Origin: an uncultured Phycisphaerales bacterium
GTDB lineage: Bacteria > Planctomycetota > Phycisphaerae > Tepidisphaerales > Tepidisphaeraceae
Direction: 5' to 3'
Assembly (NCBI GenBank): GCA_963844715.1
Contig: CAWJPJ010000006.1
Location: 896,001-960,000 of the forward strand
Length of the DNA: 64,000 bases
The position numbers and the translations under genes were made by a program. Below the pieces are notes generated by a model. The model saw only the letters and a list, made by a program, of their open reading frames with translations, was not told where the DNA came from and ran no database searches. Positions 1 through 64,000 of this stretch are shown one piece after another (the stretch's first letter is position 1; the number at the start of each line of letters is the position of its first letter).

Positions 1-119
1 TGGCTCATTACAAGTAGGGACGAACCATGAACAGTACTCCAATCGGATTGGCAAAATCAATAAGTTTTTGTTACGCCTGGCGGGAGGGTACGTTAGTGTA
101 GTGCCTGCCGGAGGTTGGC

Positions 120-881
120 ATGATCGACAGGATTGGACGTCGGGTGCGCCTGGGGGCGGTTCTATGGGTCCTGGGGGTGTTGAGCACCACCAGTTGGGGT
201 TGTCTCCGTGAGCTATTGGATGCCAGGGCGATCGAGTGGTCGTCATCGATCATTCAGGCGAAGTTGATCGCGATCGGGTCGCCGCAGGGCACGGGGACGG
301 CCACGAGCCAGCCGGCTTGGACCTATCAGGTTTTTACATTTCAGGTTAGCGATGTCTTCGACGGGCCGGATGAAACCGGGCAGGTTCAGGTGGTTCGATT
401 TATCGGACCTGAAGAGACGCGCAGCGATCCTTGCGGGCAGGAATTGACGCACCAAAGTCTCGGAAAGGCATTCGTGCTGATGCTCCGACTGGAGTCGCAG
501 ACGGGGTGGAGCAAGTCGCACAATGATCGCGACCCGCGAACGAGCCAGGTGCATGCGTTAAAAGCGTTTGTGTTTGTGCATATGGAGTCATCGGATGATC
601 TCGGGTCCGATGGGATCGCGGATTTGAGGCGGCAGATTGCCGATACGCGGGCCGCGGAATCGCAATTCAGCGCCGATGACGCAAAGACACAGGCCGGGGC
701 ACTGGCAAACGCGATGGACGATACCGAGGCGGACGAGGCGGAACAGGCACTGGAAGGAATGGGGTATCGTGCGCAAGGGGCCGTGGAAGACGTAATGAGC
801 GGGGTTGGCGAGACCGGGAAAGAGCGATTGCAGCGGGTTCTAAATGCGATTTCGGTGCCGGCGATCGTTAGGGAGCAGTAG
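120..881 (+). CDS. Hypothetical exported protein
   Basis: 253-aa ORF with basic-then-hydrophobic N-terminus (signal-peptide-like); no family recognised. Confidence 0.6.
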   Translation: MIDRIGRRVRLGAVLWVLGVLSTTSWGCLRELLDARAIEWSSSIIQAKLIAIGSPQGTGTATSQPAWTYQVFTFQVSDVFDGPDETGQVQVVRFIGPEETRSDPCGQELTHQSLGKAFVLMLRLESQTGWSKSHNDRDPRTSQVHALKAFVFVHMESSDDLGSDGIADLRRQIADTRAAESQFSADDAKTQAGALANAMDDTEADEAEQALEGMGYRAQGAVEDVMSGVGETGKERLQRVLNAISVPAIVREQ

Positions 882-887
882 CTCTTT

Positions 888-962
888 TATTTGGCGGGCG
901 TGCGCGGCACGGCGCGGGGGCGATCCACGTTCGAACGGCGTGCTGCGCACGCCCGCTAAATA
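888..962. repeat. REP-like inverted-repeat doublet
   Basis: tatttggcgggcgtgcgcggcacg pairs with cgtgctgcgcacgcccgctaaata (two G-U pairs); the unit is internally palindromic (ggcgtgc-tgc-gcacgcc). Confidence 0.75.
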
Positions 963-1110
963 TGGGGGGCTCGGGGGTTTATTCGAAGTTGTATATCTTG
1001 ATCGTCTCATAACTTTCATTCTTTTGGGGCGTTTTTGCCGAAGTAGAGGTGTAAGTGTCTAAGGGCGCAGGGTCTGCGCCGGTGTGTGCGGTGCCGGAGT
1101 AAAGAACGCC

Positions 1111-1889
1111 ATGGATTTGGCAACGCTGTTTGGATTCCTGATCGCCTGGGGCGTCGTTCTTTTTTCGATGTTCCACGCCTCCGAGGGGGCGATGGGGGCG
1201 TATTTCAAGCCGCCGGAATTGATGTTGGTATTCGGCGGCTCGATGGGCGCGGCATTGCTATCGATGCCGATGCACTCGATTACGGGGATCGTGTCCTACA
1301 TCAAGAAGTGGGCGCTCAATAAAGATCAGCACATCGAGCATTTGATTCATGAGATGGTGCAGTACGCCGAGACGGCCCGGCGCGACGGCGTGCTGGCGCT
1401 GGAGAGCGCGGCGGCGAGGCGCCTGATCCGTTCCTGCGCCGGGGATTGCAGTTGACGATTGACGGGACGGACGCCGAGATCATTGAACGGATTTTGCGCA
1501 TCGAAATCGAATCCATGACCGAGCGCCACAAACACGGGAAACATCTCTTTCACACGCTGGCGAAATTCGGGCCCGGGTTTGGATTGATGGCGACGCTGAT
1601 CGCACAGGTGGCGATGTTCCGAAACCTGGGCGGCGACGCATCGGTCATCGGCAACGCGCTGGCGATCGCCCTGACCGGGACGCTGTACGGCTGTATTCTG
1701 CAAAACCTCGTCGCCGGACCCGTCGCTGAAAAATTGACGTTCCGCAGCCAGGAAGAGGCGTTTTCCAAGGAGATCATGCTCCAGGGGATTTTGAGCATTC
1801 AGGCGGGAAACAATCCGCGCGTGGTGGAGATGCAGCTCATGAGCTTCTTGAGCAGCCGACAGCAAGAAGCGATTCCGAAGGCCGCTTAA
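1111..1889 (+). CDS. motA: Flagellar stator MotA/PomA family protein (one frameshift near 1415, probably sequencing error)
   Basis: MDLATLFG..., ARRDGVLALE, GFGLMATLI, ALTGTLYG, ILSIQAGNNPR; split over ORFs 1084..1455 and 1446..1889. Confidence 0.9.
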
Positions 1890-2681
1890 ATGGCTTCCTG
1901 CAAGTGCAAAAAACCGGCCGAATGTGAAGAATGCCCGGAGTGGATCTTCACGTTTGCGGACCTCGTCATGCTCATGATGGGGTTCTTCGTGATTTTGTGG
2001 GTGCTGAAGCCGGCGCCGGGGAAGAAAGGGGACGGCAATAACAACGAGGACTGGATCAAAGTGGCGGCGGCGATTCGCGAGGCGTTTGGGTATATCCCGA
2101 ATCCGAACAGCCGCGATCCGGTTGATATGCAGATGATCATCAACGGCCTGTCCAAGATCAAAATGGACGGACCGGGAAGCGGGAAGGTTCTCGAGGAGCC
2201 GAAGGGGCCGGAAGGAACCGATCCCGAGGTGACGAGCATTCGGCCGTCGAATCAGGCCACTGAGGGCGGGAAGATGCTCTTCGAGCGCGGAAGCGCGGAA
2301 TTGACGGATAAGACGAAACAGGAATTGGACGAGGTGGCGGACGTGATTCGGGGGCATCGGAATATCGTGATGGTCAAGGGGCATACGTCCCTGGACGATC
2401 TGCCGGACGGCGCTACGGCGGAACAGAAGATGGATCTCTCGCTGCGGCGGGCCCAGGCGGCGGCGGATTATCTGACCGAAAAAGGCGTCGATCCGAGAAT
2501 TTTGCGCGTGCAGGGTTGCTCGATTTTTGAGCCGCTCACGCAGCGGCAATACACGACCGATGCGCAGCGATTGAATCGCCGCGTCGAAGTGGAAGCGACG
2601 GCGACGCTGCTGGATGAAATGCAGAAGAGCGACACGCAGGGGGATTCGGGGTCGTTCGAGTCGAATTCTGCGGATCAGTAG
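1890..2681 (+). CDS. motB: Flagellar stator MotB (OmpA-like peptidoglycan-binding domain)
   Basis: WIFTFADLVMLMMGFFVIL TM motif with the conserved Asp; VKGHT, LSLRRA, NRRVEV. Confidence 0.92.
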   Translation: MASCKCKKPAECEECPEWIFTFADLVMLMMGFFVILWVLKPAPGKKGDGNNNEDWIKVAAAIREAFGYIPNPNSRDPVDMQMIINGLSKIKMDGPGSGKVLEEPKGPEGTDPEVTSIRPSNQATEGGKMLFERGSAELTDKTKQELDEVADVIRGHRNIVMVKGHTSLDDLPDGATAEQKMDLSLRRAQAAADYLTEKGVDPRILRVQGCSIFEPLTQRQYTTDAQRLNRRVEVEATATLLDEMQKSDTQGDSGSFESNSADQ

Positions 2682-2705
2682 GGGGAGCCAACGCGCCGGG
2701 GTAAA

Positions 2706-2736
2706 CGAACGGCGTGCTGCGCACGCCCGCTAAATA
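2706..2736. repeat. Second identical copy of the 31-bp REP-like unit
   Basis: cgaacggcgtgctgcgcacgcccgctaaata is identical to 932-962. Confidence 0.8.
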
Positions 2737-2776
2737 AAGAGCACAATCGTTGCAAGGAAAAAGAGTCCGCGGAGGG

Positions 2777-3598
2777 TTATGGTTTCTGCTTTTTCGGCGG
2801 TTTGGACATCAGGAGGAAAAGCCAGATTACTCCGGCCATGGCTATGGCGACGCTGAGTATTTGGCCCATGGTGAGCCAGCCCCAGGCGATGTATCCGAGT
2901 TGGGGATCGGGCTCGCGGGTGAATTCGACGCAGAAGCGGATCACGCCATAGGCGATGACGAAGGACGCGGCGATTTCGCCGTCGCGGCGGTTTTTACGTT
3001 TTTTGACCAGCCAGACGATCGACAAAAGAAGCGGGCCCTCGAGAAGCGCTTCGTAAAGCTGCGAGGGATGGCGGGGTTGATTGTCGGCGGTGGGGAAGAT
3101 CATGGCCCAGGGGACGTTCGTGGGCCGGCCGAAGAGTTCGCCATTGATGAAATTGGCGATGCGCCCCAGGAATAGGCCGATGGGCGTGACCAGGGCCATG
3201 CAATCGGCGAGATTCAGGAACGAAAGTTTTTCGACTTTGGACCAGATGAAGAGAACGATGATGACACCGGCGAGTCCGCCATGGAAACTCATTCCGCCTT
3301 TTTGGATTTCGAAGGGTTCATACCAGTGTAGGACGGGCCCCATGTTGTGGCGGTAGAAGAACCACCAGCCCGATCGTCCGCCGGCAATGACGCCGAGGGC
3401 GAGCCAGCCGATCAGGTCGCCGAGCTTTTCGGGATTCATGCGCAAGACGCGACGTTTCGCCAATTTGTGCAGGATGAAATAGGCGATGATGAAGCCGGTG
3501 AGATAGGCGACGCCGTACCAGCGGATCTGGATCGGACCCAGATGGACGATCACCGGATCGATCTGCGGATAAGGAATCAGGGCAAGAGGCAGATGCAT
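2777..3598 (-). CDS. lgt: Prolipoprotein diacylglyceryl transferase
   Basis: IRWYG, GGMSFHGG, GRIANFINGELFGR, RHPSQLYE, RFCVEFTREPD; start taken at MHLP (3598). Confidence 0.95.
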   Translation of the reverse strand: MHLPLALIPYPQIDPVIVHLGPIQIRWYGVAYLTGFIIAYFILHKLAKRRVLRMNPEKLGDLIGWLALGVIAGGRSGWWFFYRHNMGPVLHWYEPFEIQKGGMSFHGGLAGVIIVLFIWSKVEKLSFLNLADCMALVTPIGLFLGRIANFINGELFGRPTNVPWAMIFPTADNQPRHPSQLYEALLEGPLLLSIVWLVKKRKNRRDGEIAASFVIAYGVIRFCVEFTREPDPQLGYIAWGWLTMGQILSVAIAMAGVIWLFLLMSKPPKKQKP

Positions 3599-3611
3599 TA
3601 ACTGCGCCGCT

Positions 3612-5024
<1,413 letters not shown>

Positions 5025-5152
5025 CGTGGGGAACCTCCATGGTTTGGGCCGGGTATGCTAACCGGCTGGTGGTGAGGGGTCAAAAAGCCGGCGATAGCCG
5101 CATTTTGCAACGGTTTTCTCACTAGGCATGGGGAGACCTTGCCGGACTGAAA

Positions 5153-5169
5153 TGCCCAAATAGCGCGCA
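5153..5169. promoter_or_regulatory. Possible NtrC-type enhancer site
   Basis: TGCCCAAATAGCGCGCA = TGC-N11-GCA, about 100 bp upstream of the sigma54 motif. Confidence 0.35.
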
Positions 5170-5269
5170 GGTGTTGACGGACTGTGGCGGCAGCAGGAAT
5201 GAATTGACTCGCCATGGGAGTCCCGCTAAACCACGGCGAATCCTTTAGCAGCTTTGAAGCGGCGCACAT

Positions 5270-5284
5270 TGGCACTGTCTTTGC
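5270..5284 (+). promoter_or_regulatory. sigma54 (-24/-12) promoter for glnA copy 2
   Basis: TGGCAC-TGTCT-TTGC, an exact TGGCAC-N5-TTGC match upstream of a glnA. Confidence 0.8.
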
Positions 5285-5472
5285 GGCGGAAAGATTCGAA
5301 GCTGCTTGAGGGTGGTGTAGTTTTGTTTGGCGGCAGAAGGGCAAGATTGTTTCAGCCTTTCAGTTGAAGTTGGGTTGCCGAGTGTCATCGGCCGTTTAGA
5401 TCGCCTTGTGGCTGGGCGATCTGGTCGGCGGCGCTTGCGGCTCGGTCTCATATCCAGAAAGGATGATTCCCC

Positions 5473-6906
<1,434 letters not shown>

Positions 6907-6927
6907 TAAGGCGATGGTCTTGCGAAT

Positions 6928-6962
6928 AAAGCCCGCGGATTGCCATCCGTGGGCTTTTTTTA
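6928..6962. terminator. Bidirectional hairpin terminator / REP-like palindrome
   Basis: aaagcccgcggat-tgcc-atccgtgggcttttttt between convergent glnA and glnE. Confidence 0.75.
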
Positions 6963-6963
6963 T

Positions 6964-9294
6964 TCACACGCGTCCGCGCCGGAACCTGGCGCGGATGAAT
7001 TTTCTGACGATTTCGGTGTGTTGTTTGAAATCGCGCAAGAGCATTTCGCCCATGTCCCCCTCCTCGGCTTCGGGGTGATAGTTCATGCGGCGTGCCAGGG
7101 GCAGAAGTTCGGGCGAGCCGCGCGGGAAGGAATAGATCGCGCGCCGAGCCGCGAAGCATGCGCTGCGCGTTGATGAGGCGGCGCATGAATTGGTATGCGC
7201 CACTGAGTTCCTCGAATTCCAAGGCCGTCAGGATTTCCGCGCGGCGAAGGCCTTGTATGGCTTCGTGAAGGCGCGGCGTGCGGAGTTGTGGGGCCTCCTT
7301 GGCGTGCATGACCTGAAGCATCTGAACCACCTGCTCCAAATCCGCCAGGGCGCCCGGGCTTTGTTTGGAATTCAGGGCTGAACTGGAGATTTGGGCATGT
7401 CTGGGTCTTTCGTGTGCTGGGCCCGCATCTTCTCGGAGATTTCCCAGACAGCGTCGAAATCCATCAGCGGGCTGTCGTAGAGGATCTGATCGCGCAATTG
7501 CTCGATGGCGAAACCGAGCTGCGCGCTCCCGGCAATCCAGCGCAATCTGGCCAGGGCCAATCGTTCGAAGGAATGGGCTTTGCCTTTGAGGCCGTAGTAT
7601 TCGGCGAATTCCTGGCGGCTGCAGGCGAGCGGGCCGCTGCTGCCGAAGGGGCGGAGGCGCAGATCGACCTGGAAGATTCCCTCGCGTTTGGCTTGGATGT
7701 AGGCGCTGGATTCGCGCGTGAAGATGGCGAAGAACTCGCCGTTGTCCAGGGAGCCGCGGGCGCCGCCGGACGTGGAGCCGTCGTTGTCGTAGAGATAGAG
7801 CAACTCGATGTCGGAGGCGTATCCCAGCGCCACGCCGCCGAGCTTTCCAAGGCCAAAGACGGCGTAGCTGACGGGGTGCTTTTTGGCGTCCAGCGGCGTT
7901 CCGTAGAGGCGCGTCAGTTCGGTGAAAACCAATCGGCAGGCGGTCGCGACCAGGTTCTCGGCCAGGAAGACCAGGCGCTCGGATAACGTCTGGAATGCCG
8001 AATCGGGATTGGCTTCGGTGAGGATGTGATCCAGATCGATGAGGAAGAGTTCGTGGTCCTTGAATTCATTGAGACGCTGCCGCTGGTCTTCGAAATGCCG
8101 GGCTTTGCCGAGGGATTCATCGAGCCGTCGCGGAAGGCTGCGTTCCGGGAGGGCCATTTGCCGGCCGCGCACGTGGCGCTGGAAGGCCCCGAGGAGTTTG
8201 TCGGATTGCCAGCGGATGAAATCTTCCCAAAGAAAATCGCTGGCGCCTAGGACTTTCGCCAGGTCGGTCATGCAGATCGGGTCATCCAGCAATTCGAGCC
8301 ATTGCTGGCGCTGGGGGCCTTGGACGATTTTTTCGGCCAGTTCCTCGAAGCGCTGCAACGCGGAGAAGGGATCGGGGGCGCGGTCGAGGAAATAGACGAA
8401 TTGCTGAGTGAGCAGGACCGAACCGCGCAGTTGTTCGATGCGTTCGGGATCGAGCAGCGGCTTGCCATGGGAATCGACGAGATCGATTTCGTTGATGTTC
8501 AGATTGCCCACGGTGCGGGCGCGAGTGCGTTCGATTTGAAGCGCATGGAGAGAGAGCGCGGTGCTGAGGGCGTAGAGAAAGGCCGGCGCATCGGGGGCCC
8601 AGAGTCTTAGGCGAGTCGCTTCGGGTAATTGTTCGATGTCGATGTCGAGAGAAACCAGGTCCGGCGGCGTAGCGCCGCGGCGGCGGGATTTGAGCCATTG
8701 GGTGACCCGCTCATTGACGATGCGTTTGGCGCGATCGGTCGATTTCTCCTCTTCATCGTCGAGGAGGCGCATGACTTCCTCGATCAAAGGGACGAAAGTT
8801 TTCTGCCAGGCGCGGAAATTCGGGCCCGGGCCGGCGAGTTTGCCCCGGAAGTGATCGAGAATGACGGGGTGCTTGGTGGGATCGCCGGCGCTGATGGCCT
8901 GGCGGCGGTTGCGCACCGGGCGGCGAGGCCGCTCGCCCCCGCGCGGCGGGCGGAGGGTGAAGGCGTCGCTGCTTTCTATATTGAATCCGGTGGCGGCCAT
9001 AAGACCGGTGATGCTGGAAAACTCGAACGGGTGATCGAATGCGACGATCGTGCAGTCGATCTGGCCTTGTTTGTCTTGATCCAGCAGCACGGCGACGGGA
9101 TTTTCGCCGGAGAGCGACGCCAGCGCCTGCACGTGGCGGGTGATCGTCTTGCCGTTAAATTCTTGGTAGTAATCGTCTTCGAGCCGTTCGAGGAAGGATT
9201 GGACGATTTCGGGCTGCACGCCGCGGACTTGCGAGCGGACGGTTTTCAATATTTCCGGGTCTGGAACCATGAAGGTCGGTCGGGCGCTGTGCAT
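6964..9294 (-). CDS. glnE: Glutamine synthetase adenylyltransferase with N-terminal ACT-like domains (frameshifts near 7380 and 7115)
   Basis: FGLGKLGGVALGYASDIELLYLY and QVDLRLRPFGSSGPLA nucleotidyltransferase motifs; the C-terminus continues in ORFs 6884..7339 and 6964..7203. Confidence 0.85.
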
Positions 9295-9535
9295 TTCAAC
9301 GCCCCGGCGCGGGCCTGTCCAGATATAGTCAAATCGGAAATTCCAGTTCGGCGGGAAGAGCGGTTTTTCATTCGATCTATGTGACCGCGGGAGCGAAAAT
9401 TCTTTCGATTGCCCCGAGTAGCATCGTTTTTGCTGTTGCCTTCCGGTACCGAAAACGTGGAACAAAATGCTCCAAAACCCCCACAAGGAGGCCGATCCCG
9501 CTAGGCCTGCTTAGAAAATGGACACCTGACCCCCT

Positions 9536-10573
9536 ATGCCAAAGTTCAAATTGGAGTACATCTGGCTGGACGGCTATACGCCGACCGCCAATCTTCGCGG
9601 CAAAACTCTCGTCAAGGAATTTGCCAGCGAACCGACGCTCGAGCAGCTCCCCAAGTGGGGATTCGACGGCAGTTCGACCCAACAGGCGGAGGGCCATAGT
9701 TCGGATTGCGTTCTCAAACCCGTGGCGCGGTATCACGACTCGTCGCGAAAGAACGGCGTGATCGTTTTGTGCGAGGTCATGCATCCCGACGGGACGCCGC
9801 ACTCGACTAATGCGCGGGCGACCATTCTGGATGATCCGGAGACCTGGTTCGGTTTCGAGCAGGAATACTTTCTATACAAGGACGGCTTGCCGCTCGGATT
9901 CCCGAAGGAAGGCTTCCCCAAGGAGGGCCAGGGGCGATACTACTGCGGCGTCGGTTATTTCCACATGGGAGACATCGCCCGGGAAATTGTGGAAAAGCAT
10001 TTGGACCTTTGCCTCGATGCAGGCATCAATCACGAAGGAATCAATTCCGAAGTCGCCAAGGGGCAATGGGAATTCCAAATCTTCGGCAAGGGCTCGAAGA
10101 AGGCGGCAGACGAAATGTGGGTTGCCCGCTATCTGCTGAACCGGCTGTGTGAAAGCTACGGCGTTGAAGTGAATTACCATTGCAAGCCGCTGGGCACCAA
10201 GGCCGACTGGAACGGTTCAGGCATGCACTCCAACTTCTCGACGAAATATCTGCGCGAAGTCGGCGGCAAGGAATACTTCGAGGCGCTCATGGCGGCATTC
10301 GATAAGTACAAAGCCGAGCACATCGCGGTCTATGGGCCGGACAACCATCTGCGCCTGACCGGATTGCACGAGACGCAATCGATCGACAAATTCAACTACG
10401 GCGTTTCCAATCGCGGCGCGTCGATCCGGCTTCCCAACAGCATGCCTAAGAACGGATACAAAGGATATCTGGAAGATCGGCGTCCGAACTCGGAAGGCGA
10501 TCCGTACAAGATCGCCAGCCGCATCCTTGAAACGATCGCTACGGTACCGATTCCGGAGGCGGTTTTGGTCTGA
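9536..10573 (+). CDS. glnII: Glutamine synthetase type II
   Basis: 345 aa; LEYIWLDG, WGFDGSST, WFGFEQEY, GQWEFQI, DWNGSGMHSNFST, LTGLHET, YLEDRRP. Confidence 0.96.
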   Translation: MPKFKLEYIWLDGYTPTANLRGKTLVKEFASEPTLEQLPKWGFDGSSTQQAEGHSSDCVLKPVARYHDSSRKNGVIVLCEVMHPDGTPHSTNARATILDDPETWFGFEQEYFLYKDGLPLGFPKEGFPKEGQGRYYCGVGYFHMGDIAREIVEKHLDLCLDAGINHEGINSEVAKGQWEFQIFGKGSKKAADEMWVARYLLNRLCESYGVEVNYHCKPLGTKADWNGSGMHSNFSTKYLREVGGKEYFEALMAAFDKYKAEHIAVYGPDNHLRLTGLHETQSIDKFNYGVSNRGASIRLPNSMPKNGYKGYLEDRRPNSEGDPYKIASRILETIATVPIPEAVLV

Positions 10574-10650
10574 GTGGATATGTCTGCGGCCCACCCTTCA
10601 TCCCGGCCCTATGTGCTGGAAATTGAGGGGGGAGCTAAAGATATAGTGAT

Positions 10651-10706
10651 GCAAAATGCAGCGCCGCAACGACCGCGAGATTCGCGGTCGCGTGCGGCGT
10701 TTTTGC
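10651..10706. other. Extended GC-rich hairpin between glnII and GSIII
   Basis: gcaaaa...gccgca-a-cgaccgcga-gat-tcgcggtcg-cg-tgcggc...ttttgc. Confidence 0.5.
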
Positions 10707-10737
10707 GTCCGGGATTTTGAAATTTCCGCTGGACAAC

Positions 10738-10752
10738 CGGTAAATGTTTTGC
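10738..10752 (+). promoter_or_regulatory. Possible degenerate sigma54 promoter for GSIII
   Basis: CGGTAA-ATGTT-TTGC keeps GG-N10-GC, 100 bp upstream of the ATG. Confidence 0.35.
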
Positions 10753-10851
10753 GATGATCCCGCTCCCGATCGGTCGGACAAAGTCGAAGTCGGGCCGGTT
10801 ACTTCCATCGCTGACGAACCAACCACAGCAGGAAAACGGAGCCTCAATCAC

Positions 10852-13033
10852 ATGTCAAATGCTCGTTATGAGGCGATCCATTCGATCGCCACTGCCAAGC
10901 ACAAACTGAATTATGTCGATTTCAAAAAGGTCCATTTCAAGGACCTGTTTGGGATCAATGTTTTCAACGAGGCAGCCGCGCAGGCGCGGCTTCCCAAGCC
11001 GGTATTCAAGGCTTTGCAGAAAACAATTCGCAAGGGCGCCCCGCTCGATCCGGGCATTGCCGACGCCGTCGCGGCGGCGATGAAGGATTGGGCGCTGGAA
11101 CATGGCGCGACGCACTACACGCACCTCTTCCAGCCGATGACCGGGATCACCGCCGAGAAGCATGACAGCTTCATCAATCCGACCAGCGCGGGAACGGCAA
11201 TCGCCGAATTCAGCGGGAAGGAATTGATCAAGGGCGAGCCGGACGCCAGCAGCTTTCCCTCCGGTGGACTGCGCGCGACTTTTGAAGCGCGCGGCTACAC
11301 CGCCTGGGACCCGACGAGCCCGGCTTACATCATCGAGCATCCGAACGGCTCGACGCTGGTAATACCCACCGCGTTTCTGAGTTGGACGGGCGAGGCGCTC
11401 GACAAGAAGACCCCCCTGCTCCGCTCGATGGAAGCATTGAGCGAGCAGGCGCTGCGCATCCTGAAGATTGTTCGGGAACAAGGAAGCATCGCACGTCTTC
11501 ACGACCGTCGGATCGGAGCAGGAATACTTCCTGATCGACAAGAGCTTTTATCTGCTTCGTCCGGACCTGATCAACTGTGGACGGACGCTTTTCGGCGCCA
11601 AGCCGCCGAAGGGGCAGGAACTGGAAGACCAGTATTTCGCCAATATCCCCGAGCGCGTTTTGGCGTTCATGGCGGATTCGGAGGCGGAACTGTTCAAGCT
11701 GGGCGTGCCCGTCAAGACGCGCCACAACGAGGTGGCCCCGAGCCAGTATGAACTGGCCCCCCTCTTCGAGAACAGCAATCTGGCGACGGATCACCAGAAT
11801 TTGATCATGCAGCAGATGCGGCAGATCGCCGACAAGTACGGCCTGGTCTGCCTGCTGCACGAGAAGCCTTTTGCCGGGATCAACGGCAGCGGCAAGCACA
11901 ATAACTGGTCGATGGCGACCGACGTGGGCGAAAACCTGCTCGATCCGGGCAACACGCCGCATGAGAACGCGCAGTTCCTGGTGTTCGTGGCGGCGGTTAT
12001 TCGCGCGGTCAATAAGTATTCCGATGTGCTTCGCATGTCGATCGGGTCGGCGCACAACGATCACCGCCTGGGCGCCAACGAGGCCCCGCCGGCGATCATC
12101 TCGATCTTCCTGGGCGACCAGCTCAACGACATCATCGAGCAGATCGAAAAAGGCTCCGCCAAGACTAGCAAACAGGGCGGTATGTTTGAGACCGGCGTGT
12201 CGGTTCTTCCCAAGCTTCCCAAGGAAGCGGGAGACCGGAACCGGACGAGTCCGTTCGCGTTCACCGGGAACAAGTTCGAGTTCCGCGCTGTCGGCGCCAG
12301 CGCCAACATCGCGGGCCCGAATACGATCCTCAATGCGATCGTGGCCGAGAGCCTCGATTACATCGCCACGAATCTCGAAGCAGCCGTGAAGAGCGGGAAA
12401 TCGCTCACGGCGGCGATTCAGGAACTTTTGCCGTCGATCATCAAGGAGAACAAGCGCGTCGTTTACAACGGCGACAACTACTCCGAGGCTTGGCACAAGG
12501 AGGCCGAAAAACGCGGGCTTCCGAACATGAAGAACACAGTCGATACCCTCCCGGTTGTCGTCAAGAAGGAGACGATCGACTTGCTCACGAAGTACAAGGT
12601 GTATACCGAGAAGGAACTGCAAAGCCGCTTCACGATTCTGGCGGAGAACTACGTCAAGGCGGTGATGATCGAAGGCAGCACGGCTGCTCTGATCGCCAAG
12701 ACGCAGATTCTGCCGGCGGCGATCAAGTTCCAGAAGGAAGTCGGCGAGTCGGTTGCGGCGGCCAAGGCCGCCGGGGCGTCGAGTCCGGGCGGGGTCGAGT
12801 TGCTCTCGACGATTGTCTCGGGCATCAACGACCTGACCCGGGCGATTGCGACGCTGGACAAGGCGCTGAACCATCACGCCGAGGGCGACGCACTGGCGCA
12901 CGCCAGGCATGCCCGCGACGGCGTTCTGGCCTCGGCCGCGGAGTTGCGTAAAGTCGCGGACAAGCTGGAGAACATCATTCCCGATGAACTCTGGCCGCTG
13001 CCGACGTATCGCGAGATGCTGTTTATCAAGTAA
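10852..13033 (+). CDS. glnN: Glutamine synthetase type III (frameshift near 11468)
   Basis: [94 protein letters not shown]. Confidence 0.95.
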
Positions 13034-13060
13034 GCTTGCGATTTCCGTAGAAGATTCTTT

Positions 13061-13090
13061 AGCCCCGGAACAGTTCCGGGGCTTTTTTTT
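13061..13090 (+). terminator. Rho-independent terminator
   Basis: agccccggaa-cag-ttccggggct followed by a T tract. Confidence 0.85.
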
Positions 13091-13095
13091 CGCGC

Positions 13096-14304
13096 GTGAC
13101 TTACAATCCGATCGTGCGAATTCATTTATCGACAACCCCCCAGCGCGCCGAAGCGGGAGATCCGTGGGCGACGGGATTCCTTACCCCCGTTTGCACGATC
13201 CGTTGCGACGCCGGGACACGGCGAACGGCGGCGCGCGTGGGAGGAAGCCTGCTTCGGCAGTGGGATGATCCACGGGAGGCGCTGGGCTGGATGGCCCGCA
13301 CGTTCTGGCCGGGGGGCGGGCGATGGATCGGGTTTTTGAATTATGACTTGGGGAGGGTGTTCGAGGATTTGCCGCCGCGGCGGCCGGACGATTTGGACGT
13401 GCCGCTGTTTGTATTTACGTATTGCCGCCCGGCGAGCAGGCGCGCCGCGGTTTTTGAGCCTGATTATGGGAGATCGGACGCTCCCCTGACGTCGAATTTC
13501 ACGCGCGAGGCGTATGTCGCGGTCGTGCGACGGGTGATGGACTACATCGCGGCGGGGGATGTTTTTCAGGTGAATCTTTCGCAGCGCTTCAGTTGCGGAT
13601 TGCGGCTGCATCCGGCGGAGATTTACAGGAGGCTGGTGCGGCAAACGCCGGCGCGTACGGGGCGTATCTCGCTTACGACGACTTTGCGATTATTTCGAAT
13701 TCGCCGGAACTGTTCCTGAGCGTGAGCGCCGATCGGCGGGTCATTACGAGGCCGATCAAGGGAACACGCGGCGAATTTGCCGGGGATGAAGGAGGAACTG
13801 ACCGCCAGCGCCAAGGACCAGGCGGAGTTAAACATGATCGTCGATCTGGAGAGGAACGATCTGGGGAGAGTTTGCAAAATCGGGAGCGTGAAGGTCACCG
13901 AGACGCGATCGATCGAGGAACACCCGACTGTCTTGCACGGCGTGGCGACCATCGAGGGCGTTTTACGCGACGACGCGACCTTCGCCGATCTGCTTCGAGC
14001 CACATTTCCCGGCGGCAGCATCACGGGAGCGCCGAAAATCCGCGCCATGCAGATTATCGACGAACTGGAAACCGTCCGGCGCGGGGCATATTGCGGCGCG
14101 GTGGGTTATCTCGACGCCGATGGAACCATGCAATTCAACGTGGCGATTCGGACTATGCTCATCAAGGGCGGCATGGCGCACATCCCTGTCGGTGGCGGGA
14201 TTGTCGCCGATTCCGATCCGGAGGCAGAGTACGAAGAGACGCTCGTCAAAGCCAAGGCGATGTTCGAGGCGGTGGGAATTGGGTCCGGCGAACTGGTAAA
14301 GTAA
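13096..14304 (+). CDS. pabB: Aminodeoxychorismate synthase component I (chorismate-binding; two frameshifts, start uncertain)
   Basis: GDVFQVNLS, SNSPELFL, TRPIKGT, AELNMIVDLERNDLGR, FPGGSITGAPK, GGGIVADS across three frames. Confidence 0.8.
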
Positions 14305-14308
14305 GCGA

Positions 14309-15220
14309 ATGGCCCAGATCTGGATCAACGGCGAGTTCGTCGAGGAAGAAGCGGCACATATCTCAGTGCGCGATACGGGGCTGCTTCATGCCGCCGGGGT
14401 TTTTACGACGATGCGCGCGGGGGGCGCGAAGGTTTTTCGACTGCCTCACCATTTGAATCGACTTCGCCAATCCTGCGAGGCTCTGTTTATACCTCTGCAA
14501 TATGATGATGGGGCGTTGAGTCTGGCCGTGGGGGAATTGCTGGAGCGGAATCAGTTGAGCAATGCGCGATTGAGACTGACGGTGACGCGCGGGGCGGCCA
14601 GTCGCGATCCGCTGCATGGGATGCGATTGGAGCCGATGGTTTTCCTTACGGCCGCGCCGCTGGAGCCGTATCCTGAGGAATTTTATCAGCGCGGGATGAC
14701 GGTCATCGCCTTGGATGAGCAAAAGCTCAATCCGTATGACTTGCAGGCCGGTCACAAGACGCTGAATTACCTATCGCGTCTGGCGGCATTGCGTGCGGCC
14801 AATTCGCGCGGGGCTGGAGAAGCGGTTTGGTTCAATGTGCACAATTACCTGGAGTCCGGGAGCATCAGCAATATTTTTTTGGTTAAATCCGGGAAGCTGC
14901 TGACGCCGCCGACGGCGAGCGATCTGCGCGATCCGGCTGTTGCGGCGGCTACGCCTTATCCGAAGTCTTGCGTTTTGCCTGGGATTACCCGCGAGGCGAT
15001 TTTGGAATTGGCTGGAGGCGCGGGAATTGAAGTGCAGATTCGTGGGCTGACGATCAACGATCTTCTGGATGCGGATGAGGCGTTTTTGACCAATAGCATT
15101 ATGCGGGTGATGCCGGTGTGCCGGGTGGAGAGGCGGCCGCTGGGGGAGGATAAGCCGGGCGCGGTGACCGTTAGACTCTCTTCCGCATTCGGCGAACTTG
15201 TGGCGGCGGAATCCGAGTGA
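14309..15220 (+). CDS. Class IV PLP aminotransferase (4-amino-4-deoxychorismate lyase-like)
   Basis: GVFTTMR, HLNRL, HKTLNY, ESGSISNIF, LPGITR, ADEAFLTNS; directly after pabB. Confidence 0.85.
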   Translation: MAQIWINGEFVEEEAAHISVRDTGLLHAAGVFTTMRAGGAKVFRLPHHLNRLRQSCEALFIPLQYDDGALSLAVGELLERNQLSNARLRLTVTRGAASRDPLHGMRLEPMVFLTAAPLEPYPEEFYQRGMTVIALDEQKLNPYDLQAGHKTLNYLSRLAALRAANSRGAGEAVWFNVHNYLESGSISNIFLVKSGKLLTPPTASDLRDPAVAAATPYPKSCVLPGITREAILELAGGAGIEVQIRGLTINDLLDADEAFLTNSIMRVMPVCRVERRPLGEDKPGAVTVRLSSAFGELVAAESE

Positions 15221-15232
15221 GAGAATCCAACT

Positions 15233-16321
15233 ATGCGCCTCAAACAGATCGGCGAATTTTTGGAAAAGATCGCCCCCCTCTCGGGCGCGGAAAGTTGGGA
15301 CAATGTCGGCCTCCTGGTCGGGGATCGCGAGCAGGAAATTCATCGGATTCTGCTGGCGATCGATTACACGGCGGAAGTAGCCGAGGAGGCGAAGAACGCC
15401 GAGTGTGATTTAATCGTCGCGTATCACCCGCCGATTTTTCAGGCGATTAAGCGACTGCAATCGGGGAGTTTGATTTTCGACGCGATCCGGCGCGGAGTGG
15501 CGATTTATTCTCCGCATACGGCGCTGGATGCCGCCGCAGGGGGGACGAATGACATGCTGGCGGATGTGCTGGGGCTGACGGATCGGCGGGCGCTTCGGGT
15601 CGAGTCCGCCCCGGCGGGAAATTATAAGCTGGTGACGTTTGTGCCGGCGGAGAAAGTGGATGAGGTCAGCGCGGCGCTTTTCCAGGCCGGGGCGGGGCGG
15701 ATTGGGAATTATACTTCGTGCGGTTTTCGTACTGGGGGGACGGGGACTTTTTTCGGGGAAGCCGGCACGAACCCGGCCGTGGGAAAGCGCGGGCAGCTTG
15801 AGCGGGTTCAGGAAATCCGGCTTGAGACGGTCGTGCCGCTGAAGAATGTCGGAGCGGTGATTGCGGCGCTGCGGAAAAGTCATCCTTATGAGGAGCCGGC
15901 GTTCGATTTGAATTTGCTGGCCGGGGACCCGACGGGGCATGGGCAGGGGCGGATTGGGAATATGCCGCCGACGGAACGCCGGGCGTTGATTGAGCGGATC
16001 AAGCGCGAATTGGAATTGCCGCATCTGTTGGTATCGGGGCCGACTGCCGGGGAGATCTCGCGTGCCGCGGCTTGTCCGGGTTCTTGTGGGGACTTGATGG
16101 ACGCCGCGATCGCCGGCGGGGCCGAGCTTTATCTAACCGGGGAAATCCGGCATCATGACGCGATCAAAGCCGCGGCCGCTGGAATGACCGTCGTTTGTAC
16201 ACTTCACTCCAACAGCGAACGCGCGGCTTTGAAGCGGCTGAAAAATCGACTTGAAGAAAGCGAAGAAATCCCACCGATCCTGGTCAGCTCGACGGATCGA
16301 GACCCCTTCAATATCCTCTGA
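15233..16321 (+). CDS. NIF3/YbgI-like dinuclear metal protein with PII-like insert
   Basis: WDNVGLLVG, YHPPIF, HTALD, KLVTFVP...HPYEEPAFD, TGEIRHH, HSNSE. Confidence 0.92.
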   Translation: MRLKQIGEFLEKIAPLSGAESWDNVGLLVGDREQEIHRILLAIDYTAEVAEEAKNAECDLIVAYHPPIFQAIKRLQSGSLIFDAIRRGVAIYSPHTALDAAAGGTNDMLADVLGLTDRRALRVESAPAGNYKLVTFVPAEKVDEVSAALFQAGAGRIGNYTSCGFRTGGTGTFFGEAGTNPAVGKRGQLERVQEIRLETVVPLKNVGAVIAALRKSHPYEEPAFDLNLLAGDPTGHGQGRIGNMPPTERRALIERIKRELELPHLLVSGPTAGEISRAAACPGSCGDLMDAAIAGGAELYLTGEIRHHDAIKAAAAGMTVVCTLHSNSERAALKRLKNRLEESEEIPPILVSSTDRDPFNIL

Positions 16322-16486
16322 ACCGCGAAGGCGCCCGCGACGGCGGGTAGACTCCGAACGCAAAGAAGCAAAAGAGATTTGACCGCGGATATCGCGGATG
16401 GGCACGGATAAAATCAAAAACTCATCGTTGATCTTTTTCTCTTCATCCGTGCCATCCGCGAAATCCGCGGTTAATCGGCTTTTCTT
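16321..16486. repeat. Nested inverted-repeat element, copy 1
   Basis: accgcggatatcgcggatgggcacggat ... atccgtgccatccgcgaaatccgcggt, preceded by accgcgaag...gactccgaacg; homologous to 31393-31564. Confidence 0.75.
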
Positions 16487-16500
16487 AGCGTCCTGGCGGA

Positions 16501-17278
16501 TTACTGTTCGTTGTAACTCTGACTTGTCTGATCCCATCCGGATGGAAGGGGTGGTTCTGCGAAATCCTGGTCGGATAGACCTGCGTTTAATTTCAGATCG
16601 GTCAGATCGGTTGTTTTAAGCGTCGTTTGCGTGGAATCCAGAGTCTGGATTCGAACGGGCATCGCGGTGGTGGGGTCGATCCAGACGTCGATGGTGCTGA
16701 AATCGTGCGCGAGATGCGAATCAGGCTTCGGCAGCCAGTTTGAGATGAATCGTGCCCGGCGGGTCGTCTTTATCCGGCGGCATTTTCGATACATCAAAAG
16801 CGGCTTTGACGTCTTCCTTGCTTTGCCCGATCGGGAGGGGGAACGGGCCCTGGCCGAGCTTGAAGAGATCCAGTTTTTCGCCGGGCTTGAGGATTTGCTG
16901 GCGGGTTTCGATTTTTTTGTCGTAGTCGCGTTCGACGAGCCAGCCGGAATCGACCGTGTAGGTGTGGTGCATGTCGAAGACTTTGTCGCCGAGCTGTTTT
17001 CTGTCGAAGTTGATGCGGATGCGGGCGTCGCCGGCGCCTTTGCTTTGGAAGAGGATTTTTCCGCTGCTGATGGTTTCGTCGCCGGTGGTGTTGTTTTCGT
17101 CGGAGAGCTTTACGGCGGCGGTGAAATCCTGAAGGGACTGGCCGCGCGCGTCGAGAGCGTCGAGGATTTGATCGACGGAGGAGGATGGGGAGAGCTGATC
17201 CGGCTCGGTCGTTGCTGGAGAGGCGGCACCGGCGATCAAGAGGAGACATAGGGGAAGCCAATAACGCATGGAGTTCAT
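16501..17278 (-). CDS. LolA-like outer-membrane lipoprotein carrier family protein (frameshift near 16735)
   Basis: Signal peptide; DFTAAV...SGKILF; IDVWIDPTTAMPVRI; LKLNAGLSDQDF. Confidence 0.65.
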
Positions 17279-17322
17279 TTAAACGTAAAGACACGGCCGA
17301 GGGAAGAACGTAACATTCAGCG

Positions 17323-19282
17323 ATGCGCTGGGCGGGCATTTGCGGAGTGGTCATCGTGGCGCTTTGCCGCGTTGCGGCCGGAGCCGCGCCGTGGGCGGAG
17401 CCAAGCTGCGCGTTTCGGCGCACGGTGACGGTCGCGTGGAATTCCGACGACGCAAGCGGGCGCGCGATGGCGATGGTGGATTGCCTCACCGGCGGACACG
17501 CCAATCCCGACGGGGGAGATGCCCGAGTCACGACGGTCGATGGGCGCGAGATTCCCAGCCGCGTGCTGATGGCGGGGCCGGGCGATTCCGTCCGCGTGTT
17601 GTTTGGGCTCGCGGCCGGAGTGGGGCAATACGAAATTTATTTTGGCGATCCGCAAGCCGGGCCGCCGCAGGATTTGGAGACCATGCCGATCACCTGCGGC
17701 TTGCTTTGCGAGATGCGCGATTACCACGGGACGCCCTGGCCCGGAAGCGACGAAAAGTTCGAGCCCGCATGGAACACGGCCGGCCCGTTGCTCGGCCGGA
17801 CGATGGCGGAATTGCCGTTCATCGCCGGCTGCCCGCTGGGAGATCGAAAAGGCGTCATCATCCGCTACCGCGGAACTCTGATGATTCCCGCCGATTCCGA
17901 ATATGAATTCGGAAGTTCCACGGGAAATAGCGGCGCAATGTACATCGACGGCCAGCCGATACTCTATGCCCCCAGCCTTTCGCGCTCCCCCGATCAGGAC
18001 CGAACCATTACCCTTTCCGCGGTCCGCACAATTTCGTCTATTACCAGATTTACGCGAACGATTTTGAATTGCTTTCCGTCGACTGGCGGGTTCCCGGCGA
18101 GCCGCAATATAAGGCGATCACGCGCGAGTTTTTTGGGATTTTAAGTCACGGGCGGACCGGCGATTTGGAATCGCGCGACGGGAAGCCGACGGCCGATTTT
18201 TCGGCGGATTACCAGGCGAGCAGCGAATTCGACAATTGCCAGACGCATCGGTTTACGTTCACCGCCGCGGGGGACGATCCGGACGCAAAGTGGGATTTTG
18301 GCGATGGGCAAACGGCCGAGGGGGCGACCGTTGATCATGTATTTCTCGGGGATGGCGTCTATGCCATTCAGATTCAAGAGCACGGGGATGCCCAGACGTC
18401 CCGGCTTTTCGTCCACGCGGACTGGTCGCATCAAATGGATCCATCGGCCGATCTTCCCTGGGTGCAGGCAAAGATCGTCGCGGGTTATGACATTCAGAAG
18501 ATTCCCGCCCCGATGTTGCCGGTGGCGGCGCTAATGCAGGTCGATGCGGGCAATTTGCTTTCCGCCGACGAAATGGGAGCGATTCTGGCCAGAGAAAATC
18601 GCACGGGCCGGGAGGCACGGCGGCGGCGCTGGCGGCGTTGCACAAAATTGCCGATGCCCAGACCGATTGGCATCGGGCTCAGCGATTGTGGGGCTTGGTT
18701 CCGGAGGATTCGGACTTGCAGCCGCAGGCGGCGGCGGAAGAGGCGGAACTGGGAATATGGCTGGGAGGGGATTTCACGGGGGTCGCTCAGAAATTAGCCC
18801 CGTACGCTATGCGATATCCGAAAAATTCGCTGTTGCAACGAGAGTTTGCCCACGCCCTGATTCTCAGTCAGCAGGCGGACCAGGGCCGCAAGATTCTGGA
18901 GGGGTTGCCGACGTCCGTCGAGCCGGCGCGCGTGCCGGCGGTCTGCGGAGCCCTGGCGCGAACGGTGGAATATTACGTCGAGAACGGAACTTCCGATTTG
19001 GCGCAAGCGGCATGGTATCAATGGGATGAAACGGACCCGGCCAGCTTTCTTGAGGGCTATAGTGTGCTGCTCCGAATTCAGATGATGGAGCAGCGGCACA
19101 TGCCGGAGATGGCGGCGAGCATTGCCGTCGCGTTCGCCGAGGCGATTCCCGATTCCGCTTATGCCCCGGAAATGCTCGCCGAGGCGAGCAAAGCGCTGGC
19201 CGACAGCGATCCGGCCAAGAGCCGGCAAATCCTACAGATGCTCAAAGAAAAATTTCCCGAAGACCCATTGAGTCAGAAATAA
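17323..19282 (+). CDS. Exported PA14- and PKD-domain protein with helical C-terminus (two frameshifts)
   Basis: Signal peptide; IRYRGTLMIP..YEF..MYIDG (PA14-like); WDFGDG..HVF..GVY (PKD); three overlapping ORFs. Confidence 0.6.
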
Positions 19283-19306
19283 TTTACCGGGTAGCATAAC
19301 ATCGCC

Positions 19307-20768
19307 ATGTCCACATCAGACCCCCCTTCCACTCCACCGGTCGCACCTGTCCCCCCTGCCGAACCGATTTCGCATCATCCGCCCAAACGCATATGGGTTT
19401 GGGTTCTGGTGGCGATCGCCGCGGTGCTTCTCTTGATCTGGCTCGGACCGTGGATCGTTCTGGCATTCACCACCACTTCCACGGATGACGCCTACGTCAA
19501 TGGGCACGTGACGTTTGTCGCCCCGCGCGTGCCGGGGCAGGTCGTGCGGGTACTGGTTGATGACAATAATCGCGTCCGCAAGGGCGATCTGCTGGTCCAA
19601 TTGGACAAGGAACCGTATCTCGTACAGGTGAACATCGCGCAAGCGGCGGTCGATTCGGCGCAATCTGATTTGACGGTGGCCGAGGCACAGGTGTCGATCC
19701 ACCGAGGGTCAGGCGCAGCCTGCGATTCAGTCTCGCCCACGCGATCGAGGATGTGGACAATCAGGAGGCCCTACTGCGATCGAAAGTGGCGGACCTGAAT
19801 TCCGCGCAAGCGACCCTCAACAAGGCGCAGGCGGAATTTGAGCGGGTGCAGCCCCTGGAGAAAACCGGGGCGCTTTCGCAACAGGACTTTGACAACTACA
19901 AGGAAGCGTTTCTTGTCGCCCAAGCGCAGGTACAAGCTTCTTTGCAGGAGGTTTACCAGGTTCGCGTTTCGCTCGGCTTGCCGCCGATACCGGAGAGCGG
20001 CGACGATCTGACGCAAGTTCCGCCTGATCTGGATCAGACGTTTTCCACTGTAAAACAGGCTCAATTCGCCCTGATGCAGGTGGCGTCCACGATCGGCGTA
20101 ACCGATTCGTTTGATACCACGCCCAAGCAGTTGATCGCCGATTTTTACAAGCGCGATCCCGAAGGAAATATCGAACGGATTTACGCAAAAATTCTGGAGA
20201 CCGCCCCCGCCGTCAAGCAGGCGCAGGCGAAGTTGGGCGAGCGCAGCGGGACCTGGATCAGGCGCTGCTCAATCTTCGATATTGCGATGTGGTCTCCGAA
20301 ATCGACGGCGTGGTGACGCGCCGGCAGGTCAACCCCGGTAACAACGTGATTGCGGGGCAGAGCCTGATGGCGGTGAGATCGCTGACCGAAATCTGGGTGG
20401 ATGCCAATTTCAAGGAGACGCAGCTTTCCGATCTGCGGATCGGGCAGCCGGTCGATCTGGACGTGGACATGTATGGCGGAAAGCACCGGTTCAAGGGGCG
20501 AATCTCCGGCTTCACGATGGGGACGGGCTCGACTCTGGCGCTCCTTCCGGCGGAGAATGCCACGGGGAATTTCGTGAAAGTCGTTCAGCGTTTGCCGGTG
20601 CGAATCGATCTGCTGGATTACGATCCGGACAAGCTGCCGCTGTTTGTTGGGTTATCGGTGACGCCGTATGTGCACGTCAATGAGGCGCCGAGCGGTCCGG
20701 ACGCGGGGAAATTCTTGCAGCCCTACATGACGGATGAGATTCCGGCCGTTCCGGAGACGCAGCCATGA
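19307..20768 (+). CDS. HlyD/EmrA family membrane fusion protein (two frameshifts)
   Basis: STDDAYVNG, APRVPGQV, WVDANFKETQL, LLPAENATGNFVKVVQRLPVRI. Confidence 0.9.
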
Positions 20769-22371
20769 CGTCCACGGCGATCTCTTTGCCGTTGGCGACG
20801 CGGCGGATCAATCCCTGGCTGGTCGCAATCGCGGTGGTGATCCCCACCTTCATGGAGGTTCTGGACACCACGATCGCCAACGTCGCGCTACGCTACATCG
20901 CCGGCGGCCTGTCGGCGCCGGTGATCGACAGCGAATGGGTGATTACCAGCTATCTTGCGGCCAACGCGATTATCCTTCCGATGTCCGGGTATCTCGCCGC
21001 GCGGTTGGGACGGCGAAACTATTTCCTTCTGTCCATTGCCGTCTTCACGATCGCTTCGGCGTTATGCGGCATGTCCACCAGCCTCAATCAGTTGATCTTC
21101 TGCCGCATCTTGCAGGGATTAGCGGGAGGCGGGCTTCAGCCTTCCAGCCAGGGGGTGCTGCTCGATGCGTTTCCGCCGGAAAAACAGGGCGTGGCGCAGA
21201 CATTTTCGGCGTCGCGGCGCTGCTGGCGCCGGTGGTCGGTCCGACTTTGGGCGGATGGATTACCGACAATTACGGCTGGCGATGGATTTTTTATCTGAAT
21301 ATTCCCGTTGGCGGATTGGCACTTTTGATGTGCCACGCATTGGTAACCGATCCGGATTATCTTAAAGCCGCGACCGCCAAGATGCGGCGATCGCGCCCGC
21401 GTTTTGATTTTCTCGGCCTGTGCCTGCTGGCGATGACGATGGTTTGCTGGGAAATCGCGCTCAGCAAAGGGCAGGAATGGGACTGGTTTGGCGATCCGTT
21501 CTATCGCGTGCAGACCCTGGCAACGCTCTTCGTTCTGGGGCTCAGCGGGTTGATTTGGCGCGAACTGAAATTTTCGAACCCCATTGTGAATTTCCGAACG
21601 CTGAAGGACCGCAATTTCCGGGCCTGTTGCATCATCATTTTTGTCGCGTTTGGAATTCTCTACGCCAATACGACAAGCCTTCCCGGCATGCTTCAATCGC
21701 TATTCGGCTATAACGCGTATTTGTCTGGCCTGGTCCTTTCGCCCGCCGGGCTCTTCGCGATCATTACGCTTCTGATCGTCGGCAAGCTCCTGGGAATGGG
21801 AACGGACGCCAGATACCTGATCGCCGCCGGTCTCTTGACGCTGGCGATCGGAAATTATTGGATGTCACAGCTGAATCTGCAAATCGGGCCATGGAGCGTG
21901 GTCTGGCCGCGCGTGGTTTTGATCTGCGGATTATCCATGCTTTTTGCGCCCCTGAACGTGGCGGCGTTTTTCCGCATCCCCAGGGAATTGCGCCCGGCGG
22001 CGGTGGGATTGCTGGCTCTTTTGCGAAATGAAGGGGGAAGTGTCGGGACCACCGTCGCACAAACAATCCTGGAACGCCGACAGCAGTTCCATACCCTGCG
22101 ACTGAATGAAAATCTCGACGTGCTGAATCCGGCGGTTCAGCAGTTGTTCCGCGCCGGGCATGCCTTTTTCCTCCAGCAGACCGGCGACGCCGCCATGACC
22201 CAGCAGCTCACCCTTCAGGCCCTCCAACAGGCGCGCGATAATCAGGCGCTCTCCCTGGCGTATTTCGACGTCTTTTGGGTATCGGCGGTGGCGGCCGCAG
22301 TCTTGGTTTTTCTGGTTCTGCTAATGCGGCGCTCCGTGGCGGAGAAGGGCGCGCACATGGCGGCGGAGTAA
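20765..22371 (+). CDS. DHA2/EmrB family MFS efflux permease (frameshift near 21200)
   Basis: FMEVLDTTIANVAL, WVITSYL, RILQGLAGG, GPTLGGWITDNYGWRWIFYLNIPVG, RNEGGSVG. Confidence 0.92.
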
Positions 22372-22417
22372 ATCGTTCAGGATTTGACTGGATTCCCGAT
22401 GGCTTCGGACGTCGCGC

Positions 22418-23128
22418 CTAAACGTAGTGCGCCCCCTCGCGCATGAAAATTGCCGCCGGACGGTGCTGGAACACCTCGTTGACCAGCGGCTTCTTCATTC
22501 CTTCGGCCAGCGCATGGGGGAAGCCCTGATTACCCATGAAGAGTTGTGCGCCGGCGATCACGCGGGCGAGAGTCAGAAGTTCGGGCGTGGGGTAATAGGG
22601 AATGTCGTGTCCGAAGGTGTAGTTGAAGATTTCGTGATCCTTGGGATAGCCGACGAAGATGCACCTGGGGCCGAGATGAGGGAGATTGGCTTCCCAGAAC
22701 GTGTAGTTGCCGTGATAGCGGATCGAACGGTTGATGACGATGGGGCGATCGGGAATGGTGATCGGGTCGGCGATTTGTAACCAGGCTTTGTCGCGCTCCG
22801 TCGTGGGAAGATCGAACGCGGCCAGATGCGAGTCGCTAAGATTGTTGTAAGAAAGATGTTCGCGGAAGGCATCGAGATCGTGATCGACCGGCTCGCCGTG
22901 CCAGTGGCGGACTTCCTGGATATACGGCTGCTGCATGAGAATCGGTATGAGCATGTCGATGCTTTTGGCATCGAGCTTGGTGCGGATTTTCCCGACAAAT
23001 TTGACAAACTTGCTGGTGCTGCCGCCGTCGGGGTCGAGATAGAGGACGCCGCCGCCGAGGGCGCGCAGGGTGGGGAGCGCAAAGATCATGTCGCCCATGT
23101 CGCCGGAATGTTTGAAGGTCTTGGGCAT
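22418..23128 (-). CDS. Glycosyltransferase family 9-like protein
   Basis: GDMGDMIFALPTLRAL N-terminus; IAGAQLFMGNQGFPHALA C-terminal motif. Confidence 0.55.
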   Translation of the reverse strand: MPKTFKHSGDMGDMIFALPTLRALGGGVLYLDPDGGSTSKFVKFVGKIRTKLDAKSIDMLIPILMQQPYIQEVRHWHGEPVDHDLDAFREHLSYNNLSDSHLAAFDLPTTERDKAWLQIADPITIPDRPIVINRSIRYHGNYTFWEANLPHLGPRCIFVGYPKDHEIFNYTFGHDIPYYPTPELLTLARVIAGAQLFMGNQGFPHALAEGMKKPLVNEVFQHRPAAIFMREGAHYV

Positions 23129-23132
23129 GGGT

Positions 23133-23891
23133 TCAGGGGCCGAAGCGCGGAGTCATGGCTTGGAGAACGTCGGGCAACGTCTGGACGACGACTTCGGCCG
23201 GCACAAACGCGCGCCGGCGGTAGGGATAAAGGTGGTAGCCGTGTTTCGCCTGGAAGATTTCGGAATCGCGGTTCCACTCTTCGCTGAGATTCCCGCGCGA
23301 GCGGTGGATGAGGGCCAGTTCGCAGCAGGCGGCAACGCGCAAGCCGGCCCGATGCGCGCACAGCGTGAAATCCGCATCGTAGAGATGGAACCCCTTGAAT
23401 CGCTCGGCGTCGAAGCGGACGGTTTTGGTCGCACGGCGATGGGCGGCGATGAAACACCCGTCCAACGCCTGCATCCCCCCCACCAGCGGCGCGGGGGTCG
23501 CGAAAATCTGGATGGCAAAGGTGCCGTCGTCGTTGGCGTGAGCGACCTGGCCGAAAATGTAGGGAGGCCCGGCGTAGCTCCACATGGGGTGCTCAAGGCG
23601 CGTGGTGCCGGCGATTCCCAGGACGTCGCACTTTTCCATGGCGCCGGCGATTTGCGGGCCGATCTGCGGGTTGACGAATTCGACATCGTCGTGGCTAAAG
23701 ATCAGAATCTCGCCCTTGGCTCGATCGATGCCGCGGTTGTATGCCTCGCAGATGCCGGCGGCGTCGTGAATGCCAATGAATTCGATAGTCTGCCCGGCCA
23801 GGACGCGTCGATATCCGGCGGTGACGCGATCGAATTTCGCCGGGTCGATGCTGCAAATGATGATGGAAAAGAGCGGGGAGGGCTGGGTCAT
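23133..23891 (-). CDS. Glycosyltransferase family 2-like protein
   Basis: FSIIICSI, EAYNRG, LIFSHDDV, LDGCFI, FHLYDAD. Confidence 0.75.
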   Translation of the reverse strand: MTQPSPLFSIIICSIDPAKFDRVTAGYRRVLAGQTIEFIGIHDAAGICEAYNRGIDRAKGEILIFSHDDVEFVNPQIGPQIAGAMEKCDVLGIAGTTRLEHPMWSYAGPPYIFGQVAHANDDGTFAIQIFATPAPLVGGMQALDGCFIAAHRRATKTVRFDAERFKGFHLYDADFTLCAHRAGLRVAACCELALIHRSRGNLSEEWNRDSEIFQAKHGYHLYPYRRRAFVPAEVVVQTLPDVLQAMTPRFGP

Positions 23892-23943
23892 AAATGGCCG
23901 TCAGCTAAAGGTAATGTCCCGCCGACGGACTGCAAGCGCTCGT

Positions 23944-24306
23944 TCAACCGGCCGACCCGCGGTTATCGGCGACCAGATTCGCGTGATTAACCAGAAGCGT
24001 TTCGCCGGCCACGCCATTGATGTAATCCTCGATTTGCTTGATGCGGCGCCGCGCCTTGCGGATATCTCGAATGATTAACAGCCCGGCGCACGCAAATACG
24101 ACGGCGAACAGCACGACCGAGGCCAAGACCAAAATGATCCGCTGATTTGGGGCGTCGTAGAGCAACCCAACGGCGATAGGCAGGGCCACGGCGAAGATTT
24201 GCAGGCCGTTGTTTTTTCGATGGATAATTTCGGTCTGTAAGATGGTGTATTCCGCCAGAATAATGCGGATTTTCTCCTCTTGCGACATGGGGTTCTGTTC
24301 GGGCAT
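23944..24306 (-). CDS. Small hypothetical membrane protein
   Basis: EY..L..EI..R followed by two hydrophobic helices; appears lower in GC than its neighbours. Confidence 0.5.
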   Translation of the reverse strand: MPEQNPMSQEEKIRIILAEYTILQTEIIHRKNNGLQIFAVALPIAVGLLYDAPNQRIILVLASVVLFAVVFACAGLLIIRDIRKARRRIKQIEDYINGVAGETLLVNHANLVADNRGSAG

Positions 24307-24433
24307 GATGACATCAACTTTGGGCCGGCCGTCAAAAGACTAATGGAATCGCCCCAATCCCGCAAAAACGCGGCGGTTGAACGAAATGGGCGATGCCAAT
24401 ATAATGCTTGGCTCGCAAAAAGAGAGGAATCCG

Positions 24434-24784
24434 ATGTCGCTTGATCGAAGCTTACGAGGGGCCAACTCACTGATTCGCCATCGCAACGTACTCACGCGCG
24501 CCGAGCGCCTGCTGAAGCTCACGGAAGACGAGCGCTGGGACGAGAGCAAGAGCGTATTCGGCCTTCCCAAGGTAGCGCATCGGAAACAGGAATTAGCCAA
24601 GTCGGAGAAGGAAACCCCGGACGCGGCCGCCGCGGCCGGAGCAACCCCCGCCGCCGGAGCGCCTGCCGCCGGGGCTCCTGCCGCCGCCGGAGGCAAGGAC
24701 GCGAAGGGCGCCGCGCCCGCAGCCAAAGGGGCTGCCCCCGCCGCGGGAGCCAAGGCCGCCGCGCCGGCCGCGAAGAAGAAGTAA
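24434..24784 (+). CDS. PVC-superphylum small basic signature protein (TIGR04137-like) with Ala/Pro/Lys tail
   Basis: MSLDRSL...RHRNVLTRAERL...W...SVFGLPKV; GAGGA RBS. Confidence 0.85.
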   Translation: MSLDRSLRGANSLIRHRNVLTRAERLLKLTEDERWDESKSVFGLPKVAHRKQELAKSEKETPDAAAAAGATPAAGAPAAGAPAAAGGKDAKGAAPAAKGAAPAAGAKAAAPAAKKK

Positions 24785-24814
24785 TATTCCTCGGCCCCAA
24801 AACGAACCGCCGGC

Positions 24815-25934
24815 ATGTCGAGCATGGATCATCTCGTTTCGCGCCGCCGCCGCCGTGGATGCCTCGGGCATCCGCAAGGTGTTCGATCTGGCCGCGAAAA
24901 TGTCCGACCCGATCAACCTTTCGATCGGGCAACCCGATTTCGACGTTCCTGAATTCGCCAAGGACGCCGCGATCGAGGCCATCCGCAAGGGGAACAATCG
25001 ATATACTCAAACTCAGGGAATCGCGCCGCTTCGCGAGCGCCTGCGCAAAGATCTCTCGGCGGAATTTTCCCACGACGTCGGAGAAGTGCTCATCACCAGC
25101 GGCGTCAGCGGCGGCTTGATGCTGGCTCTCCTGGCCACCATCGACCCGGGTGATGAGGCGATTTTCCTCGATCCTTACTTCGTCATGTACAAGCATCTGC
25201 TCACTCTGGCCGGGGGGAAGCCGGTGATCGTGGACAGCTATCCCGATTTTCGCTTTCCCGCGGAGCGCGTCGAAAAGGCGATCACCTCCAAAAGCAAGCT
25301 GTTGATCCTGAACAGCCCCAGCAATCCTACCGGCGTGGCAATGAATCAGCGCGAAATCGACGACGCTGTGCGCATCGCCAAAAAACATAATCTGCTGATC
25401 GTCTCCGATGAGATTTACGAGCCGTTTCTATACGACGCGCCGCGCGGCCTGCCGAGCGCCGGGCATTCGCATGAAAACACTTTGATTCTTCGCGGATTTT
25501 CCAAGAGCCACGGCATGACCGGATGGCGACTCGGCTATGCCGCCGGCCCGTCGGAGATCATTTCGCAGATGACCAAGCTTCAGCAGTACACATTCGTCTG
25601 TGCCCCGGCGCCGTTTCAATACGGAGCACTGAAGGCGTTGGACGTCCCGATGGAGGACGCCGTGGCCGCGTATCGCCAGAAGCGCGATTTGGTCTGCCAT
25701 CGGCTGCATCGGAAATTCGAACTGGTCGTCCCCGAGGGGGCGTTCTACGTCTTTCCGAAGGCCCCGGCCGGGATGACCGGGAGCCAGTTCGTAGCCAAGG
25801 CGATCGATAACAACGTCCTGATCATTCCGGGGAACGTCTTTTCGGAGCGTGATACCCATTTCCGAATCAGCTACGCGACGACGATGGAGAAGTTGGAGGC
25901 GGGCTGCGAAATTCTTTGCAAGCTGGCCGGGTGA
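24815..25934 (+). CDS. Class I/II PLP-dependent aminotransferase (indel near 24845)
   Basis: NLSIGQPDF, NSPSNPTG, SDEIY, GFSKSHGMTGWRLGY. Confidence 0.92.
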
Positions 25935-25982
25935 TCTCGCGGGTGCTCAGAACTGTCAGATTCCGCGATCAATCGGATGGAT

Positions 25983-26012
25983 TTGAAAATCCGTCCGCCA
26001 GCGCGTTAGTAT
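25983..26012 (+). promoter_or_regulatory. Possible sigma70 promoter for the stand-alone tRNA
   Basis: TTGAAA-N18-TAGTAT. Confidence 0.4.
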
Positions 26013-26093
26013 GGCGTCGTGCGGGTCGAATCTACTTGTGAATAGTCCTGCTGACGCCAACCGGCAACGATCGCTCTTCGGGGCGAGGCGGCT

Positions 26094-26178
26094 CCGGCAG
26101 TGGCGGAACTGGCAGACGCTCTGGATTGTCAATCCAGTGATCCACAAGATCGTACGGGTTCGAATCCCGTCTCCCGGA
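26094..26178 (+). tRNA. Atypical class II tRNA: Leu-type body with GTC (Asp) anticodon
   Basis: CCGGCAG TG GCGG AACTGGCAGA CGC T CTGGA TT-GTC-AA TCCAG T GATC CACAA GATC GT ACGGG TTCGAAT CCCGT CTCCCGG A; followed by GC and T6. Confidence 0.8.
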
Positions 26179-26224
26179 GCTTTTTTCGTTTGACTTATGC
26201 CAAATCCGCGTCGATAACATTGTT

Positions 26225-26270
26225 ATCTTGTGGATCACTGGATTGCAGCCCCAGATTGACACCTGGGGCT
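26225..26270. repeat. 21-nt antisense copy of the tRNA plus 8-bp hairpin
   Basis: 26225-26245 is the exact reverse complement of 26130-26150; stem agccccag/ctggggct with loop attgacac. Confidence 0.85.
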
Positions 26271-26311
26271 AATTTATTGGTCACGCCTGCCCTCCGCCGT
26301 CCCCATCAAGC

Positions 26312-29300
26312 TTACTTGTCATCCCCATCGCTCAGCACTCGATCCACGGTCGTCGTAATCGTATTGAAGCTCGTCGCCGAAACTTTCGGCTGCTGAATCG
26401 TTCCGCTGACGTGGATTCTGAGCAGTTCCTGCTTGGCCCCGTAGATCAGCGGCCCGAGGACGGGAAGGCTGACCAGCGTGGGGTTATCCGTCACAAACCA
26501 GAGGCTCACTCGCTTGGCCGCGAAATCGAGCTGGCCGTTGCCGTTCATCGTCATGTCCTTGCTCTTGAGGATGATTTGATCGAAGACGACCTGTTGGCCG
26601 TCGATGGCGTAGCGCGTGGTGGCCTCGGCGAAGGGGCTGCTGAGGGGAAGGGAGAGATTGGTGATCTGGAGCAGGCCTAGGAGGATGGGGAGGTTGTACA
26701 TATTTTCGCCGGTGACGCGGACGTCGCCGTGGCCGCGGCGGCTGGTGGGATCGCCGAGGGTGCCGTCGAGATTGAGCGAGGCGGTCAGCTTGCCGCTGAC
26801 GCCCTGGTTCTCCGGGGCGGCAAGTTGCGCGACATCGGCGTCGCGAAGAACCAGGCCGAAGTCGTACCGGCCGGGCGAGGTGTCCTGATCGTTGTCGGAG
26901 TAGCTGAATTGCCCGCTCCCACTGAGATCGCCGCCGGCGAAATCGCCGCCGAAGCGCGAGATCTCGATGACCGGATCATCCGCCGGTTTGGCGATCATCG
27001 CCGAGAAATTTTGCGCAGGGCGTCCGGCCAGAAGGAGATTGTCGGCGGATAGCTGCATGCCAAGCCGGTGCAGCTTTCCGTCGCGCACCAATCCCGCGAC
27101 ATCCATCGCGCCCGTGGCGCCCGCGATGGGGAGGCCGATGTCCAGATTCGCGCCTAGAAGGCTGACCTTGGCGGCAAAGTCGATGTCCGGGCCGTGCCGC
27201 GTCCGCCGAGCCCGGACGGTAAGCCAACCGTGAGAAGTCCAAGCCGACCGAGCCGGTGAGTTTCAACGTCTTAATAATGTCGGATACCGTTTCAGGTACG
27301 GCGGCGATGGCGTCCGCGTCGAGCGGAACAGGGTCCGCGGTCAATTTCAATACCCATTCCGGATGCTCGCCGAGATCTCCTTCGCCCGTGACGGCAAGCG
27401 CCGATTTGCCGTGATGCGCGGTGATTTGCTTGAGCAACACTTTGGTCGGGGAGACGCTTAAAAGCCCATGCACGTCGTCCATCCGATATGGAAAAATCTG
27501 CGGCTTCACCGAAAGCTGAACGGGGTGAATCTGCAAATCGAGCTTTTCATCCGGGTCGGGTGCGCCGCTGAGCGCGGAGGCATATTCAACAGTCGCGTTT
27601 ATGCTTCCCTGCGGCTGGATCTCGTCCCACGCCTGTTTGGCCGGATCGGGCAACGCGGCGTACAGTGCCGGTTCCAGGGGAACATTTTCCGCGATGGCGG
27701 AAAGCATGATCCGCGGAGGCCGGGCCGACGGTTCGCCTGGCGCGGGAGCGCTCCATGCGATGGAGAGATGTCCCGCGATGTCCCCGGTGCCGCGTTTGGC
27801 GGTCATGTCCGTCAGCACGAAACTCGTCGGGGTGATTCGCATCTGGGCGCTGATCCCGGAAAGCGCGTAGGCATTTCCCAACGGCCAGAGAGCGCCATTG
27901 TGCAAATGGGCGTTGAACAGAAAATCGACGTTGGGATTGGGCGAGTTGTCCTGCACTTTGGAGGGCGTCACATTGCCTTCCACCTCGATCAACCCGGTCG
28001 CTCCCACGGCGACGAGCCAATCGCGCTCGGCGGCGGGCAGAGCGCCTTTTAATTCGTCATCGAGCGGAAGATTTCTGGCAACGACGTGCAAATTCGGCCC
28101 CACCGGCTGGGTCGTCGCCGGTCCGTGATTGGATTTCCAGGTGATCCGGCCATTGATATCGACCGACGCGGTGCCGCGGCGCATGGCGATATTCTTCAGA
28201 TCGACAAAGCGATCGTGAACTTCCAAACGGCCCGTCACGTGACTCATGGGATAAGGGAAGAAGACAAGCGTACCGGCGGCATCCTTGAGATCGACGTCAG
28301 TCGTGAAGTCGAAACGCCGGTGCTGGCCAGGCTGACGCTCGATATGGCAAACGACGTCCGCGCGGAATTGCGGGAGCGCCGCCGGTGCCGTCGGGATCGA
28401 AAAGGCGCAGCGCCCGGTCAACCTGAGGGGGCATTGCCGTGCGCAGAGCCGGCTCGCTGGCGATGTCCTTGGCGCTGACGTCCAGCCATATTCCGGCCAC
28501 TTGATCGAGGGGGCCAATGAATCCGTTGATGGTAACAGTCGAATTCGCGTTGGGGCCGTCTTTCAACCCGTAACCGGTGACGCCGAGCACGCGGATTCCG
28601 TCCATTTTCGTAAGTGGATCGTGCCCGATGAGGATTTCGCCCGTCGCGTCGCAGAGCGGATAGGGAAAGTCGGCGAATTTGAATTGCCCGTCGTGGATAT
28701 CGATCGCGCCGACCACCGCCGGGCGCGCGCCGGCTTCGCCGCGATTGAGCGTGACCGACACGCTGCACGTCCCCTGCGGATGCAGGCGCTCGTAAATCTC
28801 CTGAACCTCCGGCGGCAAAGACCCGGCGTAGGTGGGCGACCAGGCGGGGATTTCCAAATCGTGCCCCGGCATGGACGAGACCGTCAGCTTCGCCGCGGCG
28901 TCGGGGGAATAGCCGTGGATGATGCCGTCGAGATCGAACCAGTTGTTTTCAAGGCGGCCGTTGATGCCGTTGAGGGTCAGATCATCCTGAGTGAACACGA
29001 GCGTCCCGGAAACCTGCCGGAGATGCACCGGTTGCGGTGTGCTCAGGCGGCGCAGGGAATCGATGACATCCTGCGTGATCCATTGTCCGGGCTGGAGAGA
29101 GTCCAACAACGCGTGGAATTTCCGCACGTTTTCATTTTGCCGGCGGCTCATCCATTCCTCGGGGCTGACGGCCAGTTCGACGCTGCTGAGAGAAATTTCC
29201 ATGCGGAAGGAGGGTTGCTCGCCGGGCTTGCCGGGCGTGAAATACATTTCCGGCACGTCGATGCGTCCCTGGAGCTGGTGGCGTTCGCACCATTCTCGCG

Positions 29301-30085
29301 GCTCGGTGAAGAGCATCGTTTTGATGTCAGGACCGAAAGTGAAGTTGCGCAGGCGGGCAAACGAGACGCCGCCGTCGGTGCGGATGGTTCCTTCGACGCT
29401 GGGTCCGATGGATTCGCGGCCGCGGCTTTGAAACTGGAAGTCGTACTGGTCCGACTCCTCGCCGGGGGAGAGGGAGCCTTCGAGGCTGTACCAGCCGATG
29501 GTCTGGGTGTGATTGTTGCGCATCTCCAGGTAAGCGACCTGGGCGTCGCGGAGGATGATCTGGGGAAGAACGGGCGGCCCGTTGGCAGCGCTCTTGTCGT
29601 GGCGGGGAGGAACGCCTTTGCCGTGCCAAAGGCGCTGATAATTCCAGCGGTGGGTCTGGGCGTCTTCGACGAGAATGACCGTGGGTTCGATGGCGACGAT
29701 CTGCGTGCCGGAGATTTTGCCGGCCAGCAATTCGAAGGGATTGTATTTGATCAGCAGCGTCTGCGCGTGAAAGACCGTGGCGTCGGGAGTGGGCGGGCCT
29801 TCTACGCGGACGGTCACGTCGTCGAGGCGCAGCCCTTCAAAGATGGAGAGGCTAGCGCGGCGGATTTGGACGTCGCCCCCGAGGAGATCGGAAAGGTAGC
29901 TTTCCGCCATGGCGCGGACGCGTTTTGCGTCGGTGATCCAACCGTAGCCGAGGATGACGACGCACAAGCCGACCAGGACGGAGAACATGCACTTGCGGCG
30001 GATGGGGGAGCAGCGCGGCGCAGGGGTGCTTGGGCCGCCAGGTGCGGTCAAACAGGCGGTCGGGATTCGCCAGGCTCCAGGCCAT
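26312..30085 (-). CDS. Large AsmA/YhdP-like envelope protein (several frameshifts)
   Basis: N-terminal TM, repeated beta-rich segments (FPYP...GEI), AsmA-like C-terminus (NGNGQLDF...LLRIHVSGTIQQPKV); ORFs 28297..30051, 26976..28517, 26312..27106. Confidence 0.75.
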
Positions 30086-31390
30086 TTAGACTAGGACCGG
30101 GAATTTGGTGCGGATGGGACTGCGGCTCAGCGCGCTGGCCGCCAGAATCGCCATCGGCGGTTGGGCGGGGAGCAGATAACGCAGCGACCCGACCGATAAC
30201 CCGGCAGCCACCGTAAAATATATGGCCGGAATCAACAAGTACATTTTTGACGCCCGCGACAGGGTTATTCGCTTCAAACCGACGATCAGGAGCAAATCCA
30301 CCGGCAGGCTGAAGCAGAGTCCGACAAGAACGTATGCTCGACGACTGCCATATTGATCGCTCAATGGGATGGGGCTCCAGGTTCGCCCGATCTTCTTGAC
30401 GGCAAGCGACGCCGCCTGCCACGGATTTTGCCGCATCCATTCATCGGCTTTTTCGAGGAAGTAGCGGGATCGGGCCGGTTCGGTCGTGTCTTGCAGAAAC
30501 GGCATCGACTTCACGAAGCTCTGATCGCTGGCGCCCGTGGCGTCGGGATTGAACCCGTCGTAGCGGGTGATCCCGGCGTTAGTCGTGGTCCAGATCCATT
30601 CCTTGAGCTGGAGCCGATTGCGAGCCGCCCAGGGGAAGAGGACGATTCCGATCAGCACAAGCATTGTAGCCGCGACGGGAAGCGGGAGGCGCGGACGTTC
30701 GCTGGGAATGACGACGGCGGCTGCGCCGGCGAGGAAGACCGGAAGCAAAAGTGCCCCCGGGCGGACAAGGAGGGACAGGGCCAGAAGCAACCCGCCGCCA
30801 AGCCAGGCGAGCAATCTTCCCCTTCCAACCGGCCAGGGACCGCCGCTGATAATGAGCAGGCACATGCCCCAGGCAAGCATCGCGGTGAAAAGCGTTTCAC
30901 TGAGGATCAGGCCGGTAAAGAAAATCAGGAAGGGATTCACCGCGACGATGAGCGCCGCAATGACGGGAACCCATTGCATTCTTGGTGACGATTCCGCCGG
31001 CGGGAAAATTCGCGGGGGAAGTTTCTTGGCCAAAAGATAAATCGCCAGGACGGTTGTGGCATCGAGAGAGCGCTGCACCATGCGCACAATCTTCGGCCGG
31101 GCCTGGCAGAGGGCGATCAGGGCGGGATAGCCGGGCGTGCGATATGCGAAAACCGGCGCGAGAAAACGCTCGTCGATAAACCAAAGGCCCTGGTGATCGT
31201 GAAGATGCTGGCCGAGTTCCAGATATTCACTCTGATCCGGCAAATTCGAAAGAGCCGCCGGATCGCTTGGCTGGCGCAAACCCCACCCGACGCGAACCGC
31301 CAGACCGGCCAGGAGAATAAGTATAACGAGCGTCTTTTCGATGCCGCGACTCACGCATAAACGGTACCACGTACCTAAGTTCAAGACCAA
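30086..31390 (-). CDS. ArnT/PMT (GT39-like) membrane glycosyltransferase
   Basis: DQSEY, YRTPGYP, ILSETLF, LVRP, PWAARN, RYLLP; multiple TMs; start uncertain. Confidence 0.75.
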   Translation of the reverse strand: MVLNLGTWYRLCVSRGIEKTLVILILLAGLAVRVGWGLRQPSDPAALSNLPDQSEYLELGQHLHDHQGLWFIDERFLAPVFAYRTPGYPALIALCQARPKIVRMVQRSLDATTVLAIYLLAKKLPPRIFPPAESSPRMQWVPVIAALIVAVNPFLIFFTGLILSETLFTAMLAWGMCLLIISGGPWPVGRGRLLAWLGGGLLLALSLLVRPGALLLPVFLAGAAAVVIPSERPRLPLPVAATMLVLIGIVLFPWAARNRLQLKEWIWTTTNAGITRYDGFNPDATGASDQSFVKSMPFLQDTTEPARSRYFLEKADEWMRQNPWQAASLAVKKIGRTWSPIPLSDQYGSRRAYVLVGLCFSLPVDLLLIVGLKRITLSRASKMYLLIPAIYFTVAAGLSVGSLRYLLPAQPPMAILAASALSRSPIRTKFPVLV

Positions 31391-31392
31391 TT

Positions 31393-31564
31393 GACCGCGA
31401 AGACGGCCTGGTGGACTCCGAACGCGAAGATAAAAAGAGATTTAACCACGGATTTCGCGGATGACACGGATGAAATGCGGAGCTCATTTTTTTGATCTTC
31501 ATCCGTGCAATCCGCGAAATCCGCGGTTAATCGCTTTCTTCGGGCTCTCGGCGGGTTCGCGGTA
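31393..31564. repeat. Nested inverted-repeat element, copy 2
   Basis: accgcgaa...ttcgcggt outer arms enclosing aaccacggatttcgcggatgacacggat / atccgtgcaatccgcgaaatccgcggtt. Confidence 0.75.
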
Positions 31565-31597
31565 AAAAATTCCTATTCCGGTTAGAATTCCGATTGG

Positions 31598-33301
31598 ATG
31601 CAAGCCCTTCAGGTTTGGGAAAATAGATTGAGCGCTCTGGCCGCCGCGGTCGAGGCGCTGCGTGCGCGGGCGAGCGGGCAGGCGTCTGCGGTTGCGCGAT
31701 GGCAGGCCGATGCCCAAGCGGGGATTTTTCATCTTCAGCGCGATTCTCAAGCGTCTTTGATTGTCTGCCTGCTGGGGGGGACCGGGACGGGGAAGAGCAC
31801 GGTTTTGAATCGGCTTCTTGAGGCGGATCTTTCCGCGGCGGATTTTCGGCGGACGTTTACGGCTGGGGCTGTCGCGGCGGCGGGGAAGGCGGACGAGGTG
31901 CCTTCGCAGTGGCTCGGGTTGCCGCGAGTGATCGCCGAGCAGACGCCGGCGCGGGGGCAGGCGGAGTTGCTGACGGTCGTCATCTCAGCCAACGAGCTTT
32001 TGAAGAAACTGATCCTGGTCGATACGCCTGACCTGGACGGAGATCAGCCGGCGCATCATGCTCAGGCCGAGAGGGTATTTCGCTGGGCGGAGGGGGTGGT
32101 GTTTCTTGTCTCGCCGGAAAAGTATCAGATGACGGAATTGCTGCCTTATTACCGATTGGCGCGGCGGTATGGGCTGCCGGCGATTTATGTCATGAACAAG
32201 TGCGAGACGAGCCAGATGCTCGATGATTACCGGAAGGTTCTGGCCATCGAGGGGGTTGCGGGCGCCGTGTTTGCGATTCCCCGGGACGATGCGGCGTATG
32301 AGCCGCCGCTGGAGGCGAATCAGAATTCTCTGCGCGCGGCCGTGACGGATTTTTCGCGGCCGAGCGCGGCGGATCGCCAGGCGGGATTGCGAAATCGTGG
32401 AATCGATCTGCTCGGACGGCTGCGCGATCAGGTGATCGCGCCGATTCAGGCGGAAAGGCGCGACGCGGCCAAGATCATCGCCTCGCTGCAAGCGATGGAG
32501 CGGCCGCCGCTGGGGATCGACGTGAATCCGATCACATTGCAACTGCAAAGACGGCTTCAGCAGCGCAGTGTGCTTTATTTGATGGGGCCGGGACGGGTGA
32601 TGGATCGAGTGAGGCAGGTGCCGGGAATGCTGGTGCGGCTGCCTCGGACGGCGTGGGATTTCTTTCTGCATGGGAATGTCTCCGGCCCGGCGGATCCGAT
32701 GCCGAATGAGGGGAATGGCCAGGTGCCGGATTTCGCGGCGACGTTGAAGGATCATTTCGTCATTTTGCAGACGCGGATCGCCGACGCCGTGCGCGCGACG
32801 CCGAGCGGGCAGCTGTGGATATCTGCGGATTGGGATCAGTCGCTCATCGATCCGGCCGCGGCGGGGAAGATCGCCACGGAAGAGTTGAATGATTTGAACG
32901 CCTGGCTGCAAAAGCGGTGGAACGCGACGCCGCGCGACACGGCTTTGCTCATGCGGCTGCTGAAGCATCTGCCGGGCGGGGAGAAATTGGCGCAGTGGAC
33001 GGAGGCCGCGCCGTATCTCCTGGCGATTGTCGTGGCGGCGCATCACGCGATTTTTGGTCCGGTGGACCTCATGGTTCTCGGCGGGTATGGGCTGGCGGCG
33101 TGGATCGTCGAGCGGCTGAGCAATGAAGTGGCCTCCCGCACGCGGCAGGCGAACCGCGCCATTGACCTACGCTTTGAAAAACTCGCTCACGAGCAGATTC
33201 GCAAGACGATCGCCTGGATCGAATCGCGCACGCCGTCGGCTGAGCAAATCCGCGCCGTCGAGGCGGCGGCGCAGCGCTTTGAGGAGTCGCTGGTTTCATG
33301 A
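31598..33301 (+). CDS. Dynamin-like/YfjP-like GTPase with C-terminal hydrophobic segment
   Basis: G1 GGTGTGKS, G3 DTPD, G4 NKCE; helical stalk; hydrophobic hairpin near the C-terminus. Confidence 0.75.
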   Translation: MQALQVWENRLSALAAAVEALRARASGQASAVARWQADAQAGIFHLQRDSQASLIVCLLGGTGTGKSTVLNRLLEADLSAADFRRTFTAGAVAAAGKADEVPSQWLGLPRVIAEQTPARGQAELLTVVISANELLKKLILVDTPDLDGDQPAHHAQAERVFRWAEGVVFLVSPEKYQMTELLPYYRLARRYGLPAIYVMNKCETSQMLDDYRKVLAIEGVAGAVFAIPRDDAAYEPPLEANQNSLRAAVTDFSRPSAADRQAGLRNRGIDLLGRLRDQVIAPIQAERRDAAKIIASLQAMERPPLGIDVNPITLQLQRRLQQRSVLYLMGPGRVMDRVRQVPGMLVRLPRTAWDFFLHGNVSGPADPMPNEGNGQVPDFAATLKDHFVILQTRIADAVRATPSGQLWISADWDQSLIDPAAAGKIATEELNDLNAWLQKRWNATPRDTALLMRLLKHLPGGEKLAQWTEAAPYLLAIVVAAHHAIFGPVDLMVLGGYGLAAWIVERLSNEVASRTRQANRAIDLRFEKLAHEQIRKTIAWIESRTPSAEQIRAVEAAAQRFEESLVS

Positions 33302-35009
33302 ATACAGCGCACATCGAACAACTCGTCCATGATACGGTCGATCTCACCGGCGCTGCCCCCCCGCCGCTGCTGGAGGATAATTCGCCGACGCTCAGGGACG
33401 ACGCACTGGACGGCGAGATGTATCTCGTCGGCTTGATCGGCGGGAAAGACGTCGGCAAGAGCGCGCTGGTCAATGCGCTGGTCGGGCAGTCGATCACGCA
33501 AAGCACCAGTCACGGACCGGGAACGGAAAATGTGATCGCTTATGCCCACGCGGATCAGAAAGCGGAACTTTCAAAACTTCTGGACGCCCAGACGCCCGGC
33601 AGCTACATGATCGTGACTCATCGGCAGGAGGAACTGCGGAACCAGGTTTTGCTCGATTTGCCGGATATCGATAGCCGGTTCGCGGAGCATGTGCAGACTA
33701 CGCGGAAGATGCTGCGGCACATGCTTTTCCCGCTTTGGATTCAGAGCATCGAGAAGTATGCGGATGCCCAGCCGCAGAGTCTCTTGGCGCAGGTTGCGGC
33801 GGGGAACGATCCGAAGAATTTTCTCTTCTGTCTCAATAAAGTCGATCAGCTTGTGCGGAAGGAAAAGACGGCGGCCGACACGCTGCGGCAGGATTACGCG
33901 GCGCGCATCGCCAGGGTGCTTTCACTGCCGGAGCCGCCGAAGGTGTTGCTGATCTCCGCGATTCAGCCGGAGGCTTGGGATTTGCCGGCTTTGGCGAAAT
34001 TGCTCTCACGCCAGAAATCGAGCGGGGACGTCGCAGATTCCCTGCGCCTGCGCAAAAGCGGCGGCAGCGATCGCTTCTGGATTGGCTGGTCGCCCAGGAT
34101 TTGCCGGCGCGGGCGGCGCGCCTCGCGAGATTGGAAGATGAAGCATCCGATTTGCTCAGCGAGAGACTTGGGGAGCCGGTGATCGAGGAAGTGGTGCCCG
34201 GGATTTTGGATGATGCCGCGTACAGGTCGGTGATGACCGAGGGATTGTTCGATCGGCGTGTGGCGCGCTGGCCGGTGGTAAATATTTTGCATGCGGCTTT
34301 GTCGCCGCTGCTCATCGTGATTCGAGAAAACGCGGCGGCGGGAAGCGGCTTCGGCGGAGCTGATTCCCTGGTCGATGGACACCTGTCGGCACTCCAGCCG
34401 GATGTGCCGGCGAACATACAATCCGCCTTCGCTCAGTTGCACCAGACGAACCCGGCCGTCGCGGACCTCTACACGCGGCGGAAATTGTGGGAGTCGATGG
34501 ACGCCCAGGCGGCCGCGGCGTCTCTGCGCGGACAAATGATCGAAACCGTTCAGCGCCAGCGGCAAGCCGTCCTGGAGAAACTTTCCGGCGGCGAGGGGTG
34601 CCTGTCGCCGATCGTTCGCGTCGGATTGACGATCGGGGCGATCGTCTGGTTCCCGATCGTTCAGCCGATCCTGATGTTGATGCTGACAGCCGGCTCGCCC
34701 CTGCGAAGCTTGCACGACGCCGGAGTGATGTTCGTCGAAGTGATGAGCACGGAGGTCCTGCTTAAAAACGCCGTTTTCCTGCTCCTCTGGCACTTTTTCC
34801 TGTGGGCGATGCTCCGCTGGGACACGCGGCGGCGAGTGGACCACCTCCTGAGCGACTGGCAATCCGCCAAAAATCCCGATGCGGAGATGAATCTGACGAC
34901 CGTGGCGCTCCGATGGATCGATGATTTGACGAAGGAAATCCGATCGGCCAAGGGGACGACGGAGAGTCTGTCGGCGAAGGTGGAAACCCTCCGCGCCGAA
35001 CTAACGTAA
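33298..35009 (+). CDS. Second dynamin-like/YfjP-like GTPase with two TM helices (frameshift near 34050)
   Basis: G1 GGKDVGKS, G3 DLPD, G4 NKVD; ATGA overlap with the first GTPase; continues in ORF 33975..35009. Confidence 0.72.
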
Positions 35010-35069
35010 ACACGTTCTTTACACAATCCTAATACCAAAGCGTATGGAAATGGCGAAGATGGGCGTTCC

Positions 35070-36581
35070 ATGGCGGCAGACTCTCAAGGACGAGAATCGT
35101 CTCGTGGGCTCTCAAAGCCTGCGCCGGCCTGGCTGGGGAAGAAGGTCGGGCGGTTCAGACTGCTGGCAAGCGTGGGGCAGGGGTCGATGGGGCGGGTCTT
35201 TCGGGCCGAGGATTCCAATCTCAATCGGCAGGTCGCTCTCAAGGTTTTGCCTAACAAGTTGAAGCTTGACGACGAGGAAGTCGCCGTCGAGCAGTTCATT
35301 CGCGAGGCGCGGTCGGCCGCGACGCTGGAACACCCCAACGTCGTGCACATCTACGAAGTCAACCAGACGGACAAAATCTGGTATATCGCCATGGAGCTTC
35401 TGGAGGGGGGGAACCTGCGCGAGTTGATCAAAGCCAACGGGCCGATGGACATGATTCGCGCCTGTCAGGTAGCCGCGGAAGCGGCGGAGGCGCTGGATTA
35501 CGCTCACAAGGCGGGGATTGTGCATCGCGACGTAAAGCCGGCGAATTTAATGCTCACGCGCACCGGGCGATGCAAATTGACGGATTTCGGCCTGGCGAGG
35601 ATCGACGACGCGAACGATTCGTTTCACATGGGGACGGAGAGCGTCGGCACGCCGCTCTACGCCGCGCCGGAAGTCACCCGTGGGCGGGCGGCGCAGGCGT
35701 CGGCGGATATCTACAGCCTTGGGTGCACGCTCTATTACCTTCTGACGGGGACGCCGCCGTTTTACGCCAAGACCGCTCCTGAGCTGATGCAGTTGCATCA
35801 GACGGCCCCCCCGCCGCATTTGTGCAATGATCGGCCGGACCTGCCGGAGACGCTCGCCCAGGCGATCATCCGGGCCATGGCCAAAGAGCCGGAGGAGCGA
35901 TTCGAATCGGCCGGACAGTTTGCCAAGGTTTTGCGCATGCACACGATTCCGGTCTCGGGATCGGGATCGGGATTAGGGGCGGGATCGGGATCGGCGGCGA
36001 ATTTCATGCAGGGGAGCGGGTCGAATCCGCTCGCGCCGGCGGCCGCGCCGCAGTTTTCTCGGCGTTTACTTGTTGGCGGAAGCATCGCCGCGGTTCTGGT
36101 TCTGGCCGGCGGAATTTCCGCGGCGGTTTATTTCGCGGCTCGGTCTGAAGCTCCGCCCATGCTGGCCGCGCCCCGGGTTACAGTCCAGCCGGCGGCGGAC
36201 GTGCAGAATTCCGTGCCGCCACCGCCACCGAAAGCCGACGCCCTGCAAGAGAATCTCGTTCCCGCCGCGACTTTCCAGGCTTCAGAGACCTCCCGCTTGA
36301 TGGCGATCGCCAAGGGGGATGATCCCAGACTTGCGGGGAAGCCGGTATCCGTCGTGGGTCAGATCGCCACGATTCACCCCACGCCGTCGGGCAAGTCGAT
36401 GCGGATTGAATTCGTGGGGTCGGATTCCGATGTCTTTTGCGCAACGTGCCCGCCGTCGTTGGCTAAATTGATTCAGGATGGATTTACGGGCCGGCTGATC
36501 CGCATTACTGGAGTTCCCCTGCTGCATAAGGATCGGGCGGAAATTCGCATCGATTCGCTGGATCAGATTCAGGCGAATTGA
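35070..36581 (+). CDS. Membrane-anchored Hanks-type Ser/Thr protein kinase
   Basis: GQGSMG, VALK, HRDVKPAN, DFG, GTPLYAAPE, DIYSLG; TM helix; small OB-like C-terminal domain. Confidence 0.93.
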   Translation: MAADSQGRESSRGLSKPAPAWLGKKVGRFRLLASVGQGSMGRVFRAEDSNLNRQVALKVLPNKLKLDDEEVAVEQFIREARSAATLEHPNVVHIYEVNQTDKIWYIAMELLEGGNLRELIKANGPMDMIRACQVAAEAAEALDYAHKAGIVHRDVKPANLMLTRTGRCKLTDFGLARIDDANDSFHMGTESVGTPLYAAPEVTRGRAAQASADIYSLGCTLYYLLTGTPPFYAKTAPELMQLHQTAPPPHLCNDRPDLPETLAQAIIRAMAKEPEERFESAGQFAKVLRMHTIPVSGSGSGLGAGSGSAANFMQGSGSNPLAPAAAPQFSRRLLVGGSIAAVLVLAGGISAAVYFAARSEAPPMLAAPRVTVQPAADVQNSVPPPPPKADALQENLVPAATFQASETSRLMAIAKGDDPRLAGKPVSVVGQIATIHPTPSGKSMRIEFVGSDSDVFCATCPPSLAKLIQDGFTGRLIRITGVPLLHKDRAEIRIDSLDQIQAN

Positions 36582-36690
36582 ATCCTAATCTTTCTCTTTC
36601 TCTTTCTCTTAATCCAAATCCTAATCCTAATCTTCATCTTAATCGTAATCTCGGAAACGGATTCGCGCACGGCGACTCGAATGAGATTAA

Positions 36691-37584
36691 GAGCCTCTAA
36701 CAAAAATGCGAATGAAGCCTGTTCCAACAGATCATTGCCTCACCCACGGTCATGAACGCGGCGTGGATGTCGGGCCGTTTTTCGTAACGGACTCGCAGTC
36801 GGCGATTCTGATGCAACCAACTCAGCGTACGCTCCACCGGCCAGCGGGTTTTGCCAAGACCACTTCCGTGCGGGCGGTTGCGTCGGGCCAGCAACGGGCG
36901 GCTGCCACGCTGACGCAACGCCTTTCGGTGCGGTTCGGAGTGATACGCCCGGTCTCCCTGCACCACCTCGAACCGCCAGCGCGGCCGGCCCGGTTTGCCC
37001 GAGACCTTTGGAATCGCATCGATCAGCGGCAGCAGTTGCGTGATGTCGTGGCGGTTGGCCGCCGTCAGGAGGGCAACCATCGGCGTGCCGTTGCCATCGG
37101 TCAATACATGGTGCTTGGAACCGTTTTTCCTGCGATCTACCGGGCTCGGACCCGTTTTTTTCCCCCGTGCACGGCCCGCACGGAAGCAGAATCCACCAAG
37201 GCCCGCGACCAGTCGATGGCATTCGACCGCCGCAATCGATTCAGCAATAGTCCGTGCAGCTTCGTCCAAACCCCACGATGGTTCCAATCGCGCAGTCGAC
37301 GCCAGCAACTCATGCCGCTGCCGCATCCCATCTCCTGGGGAAGGTATTCCCACGGAATGCCGGTTTTGAGCACGAACAGAATACCCGACAACGCCGCGCG
37401 ATCGTCCAGCGGCGGCCGGCCGCGCTTTCCTGGACCACTGCGGTGCTTGGGAAGCAGGGGTCGGATCAACTCCCAAAGCTCGTCGGTCACCAACGGCTTG
37501 GTCATAAAGCCCTCCATGGCTAAGACCAAGCCGTATTGTCCGATCAACCATAAACATGGGGAAGTGCATTTTTGTTAGAGGCTC
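36691..37584 (-). mobile_element. IS5-family insertion sequence (IS427/IS1031-like), 894 bp
   Basis: Perfect 19-bp TIRs gagcctctaacaaaaatgc; TAA target duplication (36688-90, 37585-87). Confidence 0.92.
36697..37505 (-). CDS. IS5-family transposase expressed via a frameshift at G5A7C
   Basis: orfA DELWELIRPLLP...VLKTGIPWEYLP; orfB GSKHHVLTDGNG, GDRAY, RWPVERTLSW, RYEK; slippery run at 37154-37166. Confidence 0.88.
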
Positions 37585-37653
37585 TAAGATTAAGATGAGG
37601 ATTAAGATTATGAAGAGGAGTAAGAGTAAGAGAAAGATTAGGAACTTGGGCGT

Positions 37654-39186
37654 TCAAGCCAACTGATGCGCGGGCTTGGGAAGATCATCGTGAATCGTCT
37701 GCTGCTTGGGTTGATCGCCGGCAAAGCTGAATAGGATCATGTCATCGTCGATCTTGGCCTGCAAATGTACGGGGCGCTGCCAGATCTGGTAGAGGTTCTT
37801 CAGGGTTTCGACTGCGTATTTGATTTCCAGATCCAGCCCGTTGTGTTTGTGGGCGAGGAATAACTCGCCGCGGTTGGCGTAGTTTCCGTCGACGACGTAA
37901 ATGAACGGGCGGCCCATGTTGGTGAGCTGATAGAGCATCGTCTGCTTCACGCGCTGATGATCGCGGCTGACGACGCGAAGCTGGCCGGTGTGGGGGTCGC
38001 GGCCGTATTGATAGAATTTGTGCTTATCCACGAATTCCTGAGTGAGGAATTCGTCGATGAAATTCACGTCGTTATAGACGCGCCGGACTTCGAAGATTTT
38101 CTCGCGGCCCTGCCCCAGGCCTTTATCCCAGGCTTTCTTTTCGCCCAGGTTGTCGGATTCCTCATAGGCTTTGCCGAATTTTCCTTTGTTCCAGCGGTCT
38201 TCGATGTCGCGGAAAAGCTCCAGGCCGATCTTGTACGGATTGAAATTCCCCGGCGGCATGTGGACCGTCCCGCTGTGATGATCGGCATAGTCGATGATCT
38301 CGCGCACTTCGACAAAATGCTTGGTCATCAGCGTGCTGTGCCAATAGCTGGCCCAGCCTTCGTTCATCACCTTGGTCATCCCCTGCGGCGCGAAGTAATA
38401 CGCCTCCTCGCGCACGATGGAAAGGAGATCCATTTGCCAATCGTCGAGCCGCGCGTGTTGGAGGAGATAAGACAGCACATCCCGCGTGGGCCGGGCCGGC
38501 GTGACGTGGCGCATTTTGTCGCGCTCGGCGCGGATTTTCTTGGCCTCGGCCTCGATGACCTTCGGCGGATTGATCCAACGGTCCAGATATTCCTTGGCCC
38601 GGAATTTCGCGACGGGTTCCTCCTTCGGCTTCGGCTGCTGCGGGTCCTGCTCCATCGGGCCGCGATTCAGGAACATGCTGTGGGCGTCGATCAGGTCCTC
38701 GAGGCTCAGGCAAACGTCCAAAAATTTCTCGACGACGTCGAAGCCCTCTTTTTCTATGTGCCGGCGGACGCGCGTGGAGTGGTTCGCCATTTCATCGACC
38801 ATTTTGCGATTGGTCTGCGCGAACCAGAGATTGTTCTTGAAAAAATCGGCGTGGCCGTAGACGTGGGCGATGACCAGCTTCTGATCGACGAGCTGGTTCG
38901 ATTCCTGAAGATAGGCGTAGCAGGGGTCATTGTTGATGACCATTTCGTAGATTCGGCCCAGGCCGTAAAAGTGCTGTTTGCGGAGCCGTTCGTATTCGGC
39001 TCCGAATCGCCAGTGGGGGTATCGCTGGGGGAAGCCGCCATAGGCGGCAACCTGGTTCATCTGCTCGTAATCGCACATTTCGAAAACGACGGGGAAGAAA
39101 TCCAGGCCGTAGGATCGGGCCCGCTCGCGAATCTGTTTCTTCGCCGCCAGCAGTTCCGCGGGGAAGGTGGCGGAATGTGAACGCAT
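37654..39186 (-). CDS. spoVR: SpoVR/YcgB family protein
   Basis: YGGFPQRYPHWRFG, IYEMVINNDPCYAYL, AHVYGHADFFKNN, TKVMNEGWASYWH. Confidence 0.93.
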   Translation of the reverse strand: MRSHSATFPAELLAAKKQIRERARSYGLDFFPVVFEMCDYEQMNQVAAYGGFPQRYPHWRFGAEYERLRKQHFYGLGRIYEMVINNDPCYAYLQESNQLVDQKLVIAHVYGHADFFKNNLWFAQTNRKMVDEMANHSTRVRRHIEKEGFDVVEKFLDVCLSLEDLIDAHSMFLNRGPMEQDPQQPKPKEEPVAKFRAKEYLDRWINPPKVIEAEAKKIRAERDKMRHVTPARPTRDVLSYLLQHARLDDWQMDLLSIVREEAYYFAPQGMTKVMNEGWASYWHSTLMTKHFVEVREIIDYADHHSGTVHMPPGNFNPYKIGLELFRDIEDRWNKGKFGKAYEESDNLGEKKAWDKGLGQGREKIFEVRRVYNDVNFIDEFLTQEFVDKHKFYQYGRDPHTGQLRVVSRDHQRVKQTMLYQLTNMGRPFIYVVDGNYANRGELFLAHKHNGLDLEIKYAVETLKNLYQIWQRPVHLQAKIDDDMILFSFAGDQPKQQTIHDDLPKPAHQLA

Positions 39187-39207
39187 ATCCCAATCTTAGA
39201 CGCGGAT

Positions 39208-40980
39208 TTACGATCGTAAAGGGGTGTGCCCGGACTGGCAGAAGCGGCGCCAGAACAACCGATAGGCGGCCTCAACGCCCCGGACGAACCCCGGCCCGTC
39301 CATGAGCGGGGATTTCCGCATCCTGTCGCGAAGGGTCGAGCGGATTTCGGATAGACGTGCCGAATCCTGGGCAAGCTGTACAGCGATCTTCGTGAATTCG
39401 GTGGGACTCGCCGCGGCCAGTTCCGGCAGACCGAGATTGGAAAGCTCGGTCCATCCGGCCCGGCCGACGGGGGTCTGGCCTATGAGCGTCAGCACGGGCA
39501 CGCCCATCCAGAAAGCGTCCAGACTGGTTGTATGCCCGTTGTACGGAATCGTATCCAGGCAAAGATCGATGCGGTGATAAGTTTGGAGATAATCGCGGCG
39601 AGATTGGCGGGAAATGAATTCGACGCGATCGGCCGAAATTCCGCGACTGAAGAATTTTTCCGAGATGCGCTGGCGGGCGGACCCGTCGGGGGCCAGCAAA
39701 ATCATTCGCGAATTCGCCACCGCGCAAAAACCCCCGCCCACAAATCCAACGTCAAATCGTTCAACTTGAAAAAGTTGTTTAAGCACCCGAACGTTATAAA
39801 CCCGTTCCGCGAAGCGGGTGGCGCTTGCACCTCCGGTCCCTCCTCAAGCGGGTCGTAACACCAAAAGCACCCCGGCAATTGATACGGGTAATCCGGAAAC
39901 GAATTCCGCGAATCGCTCGGCTCCAGAAACGAATCGGTTAATCGATAGTCGATGGTCCTCAATCCGCTCGACCCCGGATACCCGAGCCAACTCACTTGTA
40001 CTGGCGCCGGCTTGCGCAAAAACCATCAGCCGGTTGTTGGCCGTGTGGAGCTTTAGATCGACCAGAATGTCGATCTGGTCGGCGCGGACCTGTTGAGCGA
40101 TTTGCTCGTCTGAATGGCCGACGGTGCTCCGCCAACGATCCGAGACGGATTTGAACCGGTCGGTCATCCCGTCGGGATTCATCACTTCCGCGTAGCAGGT
40201 GATCTCAAATTCATGGCGGTCATGATTGCTCAAGAGCGGCCAGAGAAAAAAGGCGGAGGAGTGATCCCGGAAATCGGCCGAAACGTAGCCGATGCGCAGT
40301 CGCCGGTCCGGATCGCGATCATTTGAATGAGGCGAGATCCCCGCGCGAAGGGGGCGGGCGTGCTGGGCGTCCCATCGCTCTAATTCCGCCGGGAAGGAAT
40401 GGATCAACGTCGGCGAATATTGCATCTGCACGATCAAATTACTGTGCAACGCGGCATCCGACGGCGCGAGCTTCAGGCCCTGACGAAGGCACGCGAAGGC
40501 TTCCTCGGCACGGCCGTCGTTGAAAAGCGCTTTGCCCAAGTTGTTGTAGGCGGAGATAAAATTGGGCTGAAGTTCCAGAGCTTTTTTGCAGGCGGCGATC
40601 GCCTCATCCGTGCGCCCTGACGCTTCCAGGACGTTGCCAAGATTATTAAATGCTTCGGCCATGTTGGGCTGAAGCGCGACGGTGCGCTGATACGCCTCAA
40701 TGGCCTCGGCGGCGCGACCCAAAGTGGTCAAGACGGCGCCGAGATTGTTGCAGTAGTTGGCGGCCGAGGGATTGGACGCGATGGCGCGGCGGATAAGCTG
40801 TGCGGCCTCTTCCTGACGCCCCAGCGAATGGGCGACCAAGCCGAGAAGGTGAAGCGCTTCGGAATCGCCGGAATTTTTCAAGATTAATTGCTGACATAGC
40901 GACTCAGTCTCAGCGAATCGCCCTGCGCGAAAATGCTGTTTTGCCGCGGCCAGAAGCTGATCAGCCGATGTAGAAGTCAT
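39208..40980 (-). CDS. TPR-repeat O-GlcNAc transferase (SPINDLY-like, GT41); two frameshifts
   Basis: TPRs (NNLG..L); RLRIGYVSADFRDH, IDILVDL..HT, KPAPVQVSWLGYP, FGCLNN, LDTIPYNGHTT. Confidence 0.88.
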
Positions 40981-41074
40981 CAGACGCGTTCCCGGTAAGA
41001 GCGATAATAACCGGCTTGCTGGAAAAAGATGAGGCGCGGCGATTGTGAGCGGTGCGAAGAACATACGATAATAA

Positions 41075-41659
41075 ATGAAAGCACAGGTATTCGAAGAGAC
41101 GGGAGTTGAGATGACGAGCCTAAATCAATGCTTGACCTGCCCGGTCGCGGTCGACGCACGCAAGCCCATTTTCGGCGATGCCGGCCACCGTTTTGTGCTG
41201 CAAAGGGTTCAGCCGGCCCTCTTGGGTTTGATGGACGGGTCGGTTTCGACATTGGCGCCGATTTTCGCAACCGCGGGTTTGACCGGGCGGCCGATCGACG
41301 CGTTCTTCGTCGGGCTTGCGGCTTCGGTCGGCGCGGGGATCAGCATGGGTCTGGCCGAGGCGCTTTCAGATGACGGGAAAGTCACCGGGCGCGGGCAGCC
41401 GATTCTGCGCGGAATCATCACCGGGGTGGCGACGGTCGTCGGCGGGATGCTTCACACGATGCCGTTCCTTCTCCCGAATCTGCGCCTCGCCCTGCATCTG
41501 GCGTATGCCGTGGTCGTGTTTGAACTGCTTCTCATCGCGTACATCCGGTTCAAATATATGAAGACGCAGCTCGTCAAGACGATCGTTCAGGTGATCGTCG
41601 GCGGCGCGATTGTTTTTGCAATCGGATTGTGGCTGGGCAAAATGGGGGCGGGGTCGTAG
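41075..41659 (+). CDS. VIT1/CCC1 family (MbfA C-terminal-like) metal exporter
   Basis: [35 protein letters not shown]; start may be 41110. Confidence 0.85.
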
Positions 41660-41660
41660 A

Positions 41661-42080
41661 TCAGGGCTTGGTCGCCGGGGGCTGGCGCGTCGATTCCAAC
41701 TGCGATTTTTCCGCCTTGGCGCGATTGATCAGCGCGGCTGTGTCTTCCGTGCCGCTCATGGGCTCAAGAGTGTAGTGGAACGACTTCCGATCCTTGATGG
41801 TGATCGGAATCAGGTCAGCGAGAAGATCGATCGGTGGAATCTGGTAGATCGGCCTGGAAACGTCGGCGGTGGTCTTGAGGGATTCGTAACCCTCCATGCG
41901 CAGGGCCACGTCATATTTGCCGTACCAGATGAAATCATGCTCCATGGGGGTTCGGCCGATTTCCTGTTCATTGAGATAGACCAATGCCCCGGGCGGGTCG
42001 GATTGCACGGATAGGGTCCGCTCCACGCATCCGCCGGCCAGGAACAGCGCGGCGGTGCAACCGAGCAGGTTAGCGCGCAT
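41661..42080 (-). CDS. PEGA-domain lipoprotein
   Basis: Lipobox LAGGC; SVQSDPPGALVYLNEQEIGRTP. Confidence 0.8.
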   Translation of the reverse strand: MRANLLGCTAALFLAGGCVERTLSVQSDPPGALVYLNEQEIGRTPMEHDFIWYGKYDVALRMEGYESLKTTADVSRPIYQIPPIDLLADLIPITIKDRKSFHYTLEPMSGTEDTAALINRAKAEKSQLESTRQPPATKP

Positions 42081-42174
42081 GTTCATGTCGGACGGAAGTA
42101 TAGATGCGGCCGGCCCGATCACAAGCCGTCCTCCCCCCTGCCAGGGGCGTAATCGGTTAGACTGAAAAGGCCTT

Positions 42175-43395
42175 ATGCTGATCATTTCGTTCTTCGGTAT
42201 TCTGGGCGCGTTTATCTGCCTGGACACCGTATTTTGGATCCGGGTGGATCAGCTTTTGCGCCCGGTGAAGTGGGGGAAACTTTATCGATCGATTCTGGCG
42301 ATCGTGATGTTGCCGTCCATGTCTTTCATGCTGGCGACAATTTTCGCGTTTCACGCGACGGCTCGGGCGCACAAATACATTCCGCCGCTCCTGGGGGCCT
42401 ACATTTACATCTGGAATTTTCTGATCGTCCTGCCGGCGGTGATCGTTTTGATGGGGCAACTGCTGATCGTGAAATTAAAGGCGGGATACCGAGAAGCCCG
42501 TTGCCGGCTGGGCTGGGACCGCCGGCCCGCCCCACCGCCGCCCGAGGAGCCTCAAGCCCTTTGGTCGCGGCGGAATTTTCTGGCAGCGACGGCGTTTGCC
42601 GTCCCTCCCCTGTGCACGCTGGCGCTTTCCGACGTGGCCCTGGCACAGCGCGGGGTGTTTCAAATCAAGGAATACGATCTGGCGCTGCCGGGCTGGGAAA
42701 AAGAACTGGACGGGTTCACGATCGCCCTGGTCGCGGACGTGCACACCGGGATTTTCACGACGCCGGCAATGCTGAACAAAATCGCCGACGCGACGAACAA
42801 TTTGCGATGCGATCTGATCCTGTTCGGCGGCGACTTGGTGAATCTCTCGCATTCCGATCTTCCCAGCGCGCTCGATATGGTCACCCGGCTCGACGCGCCG
42901 CAGGGCCTCTACATGATCCAGGGCAACCACGATGTCGTTGAGCCGGCGTGGGATTTCAACAAGACAGTCCGCACACGCGGCGTGAATCTGCTGGTCGACC
43001 AGATCGCAACCCTGACCCCGCGCGGCGTGCCGATCCAAATCCTTGGGACGCGCTGGTTCCAGAAGGAAGAGGACATGCGCCTTTCCGTGGCAAGGGTGGC
43101 CACCAACCGCGATTTGACCTGCTTTCCGATTCTCCTGGCGCATCATCCGCACAGTTGGGATGAGGCGACCGCGCGCGGCCTGCCGCTGACCCTTTCCGGC
43201 CACACGCACGGCGGGCAAATCATGCTGACTAAAAATATCGGGGCGGGACCGCTGCGTTTCCGATATTGGACGGGACTGTACGAAAAGCCGGGTTCGAAAC
43301 TGATCGTTTCCAACGGCGTGGGCAACTGGTTCCCCATCCGCATCAACGCCCCGGCCGACATTCTGAAAATTACCCTTCACCCCGGCGATGCTTGA
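42175..43395 (+). CDS. Membrane-anchored calcineurin-like metallophosphoesterase (YkuE/YaeI-like)
   Basis: ADVH, GGDLV, GNHD, LAHHP, LSGHTHGGQI, SNGVG. Confidence 0.9.
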   Translation: MLIISFFGILGAFICLDTVFWIRVDQLLRPVKWGKLYRSILAIVMLPSMSFMLATIFAFHATARAHKYIPPLLGAYIYIWNFLIVLPAVIVLMGQLLIVKLKAGYREARCRLGWDRRPAPPPPEEPQALWSRRNFLAATAFAVPPLCTLALSDVALAQRGVFQIKEYDLALPGWEKELDGFTIALVADVHTGIFTTPAMLNKIADATNNLRCDLILFGGDLVNLSHSDLPSALDMVTRLDAPQGLYMIQGNHDVVEPAWDFNKTVRTRGVNLLVDQIATLTPRGVPIQILGTRWFQKEEDMRLSVARVATNRDLTCFPILLAHHPHSWDEATARGLPLTLSGHTHGGQIMLTKNIGAGPLRFRYWTGLYEKPGSKLIVSNGVGNWFPIRINAPADILKITLHPGDA

Positions 43396-43403
43396 GAATC
43401 GCC

Positions 43404-45713
43404 TCAATTCTGACGGGCTCTCAAAAGCGCCGCGGCGATGAGCGCGACGGCCATCCCGCTGAAGGTCGGCGCCAAGGGCACGTCTCGCGGGGGCCAGTTG
43501 AAGGCGAGCTTGCCGTTGTCTCCCGGCCAGATAACCTCTCCCCCGCTCTGATCGGCGAGTTTCTGCATGTTGTCGTGATTATTGCCTATCGCCGTGAATT
43601 CCGGGGCATAGCATCCCGGAACCGCAATGCGGTCGACGATCAGCCCGGAACAGGAGAGCGTGGCGATCGACGGCTGCGCTGATGCGGCAAGTGATCCCGC
43701 GTAGTGGCCCGGACCAGTCTGCTGGATGTCGACGGAGCGCGTGCCGTCGTCGCCGGTCAAATCGAGCGTGAAGTGCAAATCGTTAAGCGGTCGATGCTCG
43801 TCGGCGGCGACGACGTCGGCGCTCACGTTCGCTCCGGTCGTCCAAGTGACGGAGTATCGCGGATCGCGTGGTTTGAGGGCGGTCTGGTCCGCCAAATCCA
43901 TGACGGGTTGAACATCGGGCGAAAACGCGACGGCTGTCACAGTTCCGCGTCCAAATCGCCAGGTCGCGGCCATCGGCACGTCGGTTTCCTTATACAAAGC
44001 CCGCGTGATTTCCTGGGCGTGATCCTTCAGCCAGGTGCGGTTCCAGGCGGCGATGGATTGGCCATCCCCGAAAACAGGCGGGGCAACGGAGCGGAGCATC
44101 ACAGGGCTTTCGATGATGGATTCGGGCAATGCCGAGCGGCCGAGCTGCTGCAAGGACGATGCCCACCGGCCGGCCTCGGATTGCTCGAGGACGTTTCCGC
44201 CGGTTGCGATGGCGATCCGCCGGACCGTGTCGATGCCGCTGCCGTGCCCGATCGCCAGGACAAATAGTTCGATTTTCTTCGCATTCAGCAGCTCGGATAG
44301 CTGCTCCGGCTGACTGATTTGCACGTCGCAATCGGAGACGAGCAGCAGCCGGGTCGGCAACGAGGCGTCGGTTTCCGAGGCGATATGATCGAGCGCCGCT
44401 TCAAGATCGGTCGGCCCGATGGGGACGGCATCCGTCGGGGGAAGCAATAGCTGCGCCGTCGCGGCGGCGCTTTGATTCGTCGACCACCAGCGCAAATCCG
44501 CCGCGAATTGACCGATTTGCACCGGATCCTGAGGCGGGAGAGTGGGGACAAGTTTGACGGCTGCGGTGCTGGCGGCTTGCCAGCGCGTCAGGTCTCCCCC
44601 GGTCGAGGCGCTCATCGAGCCGCTGGAATCGACCAGAATCATCCAGCGCATGAGCGGCCCGGGCGGGGAACTCGCCAGCGGCGACAGCGCGTCCAGAGGC
44701 GTACCCGTGTATCCACCGGCGGAAAAGGCGTGATCGCCGCCGAGTATCAACAGCGAACCGCCCAGATCGCGGACGTATTGCGTGAGATCGTCCGTCGTCG
44801 TCGGGCTTAGTTGGTCGGGGGATACGTTATCCAGAACAATCACCGCCGCGGCGAGATAGCGAGATGTGCTATGCGGCATCTGCGGCGCCTGCATCGATTT
44901 CCAGGTCGATCCGAACGGCCCGGTTTGTTCCGAAGCCGTGCGCGACCCGACCCACCAGGATTCGCCTGCAAATTGCGGCGAGTTTTGGATGGTCATCGAA
45001 TCGTTTTCCGGCCAGAGGTCGTTGGGATTTAGCTCAACCGTCGCCGAAGTGGCCAGCGAGGAAAGGTTTCGGGCCACGCGGGAGGACCCCGTGGGGATGG
45101 GAACGTCCGGTGTGCCGACCGTTCCGTCGAAAATCGCCACGCGGGGGTTGCCGGAATTGGCGAAGGTGGCGCGGAGGCGGTGCCCGTCGATTTCCAGGCT
45201 ATCCACGCGGGCGTCGCTGGTTTGCTCGAGGCTGGGATCGACCACAACGTAAGTCGGAGGGCACCAGCCGGGCACGGCAAACTGGCAGTCGCTGAAAAGA
45301 ATGATTGCGTCCGCCTGGACCGGCATAAAGTGGGTCTCGTCGCACGGCATTTCGCTCAAATTGGGGGGAAATTCAACCGGCGCTCCGCCGGCAAACCCCC
45401 ATAAATGGTACGACGTTTTGCCGAGAAGATCGCGCAATCGGCGCGAGAGGAAGGTTGGGTCCCGGAAAGTCGCCCCGCGCGTACTCGGCGAGAGATCGAC
45501 CATGACGGCGACGCCGCGCTCGGCGGGACGATGCCAGACCGGCCTTCCCGCCGCGATCGCCAGGCAAAGCACTGCCGCCAGCGAGATCCAAAGCACCGTT
45601 TGCGGCAGATTCGGGCGGCGCGACAAGACGATCCAGCACGCCGAGATCGCCAAAATCGCGGCGGCGATGAGCATCGGGATGGAAGTAAAGGTAACCGGCA
45701 CGGTCGGTTGCAT
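43404..45713 (-). CDS. Membrane-anchored double vWA / GATase-like domain protein
   Basis: VDLSPS and VDSSGS MIDAS-like motifs; YVRDLGGSLLILGG; N- and C-terminal TMs. Confidence 0.75.
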   Translation of the reverse strand: MQPTVPVTFTSIPMLIAAAILAISACWIVLSRRPNLPQTVLWISLAAVLCLAIAAGRPVWHRPAERGVAVMVDLSPSTRGATFRDPTFLSRRLRDLLGKTSYHLWGFAGGAPVEFPPNLSEMPCDETHFMPVQADAIILFSDCQFAVPGWCPPTYVVVDPSLEQTSDARVDSLEIDGHRLRATFANSGNPRVAIFDGTVGTPDVPIPTGSSRVARNLSSLATSATVELNPNDLWPENDSMTIQNSPQFAGESWWVGSRTASEQTGPFGSTWKSMQAPQMPHSTSRYLAAAVIVLDNVSPDQLSPTTTDDLTQYVRDLGGSLLILGGDHAFSAGGYTGTPLDALSPLASSPPGPLMRWMILVDSSGSMSASTGGDLTRWQAASTAAVKLVPTLPPQDPVQIGQFAADLRWWSTNQSAAATAQLLLPPTDAVPIGPTDLEAALDHIASETDASLPTRLLLVSDCDVQISQPEQLSELLNAKKIELFVLAIGHGSGIDTVRRIAIATGGNVLEQSEAGRWASSLQQLGRSALPESIIESPVMLRSVAPPVFGDGQSIAAWNRTWLKDHAQEITRALYKETDVPMAATWRFGRGTVTAVAFSPDVQPVMDLADQTALKPRDPRYSVTWTTGANVSADVVAADEHRPLNDLHFTLDLTGDDGTRSVDIQQTGPGHYAGSLAASAQPSIATLSCSGLIVDRIAVPGCYAPEFTAIGNNHDNMQKLADQSGGEVIWPGDNGKLAFNWPPRDVPLAPTFSGMAVALIAAALLRARQN

Positions 45714-45881
45714 CGGCTCCGATTATATAGGGAGATGATGAAAAAATGCTGAATGATGGGACAAGTTTCCAGTTGCCAGTTGCCAGCGAAGAGCGGGTAT
45801 TTACTGGCAACCGGCAACCATCCTTCATTTTCTACTGGCGGGGTCTTGTCGCGCGGGGGGACAAACCGCACAATCGAAACC

Positions 45882-48800
45882 ATGGCCTCGCCGGCGTTTG
45901 TTCATCTCCATTGTCACACCCATTACTCGCTGCTTGACGGCGCTTGCAAGATTCCCAATCTCGTGAAGCGAGCCAAGGAACTGGGGATGGACAGCCTGGC
46001 GATCACGGATCACGGATGCCTCTTCGGCGTAATCGAATTCTTTACCGAGTGCAAAAAGGAAGGCATCCGCCCGATTTTGGGGATGGAAGCCTATATGGCG
46101 CCCGGCGACCGGCGCGACCGGACTTCCGCCGGGCCGGGCGGCTCCGATGCGGCTTATCATCTCCTGCTCCTCTGCCAGAACATCGAGGGATACCGAAATC
46201 TGCTCAAGCTCTCGACCACGGCTTATCGCGACGGGTTTTACTACCGGCCGCGAATCGACAAGGAAGTTTTGCGCGAATTGAACGGCGGGTTGATCTGCAC
46301 GAGCGCGTGCCTCGGCGGGGAAATTCCGTCGGCACTTTTGCATCGCGACGCCAAATCGGCGCGGAAAATCGCCGAAACTTATCTCGATATTTTCGGGCCC
46401 GAGCGATTTTTCATCGAGGTGCAAAACCAGGGGATCGCCGAGCAGAATATCGTCAATCCGGAACTGGCGGAGATCGCCAAAAAACTGGGTGTCGGGCTGG
46501 TGGCGACCAATGACGTGCATTTCCTCAACCGCGACGATCACCACGCCCACGACGTTCTCTGCTGCATCAGCATGGGGAGGCTGGTCACTGACGAGGGGCG
46601 GCTGAAATACCCCGAGCACCTTTACCTGAAAAGCCCGCAGGAAATGCAGGAATCGCTCGGCGGATTCGACCAGGCCATCGAAAATACCGTCGCTATCGCG
46701 CGGCGCTGCGATGTGGCGCTGGAATTCGGGAAAAAACACGCGCCGGTTTACAAAGTTCCCAAGGAAGCGATTAAGTCGAAATCCGGCGGGGACATGCCGG
46801 ATGACGCCCGATATCTGCGCCAGCTTTGCGAAGAGGGATTGTCCTGGAGATACGGCAAAAGGGAAATCTCGCCGGAGATTCGCTCCCGGCTCGATTACGA
46901 ACTAGAGGTGATCACAAGCAAAAACTTCTGCTCCTATTTTTTGATCGTTTGGGATTTCTGCAATTTTGCGCGCAGCAGGGAATTCCGGTCGGCGCTCGCG
47001 GCAGCGGCGTCGGGACGATGGTGGGATATTTGCTTGGCTTGTGCAACGTCGATCCGCTTCGCTATGGATTGCTCTTCGAGCGATTCATGGACCCGAACCG
47101 AAACGAGATGCCGGATATCGATATCGATATCTGCCAGGAAGGACGAGGCAAAATCATCGAATATGTGCGGCAGAAATACGGACACGTCGCCCAGATCATC
47201 ACCTTCGGCACGCTTGCCGCGGCGCGGTTTGCAAGGATGTCGGCCGGGTATTGGGCGTGCCGCTGGCGATCACGGATAAGCTCACCAAGCAGATTCCCGC
47301 GGCCGTGGGGATGACGCTTCAGAAGGCGCTCGATCAATCGCCGGAATTGGCCGCGATGGTCGAGTCGGACCCGCAAGTCAAGAATATCGTCGAGATCGGG
47401 CAGCGCCTCGAAGGCCTATGCCGCAACGCGGGGATGCACGCGGCGGGCGTGGTGATCGCGGATCAGCCGCTGGAGAATTTCGTCCCGCTTTACAAGGCGG
47501 GCGACGACATTCTCACCCAATTCGAAGGGCCGATTGTCGAAAAAGTCGGCCTGCTCAAGATGGATTTCCTTGGGCTGCGCACGCTCACAGTTTTGCAGCG
47601 ATCGATCGAACTGGTGAAGAAGATCAAGGGGATCGACATCGACATCGAGGCGATCGATCAAAGCGACAAGAACGTTCTGGCCCTGTTTTGCCGAGGGGAA
47701 ACGAAAGGCGTGTTCCAATTTGAGTCCGGCGGAATGCAGGATTTGCTGATGAAGATGCAGCCGGATCGGCTGGAGGATTTGATCGCCGCCAACGCGCTCT
47801 ATCGCCCCGGACCGATGGAGCTCATCCCGCTTTATTGCAATCGCAAGCACGGGCGCGAAAAAGTCCCGCAAGTCCACCCGATCATGGACCGCATCCTTTC
47901 CGAGACCTACGGGATCATGGTCTACCAGGAACAGGTGATGCAAATCTTCAATCAGCTCGGCGGCATCGAACTCAGCGATGCTTACAAGCTGATCAAAGCC
48001 ATCAGCAAAAAGACCAGCGATGTGATCGCCAAGTATCGGCCGGACTTCATCAAGGGCGCCAAGGCGAAGGGGATCGCGCAGGAACAGGCCGAGGACATTT
48101 TCGAGCTGATCCTTAAATTCGGCGGGTATGGATTCAACAAAAGCCACTCGACGCGCTACGCCATCATCGCCTTCCAGACGGCGTTTATGAAGACCTATCA
48201 CCCGCTGGAATACATGGCCGCCCTGCTCACGTTCGAAATGGGCTCGACGGACAAGATGGTCGAGTACATCGAGGAATGCAAGAGGATGACCGTGGACGGG
48301 CATCGCGGGATTCGCGTTTTGCCGCCGGACGTCAATGATTCCGATCAGGATTTCACGCCGGTTTATATCGAAGCCGCCGGGAAGAAGCGCAAGGCCGCGA
48401 GCAAGACCGGAGTGATCCGATTCGGACTGGTCGCGGTTCGCGGCATCGGCGAAAAAGCCGCCGAGGCGATCATCGAACAGCGCCGTGCCAAGGGGCAGTT
48501 CCTCAGCATTTACGATTTCTGCGAGCGCGTGGATATGCGCCAGGTGACGCGATCGACCACCGAAGCGCTCATCAAATGCGGCGCATTTTCATCAACCGGA
48601 GCCAGGCGTTCGCAATTGCTGTCCGTGTTGGATCGTGCCGTCGAAATGGGTCAGCAGATGCAGCAGGATCAGCGGTCGGGGCAGTTGAATATCTTCGGCG
48701 AGGCGAGCCCCGCCGGTGCCACTGCCGGGCGGGGAGGATCGCTGCCCGATGTTCCGGAAATCCCCAGCGCGGAATTGCTGAAATTCGAAAAAGACTTGCT

Positions 48801-49536
48801 GGGATTTTACGTGACGAGCCACCCCCTGGCGGAACATCAGATGGCGCTTTCGAATTACGCGACGGCGACCACGCGCGAGGTTCAGAAAATGGCCGAGGGA
48901 TCGGAAGTCGTTGTCGGCGGCTTGATTTCGCGCGTGAAGCGCACGGTAACCAAACAGGGCCGGTCGGCGGGGAAGCCGATGGCGATCTTGACCCTGGAAG
49001 ATTTGGAAGGGCAAATCGACGCGACGCTCTTCGCCGAAACTTTGGCTCAGACCACGGAAAAATATCCGGACGCGGTCGCCGTCGAGCAGATCGTTTTTCT
49101 CAAAGGCAAGGTCGATCGGCGACGGGAGACGCCGGGAATTCTGGTCAACGAGCTTTTGCCAGTGGACGACGCGATTTCGCGGCTGACCAGCGACGTGAAG
49201 GTGCAGATCGACGTCGCGGATTCGGCGACGATCATCGCCGATTTGAAGCCGGTGCTGGCACGGCATCGGGGGCGGGTCAAGACGTTTTTGCAAGTCCCCG
49301 CCTCGGGGGTCAAGAAGGCACTGATCCGCCTCGATGAGCAATGGTATCTTCGCCCTACGCGGGCGATGGTGGACGAATTGCAGGCGGCGTTAGGCTCGCG
49401 CGGAAAAGTTGAACTTGCCGGCGAAGGAACGCGCCGGCTCAAACGATTGCAGCAGCAGCAACTTTTCCAAAACGCCGCGGTCGAATCGGAGCCGCCGAGC
49501 GATGTGCCGGCGGATGTTGTGGAACAGGAAGTGTAG
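45882..49536 (+). CDS. dnaE: DNA polymerase III alpha subunit (frameshifts near 46975 and 47220)
   Basis: FVHLHCHTHYSLLDG (PHP), ARGSG, MPDIDID, GLLKMDFLGLRTL, YGFNKSH, OB fold. Confidence 0.95.
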
Positions 49537-49555
49537 CGCGACTAGGATGGACCCT

Positions 49556-50056
49556 ATGCCGATGAGCAATCCCTTTGACATCCTCCTCGCCCACGACAAA
49601 TGGGCGACAGGCCAGATCATCAATGCGTGCGTTCCGCTCAGCCCCGAGCAATTTCATCGCAAATTCGAGATGGGTCCGGGGTCGCTGCACAATACGACAC
49701 TCCACGTGCTCTCCGCGATGCGATTATGGACGGATGTGCTCAACGAGCGCGAAATCCGGCCCCATTTCGATCCCAATGCCTCGCCCCAAACGCCCGAGGC
49801 CCAACTGAAGCTGCTGGACGAAATCGCCGATAATTTTGCCGCGACGGCACGTAATTTCCCGTTGGATGGCCTGATAAAACGCGAGCGAGGCGGAAAGATG
49901 TACACTTTCGCCCGCGGCGCGGTAGTCACGCATGTCACCACCCACGGGATGCACCACCGCGCTCAATGCCTGAATATGCTTCGCCATGTCGGAGTGACTC
50001 CCCTACCGCCCAGCAGCGTGATCGAGTGGGTGCGCCTCGTGGATGCCCCCCAATAA
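49556..50056 (+). CDS. DinB family protein
   Basis: SLHNTTLHV, HVTTHGMHHRAQ; start uncertain (49547-49562). Confidence 0.88.
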   Translation: MPMSNPFDILLAHDKWATGQIINACVPLSPEQFHRKFEMGPGSLHNTTLHVLSAMRLWTDVLNEREIRPHFDPNASPQTPEAQLKLLDEIADNFAATARNFPLDGLIKRERGGKMYTFARGAVVTHVTTHGMHHRAQCLNMLRHVGVTPLPPSSVIEWVRLVDAPQ

Positions 50057-50070
50057 ATTCGCCGAACGGC

Positions 50071-51342
50071 ATGCAAACCAGCGACTCATCTCTGACGTGT
50101 CGTCGCGTTGCCAATCTTTATTTCGCCATCACGGCATTCAAGCTGCTGCTGATTCTCGTCGCCGCCGGCGCGGGAAGATTCAAGCCATTCCTTGGGGATA
50201 ACGCCAAGACATTGTATCTGCCTATTGCCCAGAGGATTCTGGAAGAGCAGCGCTTCAACGGCCCCGACAGCCGGGCCGACAGCAAGGTGCCGATCGGTTA
50301 TCCGGCGTTTCTTGCCGGATGCGAATGGCTCGTGGGAGAGAAGTATTTCCTCACGCTCGCCTGCTGTTTGCAGGTGACCGCCGACCTGGCGGTGGCCGGA
50401 TTGCTCTTTTCCATTGGATGCCGGGTTTGCAACCCACGCGCCGCCGCGCTGGCGGGAGTCATCTGGCTGGTTTTCCCCCCCGCGGTGCTAATTTCCACCT
50501 GGATCACAGCCGAAAATCTCTTCACGCTTCTGCTCATCGCAAGTATCGCGATTCTTCTCGCGTCGGTTTCTCGTTCCGGGCCGTGGCGCACGTTTGGCTC
50601 GGGGCTTATGCTCGGCGTGGCGACTCTTTTTCGAGGGACAACCATCCTGCTGCCGGTATTTCTGTTCCCTCTATGGCTTTGGCGCCGAGTTTCGCACGGT
50701 TGGTTAAAGGGTCTGGCGCTCGTCGCGGGACTGGCGATCGTCATCTTCCCGTGGATGCTCAGAAATCGAGTCGCCTTACATGACCCGATCCCCGTGGCAA
50801 CCGGGTTTGGCAGCGCGTTTCTCCAGGGCTCCGATTCCAAATTCTTCACCATCTCCGGCAAGGACGAAAATTACCCCGAAGCCTTCGCCCAGGCGGCGGA
50901 AGACGGCCTTCCCAAGCCTCCGGACACCGCTTTGGAATCCGTAAAAGATCGCTGGCAGTTCAAAGTCGGGCTCGATCAATATCGACTGAGATTGCGCCAG
51001 CGCCCCGCCTCGTTCGTCGTGCTGGCGATCCAAAAAGCCTTGCGCGTCTGGTATGGAACGGAGTCGGGAAAACTCTGGCAGGAATTCATCCAGGCGGTTA
51101 TCTCGCTTTGCGTGGTGCCGTTGGGGCTGTGGAGAATTTTCGCCTGGCGGAAATCAAATCCGATGGCCGCCGCGTTCATCGGCGGGACCATCCTCTACTT
51201 CTTCCTTCTGCATTGGGTGACGCTGCCGGAGTATCGCTACGTCCATCCGGTCACGCCGCTGTTGGTGCTGGGAATGGCTGAGGCGGTCGAATCATTTTCT
51301 TGTTGCTGCCGACGAAGCCATGCCGACCATACCACGCGATGA
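50071..51342 (+). CDS. ArnT/PMT (GT39-like) membrane glycosyltransferase
   Basis: PIGYP, TAENLF, TLFR, PWMLRN, RYVHP; many TMs. Confidence 0.75.
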   Translation: MQTSDSSLTCRRVANLYFAITAFKLLLILVAAGAGRFKPFLGDNAKTLYLPIAQRILEEQRFNGPDSRADSKVPIGYPAFLAGCEWLVGEKYFLTLACCLQVTADLAVAGLLFSIGCRVCNPRAAALAGVIWLVFPPAVLISTWITAENLFTLLLIASIAILLASVSRSGPWRTFGSGLMLGVATLFRGTTILLPVFLFPLWLWRRVSHGWLKGLALVAGLAIVIFPWMLRNRVALHDPIPVATGFGSAFLQGSDSKFFTISGKDENYPEAFAQAAEDGLPKPPDTALESVKDRWQFKVGLDQYRLRLRQRPASFVVLAIQKALRVWYGTESGKLWQEFIQAVISLCVVPLGLWRIFAWRKSNPMAAAFIGGTILYFFLLHWVTLPEYRYVHPVTPLLVLGMAEAVESFSCCCRRSHADHTTR

Positions 51343-51679
51343 GATGATCGCGCTGGAGGGGATAAGGCTTGCGGCCGAAGGGGAGGGTCTTTAGAACCAG
51401 TTCCACTGCGTGCTCGTCGGCAAGACCGCAGACGGTTCGCAGAATATGCGTTCCATTTCCCTGGCCCGGCTGAAGCGTCCAGAGCCGATGGATCACAACT
51501 TGCCTGCCCGATTGAATGATGAACTGCACCCAGCCGCGGCATTTCCCTTGCGTACACGGAAAAGCGTAAGCCCCCCCGCCGACGGGCGGCGCGACTTTCG
51601 ACAGCCCCGCGATGAATTTTCCGACATTCTCAGGATGCGGAGCGGGAGTCTTCCTGCTTAGGAATCGGAACAGGGACAT
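51251..51679 (-). CDS. GNAT-like acetyltransferase fold protein
   Basis: QPGQGNGT acetyl-CoA-loop-like motif and WYGRHGF; 3-prime end overlaps the convergent gene. Confidence 0.55.
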   Translation of the reverse strand: MSLFRFLSRKTPAPHPENVGKFIAGLSKVAPPVGGGAYAFPCTQGKCRGWVQFIIQSGRQVVIHRLWTLQPGQGNGTHILRTVCGLADEHAVELVLKTLPFGRKPYPLQRDHLIAWYGRHGFVGSNKKMIRPPQPFPAPTAA

Positions 51680-51790
51680 TGAGCACCGGGGAAAAACAAC
51701 GATCAATCTGGGAGGGAACGCCCGCTAGCCAGAGACGGGCGCCGCGGCGACGCTGTGGCTGTCGCCGCCGCGGACCCGTCCCACATCATA

Positions 51791-51807
51791 TGGCAAAGCC
51801 AATGCCA
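51791..51807. promoter_or_regulatory. Palindromic site matching sigma54 -24/-12 on both strands
   Basis: + TGGCAA-AGCCA-ATGC; - TGGCAT-TGGCT-TTGC. Confidence 0.4.
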
Positions 51808-52145
51808 TGGAATTGGCGGCTCAAACCGCATTTATTAGGTCAGAAATGAGGTTTAGGTGCGCGGAGTTGCGCCGATTCATGCAGACTTGCCGGACTGGCA
51901 TTGCAAAATTGCAAGACCAACCAGTCACCGGCACCGGCATCCGATCCCGGGAGGAGGAGGGCTTTCGTGAGAAATGCGAGCAGAGAAGCGACCGCCAATG
52001 TGATCGCGAGTTTGTAATTCCTGGCTCAAATCATCCTCGCTCGTTTCTGGCCGCGCGGCGAATTTTATAGTCGGCGCGCCCAAAGTAACCAGAGTCACAG
52101 CGCGTCGATCCGAGGAGGTGAGCGAGACCGATCACACCAACCTAG

Positions 52146-53031
52146 GGCCTGTCTGATGAATCGCTTTTGGTTATAAATAGCGGTTTTCAGACGAGGTGTC
52201 ACGGATGCGACGTTATGAGCTCACGGATGAGCAGTACGAGTTGATCGGCGATCTGCTGCCCGGCAACGGCAAGCGCGGCGGGCAGTGGAACGACCACCGC
52301 ACCACGCTCAACGGCATGTTCTGGATTCTGCACTCGGGCGCTCAATGGCGCGAGATGCCCGAACGTTACGGCAGATGGCAAAGCGTCTACGACCGCTTCA
52401 ACCGCTGGAGAAAGGACGGAACGATTGATCGAATCCTCCAGCGGCTGCAGATGAGGTTGGACAAGCAAGGACGAATCGACTGGGACCTGTGGTGCATCGA
52501 CGGCACCAATGTGCGAGCCAGTCGATCCGCCGCCGGAGCCAGAAAATCAAAACCGCCCCGGAAGAACCGGCGGATCACGCGTTGGGCCGCAGCCGAGGCG
52601 GGTGGGGCAGCAAGCTCCACCTGGTTACTGACGGCCAGGGAGTTCCGCTCGCCGTCGAGGCCATGCGCCGGCCAATGCCACGAGAGCCGGTACGTGGAGC
52701 CGGTGATGAACGCGATGCGCATCGGTCGCCGCCGTCGTCGCCCCAGGAGGCTGGCGGGCGACAAGGGATACAGTTACGGAAATGTGCGGCGATGGCTGCG
52801 TCGCCACCGAATCCAAGCGGTGATCCCGGCGAAATCGAATCAGCCGCCGCAGGAGAACTTTGATCGCAAGGCGTATCGCCGACGGAACGTGGTGGAGCGT
52901 TGCGTGAATTGGATGAAGGAGAATCGCCGCCTGGGCACGCGTTACGAGAAACTGGCGGTGAACTTTCAGGCCATGGCCAAGCTCGCCATGATCCGTCGCT
53001 ATTTCAGGATTTTGGATTCATCAGACAGGCC
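52146..53031 (+). mobile_element. IS5-family insertion sequence (IS427-like), about 886 bp
   Basis: 17-bp perfect TIRs ggcctgtctgatgaatc; flanked by CTAG on both sides. Confidence 0.92.
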
Positions 53032-53035
53032 CTAG
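52196..53035 (+). CDS. IS5-family transposase (middle segment in an alternate frame)
   Basis: LTDEQY, WILHSGAQWREMPERYG, IDGT, ALGRSRGGWGSKLHL (alternate frame), GDKGY, YRRRNVVER, RYEK. Confidence 0.88.
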   Translation: MSRMRRYELTDEQYELIGDLLPGNGKRGGQWNDHRTTLNGMFWILHSGAQWREMPERYGRWQSVYDRFNRWRKDGTIDRILQRLQMRLDKQGRIDWDLWCIDGTNVRASRSAAGARKSKPPRKNRRITRWAAAEAGGAASSTWLLTAREFRSPSRPCAGQCHESRYVEPVMNAMRIGRRRRRPRRLAGDKGYSYGNVRRWLRRHRIQAVIPAKSNQPPQENFDRKAYRRRNVVERCVNWMKENRRLGTRYEKLAVNFQAMAKLAMIRRYFRILDSSDRP

Positions 53036-53100
53036 GGGAATACTCTGATTTTTCCGGCGAAATTAAGTGAACATATATTTCGTGACGAGTTAACCAATAC

Positions 53101-54462
53101 ATGCGCACTCAACCCATTCCCAAAAATAGCGAAGCGAAGTTCCATATCGACGAACTATTCTTTTCCACGACGGATCCCAAGGGCATCATCCTGGCGGGAA
53201 ACGATGTGTTCGTGCGGGTCAGCGGGTATTCGAGCGAGGAACTCGTCGGAAGCCCGCATAACATCATCCGGCACCCGGATATGCCGCGCGCGGCGTTTTG
53301 GCTCGTGTGGGATTATCTGCTCAAGGGCAAGAGCGTCGCGGCATACGTGAAGAACATGTCCGCCGATGGTTCTTACTATTGGGTGCTGGCGGCGATGGCG
53401 CCGATCAAAGGCGGATTCCTATCCATTCGCATGAAGCCCTCGACGCCGATGCTGGCAAAAATCGAGGGGCTCTATCAGCAGTTGCATGAAATCGAAAGCA
53501 AGGCCAAAGGCCCTGGCGATGCGCGAGCGGCCGCGCTGGAGGAGTCCAAGGCGGCGCTCATGGCCGCGCTCACGACCCTGGGATATGAATCGTACGATGT
53601 GCTCATGGGAGAAATGCTGCTTGCGGAAGTGAAGGCCCGGAAAGAGGCGATGGCGCAAATCCGGCATCTGACCGATTCCCACGCCGTCGCGTCCGACTCG
53701 GCGCGAGCCGAGGAGCTGAGGGGCCTTCAGGAACAGTGCGCCTTTCTGGGCAAGCAAGTCACCGATTTGTTCAAGAGCCTGGGATCGTTCATGACCCTGG
53801 AAAAGGAGCTGGGGGAAACGATTAAGTTCATTCAGCAATTGAGCCGGCGGCTGCGATTGCTGGCGCTGAATTCGCAGATCCAGGCGATGGGACTGGCCGT
53901 CGAGGGCCGCCCGCTGCAGGTGATCGCCGACCAGATGAGTTCCTGCACCGGCGGCGTCATCAATTCGGCGATGGACATCTGCAAGCACATGATGGACGTG
54001 AACAAGGTCCTGAAGAGCGCGGCCGCCCAGATCGCCACCAGCGACCTGAGCGTGGAAATGATGGCCAAATTCCTGGACGAAATGACGCGCTCCAAAGGGG
54101 ACCAAAACTCCAACATTCGCCGCGAGATCGCGCAATTGGCGGAGGTGGCGGCGAACAATCTCGATACAACGCTGACTCTGGTCCGCTCGTCGGCGGAAAA
54201 CGTCGATGTGCTGCGACGGCGCCTGGAAGTCCTCCTCCGCGAGATTCGGACCCTGGAAATCCTGCGCGTCTCCGCCAAGGCGGAGATCGCCCAGTGCAAG
54301 AATTCCGTCAGCGTCTCGACGATTTTTGAGAACCTTTACGCCCAGACACGCGAGGCGCGGAACAAGATCACGTTCCTGGTCGATCTGGTCGCGGCGGCGC
54401 GGATCGAAGTGCCGGATGCCGGCGCGATCAAAGCAAGCGTGTCGCAGCTTCTGGCGGCTTGA
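53101..54462 (+). CDS. Soluble Aer-like PAS sensor with degenerate chemoreceptor-type coiled coil
   Basis: FSTTDPKGII..ND.F..SGYS.EELVGSPHNIIRHPDMP (Aer PAS); RLLALNSQIQA; no TM. Confidence 0.8.
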   Translation: MRTQPIPKNSEAKFHIDELFFSTTDPKGIILAGNDVFVRVSGYSSEELVGSPHNIIRHPDMPRAAFWLVWDYLLKGKSVAAYVKNMSADGSYYWVLAAMAPIKGGFLSIRMKPSTPMLAKIEGLYQQLHEIESKAKGPGDARAAALEESKAALMAALTTLGYESYDVLMGEMLLAEVKARKEAMAQIRHLTDSHAVASDSARAEELRGLQEQCAFLGKQVTDLFKSLGSFMTLEKELGETIKFIQQLSRRLRLLALNSQIQAMGLAVEGRPLQVIADQMSSCTGGVINSAMDICKHMMDVNKVLKSAAAQIATSDLSVEMMAKFLDEMTRSKGDQNSNIRREIAQLAEVAANNLDTTLTLVRSSAENVDVLRRRLEVLLREIRTLEILRVSAKAEIAQCKNSVSVSTIFENLYAQTREARNKITFLVDLVAAARIEVPDAGAIKASVSQLLAA

Positions 54463-54735
54463 GCGGGGACCACAGATTCACAATCTTATTTCCCCAATAA
54501 TTCCCGCTTAAATTTCGCGGCGAGCCATTCGGCGTTTCCGCGATCATGGATCGCCCCGCAAATTTTTGTGCGGCCACAATCCGGTTACCGAACGTAGCTC
54601 CCACCGCGCCGGACAACGAGGAATCTTTTATCTTGATTGGAACTGGGTTCATTGCCCGGGCAATATTCTATCTGAAATTTATGGCTTGTCGCCTGTTGCG
54701 CCGACCGCTTAACATGGGAATTAAAGGAGGCCGGC

Positions 54736-55210
54736 ATGCAAAAGATCACCCCATTTCTGTGGTTTAACGGCCAAGCCGAAGAAGCGGCGAATTTTTATAC
54801 TTCGATTTTTAAGAATTCCAAGATTGTGAAAGTGGTGCGCGTACGGGGAGGCCGGGCCGGGGAGGAAGGGGGAGGTGATGCTGGTCGAGTTTGAGCTTGA
54901 GGGGCAGGACTTCAAAGCGCTTAACGGCGGGCCGCAATTAAATTTCACGCCCGCGATTTCATTGATGGTCGACTGTGTCGACCAGAAGGAGGTGGACGAT
55001 CTTTGGGAGAAACTCACCGCTGGCGGAAAGGAAATAGAGTGCGGGTGGTTGACGGATAAATACGGCCTGTCCTGGCAAATCGTACCGAGGGCCTTGATGC
55101 AAATGATCCAGGACAAAGACGAAAAAAAATCCCAGAGCGCCATGAAGGCGATGATGAAGATGGTAAAGATCGATGTGAAGAAAATAAAAGAGGCGTACGA
55201 CAACGCCTGA
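54736..55210 (+). CDS. VOC/PhnB-like protein (frameshift near 54840)
   Basis: [51 protein letters not shown]. Confidence 0.88.
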
Positions 55211-55215
55211 CGAGC

Positions 55216-55728
55216 CTACGGCTCGATCCGCACCGGCTGATTGAATTTCTTGCCTAAAGCATTCAGATAATCGTCGATAGTTTTGGTGTGGCCGATGATG
55301 AATTGGCTGACGAAGCGGAAGATAGGGTTGGTCACGTCCCCCTCTTCCGTAATTCGGCACGTGCAGCCGGCGCTCGTCGGAGCGAGTTCCCACGTCCAGG
55401 TCCCGGAAAACGGTAGATTCTTGTCGGCGATTTGCGAGCGATAAAGCCGCGGCGGGTCCGAGGCGACTTCCTCAAACGTGATGGCTCGATGCCCGGATTG
55501 CTCGCGCCACATGCGATGGCCGTTTTGCGGCGCAAGCTCGGTGGACGCTACGCCGCGCCAATCCTGCGGACCCGTGATGGCGGCGAAGATAACCTCCGGC
55601 GGCTGACTGAAGCTCGCCATGCGCGTCGCCCGATGGGATTTAGGAAGCATCAGGCCGATCAGGGCGACGACCGCGATTAACGCGACCAGGCCGGCGCCGA
55701 CAAACAGGATCCATTTCATGGATTTCAT
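55216..55728 (-). CDS. SRPBCC/polyketide cyclase-like protein
   Basis: N-terminal TM, LPKSH.ATR, PFSGTWTWEL, ITEEG.VTNPIFRF. Confidence 0.75.
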   Translation of the reverse strand: MKSMKWILFVGAGLVALIAVVALIGLMLPKSHRATRMASFSQPPEVIFAAITGPQDWRGVASTELAPQNGHRMWREQSGHRAITFEEVASDPPRLYRSQIADKNLPFSGTWTWELAPTSAGCTCRITEEGDVTNPIFRFVSQFIIGHTKTIDDYLNALGKKFNQPVRIEP

Positions 55729-56198
55729 CCTTGTTTTCGAGCGTCGTGGGATTTTCCGGACGCCATCATTTCGCCCGCCGCCCGCGCGAGGATGCGCAGG
55801 CCGGTCATCGCAACCTCGCGGTCTTGCTCAGGCATGCGCCGCAGCATCAATTCCACCCGGCGAGGGTCCAGAACCTTTTGCCGTCGCTTGATGCGAAGCC
55901 CGGATCGAGTCAGGCGAAGATTGACCCGCCGCGCATCGAGCGAATCGCGGCTCCGACGCACGTAGCCATGGCGCTCCAGGCGATCGACCATCAGCGACAT
56001 GCTGGAAGGCGTGATCCCCATGTGCCCGGCCAGCTCGTGCAAATGCGTCGGCTCGATCGGATCGAGGTGATCCAACACGGAGGCCTGGTGCGAACTGATG
56101 AGCCGTTTGGAGGACTGGTCGCGCACATGGCGCACATGGCAGGCAAAGAAAATCCGTGGGTAGCAGTCGAGCACCGTCTGAACCGCCGCGCGAATCAT
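55725..56198 (-). CDS. MarR family transcriptional regulator
   Basis: ELAGHMGITPSSMSLMVDRLERHGYVRR..D.RRV.LRLT. Confidence 0.9.
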   Translation of the reverse strand: MIRAAVQTVLDCYPRIFFACHVRHVRDQSSKRLISSHQASVLDHLDPIEPTHLHELAGHMGITPSSMSLMVDRLERHGYVRRSRDSLDARRVNLRLTRSGLRIKRRQKVLDPRRVELMLRRMPEQDREVAMTGLRILARAAGEMMASGKSHDARKQG

Positions 56199-56221
56199 GG
56201 GAAATAACCTATTTCAATTAC

Positions 56222-56240
56222 TTTGATTTGTCAAATCAAA
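56222..56240. promoter_or_regulatory. Palindrome upstream of marR (candidate operator)
   Basis: tttgatttg-t-caaatcaaa. Confidence 0.45.
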
Positions 56241-56625
56241 TTAATATGGGCGTCGCATGGGAAGAGAATGGGGCATCTTTACACGGGTCCGGTCACAGGC
56301 GGTTCCGCCTGGGGGGGCCTGGCATCAGAAATGAACTTCGCAAGGCACCGAACGTTTTCAAAAACCAGCGTCTGGGGCGCGAAATGCAAAAATGCGATTT
56401 TTGGCTTGATTTTTTCATTTTTTGTGAAACAATTCATCCTCGTTCGACGTTATGTCGATGGAGAAACCTATGCGGCAGCGATATCAAATTAATATGTTCG
56501 GTACACCAGCCAAACGAGTCGGATCATCCGAACTCGATTGGGCGATACTATAACTCCCCCGCCGCGTCGGCCGGGAGTTCTTCCCGGCTGAAAGTAATCG
56601 TTACATTCAATTCCGGGAAGAATTT

Positions 56626-56698
56626 GGGCCTGTAGCTCAGCGGCCAGAGTGCTTGCTCGACACGCAAGAGGTCCGTGGTTCGATTCCACGCCGGCCCA
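56626..56698 (+). tRNA. tRNA-Val(GAC)
   Basis: CTTGC TC-GAC-AC GCAAG; cloverleaf; no CCA. Confidence 0.85.
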
Positions 56699-56721
56699 CT
56701 CTCGGTTCGCGCCGCATTCGG

Positions 56722-56959
56722 GCGCCTAGAGCGGCTTGCGGCTCCGCGTAGCGAGCCAGTTGGCCTCGGCTGCAACGGAGGCAAGGATGAACGACGAGGC
56801 GTATCAGAAAATCAGATACGTTGAGGAGCGAAGACGCGGCATCCGTTGCAGCCGTGGACAAATGGCCGCTAGGCGGAGCCGCAATCCGCTCTAAGCTCAA
56901 TCGGCGAGAGCGCCGCGCTTACATCGCGGAGGATGTTGGTTCGAGTCCAGCTTGGCGCA
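56722..56959 (+). pseudogene. tRNA-Val(TAC) interrupted after its 5-prime acceptor strand
   Basis: D, anticodon (CCGCG CT-TAC-AT CGCGG), T arm and TTGGCGCA at 56894-56959; complementary GCGCC lies upstream of the insert. Confidence 0.7.
56727..56893. mobile_element. MITE-like element, 167 bp
   Basis: 21-bp TIRs (20/21) tagagcggcttgcggctccgc; nested internal inverted repeats. Confidence 0.7.
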
Positions 56960-57050
56960 TGGAGATGAAAAATGACGGGAATGCCCGGAAAATCAAGGTG
57001 TTTTCGCGTTGTTGACTGAACGGAAACGCCGCGAGAATCAAGGTTTTTTT

Positions 57051-57122
57051 GCGCTGTTAGCTCAGAGGCAGAGCACCCGGCCGATAACCGGGAGGCCGGA
57101 GAGTCGAGAACTCCACGGCGCA
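57051..57122 (+). tRNA. tRNA-Ile(GAT), degenerate T loop
   Basis: CCCGG CC-GAT-AA CCGGG; acceptor GCGCTGT/ACGGCGC. Confidence 0.75.
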
Positions 57123-57187
57123 CTGAATTGGCGACGCGTCGTTAGCAGGCAAATGGATTCTCGCTGAACCCCGCGCGCTCTTCTCTT

Positions 57188-57228
57188 CCCCCCTCTCCCG
57201 GTACTCCGGGGGAGGGCTGGGGTGGGGG
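57188..57228. repeat. REP-like palindrome
   Basis: ccctctcccgg-tact-ccgggggaggg followed by ctggggtggggg. Confidence 0.55.
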
Positions 57229-57275
57229 CCGGCGCAATTCAGGCAAGATCCGCGGTAATCGGCAGTTCGCCTCGG

Positions 57276-57350
57276 GCACTGGTAGCTCAACTGGATCAGA
57301 GTTCCGGTCTACGAAACCGGAGGTTGAAGGTTCGACCCCTTCCCAGTGCG
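57276..57350 (+). tRNA. tRNA-Arg(ACG)
   Basis: CCGGT CT-ACG-AA ACCGG. Confidence 0.88.
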
Positions 57351-57407
57351 TTATGAACGAAAAATGGTTGTATATATATCTATTGCAATACAACCAGAAG
57401 TGTCCGC

Positions 57408-57479
57408 GCACTCGTAGCTTAAGGGTTAAGCCGCCGGTTCTTACCCGGCCTGATGCAGGTTCGAATCCTGCCGGGTGCA
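57408..57479 (+). tRNA. tRNA-Lys(CTT)
   Basis: GCCGG TT-CTT-AC CCGGC. Confidence 0.85.
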
Positions 57480-57534
57480 TGAAAGGAGAATCGAAAAATG
57501 AGCCCGAGCAGAACCAAACGGTGCAGGTAAATCC

Positions 57535-57609
57535 GCACCGGTAGCTCAATGGAAACAGAGCAACCCTCTTCTAAAGGGTCGGCTGAGGGTTCGAGTCCCT
57601 CCCGGTGCA
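57535..57609 (+). tRNA. tRNA-Arg(TCT)
   Basis: ACCCT CT-TCT-AA AGGGT. Confidence 0.88.
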
Positions 57610-57623
57610 TGTAGATTCCGCGC

Positions 57624-57695
57624 GCACCGGTAGCTCAACGGCAGAGCCGCCGCCTTTTAAGCGGAGTGATGCGGGTTCGAGTCCTGCTCGGTGCA
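57624..57695 (+). tRNA. tRNA-Lys(TTT)
   Basis: CCGC CT-TTT-AA GCGG. Confidence 0.88.
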
Positions 57696-57707
57696 TGAAT
57701 ACACCAC

Positions 57708-57781
57708 GGTTCAGTAGCCCAATCGGCAGAGGCGCCTGACTCAGAATCAGGATAGTGCAGGTTCGAATCCTGCCTGAACTA
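57708..57781 (+). tRNA. tRNA-Leu(CAG) lacking the long variable arm
   Basis: CCTGA CT-CAG-AA TCAGG; variable loop only ATAGT. Confidence 0.85.
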
Positions 57782-57792
57782 TTTCGGCGAAC

Positions 57793-57868
57793 GTTGCGGT
57801 AGCTCAATCGGATTCAGAGCGCGGCCCTCCGAAGGCCGAGGGTGAAGGTTCGATTCCTTCCCGCGACA
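57793..57868 (+). tRNA. tRNA-Arg(CCG)
   Basis: CGGCC CT-CCG-AA GGCCG. Confidence 0.88.
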
Positions 57869-57878
57869 TCGAAAATTC

Positions 57879-57950
57879 GGGCCCGTCGTCTAACGGAAAG
57901 ACTCCTGGCCTGCACCCAGGAAATGAGGGTTCAATTCCCTCCGGCGTCCA
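57879..57950 (+). tRNA. tRNA-Ala(TGC)
   Basis: CCTGG CC-TGC-AC CCAGG; G3-U70; one extra base in the acceptor stem. Confidence 0.8.
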
Positions 57951-58036
57951 TGCGAGCGGCTTCGTCCGCTCCAGAAAGAAGGTGATCGATCATGAGCGAA
58001 AACTCATCGGAAAGTTCATCTAGCGGCTCCACATCC

Positions 58037-58124
58037 GGAGGGTTGGCTGAACGGCTAAGGCACCCGTCTCGAAAACGGGCATTCCCGATGACTGGGATTG
58101 GGGGTTCGAATCCCTCACCCTCCG
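58037..58124 (+). tRNA. tRNA-Ser(CGA)
   Basis: CCCGT CT-CGA-AA ACGGG; long variable arm; G73. Confidence 0.88.
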
Positions 58125-58149
58125 CTGAAGTAAACGAGAACGTGCGCAT

Positions 58150-58239
58150 GGAGGGTTGGCAGAGCGGACGATTGCGCCGCGGTGCTAACGCGGAAGGCGC
58201 CGACTAGGCGTCTCGAAGGTTCGAATCCTTCACCCTCCT
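58150..58239 (+). tRNA. tRNA-Ser(GCT)
   Basis: CCGCG GT-GCT-AA CGCGG; long variable arm. Confidence 0.85.
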
Positions 58240-58254
58240 TTGGAATGTGCGAGA

Positions 58255-58294
58255 GGGAACGGAGCTGGTCCGTTCCCGGAATGTTCTTTGACAA
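58255..58294 (+). promoter_or_regulatory. boxB-boxA-like antitermination signal
   Basis: Hairpin gggaacgga-gctgg-tccgttccc then TGTTCTTTGACAA (compare rrn boxA TGCTCTTTAACA). Confidence 0.55.
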
Positions 58295-58310
58295 TCCGGT
58301 GGCGTAATTC

Positions 58311-58384
58311 GCCGTCATAGCTCAGTCGGGATGAGCGTCCGGTCGTCAACCGGAAGGTCATGGGTTCGATTCCCATTGGCGGCG
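58311..58384 (+). tRNA. tRNA-Asp(GTC)
   Basis: TCCGG TC-GTC-AA CCGGA; class I; G73. Confidence 0.85.
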
Positions 58385-58412
58385 TTGGGCGCGAATTCCG
58401 CGCGCCTTCGAA

Positions 58413-58484
58413 GTGGATTTAGCTCAATCGGTAGAGCAGAGGTCTGAAAATCCTCCCGCCCTGGTTCAATTCCAGGAATCCACA
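58413..58484 (+). tRNA. tRNA-Phe(GAA)
   Basis: GAGGT CT-GAA-AA TCCTC. Confidence 0.85.
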
Positions 58485-58506
58485 TGTCGGCCAAAGGCCG
58501 CGAATC

Positions 58507-58578
58507 GCGTCGGTAGTTCAGCGGGTGGAACACCGCTATGCCAAGGCGGAGGCCCGGGTTCGATCCCCGGCCGGCGCA
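58507..58578 (+). tRNA. tRNA-Gly(GCC)
   Basis: CCGCT AT-GCC-AA GGCGG; A73. Confidence 0.85.
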
Positions 58579-58583
58579 TTCTC

Positions 58584-58655
58584 GCAGTGGTAACTCAATC
58601 GGCAGAGTACCGGTCTTCCAAACCGGCAACGTGGGTTCGAATCCCGCTCACTGCA
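58584..58655 (+). tRNA. tRNA-Gly(TCC)
   Basis: CCGGT CT-TCC-AA ACCGG; A73. Confidence 0.88.
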
Positions 58656-58691
58656 CTAAAGGGACTTTCGACGGTTGAGGATCTTTTTCAA

Positions 58692-58764
58692 GCCGTGGTA
58701 GCTCAACGGGTAGAGCAGTCGTCTCGTAAACGACAGATTGCCGGTTCGATCCCGGCCCGCGGCT
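58692..58764 (+). tRNA. tRNA-Thr(CGT)
   Basis: GTCGT CT-CGT-AA ACGAC. Confidence 0.88.
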
Positions 58765-58777
58765 TTTCAAAAAAATC

Positions 58778-58851
58778 GGGTGCGTAGCTCAGCGGCAAGA
58801 GCAGGGGCCTCATAAGCCTCAGGTCGTTGGTTCAAATCCAACCGTTACCCA
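58778..58851 (+). tRNA. tRNA with CAT anticodon (elongator Met or Ile2)
   Basis: GGGGC CT-CAT-AA GCCTC; one extra base in the acceptor 3-prime strand. Confidence 0.8.
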
Positions 58852-58852
58852 G

Positions 58853-59203
58853 TCAGGGATAGTTCAAACCGGTAGAACGCTCGGCTCTGAACCGGGATGT
58901 TGGAGGTTTCGGAGCAGCTTCATCTGTTTTGTAGCGTCTGCGTTGCGTCCAGATGGGCCGGGCGCTAGGCAGAGCGACGAGTTGGGTCAGGCACAGCGAC
59001 CCGGCGAGGAGCGATAACGACGCGAACGGCCCATCTGGACGCAACCCTCCGGGTCGCCGCCTTTTGCGGCCCATGCGTCGTTACTCCTCCTCGCCGTATC
59101 GTTTCACCTGATACGACTCGTCGTCGCGCCTAGCCTGTGCCGCAAAAGGCGGCGACGCAGACGCTACAAAACAGATGAAACTGCTCTGATCCTTCTCCCT
59201 GAA
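58853..59203 (+). pseudogene. tRNA-Gln(CTG) interrupted in the T loop
   Basis: TCAGGGA...CTCGG CT-CTG-AA CCGGG...GGAGG TT [insert] T CCTTC TCCCTGA A. Confidence 0.8.
58909..59189. mobile_element. MITE-like element, 281 bp
   Basis: 37-bp TIRs (34/37) at 58909-58945 and 59153-59189; several internal inverted repeats. Confidence 0.78.
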
Positions 59204-59204
59204 T

Positions 59205-59277
59205 TGAGCCGTAGTTTAATCGGTAGCAATGCCGGTCTTTGAATCCGGAGATCGTGGTTCAAATCCACGCGGCTCAA
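59205..59277 (+). tRNA. tRNA-Gln(TTG)
   Basis: CCGGT CT-TTG-AA TCCGG; U1-A72. Confidence 0.85.
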
Positions 59278-59283
59278 CTTCTT

Positions 59284-59356
59284 ACCCATGTAGCTCAACC
59301 GGTAGAGCAGGCGGCTGTTAACCGCCGTGGTGGTGGTTCGAATCCATCCGTGGGTG
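59284..59356 (+). tRNA. tRNA-Asn(GTT)
   Basis: GGCGG CT-GTT-AA CCGCC; G73. Confidence 0.88.
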
Positions 59357-59448
59357 TGGGCGGCGCTTCGCGCCACCAGAGCGTAGAAAGTAGAGGCCGA
59401 GAATTTTCTACTTTCCACTTTCCACGAACCACTTTCTCGCGCAGCGCC

Positions 59449-59520
59449 GCTCCTGTCGTCCAACGGTCAGGATACCGGGCCTTCAACCGGAGAATGTGGG
59501 TTCAATTCCCACCGGGAGTG
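59449..59520 (+). tRNA. tRNA-Glu(TTC)
   Basis: CCGGG CC-TTC-AA CCGG (anticodon stem one base short, possible indel). Confidence 0.75.
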
Positions 59521-59536
59521 CATGGAGAAATGATTT

Positions 59537-59610
59537 CAGCGTGTGGCGTAGCTTGGTAACGCACGTGCCTCGGGCGCACGGGATCGAAGGTTCGAATCCT
59601 TCCACGCTGA
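59537..59610 (+). tRNA. tRNA-Pro(CGG)
   Basis: CGTGC CT-CGG-GC GCACG; C1-G72, A73. Confidence 0.88.
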
Positions 59611-59615
59611 CTTTC

Positions 59616-59701
59616 GCGTAGGTCGCATAATTGGCATTGCAGCGGGCCGTAACCCCGCCGACCCTTAGTGGTCCCTGGGGGTTCAAATCCCTCCCTACGC
59701 A
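59616..59701 (+). tRNA. tRNA-Tyr(GTA)
   Basis: GCGGG CC-GTA-AC CCCGC; variable arm. Confidence 0.85.
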
Positions 59702-59827
59702 TTGCCGCAAAGCGGCAATAGAGCGGTGGCGCAGTCGAACAGCCAACGAATGACTCGAGGAAATCGTCCCCGTCAGACGATCCCACCGCGGTCTACTGCT
59801 CCCCTGCTCTACTGTTCAGAATTTTCC

Positions 59828-59900
59828 GCGCCGGAAGTTCCAACGGCGGAACGCCCGCCTCCAAATCGGGAAGCGGCAGGTTCGATCCCTGCTCGGCGCG
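59828..59900 (+). tRNA. tRNA-Trp(CCA)
   Basis: CCCGC CT-CCA-AA TCGGG; G73; A at position 8. Confidence 0.8.
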
Positions 59901-59911
59901 CTGGCAGTTTC

Positions 59912-59983
59912 GAGGATGTGGCCGATTGGACAGGCGCGGGTCTGCAAAGCCCGTCGATGCTGGTTCGAATCCAGTCATCCTCT
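59912..59983 (+). tRNA. tRNA-Cys(GCA)
   Basis: CGGGT CT-GCA-AA GCCCG; U73. Confidence 0.88.
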
Positions 59984-59989
59984 TTTGAT

Positions 59990-60064
59990 GGTGGCCGTAG
60001 CTCAAACGGTCAGAGCACCGGGCTGTGAACCCGGTCGGTGTGAGTTCGAGTCTCACCGGTCACC
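59990..60064 (+). tRNA. tRNA-His(GTG)
   Basis: CCGGG CT-GTG-AA CCCGG; G-1:C73. Confidence 0.88.
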
Positions 60065-60096
60065 CTGTATTGCTGTTGATGGCTGGAAATTTGAGA

Positions 60097-61064
60097 TCAA
60101 CTGCTCAGGTGACCATTTTGAAGCAGTTCGTCCAACACCCTTTCCAGCAACCTTATCTGTGCACGATCCACCGGCGCGGGTTGATCTTGATTGAACGGCT
60201 GGCTTTGTTCCGCCAGGAAACAAAAGCACTTCTCCGCGGTGTAGAAATCTAGGGCCTTCCGTTCAAGTTCGTTCAACCGCATGCCCGCGCACCAATAATC
60301 GATGTAGTCGGTCGGCAGCCCCTTAGCCATGAGCGCCATCCGCGTTAGTCCCAAGTGCGCGATGCGATCTCCGAAGCAGACCTCATCCACATCCACGATG
60401 CCGGAAAGTTCGCCGTGCTGGATCAGCACATTCTTGGTCGTGATGTCGTCCAGGAAAGACTGGGGGCGAGTCGCCTCAAAGTATTTTGAAAGCCGGCTCG
60501 CCGCATCCCGTAGAGGTTGGCGCGTTGCCCATCCACCACTCCGGCCTCTTCGATCCACCGTTCGCTGCGCTGAATAGACGCCTCCACGGCTTCGCCCCAA
60601 CTCTCATAAGGTGGCGCATGTCCCGGGTCGCTTTGGAATCCAAACCCCTTCCCTTCCGGCAGGCGTCCCAAGATCTCCTGCACCGCCGCCAGTCGGTAAG
60701 CCAGTTGCGCTTTCTCCTGCGCGGTCAATCGGGAATAAACCGCGCCCAAATCCTGCCCGGGTAAGCGCTCCAAAATCATGTATGGAAAGACCGTGCAATT
60801 CGGCGCGGCCTCCGCGTAAAGCAACTCGGGCAGCGGAATTCCCAGCGGTCGAAGAACGTTCGACCAGTGAATTCCGCCACGCAAATAGTGCCGATTCTCC
60901 GGCCGGGCAAGCCGCAACACCACCGCTCGCCCGTCGGCAAGAACCGCATCGTAAACATAGTGACATAAGCCGGTCGGAAATCGCTCAGCGGAAACCAACT
61001 CCGCTCCCAATGCCTCGTGCACGATAGCACGTAAGTCATCCGATGTTGGGCTTACCACCGCCAT
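60097..61064 (-). CDS. Aminoglycoside phosphotransferase/choline kinase-like protein (frameshift near 60490)
   Basis: VVLRL, IPLPELL, YMILERLPG, LDDITTKNVLI, GIVDVD. Confidence 0.78.
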
Positions 61065-61234
61065 GACGCCAACATTTGCCCTATTCGCCTTCGAAATCAA
61101 CCTACTTGTCGAGCAACTTATAAATAGCATCAAAATTCCGCCCGGCCACGCTATACCCCCCGCCGAGCGGATCGCATCCGCCTGATCCGATAATTATTCG
61201 CCTTTTCGCGTCGCGGCGGCCGATAAGTCGGCTG

Positions 61235-62395
61235 ATGAGCGACACTGCGTACCGAGATTCTCCGCCACCGGCCCAAGCCGATTCGCCCCGCGTTCTGGCA
61301 ATCCACCCGGTTCTGGAAGGGACCGCTTTCAATCCCCAGGCCGGGGGCAAGGACCTGGGCGCGGGGGAATGCACCGACGTTCTGCTCGAAATGGGCTGCC
61401 GCGTTAGCGTCTGGCCGCTTTCCTGGGGCGGACTGGCCGCCACGGAAAAGATCCTCTCGCGCCACCACGAAGTGATCTGGGGCAGCCACGGCCGCATCAA
61501 GCTCGTCCCAACCTGCGCCCCCGGCAGCCCGATGCGCGAGCCGAAGGACCTCGTCGACGATGTTCTGCGCGAACACCGCCCCCAGTTGCTGCACGTTCAT
61601 CAAACCCAAAACCCGCTCGTCGAACAGATCAAACAAAAGTCGCCCCAAACGCGAACCCTGCTCAGCAATCATTCCGGCGTCGTCAGCTCGCACATCGACA
61701 AATACGATCAGGTCGTCGTTCCCAGCCGATGGATGCGCGAACAGATCGTCGCTTCCCGGCCGGAGTTGGCCGATCGCGTGCGGACCATCCCCTATTTCCT
61801 GCAGCCCGAATATGAATGCGACCCGCCGCAGGAACCGGCGCGATCCGGAATCGTCTTCATCGGCCTGCTTACGGACCACCGCAAAGGCCTAGACACACTC
61901 CTCGATGCGTTGGCTCTGTTGAAAGCCGACGGGCAGACCTATCCCCTGACGGTCGTCGGCGAAGGGGCGGCCTTGGGCCAATTTCAGGAACAGTCACAGC
62001 GTTTGAATCTCGAGGTGACATTTCTCCGCAGGCTCGACCGCGAACAAAACGCCGGGCTCATGCGGCGATCGGCGCTCTTCTGCATGCCCAGCCGAGTGGA
62101 GAACTTCCCCATCGTCTTTATCGAATCCCTCTCCTGCGGCACGCCGCTCATAGGCCATGCCCCCGCGGTCAGCGAACTATCGCAAATCCTGCAATGCGAA
62201 ATCGGCGCCCCCTTCGACGGACAGCGCGCCGACGTCCCGGAACTGGCGGAACTGATCAGCCAATGGATGCTCATCCGATGTACGCAATTTGCCGAACTGA
62301 GGGACGTAGTGAAAAAACGGGTGCGAGCCTCGTTTTCCCACGAGGCCTATCGCGCCGCCTATCGGGCTGTTTACCAGCAGTTGTTGGCAGCCTAG
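61235..62395 (+). CDS. Glycosyltransferase family 4
   Basis: RKGLDTLLDAL, MPSRVENFPIVFIESLSCGTP (EX7E). Confidence 0.9.
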   Translation: MSDTAYRDSPPPAQADSPRVLAIHPVLEGTAFNPQAGGKDLGAGECTDVLLEMGCRVSVWPLSWGGLAATEKILSRHHEVIWGSHGRIKLVPTCAPGSPMREPKDLVDDVLREHRPQLLHVHQTQNPLVEQIKQKSPQTRTLLSNHSGVVSSHIDKYDQVVVPSRWMREQIVASRPELADRVRTIPYFLQPEYECDPPQEPARSGIVFIGLLTDHRKGLDTLLDALALLKADGQTYPLTVVGEGAALGQFQEQSQRLNLEVTFLRRLDREQNAGLMRRSALFCMPSRVENFPIVFIESLSCGTPLIGHAPAVSELSQILQCEIGAPFDGQRADVPELAELISQWMLIRCTQFAELRDVVKKRVRASFSHEAYRAAYRAVYQQLLAA

Positions 62396-62405
62396 GAGTT
62401 TTATC

Positions 62406-63152
62406 ATGAAAAATGTCGTGATCGTGACGGCCAAGGGTGGTAACAGCCTCATCAAGAATAAAAACGTCGTTCCGATCCTCGGCGTGCCGGTCGTTCTCTA
62501 TCCCATCCGCGCCGCCAAACTTTCCTTCCGAACCGAGCGCATCTATGTCAGCACCGAAGATGCGCTGATCAAGAATCTCAGCCAGAAGGAGGGCGCGGAA
62601 ATCATCGATCGGCCGGCGGAATTGAGCCAGCCTGACAGCCTGCACAAGGACGTCATCCGCCACGCCGTCGAGCACATTCAACGTCTGCATGGCGCAGTCG
62701 ACAATGTCGTGGTTTTGCTCGGAAATACCGTCATGATCCTGCCTGCGATCATCGACCGAGCCTTTGCGATGCTCGAAAGCGGCGAAGCCGATTCCGTCGT
62801 CTCGGCCTGGAAGGCGCAGGACGATCACCCCTACCGCGCCCTGCGCATCAACGACGAAGGTTATGTCGAATCATATTTGAACGTGCAATGCGGCTCGAAC
62901 CGCAATTCGTATCCCACCGCATATTTTTACGACCAGGGCATCTGGGCCTTCAAGGCGCGTTGTGCCCTGGAGCAAAAAGGCCCGCCGCCGTGGGTGTGGT
63001 TGGGGAACAAATGCCGGCTGATCGAACGCCCCTGGGTCACCGGCCGCGATATCCATACCTGGATCGACGTCTCGGCCAGCGCCTGGTATCTAACTGCAAT
63101 CCAAGCCAACGATTTGAATGATTATCGGGAACCGTTGAAAGAAGCATCCTGA
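62406..63152 (+). CDS. Acylneuraminate/nonulosonate cytidylyltransferase family protein
   Basis: TAKGGNSLIKNKN, VSTED, IDRPAELS. Confidence 0.85.
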   Translation: MKNVVIVTAKGGNSLIKNKNVVPILGVPVVLYPIRAAKLSFRTERIYVSTEDALIKNLSQKEGAEIIDRPAELSQPDSLHKDVIRHAVEHIQRLHGAVDNVVVLLGNTVMILPAIIDRAFAMLESGEADSVVSAWKAQDDHPYRALRINDEGYVESYLNVQCGSNRNSYPTAYFYDQGIWAFKARCALEQKGPPPWVWLGNKCRLIERPWVTGRDIHTWIDVSASAWYLTAIQANDLNDYREPLKEAS

Positions 63153-63200
63153 CCATGGCGCGCTCAGCGCCAATACAGCGGCAGATGAGTGGGAACGCGC

Positions 63201-64000
63201 ATGCCTGATCCCCCCCTACTACAGCAGAGCATTGCCAAGCTTCGGTACTACCTAAACCATGCTCACATTCCGACGCGCCCGGACGACATGGGGTTGTTGC
63301 GGCTGAAGAACCGCCATCGAGGGCGGCGTTGTTATGTCATCGGAACGGGGCCGAGTTTGCTTATGTCTGATTTGGATGCGCGTAGCGGGCGCGGGGAGAT
63401 CTGTCTGGCTTCGAACAATATTTTTTTGGCGTTTGAATCGACCAAATGGCGCCCGACCTACTACGCCGTTGAGGACACGGATTTGGCGATCAAGTCGTGC
63501 CATAAAATCAACGAGCTTGTGCATTGCCCGACGCTGGCTCCTCATTACCTGCTTCCGATTCTCGGGCGGGTCCGCAACCGGACTTTTTTCCGCCAGCTAA
63601 AGCGCGTGCAACCGCCGAAACATCCCGGGTTTTCCCGCAATCTGCTCCGAGGGATCAACTGCGGGGGCACGATCACCTATACCCTGCTGCAAATCGCCGC
63701 CTGGATGGGCATCACTGAGGCGTATTTGCTGGGCGTCGATTTTTCATATGATTTGCGGAAGCTCGCCCCGAGCCGTGAATATCCCGGGTTCAATACCTAC
63801 GTCTATCAGACGCAAGCCCGGCGCAATCACTTTGTGCAAGGTTATTTCCAGGACGGGCAAACGATCGTTGCGCCAGATATGGAATCGGCGCGGCTGGCGT
63901 ATCAATCGGCGCAGGTTGAATCTCACGAGAGAGGACAGATGAGGATCTACAATGCGACGCGGGGAGGACAGCTGGACGTTTTCGATCGCCTCGATTTCGA
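63201..64000 (+). CDS. DUF115/MptE-like (Maf-type) putative nonulosonate transferase, runs off the window
   Basis: My translation from ATG 63201: CYVIGTGPSL, ASNNIF, WRPTYY, TITYTLLQIAAWMG..YLLGVDF, YNATRGG.LDVF; no stop seen before the window end. Confidence 0.75.
   Translation, partial: MPDPPLLQQSIAKLRYYLNHAHIPTRPDDMGLLRLKNRHRGRRCYVIGTGPSLLMSDLDARSGRGEICLASNNIFLAFESTKWRPTYYAVEDTDLAIKSCHKINELVHCPTLAPHYLLPILGRVRNRTFFRQLKRVQPPKHPGFSRNLLRGINCGGTITYTLLQIAAWMGITEAYLLGVDFSYDLRKLAPSREYPGFNTYVYQTQARRNHFVQGYFQDGQTIVAPDMESARLAYQSAQVESHERGQMRIYNATRGGQLDVFDRLDF

What the first reader, a model, noticed from the sequence alone, without database searches (positions are those of the whole stretch)
26091..26186. 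Stand-alone tRNA with a leucine body and an aspartate anticodon (candidate mistranslating tRNA)
Seen: a clean cloverleaf with Leu-type D arm (TGGCGGAACTGGCAGACGC), a 4-bp variable arm and A73, but anticodon loop TT-GTC-AA. The acceptor has a C5-C68 mismatch and can extend 3 bp (GCT/AGC) before a T6 run; a UUCG hairpin and a sigma70-like promoter lie upstream. Established: bacterial tRNA-Asp is class I with G73 and C38, while LeuRS uses A73 and tertiary shape and largely ignores the anticodon. Inference: it could be charged with Leu and decode GAC/GAU (Asp-to-Leu mistranslation), or serve a non-ribosomal or decoy role. A class I tRNA-Asp exists separately at 58311. I cannot exclude that similar genes are already catalogued.
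Basis: partly seen in the sequence, partly recalled or inferred. Interest (0 to 1): 0.85.

Follow-up and report, generated by a model that had tools for sequence, protein, structure and literature searches.

The report
Mismatched tRNA with dedicated antisense RNA
A leucine-type tRNA that reads aspartate codons sits beside a tiny gene for an RNA built to pair with it; this two-RNA cassette recurs in scattered bacteria and may work as a poison-and-antidote pair.

Summary
The tRNA is real: window 26094-26178 (+) is an 85-nt class II tRNA with a Leu-type body, A73 and anticodon GTC. It is an extra gene. The genome also holds all five Leu isoacceptors and a normal class I tRNA-Asp.

A sigma70-like promoter (-35 at 26190-26195, -10 at 26213-26218) drives a ~54-nt RNA (26225-26278). 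Its first 21 nt are perfectly complementary to the tRNA's anticodon 3' side and variable arm. Its terminator loop is complementary to the anticodon loop.

This pairing recurs. Among 64 Leu-bodied tRNAs with non-Leu anticodons, 20 have such an antisense partner (GTC 14, CGC 4, GCC 1, GCG 1). Non-cognate pairings gave 27 of 4032.

The cassette is missing from the same site in three relatives. It has no constant protein neighbour and no Rfam family beyond tRNA.

Best reading (0.45): the tRNA is charged with Leu and decodes Asp codons, and the dedicated anti-tRNA RNA holds it in check, like an RNA-only toxin-antitoxin pair. Expression, charging and toxicity are untested. Eight literature searches found no description.

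The parts
25983..26012 (+). Promoter-like site TTGAAA-18-TAGTAT, about 80 nt upstream of the tRNA. It is a possible tRNA promoter, but weak.
   Evidence: 9 of 12 matches; 1 site found against 0.3 expected in shuffles. The other modules show no comparable conserved upstream promoter.
26071..26086 (+). UUCG-loop hairpin in the putative 5' leader.
   Evidence: Sequence; fold of 26013-26093.
26091..26093 (+). Leader GCT, which pairs with AGC at 26178-26180 and lengthens the acceptor helix to 10 bp.
   Evidence: I2: 10 nt, 90% complementary. Folding 26091-26186 gives -35.3 kcal/mol, z -2.10. The same 3-bp extension occurs in L035, and as TGT/ACA in L022, L024 and L029.
26094..26178 (+). Class II tRNA with a 7/5 cloverleaf, Leu-type D arm, A73, C1:G72, a C5.C68 mismatch and no encoded CCA.
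   Evidence: None of the 18 tRNA genes printed encodes CCA.
26128..26130 (+). Anticodon GTC, which reads GAC/GAU, in the loop TTGTCAA.
   Evidence: No variant appears in the contigs of 3 runs.
26181..26186 (+). T6 run. It is either the terminator tail of the tRNA unit or an A/T-rich element just upstream of the sRNA -35 box.
   Evidence: T-rich tails follow the tRNA in L024, L029 and L035 too.
26190..26195 (+). -35 box TTGACT of the sRNA promoter.
   Evidence: TTGAC is invariant in the alignment of six modules.
26213..26218 (+). -10 box GATAAC with a 17-nt spacer. The homologous boxes are GATAAT or GATAGT in four relatives (TATCAT in L052), and the last T is missing here.
26225..26278 (+). Predicted ~54-nt anti-tRNA sRNA.
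   Evidence: Fold -18.9 kcal/mol, z -2.82. No Rfam family matches.
26225..26245 (+). 5' antisense segment, 21 of 21 complementary to tRNA 26130-26150. The target runs from C36 through A37-A38, the 3' anticodon stem, the variable-arm 5' strand and loop, and 3 nt of its 3' strand.
   Evidence: I1, 100%. It starts 6 nt after the -10 box.
26247..26270 (+). Terminator-like hairpin AGCCCCAG-ATTGACAC-CTGGGGCT followed by AATTTATT.
26256..26261 (+). Loop bases TTGACA, complementary to anticodon-loop positions U33-A38.
   Evidence: TGACA sits unpaired in the terminator loop in 6 of 6 modules of this type and is invariant in alignment A1.

Best explanation
The locus is a two-gene, RNA-only cassette.

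Gene 1 (26094-26178) is a tRNA with a tRNA-Leu body and an aspartate anticodon. Gene 2 (26225-26278) is a ~54-nt sRNA with its own sigma70-type promoter and terminator, and it is dedicated to gene 1.

Proposed mechanism:
1. LeuRS ignores the anticodon, so it charges the tRNA with leucine.
2. The tRNA competes with normal tRNA-Asp at GAC/GAU, which make up about 6% of codons here, and inserts Leu for Asp. This is proteotoxic.
3. The sRNA neutralises the tRNA. Its terminator loop (UUGACA) kisses the anticodon loop. Its 5' end then zips 21 bp into the anticodon 3' side and the variable arm. This unfolds the L-shape, blocks charging and decoding, and may create an RNase III substrate.

A stable tRNA held by a presumably labile, strongly promoted sRNA would behave like a toxin-antitoxin pair. 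It could serve as an addiction module or as abortive infection when transcription stops.

Shown here: both sequence elements exist, they are complementary, and the same arrangement recurs with co-variation in other bacteria. Inferred: transcription of either RNA, Leu charging, decoding, toxicity, pairing in vivo and the biological role.
For: The pair in the window:
- 21 of 21 nt are complementary, and the antisense starts 6 nt after a -10 box.
- Predicted net gain on co-folding is -23.1 kcal/mol. For 100 shuffled sRNAs the mean is -5.5, sd 3.0, minimum -17.5. For 17 other tRNAs of the genome (Leu, Ser, Tyr, Asp; one of them a likely false call) it is 0 to -2.5.
- The sRNA region has no other long match in the genome.

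Recurrence:
- An exact antisense of 10 nt or more lies +26 to +110 downstream in 20 of 64 Leu-bodied tRNAs with non-Leu anticodons. Non-cognate tRNA/downstream pairs gave 27 of 4032.
- Normal Leu tRNAs gave 1 of 24, and that one sits at +106.

A promoter sits exactly in front of the antisense:
- Of 16 modules, 15 score 8 of 12 or better with a 4-9 nt gap to the antisense start (shuffles 5.3%). Ten score 9 or better (shuffles 1.0%) and six score 10 or better (shuffles 0.2%).

The anticodon complement tracks the anticodon:
- The sRNA holds GAC for GTC, GCG for CGC, GGC for GCC and CGC for GCG.
- TGACA is in the terminator loop in 6 of 6 Planctomycetota-type modules.
- A downstream hairpin loop carries the cognate 5-mer or its complement in 11 of 64 loci, against 31 of 2594 non-cognate.

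Leu identity:
- All 21 module tRNAs have A73, and 53 of all 64 do. All carry the Leu-type D arm, though the search pattern required it. The nearest relatives of the window's tRNA are all tRNA-Leu.

An extra decoder, not a replacement:
- G000 and 5 of 5 other hosts checked keep a class I tRNA-Asp(GTC).

Abundant codons are targeted:
- In G000, GAC ranks 6th, GAT 9th, GCG 2nd, GGC 3rd and CGC 7th of 64 codons.

Patchy, insertion-like distribution:
- The cassette is missing between the same two genes in G001 (33-nt gap), G002 (1280-nt gap, no tRNA) and G004 (113-nt gap; this genome is unpublished).
- No orthologue was found in 40 relatives. Only 3 of 401 genomes sampled from the phylum match, G000 included.

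No shared protein neighbour in 5 other modules.

Published support (passages read): an engineered yeast tRNA-Ser with anticodon GUC was 'extremely toxic' and gave Asp-to-Ser peptides (PMC6125640). LeuRS, SerRS and AlaRS do not read the anticodon (abstract of PMC11028032 in the listing).
Against: - There is no expression evidence for either RNA. No RNA run holds the stretch.
- The tRNA's own promoter is only a 9-of-12 match 80 nt upstream, and the other modules show no conserved upstream promoter.
- The window's copy looks slightly worn compared with its relatives. It has C1:G72 and a C5.C68 mismatch, where 42 of the 64 parsed tRNAs have G1:C72. The sRNA -10 box lacks the final T, and the terminator tail AATTTATT is weak. 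The copy may be decaying.
- 44 of the 64 mismatched Leu-bodied tRNAs have no partner by my criterion, so a partner is not obligatory. Some have other neighbours.
- Charging is inferred. GUC is the main AspRS determinant as I recall it, so some Asp charging cannot be excluded. That would make the tRNA harmless.
- Mature tRNAs are compact and modified, so invasion by an antisense RNA may work only on precursors.
- The co-fold energies ignore tertiary structure and kissing loops.
- The family was collected with patterns that demand a Leu-type D arm and Y32-U33...R37.
Confidence: 0.45

Rival explanations
1. Regulated mistranslation switch. The parts and the pairing are the same, but the purpose is a controlled, reversible burst of Asp-to-Leu statistical proteome change under stress. 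The sRNA sets the dose. The cassette is not an addiction or suicide module.
For: All the structural evidence for the pair applies. Published precedent exists for deliberate bacterial mistranslation by tRNAProX/ProRSx (review PMC11415595, section 17 passages).
Against: The distribution is patchy and insertion-like, with no vertical conservation: 0 orthologues in 40 relatives and 3 of 401 genomes in the phylum. The target codons are among the most abundant, and Asp-to-Leu is a non-conservative change. No stress-type promoter was recognised.
Confidence: 0.2
2. Non-translating tRNA-shaped RNA. The tRNA is not used on the ribosome. It acts as a sponge or decoy, for example titrating the sRNA, whose loop could also touch native tRNA-Asp, or decoying an anticodon-loop-binding enzyme or nuclease. 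Alternatively it serves as an amino-acid donor outside translation.
For: Mukai et al. found irregular tRNAs that are charged but not used in translation, and allo-tRNAs near toxin-antitoxin genes (PMC5389517, section 16). The sRNA loop UUGACA could also pair with the native tRNA-Asp loop CUGUCGA with one G.U pair (sequence; my inspection).
Against: The sRNA's long complementarity is to the variable arm or anticodon stem of the special tRNA only. The co-fold gain is 0 to -2.5 kcal/mol with the other tRNAs tested, -0.8 with native tRNA-Asp. The tRNAs keep full tRNA features, including the T loop, G18G19 and A73, which a mere sponge would not need. No transferase gene is a constant neighbour.
Confidence: 0.15
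3. In this genome the cassette is a decaying relic of a horizontally acquired module and no longer does anything.
For: C1:G72 and the C5.C68 mismatch, a -10 box GATAAC in place of GATAAT, a weak terminator tail, and a terminator stem unlike the ACGCCGC/GCGGCGT stem shared by the five relatives. The cassette is rare and patchy.
Against: The 21-nt complementarity is perfect and is the longest of all 20 modules. The cloverleaf is otherwise intact at 51 bits, and the TTGACA loop complement is kept. Neutral decay should erode these first.
Confidence: 0.12
4. A spare tRNA-Asp. AspRS charges the tRNA through its GUC anticodon despite the class II body, so it decodes correctly. The sRNA merely tunes an extra Asp isoacceptor.
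For: The GUC anticodon and G10 are present. As I recall, the anticodon is the strongest AspRS determinant.
Against: A73 replaces G73 and A38 replaces C38, and the tRNA has a long variable arm (the identity rules are recalled, not tested). Sister modules carry Ala, Gly and Arg anticodons on the same A73 Leu body without G3:U70 or U73, which argues for one common identity, Leu. The hosts already have a canonical tRNA-Asp.
Confidence: 0.05
5. Assembly or sequencing artefact at the anticodon of an ordinary tRNA-Leu.
For: The assembly seems to carry indel errors: LeuRS, AspRS and a ~1258-aa protein are each split over two or more frames. An earlier finding of this scan (e1-1231795) was such a case.
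Against: GTC differs from every Leu anticodon at 2 or more positions. All five Leu isoacceptors are present elsewhere. Contigs of 3 runs agree. The downstream antisense matches the sequence as it stands, C36 included. At least 37 further Leu-bodied GTC tRNAs were found elsewhere.
Confidence: 0.02

Closest known systems
Allo-tRNAs (Mukai et al. 2017, NAR; PMC5389517, sections 13, 14 and 16 read)
   Same: They are bacterial class II-like tRNAs whose anticodon does not fit their predicted identity. GUC is one of their three predominant anticodons. They are patchy and often lie near toxin-antitoxin genes, and some killed E. coli when expressed.
   Different: Allo-tRNAs have 8/4 or 9/3 acceptor/T helices, a Sec-like long D stem with a tetraloop, and G73 or U73 (Ser identity). 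This tRNA is 7/5, has a Leu-type D arm and has A73. That paper describes no antisense partner: the word 'antisense' occurs 0 times in its main text.
tRNAProX / ProRSx of Streptomyces and Kitasatospora (as summarised in PMC11415595, section 17 passages)
   Same: They are natural bacterial tRNAs combining one identity with another amino acid's anticodon, giving encoded mistranslation.
   Different: They are class I tRNAs with Pro identity, paired with a dedicated synthetase protein. Here I found no extra LeuRS, and the partner is an RNA.
nev-tRNAs of nematodes (PMC3333845; only the search listing and the start of the abstract seen)
   Same: They are class II tRNAs carrying anticodons that are neither Leu nor Ser. 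Per the paper's title they decode an alternative genetic code for leucine.
   Different: They are eukaryotic, and their anticodons are Gly/Ile as I recall. No antisense partner is known to me.
RNA-RNA (type VIII) toxin-antitoxin pairs such as CreT/CreA and SdsR/RyeA (recalled; type VIII appears only in review listings)
   Same: Toxin and antidote are both RNAs encoded side by side. CreT acts through the tRNA pool.
   Different: CreT is an mRNA-like RNA that sequesters a rare tRNA-Arg, and CreA works through Cascade at a promoter. Here the putative toxin is itself a tRNA, and the antidote would pair with it directly. Toxicity is untested here.
Antisense control initiated by kissing loops (CopA/CopT of plasmid R1, RNA I/RNA II of ColE1; recalled)
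   Same: A hairpin loop complementary to a target loop lies next to a single-stranded stretch that can extend the duplex.
   Different: Those targets are mRNA leaders or replication primers, and the antisense gene overlaps its target. Here the target is a tRNA, and the sRNA is a separate neighbouring gene on the same strand.
3'ETS-leuZ, the tRNA-Leu trailer that sponges sRNAs in E. coli (recalled)
   Same: An RNA made next to a tRNA-Leu gene takes part in RNA-RNA pairing.
   Different: That RNA is a processed trailer that binds unrelated sRNAs. Here the RNA has its own promoter and is complementary to its neighbouring tRNA.

Membership tests
Bacterial tRNA-Leu (class II) | Long variable arm with a 7/5 acceptor/T architecture | tested here: met
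   The variable region is 16 nt with a 4-bp stem. The acceptor has 7 bp (one C.C mismatch) and the T stem 5 bp. Rfam tRNA scores 51 bits.
Bacterial tRNA-Leu (class II) | A73 discriminator and a Leu-type D arm (A14, A15, G18G19, 3-bp D stem) | tested here: met
   A73 is present. The D arm differs at 1 base from four of the genome's Leu tRNAs. All 19 similarity hits in relatives are tRNA-Leu. The list of identity elements is recalled.
Bacterial tRNA-Leu (class II) | Leu anticodon (NAG or YAA) | tested here: not met
   The anticodon is GTC.
Bacterial tRNA-Leu (class II) | Aminoacylation by LeuRS | not testable with these tools
   One LeuRS gene is present in the genome. There is no biochemical data.
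Bacterial tRNA-Asp | Class I body with a short variable loop | tested here: not met
   The genome's own tRNA-Asp is 75 nt and class I. This tRNA is 85 nt and class II.
Bacterial tRNA-Asp | G73 and C38 (recalled identity elements) together with anticodon GUC | tested here: not met
   It has A73 and A38. Only GUC and G10 fit.
Allo-tRNA (PMC5389517) | 8/4 or 9/3 acceptor/T-stem composition | tested here: not met
   It is 7/5. An 8/4 reading would need a T.T pair at the eighth position (and inspection).
Allo-tRNA (PMC5389517) | Sec-like long D stem with a tetraloop, and G73 or U73 | tested here: not met
   It has a Leu-type 3-bp D stem with a large loop, and A73.
Allo-tRNA (PMC5389517) | Anticodon unrelated to the predicted identity, with GUC among the commonest | tested here: met
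   GTC sits on a Leu body. The paper's passage was seen.
RNA-RNA toxin-antitoxin (type VIII-like) | Two adjacent RNA genes with specific complementarity | tested here: met
RNA-RNA toxin-antitoxin (type VIII-like) | One RNA is toxic when alone, the other neutralises it, and the antidote is less stable | not testable with these tools
   There is no expression or growth data. Toxicity of a GUC anticodon on an anticodon-blind tRNA is shown only in yeast with tRNA-Ser (PMC6125640).
Type I toxin-antitoxin | The antisense RNA targets the mRNA of a small toxic protein | tested here: not met
   The target is a tRNA. No conserved small ORF is part of the module.
Any Rfam sRNA family | A match to a curated covariance model | tested here: not met
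   Across 20 module loci only tRNA (and tmRNA in L068) reach their thresholds. The sRNA parts give only sub-threshold chance-level hits: SorX 24.4 against 46.6 bits, and CsrC 19.3 against 61 bits.

The most novel reading that the evidence does not exclude
A widespread, previously unrecognised class of RNA-only toxin-antitoxin or abortive-infection cassettes. The toxin is a deliberately mis-decoding tRNA: a Leu body with the anticodon of an abundant Asp, Ala, Gly or Arg codon. The antitoxin is a dedicated 'anti-tRNA' sRNA that docks on the anticodon loop and unzips the tRNA. When transcription stops, through plasmid or island loss or phage shut-off, the short-lived sRNA decays. The stable tRNA then poisons the proteome of the host and of any phage.
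Probability: 0.3. Interest if true: 0.95.

Novelty: categorically new. Interest (0 to 1): 0.88.

Why it matters
If the pairing is functional, it is the first case I know of in which a cell encodes an RNA whose only evident job is to bind and disable one particular tRNA. It would also be the first in which a tRNA itself is the dangerous cargo.

- It would add a new principle to toxin-antitoxin and phage-defence biology. The system has no protein component, and the genetic code itself is the weapon.
- It would explain why identity-mismatched class II tRNAs keep turning up in genomes and metagenomes, as with the allo-tRNAs and this Leu-bodied set.
- It would give synthetic biology a natural, sequence-programmable off-switch for individual tRNAs.
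- It makes an old question directly testable with two small RNAs: how much missense decoding can a bacterium tolerate?

Tried and rejected
- Orthologue search. 40 relatives gave only normal tRNA-Leu genes. No second copy exists in the genome.
- Expression. No RNA holder was listed for 25940-26320. Only DNA contigs could be laid, so neither RNA is shown to exist.
- Integrase or att-site reading. The repeat is inverted, short and flanked by a promoter and a terminator. No integrase lies near the locus: of ten ORFs at 20.7-31.4 kb scanned against Pfam only two matched, a transporter and an aminotransferase.
- Relic of an older tRNA upstream. The stretch GGGTCGAATC at 26023-26032 resembles a T arm, but BLAST against the family gave only an 11-nt match at E 0.14. 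I dropped this idea.
- Conserved protein partner. None was found in 5 other modules. No extra LeuRS or AspRS was found.
- Conserved upstream promoter for the tRNA. None was found with a simple scan.
- Phage carriage. Of 80 viral loci, 13 hold mismatched Leu-bodied tRNAs, but only one (L264) has a 10-nt antisense.
- Rfam. No family matches the sRNA.
- Earlier findings of this scan. Nothing turned up by sequence or by words for a tRNA plus antisense, and there are no notes on this genome.
- Literature. Eight full-text searches found no paper describing a tRNA with a dedicated antisense sRNA, or a Leu-bodied bacterial tRNA with an Asp anticodon. Subscription-only papers are not covered. I did not open the supplements of PMC5389517, which hold the allo-tRNA sequences, and they could bear on the overlap.
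- Other readings considered and set aside: a C/D-box-like guide (no boxes, and the host is a bacterium), a T-box (no Rfam hit, and the next gene is on the other strand) and a retron (no reverse transcriptase).
- I did not run the count of structure pairs on alignment A1, because the antisense and variable-arm columns are not in register. I used the cognate versus non-cognate test instead.
Full report
**1.
ARAGORN calls a tRNA with anticodon gtc at 26093-26180. Rfam's tRNA model matches 26094-26178 at 51.0 bits against a gathering score of 29. My parse gives:
- a 7-bp acceptor stem, CCGGCAG/CTCCCGG, with C1:G72 and a C5.C68 mismatch;
- D arm GCGGAACTGGCAGACGC;
- anticodon arm CTGGA-TTGTCAA-TCCAG;
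- a 16-nt variable region with a 4-bp stem;
- T arm ACGGG-TTCGAAT-CCCGT;
- A73.

GCT (26091-26093) and AGC (26178-26180) lengthen the acceptor helix to 10 bp, and a T6 run follows. The absence of an encoded CCA is normal here: none of the 18 tRNA genes printed encodes it. Contigs from three soil-metagenome runs of one study cover the tRNA with no differences at depth 2-3. Those runs may be the assembly's own source.

**2. The body is Leu and the gene is supernumerary.**
The genome has 4.55 Mb in 8 contigs at about 59% G+C. ARAGORN finds 74 tRNA genes in it. They include all five Leu isoacceptors (CAG, CAA, TAG, TAA, GAG), a 75-nt class I tRNA-Asp(GTC) at C6:611182-611256, and a second tRNA-Asp in the tRNA array of this window.

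The candidate's D arm differs by one base from that of four native Leu tRNAs. A similarity search of 40 relatives returned only tRNA-Leu genes with Leu anticodons: 19 of 19 loci fetched, at 74-86% identity. There is one LeuRS, one AspRS, and no extra copy of either.

**3. The cassette looks inserted.**
In this genome 377 nt separate the aminotransferase gene (24855-25934) from the convergent ORF ending at 26312. The same two genes are 33 nt apart in G001 (same genus) and 113 nt apart in G004 (same family; this genome is unpublished, so this figure may not be published without its depositors' permission). They are 1280 nt apart, with no tRNA between them, in G002. No other copy exists in the genome.

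In a sample of 401 genomes of the phylum, only 3 including this one hold a Leu-type D arm followed by a GTC anticodon. The other two carry the same strings as records titled Planctomycetota bacterium (L036, L056). From this I infer the phylum.

**4.
Positions 26130-26150 are perfectly complementary over 21 nt to 26225-26245. On the tRNA this stretch runs from C36 through A37-A38, the 3' anticodon stem and most of the variable arm.

Between the tRNA and the antisense lie TTGACT (26190-26195), a 17-nt spacer and GATAAC (26213-26218). The antisense begins 6 nt after the -10 box, which is where transcription should start. After it comes the hairpin AGCCCCAG-ATTGACAC-CTGGGGCT (26247-26270) and then AATTTATT. 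Its loop bases TTGACA (26256-26261) are complementary to U33-A38 of the anticodon loop.

So a ~54-nt RNA is predicted. Its 5' end and its terminator loop both address the neighbouring tRNA.

Co-folding predicts a net gain of -23.1 kcal/mol. For 100 shuffled sRNAs the mean is -5.5, sd 3.0 and best -17.5. For 17 other tRNAs of the genome (one of them a likely false call) the gain is 0 to -2.5.

**5. The arrangement recurs and co-varies.**
I scanned one genome for each of 185,579 species for a Leu-type D arm followed at the right distance by YT-GTC-R. The scan gave 48 loci, and 34 of them hold a class II tRNA with GTC. By record title they come from Planctomycetota, Gemmatimonadota, Alphaproteobacteria, Acidobacteriota, Solirubrobacterales, Chloroflexota and others.

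- 26 carry TGA or TCA at the scanned position with no tRNA call; every one of these I printed (13) is a tRNA-Leu interrupted by what looks like a group I intron in the anticodon loop.
- 29 are class II Leu-bodied tRNAs with other anticodons: TGG 6, GTC 4, CGC 4, GCC 2, AGG 2, TTA 2, ATC 2 and seven singletons.

That makes 64 loci, the window included. In 20 of them an exact antisense of 10-21 nt to the anticodon arm or variable arm lies in the +26 to +110 interval downstream, starting at +42 to +60. Non-cognate tRNA/downstream combinations gave 27 of 4032. Normal Leu tRNAs gave 1 of 24, at +106. The 20 carry GTC (14), CGC (4), GCC (1) and GCG (1).

In the 16 non-alphaproteobacterial modules a promoter-like site ends 4-9 nt before the antisense. 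Its score is 8 of 12 or better in 15 (5.3% of shuffles), 9 or better in 10 (1.0%) and 10 or better in 6 (0.2%).

**6. There are two main designs.**
- Design a: WIN, L022, L024, L029, L035 and L052, all Planctomycetota or Phycisphaerae by record title. The sRNA 5' end is antisense to the variable arm. The terminator loop carries TGACA, unpaired, in 6 of 6. In alignment A1 the invariant columns include the -35 TTGAC, ATA of the -10 box, and TGACA. Five of the six share the terminator stem ACGCCGC/GCGGCGT, and the window's copy does not.
- Design b: L042, L047, L059, L080, L082, L102, L111, L119, L137 and L140. The sRNA 5' end is antisense to the anticodon stem-loop itself, so it carries the matching codon: GAC, GCG, GGC or CGC.

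Two further arrangements appeared:
- L036, L056 and L136 have a hairpin 25 nt after the tRNA whose loop equals the anticodon loop at 7 of 7 positions. A T-run follows it on the opposite strand. Read from that strand, it is a terminator whose loop is antisense to the anticodon loop.
- Five alphaproteobacterial loci have antisense to the variable arm but no clear promoter. In one of them a tmRNA gene follows. I leave that architecture unresolved.

Over all 64 loci, a downstream hairpin loop holds the cognate anticodon-loop 5-mer or its complement in 11. With non-cognate 5-mers the figure is 31 of 2594. One of the 11 (L116) is a neighbouring tRNA in an array.

**7. Further facts.**
- All 21 module tRNAs have A73, and 53 of all 64 do. 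G1:C72 is present in 42 of 64.
- The window's tRNA is nearer to the design-a tRNAs (76-79% identity; L029 74%) than to its own genome's Leu tRNAs (72%).
- Five of five other module hosts also keep a class I tRNA-Asp(GTC).
- Five other modules share no protein neighbour. Their flanks encode a pterin synthase, a sugar kinase, PRPP synthetase, a restriction-type methylase and a DUF3800 protein, among others.
- No Rfam family fits the sRNA.
- In 722 long ORFs of this genome, GAC and GAT together make 61 per 1000 codons. GCG, GGC and CGC rank 2nd, 3rd and 7th. The anticodons seen on modules therefore read abundant codons, though I measured this only in this genome.
- In 80 viral loci, 13 hold mismatched Leu-bodied tRNAs, but only one has a 10-nt antisense.

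**8. Mechanism.**
Shown: two adjacent RNA genes by sequence criteria, specific complementarity, and recurrence with co-variation.

Inferred from established knowledge:
- LeuRS does not read the anticodon (abstract of PMC11028032 in the listing; the A73 and D-arm identity elements are recalled), so the tRNA should accept Leu.
- With GUC it should read GAC/GAU.
- In yeast, an engineered tRNA-Ser with GUC was 'extremely toxic' and put Ser at Asp sites (PMC6125640, passages).

Inferred by me:
- The sRNA docks through a loop-loop contact and extends a 21-bp duplex that destroys the L-shape.
- tRNAs are long-lived and sRNAs short-lived, so the pair would act as a toxin-antitoxin module.
- The near-consensus sRNA promoters, against the lack of any recognisable strong tRNA promoter, fit an antidote made in excess.

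I put 0.45 on this chain as a whole. I put about 0.7 on the narrower claim that the sRNA exists and pairs with the tRNA.

**9. Rivals.**
- A dosed mistranslation switch (0.2).
- A non-translating sponge or decoy (0.15).
- A decaying relic in this genome (0.12). The copy has C1:G72, a C.C mismatch, a -10 box without its final T and a weak terminator. Yet its complementarity is the longest and is perfect.
- An AspRS-charged spare tRNA-Asp (0.05).
- An artefact (0.02).

**10. Comparison with the literature.**
- The closest published objects are the allo-tRNAs. For these, GUC is one of three predominant anticodons, and neighbouring toxin-antitoxin genes and lethality of some constructs were noted (PMC5389517, sections 13, 14 and 16). 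They have 8/4 or 9/3 stems, a Sec-like D arm and G73 or U73. None of these is met here, and the paper's main text never mentions antisense.
[quoted passage not shown] It gives no Leu-bodied Asp decoder and no RNA partner (PMC11415595, section 18 and passages).
- Eight full-text searches found nothing closer. Subscription journals and the supplements of PMC5389517 were not seen.
- Earlier notes of this scan record other Leu-type tRNAs with foreign anticodons, one of them on a transposon. None mentions an antisense partner.

**11. Limits.**
- There is no expression, charging or growth data.
- The family was collected with patterns that presuppose the Leu D arm.
- 44 of the 64 mismatched tRNAs lack a partner by my exact-match criterion.
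- The energy models ignore tertiary structure and base modifications.
- The assembly seems to contain indel errors, although contigs of three runs agree across the tRNA and part of the sRNA, and one run's contigs span the whole cassette.

Noticed in passing
window 56626-60065: A dense array of 27 tRNA genes by Rfam (24 by ARAGORN). It includes a 74-nt class I tRNA with the Leu anticodon CAG (57708-57781), which is the reverse kind of mismatch. It also includes a tRNA-like gene for which ARAGORN reports a 2-nt anticodon (59449-59521). An IS4/IS5-type transposase ORF lies at 52196-53035.
   Followed up: no
window 26312-30051 (-); G000 C6:1037940-1040793; G000 C8:502707-504451: The homologue of a ~1258-aa protein of relatives is split over three ORFs here. 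LeuRS and AspRS are each split over two frames. This suggests indel errors in the assembly rather than real pseudogenes.
   Followed up: partly
L083, L090, L106, L117, L135 (metagenome loci): These Leu-bodied tRNAs carry AGG, TTA (ochre) or GCC anticodons, and four of the five (not L117) encode CCA. A small ORF follows 26-34 nt downstream in each; the five ORFs look homologous by eye and have a coiled-coil-like N-terminus. No Pfam family matches. This looks like a different partner type for mismatched tRNAs.
   Followed up: partly
L036, L056, L136: A hairpin 25 nt after the GTC tRNA has a 7-nt loop identical to the anticodon loop, and the loop co-varies at positions 32 and 38. A T-run lies on the opposite strand. 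Read from that strand, the hairpin is a convergent terminator whose loop is antisense to the anticodon loop.
   Followed up: partly
L068 1-181 (-): In a Rhizomicrobium MAG, an alphaproteobacterial two-piece tmRNA gene follows the Leu-bodied GTC tRNA by about 170 nt on the same strand. The five alphaproteobacterial loci share a TTGACACC-N-CCAGC motif downstream.
   Followed up: no
L069, L072, L076, L078, L079 and 21 more metagenome loci: These 26 of the 80 metagenome hits carry TGA or TCA at the scanned position with no tRNA call. The 13 I printed are tRNA-Leu genes interrupted in the anticodon loop (after ACTT) by what looks like a group I intron, a known arrangement.
   Followed up: partly
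L026 (Noviluteimonas lactosilytica strain A6, NZ_JAJGAK010000001.1:1085-1915): A cultured isolate carries a Leu-bodied class II tRNA with GTC and A73. My criteria found no clear antisense partner there. Downstream lies an inverted repeat, TGTCAAC/GTTGACA.
   Followed up: no
L199 5527-5898 (+): In one Phycisphaerae MAG the gene just upstream of the module encodes a 6-pyruvoyl-tetrahydropterin synthase (QueD-like) protein. As I recall, this enzyme family feeds queuosine synthesis, and queuosine modifies G34 of GUN anticodons. With a single case this is probably coincidence.
   Followed up: no
window 46966-49536 (+): This DnaE-like ORF matches the polymerase III alpha domain only from profile position 142 onward, so the N-terminal part is missing from this frame. 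That fits the indel problem noted above.
   Followed up: no

Follow-up and report, generated by a model that had tools for sequence, protein, structure and literature searches.

A leucine-type tRNA with an aspartate anticodon and a predicted antisense small RNA gene beside it in an uncultured Phycisphaerales bacterium

Antisense RNAs of type I toxin-antitoxin systems and of kissing-loop control (hok/sok, CopA/CopT, RNAI/RNAII) are directed at an mRNA or a replication primer and are usually encoded opposite their target. In type VIII systems (CreT-CreA, SdsR-RyeA) both partners are RNAs; CreT resembles an mRNA and sequesters a rare tRNA, and the target of CreA, reached by way of Cascade, is a promoter. 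The T-box is a cis-acting leader of an mRNA, the specifier loop of which shows a codon to the tRNA anticodon, with charging sensed through the tRNA 3' end. The nematode nev-tRNAs are class II tRNAs, charged with leucine, that carry glycine or isoleucine anticodons.

Bacterial allo-tRNAs are rare tRNAs with a long variable arm and an anticodon that contradicts their charging identity, GUC being among the commonest; they are reported from soil bacteria and metagenomes, are of serine (or alanine) identity with an 8/4 or 9/3 geometry of acceptor and T stem, and are found close to genes for protein toxin-antitoxin systems, links to which are suspected by the authors (Mukai et al. 2017, PMC5389517; review PMC7609411). 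The words "antisense" and "complementary" do not occur in Mukai et al. 2017 (PMC5389517). In Streptomyces, the genomic tRNAProX/ProRSx operons encode tRNAs that have an exchanged anticodon and serve deliberate mistranslation (PMC10404621). Our search of the open-access and bioRxiv literature returned no leucine-type tRNA(GUC) and no tRNA accompanied by an antisense small RNA of its own, and no description of the module presented here was found in Rfam.

The locus lies in a stretch of 64,000 nucleotides of an uncultured Phycisphaerales bacterium (assembly GCA_963844715.1, contig CAWJPJ010000006.1, positions 896,001 to 960,000), hereafter the window, in which all coordinates are counted. On balance, it is probably a self-contained module of two RNAs and about 285 nt (roughly 26000-26285), in which a leucine-type tRNA(GUC) would be neutralised, in the manner of an RNA antitoxin, by a trans-acting "anti-tRNA" small RNA. 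Its features are listed in Table 1.

Table 1 Features of the two-RNA locus in the window. Strand is given relative to the window; a dot marks a feature without strand.
Feature	Position	Strand	Basis and remarks
Candidate tRNA promoter (TTGAAA, 18 nt, TAGTAT)	25983..26012	+	Promoter scan; predicted only
tRNA 5' leader, about 80 nt	26013..26093	+	Conserved with closest relative (L175) only
Leucine-type class II tRNA	26094..26178	+	Rfam tRNA model and ARAGORN; Leu-like D arm, long variable arm, A73 at 26178
Antisense target stretch in tRNA	26130..26150	+	C36-A38, 3' strand of anticodon stem, most of variable arm
T6 run behind extended acceptor helix	26181..26186	+	Sequence; likely end of tRNA transcript
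Promoter-like element: -35 TTGACT 26190-26195, 17-nt spacer, -10 GATAAC 26213-26218	26190..26218	+	Sequence
Palindrome GATAACA-T-TGTTATC	26213..26227	.	Overlaps -10 box and predicted small-RNA start; not conserved in relatives
Small-RNA 5' antisense tail, 21 nt	26225..26245	+	Repeat search; perfect complement of 26130-26150
Terminator hairpin, 8-bp stem 26247-26254 / 26263-26270, 8-nt loop ATTGACAC (26255-26262)	26247..26270	+	Repeat search and terminator scan
U-rich tail AATTTATT, predicted small-RNA 3' end	26271..26278	+	Terminator scan

The tRNA scores 51 bits with the Rfam tRNA model RF00005 (gathering score 29; model positions 1-71, 26094-26178), and the anticodon GTC is placed at 26128-26130, in the loop TTGTCAA, by ARAGORN and the Rfam alignment, both of which give 7 pairs in the acceptor stem and 5 in the T stem. 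GUC is the anticodon of aspartate and has neither the NAG nor the YAA form of a leucine anticodon; the body on which it sits is of the leucine type, with a D stem of 3 bp, a Leu-type D loop, a long variable arm (16 nt) and A73, where a tRNA-Asp body would be of class I with a short variable loop and G73. The D arm, TGGCGGAACTGGCAGACGC, can be aligned with those of the five leucine tRNAs of the same genome, and the nearest tRNAs in that genome are four leucine tRNAs (identity 0.68-0.75). The 12-bp acceptor domain (8/4 or 9/3) and the serine identity of an allo-tRNA are absent. Besides this tRNA, the genome encodes all five leucine isoacceptors and two ordinary tRNA-Asp genes, the latter 75-76 nt in length. 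CCA is not encoded, as in most tRNAs of the genome. The leader ends in GCT (26091-26093), which pairs with AGC (26178-26180) and extends the acceptor helix to 10 pairs (inverted repeat 26091-26100 / 26171-26180, 90%); pair 5:68 of this helix is a C.C mismatch, absent in the closest related module, L175, similarity to which starts at the -10 box of the candidate tRNA promoter (window/L175 alignment). A decayed tRNA remnant, considered for the hairpin 25970-25995 together with GGGTCGAATC (26023-26032), was discarded; neither ARAGORN nor Rfam places a tRNA there, and what occupies this part of the sequence is the candidate tRNA promoter with the leader. Bacterial LeuRS does not read the anticodon; leucylation of the tRNA, and with it decoding of GAC/GAU as leucine, would therefore be probable. 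AspRS does read the anticodon, so that partial charging with aspartate, which would render the tRNA harmless, is possible.

Behind the tRNA, the sequence-only reading had pointed to a perfect reverse complement of 21 nt of the tRNA, to an 8-bp stem carrying a complement of the anticodon loop, and to an adjoining palindrome. All three stand: the repeat search returned 26130-26150 / 26225-26245 as an inverted repeat of 21 nt, 100% complementary, with 74 nt between the arms, and GATTGACA (26254-26261) as 100% complementary over 8 nt to TGTCAATC of the anticodon loop (26127-26134), with GAC at 26258-26260 in the loop of the terminator hairpin; the palindrome is visible in the sequence. The 21-mer has only these two sites in the window and no further site in the whole 4.55-Mb assembly; two matches were obtained in none of 100 dinucleotide shuffles, and the match is the longest exact one among the 102 loci introduced below. 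The region 26247-26278 has the make-up of an intrinsic terminator, with 8 pairs, six of them G-C, and the tail AATTTATTGG, weaker than the T5-T8 runs of relatives; the predicted small RNA is about 55 nt long. Its promoter-like element occupies the same position as TTGACW-17-GATAAT of related loci, with C instead of T at position 6 of the -10 box, and so fails a strict sigma-70 rule that asks for A at position 2 and T at position 6. The loop TTGACA was also considered as a -35 box and rejected, there being no -10-like hexamer 16-18 nt further on. The predicted cofold of tRNA and small RNA reaches -69.2 kcal/mol with an intermolecular helix of 21 bp (apart: tRNA -27.3, small RNA -19.3). Because of the imperfect -10 box, the weak tail AATTTATT and the acceptor C.C mismatch that L175 does not share, the window copy may be weakened or partly decayed; the modules L175, L066 and L086 are in a better state of preservation. 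Around the locus (25500-27000, E up to 1) the tRNA was the sole Rfam match; a T-box riboswitch was not among the matches, and the next gene is convergent.

Contigs of three other public runs, the best of which may be the source sample, are 100% identical to the window over 25935-26228, 26013-26185 and 26157-26307. Since these contigs match the surroundings of each arm, each arm of the repeat is independently assembled in its own context; no single record spans both. For 25800-26500, no RNA run was listed as containing the locus. The module sits between two convergent housekeeping-type genes, which in a genome of the same genus (G001) are separated by 33 nt without a tRNA; in same-genus genomes the module is absent from the syntenic site. 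No conserved protein neighbour was found, the largest cluster of neighbouring proteins covering 4 of 107 loci. The distribution is patchy and looks horizontally transferred. A small, patchily distributed and apparently autonomous module is compatible with a toxin-antitoxin system, though no proof of one.

Related loci were collected with a search pattern composed of a Leu-type D arm and YTGTCA; D arm and anticodon are fixed in it, and the limits of the family are thus set by the pattern. It matched 45 loci in 185,579 species genomes, 7 viral loci and 102 metagenome stretches, 80 of which entered the locus set. From 133 loci, the window included, 18 with an unparsable T loop, 8 duplicates and 5 with less than 150 nt downstream were removed, leaving 102 unique loci. 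A73 is present in 87 of these 102 tRNAs, and twelve related tRNAs score 42-59 bits with the Rfam tRNA model; at these twelve loci Rfam (E up to 0.1) gave nothing besides tRNA. Among 301 genomes of the phylum, a leucine D arm is combined with an anticodon having a middle base other than A twice, both times GTC, which is too few to call GUC the sole such anticodon. On viral contigs, four of the seven pattern loci could be parsed, none with an antisense match of at least 10 nt; a distant-mode blastn search of plasmid and phage collections with 26094-26285 returned ordinary tRNA stretches in five plasmid records and nothing in phages.

An exact antisense match of at least 10 nt to the core of the locus's own tRNA lies just downstream on the same strand in 45 of the 102 loci, at about +44 to +133 and in most cases not beyond +110. 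A same-sense match of this length, the control, exists in six of the 102, and these six are loci with the partner on the opposite strand; in four of them, examined closely (L076, L172, L149, L095), an equivalent gene with a terminator of its own runs in the opposite direction, a promoter-like signal being seen in three of the four and TGACA in the terminator hairpin in three. By the criteria used, the remaining 51 loci, including all from cultured isolates, have no partner. An antisense partner is therefore not obligatory for carrying a Leu-like tRNA(GUC).

Where a partner is present, its sequence follows that of the tRNA. With the variable arm alone, matches of at least 12 nt to the own locus occur in 8 of the 102 loci and in none of 10,302 cross-locus pairs, and twelve loci with twelve different variable arms each have their own complement. 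In a second subtype the antisense covers the anticodon arm: 29 of the 102 loci show complementarity at 14 or more of 17 positions (same-sense control, 2 of 102), with 14 different stems. For 23 loci of this anticodon-arm subtype, picked for having an antisense match and aligned with MAFFT without further fitting, both sides have changed in 12 of 21 intermolecular pairs. Paired cells make up 87.8% of that alignment as against 37.5-43.4% with the partner slid; the choice of loci by antisense match inflates this percentage, but not how diverse the pair types are. The alignment has a covariation score of 0.486, compared with 0.165 in shuffles (0 of 500 reaching 0.486) and 0.07-0.10 with the partner slid. 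Positions 32 and 38 of the anticodon loop also co-vary with the antisense in these 23 loci. In an energy test restricted to the core, the own downstream region is the best partner of the own tRNA in 22 of the 102 loci, about one being expected; this test was used in place of full-length RNAduplex energies, uninformative for the twelve-locus set as long GC-rich RNAs pair with anything. Internal mismatches (n = 20) are more often of the G:U type (10) than of the A:C type (4), weak wobble evidence for pairing at the RNA level. Complementarity in homologous loci is thus kept through compensating changes, the outcome for which the sequence-only reading had proposed to look, and the predicted pairing with the own tRNA is maintained in this way in dozens of unrelated bacteria.

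The antisense also has the surroundings of a gene. A sigma-70-like promoter ends 3-12 nt before it in 36 of the 45 same-strand loci, compared with 3 of 225 shifted control positions; the window is one of the nine loci failing the promoter rule. In the window's subtype, a T-run stands behind the tRNA in 12 of 12 loci, and a terminator hairpin with a T run follows the antisense in the same number. TGACA is found in the small RNA of all twelve, which bears out the earlier reading of the window anticodon as GTC; in eleven it stands at the hairpin tip, within a stretch of 5-9 nt complementary to the anticodon loop of the same locus. Own promoter, own terminator and compensating changes, the marks of a trans-encoded antisense small RNA, are thus present for the family, the promoter of the window copy being imperfect.

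From these features we take the following mechanism as likely. The first gene would supply a tRNA with leucine body and leucine discriminator and the aspartate anticodon GUC, by which GAC/GAU codons would be decoded as leucine; the second would be transcribed into a small RNA of about 55 nt with a single-stranded 5' tail antisense to the variable arm and to the anticodon stem on its 3' side, as well as a terminator-hairpin loop displaying the codon-side complement of the anticodon loop. First contact would be a loop-loop "kiss" on the anticodon; the 5' tail would next invade to give a long duplex (21 bp in the window) in which anticodon and variable arms are unfolded. Once formed, this duplex would prevent decoding and might also single out the tRNA for an RNase that cuts double strands. 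As a dedicated "anti-tRNA", the small RNA would thus restrain a potentially proteome-poisoning tRNA, much as an RNA antitoxin does. Much more tentatively, and with a likelihood that we put below even, the pair could represent a new type of toxin-antitoxin or abortive-infection module made of RNA alone, with a very stable, Leu-charged tRNA for aspartate codons as toxin and a short-lived antisense RNA gripping anticodon loop and variable arm as antitoxin; if transcription stopped (loss of the element, phage takeover, stress), the small RNA would decay first and the freed tRNA would poison translation, and the module, a protein-free cassette of about 300 nt, would spread between phyla.

The sequence-only reading had suggested a cis-acting trailer resembling an RNA antitoxin. 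Its antitoxin-like core, an antisense RNA with a codon-display hairpin, is strongly supported by the co-variation in homologues; the trailer part generally is not. Under that part, the antisense would be made only by read-through past the T-run and would fold back, leaving read-through precursors dead and no separate small RNA. The read-through RNA 26094-26280 does fold with the 21-bp helix (-71.5 kcal/mol, z = -4.8, none of 200 shuffles as good), the anticodon-arm subtype has no T-run behind the tRNA, and the -10 box GATAAC of the window fails the strict promoter rule, for which reason expression by read-through is possible for the window copy. Because of the promoters in 36 of 45 loci, the T-runs in 12 of 12 loci of the window's subtype and the opposite-strand partners in six, from which read-through would yield a sense copy and hence no partner, the antisense is generally a separate predicted small-RNA gene, and we regard the trailer as an unlikely account. 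Two further proposals of the same reading were at the DNA level: 21-bp inverted repeats used by a recombinase (a site-specific invertase) as a flip switch, or a duplication scar, here taken as a partial copy of the tRNA gene in decay. At the DNA level the two arms do form a perfect inverted repeat, and one run has short-read contigs that are interrupted between 26109 and 26235; yet no recombinase, integrase or transposase family was found among 26 ORFs scanned between 13.6 and 39.2 kb of the window (about 12 kb on each side), and the contigs of four DNA runs from two studies show no joints, variants or inverted form, which is weak evidence, as contigs drop rare variants and none spans both arms. 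In the six opposite-strand loci the repeat is direct and RNA complementarity is kept all the same, which speaks against the switch; the scar is rejected by the co-variation over twelve different variable arms and by the conserved promoter, terminator and codon loop. Either form of a DNA-level feature seems to us extremely improbable.

The remaining alternatives accept the two RNAs and differ in what the pair is for. It might tune a beneficial, conditional mistranslation, or supply a Leu- or Asp-charged tRNA for use outside the ribosome, with the small RNA as an ordinary regulator of the free tRNA level. Bacteria are known to possess tRNAs dedicated to mistranslation, such as tRNAProX together with ProRSx (PMC10404621) and further cases in a review (PMC11415595), and the pairing evidence is the same as for an anti-tRNA; the patchy, horizontally-transferred-looking distribution, the lack of the module at the syntenic site of same-genus genomes and the want of a conserved enzyme partner, such as tRNAProX has in ProRSx, make this a rather unlikely purpose. 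With the roles reversed, the small RNA would be the active agent, its GAC loop kissing ordinary tRNA-Asp, and the Leu-like tRNA(GUC) a high-affinity decoy or antitoxin by virtue of the extra pairing in the variable arm. By hand, from the sequences, the loop UUGACA could form six pairs (one G.U) with the loop CUGUCGA of the native tRNA-Asp, and the additional pairing singles out the partner tRNA. With 5-6 bp of contact, titration of an abundant, modified and ribosome-engaged tRNA is nevertheless unlikely, a decoy would need neither A73 (87 of 102 loci) nor a fully canonical tRNA body (42-59 bits), and in the anticodon-arm subtype it is the stem of the partner itself that the antisense covers, which makes it specific to the partner and not to tRNA-Asp; this reversal we judge very unlikely.

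If an anti-tRNA acting on its own leucine-type tRNA(GUC) is the correct reading, the tRNA itself would be a new class of target for bacterial antisense RNA control, and the small RNA, as far as the literature search shows, the first natural dedicated RNA that pairs with the anticodon and variable arm of a tRNA. It would offer a testable answer to a question raised by allo-tRNAs and tRNAProX, namely how cells keep tRNA genes in which anticodon and identity contradict each other without ruin of the proteome; the module may represent a toxin-antitoxin or defence system of a protein-free kind, and would provide a compact, programmable tRNA/anti-tRNA switch for genetic code engineering, with the variable arm as address, twelve different addresses being already seen in nature.

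The locus can be set beside the known systems as follows. With the allo-tRNAs the window tRNA shares the long variable arm and the mismatched anticodon GUC; it differs in its canonical 7/5 cloverleaf, Leu-type D arm and A73, and in that its partner is an RNA. tRNAProX is a class I proline tRNA with a dedicated synthetase gene and no antisense RNA, whereas the window module is without a protein partner. The nev-tRNAs have in common with it a leucine-type class II body with the anticodon of another amino acid, but belong to eukaryotes, differ in their anticodons and lack an antisense partner. The codon-displaying loop that would pair with an anticodon resembles the T-box specifier loop, although the window module has no downstream gene and its second contact would be the variable arm. 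Type VIII systems are similar in that both partners are RNAs and CreT, too, acts through a tRNA; here, unlike there, the role of toxin would fall to the tRNA itself, with which the antitoxin would pair directly. With hok/sok, CopA/CopT and RNAI/RNAII the likeness would lie in the neutralisation of a stable toxic RNA by a small antisense RNA, presumably labile, that has a promoter of its own, and in a loop contact leading to a long duplex; the difference is that the target would be a mature-type tRNA and that the antisense gene adjoins it on either strand and would therefore act in trans.

Directly behind the Leu-type tRNA with anticodon GUC, the window carries a predicted gene for a small antisense RNA (anti-tRNA); the hybrid tRNA and the gene of its cognate antisense RNA form a pair that is conserved among related loci. 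The elements described here by the sequence-only reading are all present: a perfect 21-nt complement of the tRNA, seen in the sequence and in an inverted-repeat search; an 8-bp hairpin with loop ATTGACAC; the displayed codon, GATTGACA being the complement of TGTCAATC in the tRNA; and the palindrome GATAACA-T-TGTTATC. The 21-mer occurs just twice in the window and at the same two places only in the 4.55-Mb assembly, and two matches were reached by 0 of 100 shuffles of the window. A fold-back assembly artefact is an unlikely source of the repeat, since contigs of other public DNA runs match the window exactly over 25935-26228, 26013-26185, and 26157-26307; none of these records covers the two arms together, and the run that holds the locus best may be of the source sample itself. 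The perfect 7+1+7 palindrome overlaps the -10 box and predicted start of the small RNA; it has no equivalent in the related loci compared and could have arisen by chance or serve as a local operator.

Features of the tRNA and anti-tRNA module, its flanks, and the distant tRNA array (window positions)
Feature	Position	Remark
Class I/II aminotransferase gene	24855-25934	flank of module; Pfam E = 1e-63
Hairpin CGGATGGATTT-GAAA-ATCCGTCCG	25970-25995	just 3' of aminotransferase stop codon
Leader element CTTGTGA	26034-26040	in 5' leader of tRNA
tRNA, Leu type, anticodon GUC	26094-26178	Rfam tRNA model, 51 bits
Anticodon loop stretch TGTCAATC	26127-26134	complement at 26254-26261
21-nt inverted repeat	26130-26150 / 26225-26245	perfect complementarity
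Palindrome	26213-26227	
Predicted anti-tRNA gene	26225-26278	
8-bp hairpin stem	26247-26254 / 26263-26270	
Codon display GATTGACA	26254-26261	
Convergent gene	26312-27106	other flank; no Pfam family
tRNA array (+)	56626-60065	24 tRNA genes within 3.4 kb
tRNA with ambiguous anticodon call	59449-59521	in array

The window tRNA has its anticodon GTC within the loop TTGTCAA (ARAGORN) on a Leu-type body, with a D arm (TGGCGGAACTGGCAGACGC) alignable to those of the Leu tRNAs of the same genome, four of which are its closest relatives there (identity 0.68-0.75); the variable arm has 16 nt and the discriminator is A73. It is an extra, hybrid tRNA, because the regular set already holds all five Leu isoacceptors and a normal 75-nt tRNA-Asp(GTC), with another tRNA-Asp inside a tRNA array. 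Pair 5:68 of the acceptor stem is a C.C mismatch, and CCA is not encoded, as is usual in this genome (CCA near the 3' end in 14 of 74 tRNAs only). LeuRS ignores the anticodon; given also the canonical body, the LeuRS-type architecture, and an A73 kept in 87 of the 102 unique loci surveyed, the tRNA is most likely charged with Leu, which it would insert at Asp codons.

The leader element of the window tRNA is complementary to 6-7 nt of its variable arm, and in locus L175 the upstream leader holds CTTGTGAG, the complement of 8 nt of the differing variable arm there. These complements may represent another antisense element, acting in cis, though their lengths are within the background range. The hairpin behind the aminotransferase gene may end the transcript of that gene, and TTGAAA, proposed as the -35 box of the promoter of the tRNA, overlaps the loop and 5' arm of this hairpin.

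A loose pattern run over 401 genomes of the class gave 46 places, with two class II tRNAs with GTC besides that of the window. In both, the tRNA is followed by a T-run, then by TTGACA or TTGACT, 17 nt, and GATAAT, a few bases on by the reverse complement of its own variable arm, and finally by a G+C-rich terminator hairpin that carries the complement of its own anticodon loop in the hairpin loop. Leu D arms joined to an anticodon with a non-A middle base were met twice in 301 genomes of the phylum, both times with GTC. A stricter pattern, with YTGTCA placed 6 nt behind a Leu-type D arm, gave 45 loci in 185,579 species genomes, 7 in viral contigs, and 102 metagenome stretches, 80 of them fetched; removal from 133 loci (window included) of 18 without a parsable T loop (broken or truncated copies), 8 duplicates, and 5 with <150 nt downstream left 102.

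Each locus was scored by its longest mismatch-free antisense match on the same strand, taking the tRNA core from position 26 to the T stem and the downstream 230 nt. Such matches reach at least 10 nt in 45 of 102 loci and at least 12 nt in 36, compared with 6 of 102 for a same-sense repeat downstream and 3 loci for an antisense stretch upstream (controls, at least 10 nt), and these figures undercount partners, because the clear partners of L175 and L143 contain bulges or mismatches. Matches start about +44 to +133, mostly +44 to +110, and that of the window is the longest of all. All nine genome records labelled Planctomycetota (Phycisphaerae, Planctomycetaceae, Pirellulales, and others) have a partner, eight on the same strand and L076 on the opposite one, as do all five labelled Gemmatimonadales/Gemmatimonadaceae, L065 at only 13/17 positions. 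By the criteria used, none was found in most records of other phyla, including the cultured Noviluteimonas lactosilytica, Corallococcus terminator, and Lysinibacillus sp. Cultured isolates and viral contigs with a Leu-type tRNA(GUC) and no detectable antisense partner include L067, L096, L098 (identical to viral locus L110), L108, L113, and L114; L067 has three TGTCAAC / GTTGACA copies directly 3' of the tRNA in place of a partner.

The antisense co-varies with its own tRNA. Twelve loci share the subtype of the window (window, L063, L066, L070, L074, L077, L083, L093, L100, L130, L151, L166), with 12 different variable arms, each with its own complement; for the variable arm alone, matches of at least 12 nt are found within the own locus in 8/102 versus 0/10,302 cross-locus pairs, and of at least 10 nt in 12/102 versus 28/10,302. 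In the other subtype, mostly Gemmatimonadota-labelled, the antisense spans the 5' strand of the anticodon stem and the loop; complementarity at 14/17 positions or more is found in 29/102 loci (same-sense control 2/102), at 15/17 or more in 18 (control 0), and 14 different stems are covered. In a MAFFT alignment of 23 such loci, made with no structure fitting, both sides of the intermolecular helix change in 12 of 21 pairs. When the 5 pairs of a T-stem control helix are counted in (26 pairs altogether), 87.8% of the cells are paired, compared with 37.5-43.4% when the partner is slid by 1-3 columns, the percentage being inflated by the choice of loci for having a match; the covariation score is 0.486, versus 0.165 shuffled (0 of 500 reach 0.486) and 0.07-0.10 slid. 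The small RNA also co-varies with loop positions 32 and 38 (CG 17 / UA 6 at one, AU 11 / CG 8 / GC 2 at the other). Internal mismatches (G.U 10, A.C type 4, others 6) lean to G.U, which lends weak support to pairing. By duplex energy, the own downstream region is the best partner of the tRNA in 22/102 loci (about 1 expected) and ranks in the top 5% of cross pairs in 37/102 (opposite-strand control 2/102).

A sigma-70-like promoter (-35 with at least 4/6 matches, 16-18 nt spacer, A2 and T6 in -10) ends 3-12 nt, mostly 5-7, before the antisense in 36 of 45 same-strand loci versus 3 of 225 shifted control positions, so that the RNA would begin with the antisense itself. All 12 variable-arm loci have a T-run 3' of the tRNA; their predicted small RNAs (56-98 nt) start with a 5' tail that is largely unpaired, followed by 0-2 middle hairpins and a terminator, often with stem GACGCCGC / GCGGCGTC. 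In 11 of the 12 the terminator hairpin carries TGACA at its tip, with 5-9 nt complementary to the own anticodon loop; in L077 TGACA lies in an upstream loop. The window departs from this pattern in its -10 (GATAAC, failing the promoter rule), its terminator tail (AATTTATT), and the acceptor mismatch of its tRNA. Its closest relative, L175 (tRNA identity 87%, similarity from ~26000 to 26285), shows GATATT, a run of T5, and an acceptor stem without mismatch; judged from the 21 bp kept perfect despite this divergence, pairing is maintained in the lineage of the window.

Four rivals to neutralisation of the tRNA by the small RNA were weighed: a cis trailer, a reversal of roles, a beneficial mistranslation under tuned control, and a switch or scar at the DNA level. 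Four of six same-sense control cases inspected (L076, L172, L149, L095) hold the same kind of gene reversed: an antisense stretch on the opposite strand, then a terminator hairpin, with a promoter-like signal before the antisense in L172, L149, and L095; TGACA lies in the terminator hairpin in L076 and L172, and within the antisense stretch, which covers the anticodon loop, in L149 and L095. Complementarity of the RNAs is thus kept in either gene orientation, which argues for pairing in trans and against the DNA inversion site proposed earlier. The same holds against an obligatory read-through trailer, as the antitoxin-like cis element had been conceived, while its antisense to the tRNA and its codon loop stand; the read-through RNA of the window would adopt the same fold in cis (-71.5 kcal/mol, z = -4.8). 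Convergent anti-tRNA genes opposite to the tRNA were also seen in L160 and L161, and the terminator loop of L076, read on the tRNA strand, mimics the anticodon loop.

For the preferred action in trans, the window small RNA folds alone into a 5' tail and hairpin (-18.9 kcal/mol, z = -2.4), and tRNA and small RNA cofold through the 21-bp helix at -69.2 kcal/mol versus -46.6 folded apart. The tail pairs C36 to the variable arm, the loop U33 to C40; their competition for C36-C40 suggests a two-step path, in which the hairpin loop would first kiss the anticodon loop and the 5' tail would then invade the strand, the small RNA neutralising the tRNA. A stable harmful RNA held by a small antisense RNA would follow, by analogy, the logic of an RNA antitoxin.

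Both flanking genes are conserved and side by side in relatives. In a same-genus genome (G001) a gap of 33 nt, free of any tRNA, separates their alignments; the same spot holds unrelated inserts without tRNA in two other relatives, of ~1.3 kb in G002 (L029, about 1155-2434) and of ~2.9 kb with a 901-aa ORF in G019 (L030, about 843-3747). We infer that the module is an insertion between the two genes, and the intergenic spot is apparently a hotspot of DNA acquisition. A scan of 26 ORFs (13.6-39.2 kb of the window) detected no integrase, recombinase, or transposase family, and no protein family recurs beside the module across loci. The patchy, cross-phylum, protein-free, insertion-like distribution would fit a selfish or defence cassette.

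The distant tRNA array, resembling in outline the long tRNA arrays of PMC8421152, includes a 74-nt 'tRNA-Leu(CAG)' lacking the long variable arm of bacterial Leu tRNAs, and second copies of many isoacceptors encoded elsewhere in the genome. Outside the window, a 93-nt 'tRNA-Gly(GCC)' called by ARAGORN (G000 contig C8:348543-348635) is not tRNA-like, has no GTTC T loop, and is probably a false positive.

No Rfam family matches the small RNA, in the window locus or in 12 related loci, and a full-text search of open-access and bioRxiv papers returned no description of a tRNA/antisense-RNA pair; on these grounds the module would be a new kind of system, with a predicted function. Its mode of action would resemble that of the antisense RNAs in plasmid copy control and in type I toxin-antitoxin systems. 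Mistranslating tRNAs known from bacteria are listed in a 2024 review (PMC11415595), whose list names no Leu-type tRNA(GUC) and whose text lacks the word 'antisense'. Of the objects described in the literature searched, the closest are tRNAProX (PMC10404621) and the allo-tRNAs, the latter having serine identity, 8/4 or 9/3 geometry, commonly GUC, and a location near protein toxin-antitoxin genes (PMC5389517, PMC7609411).
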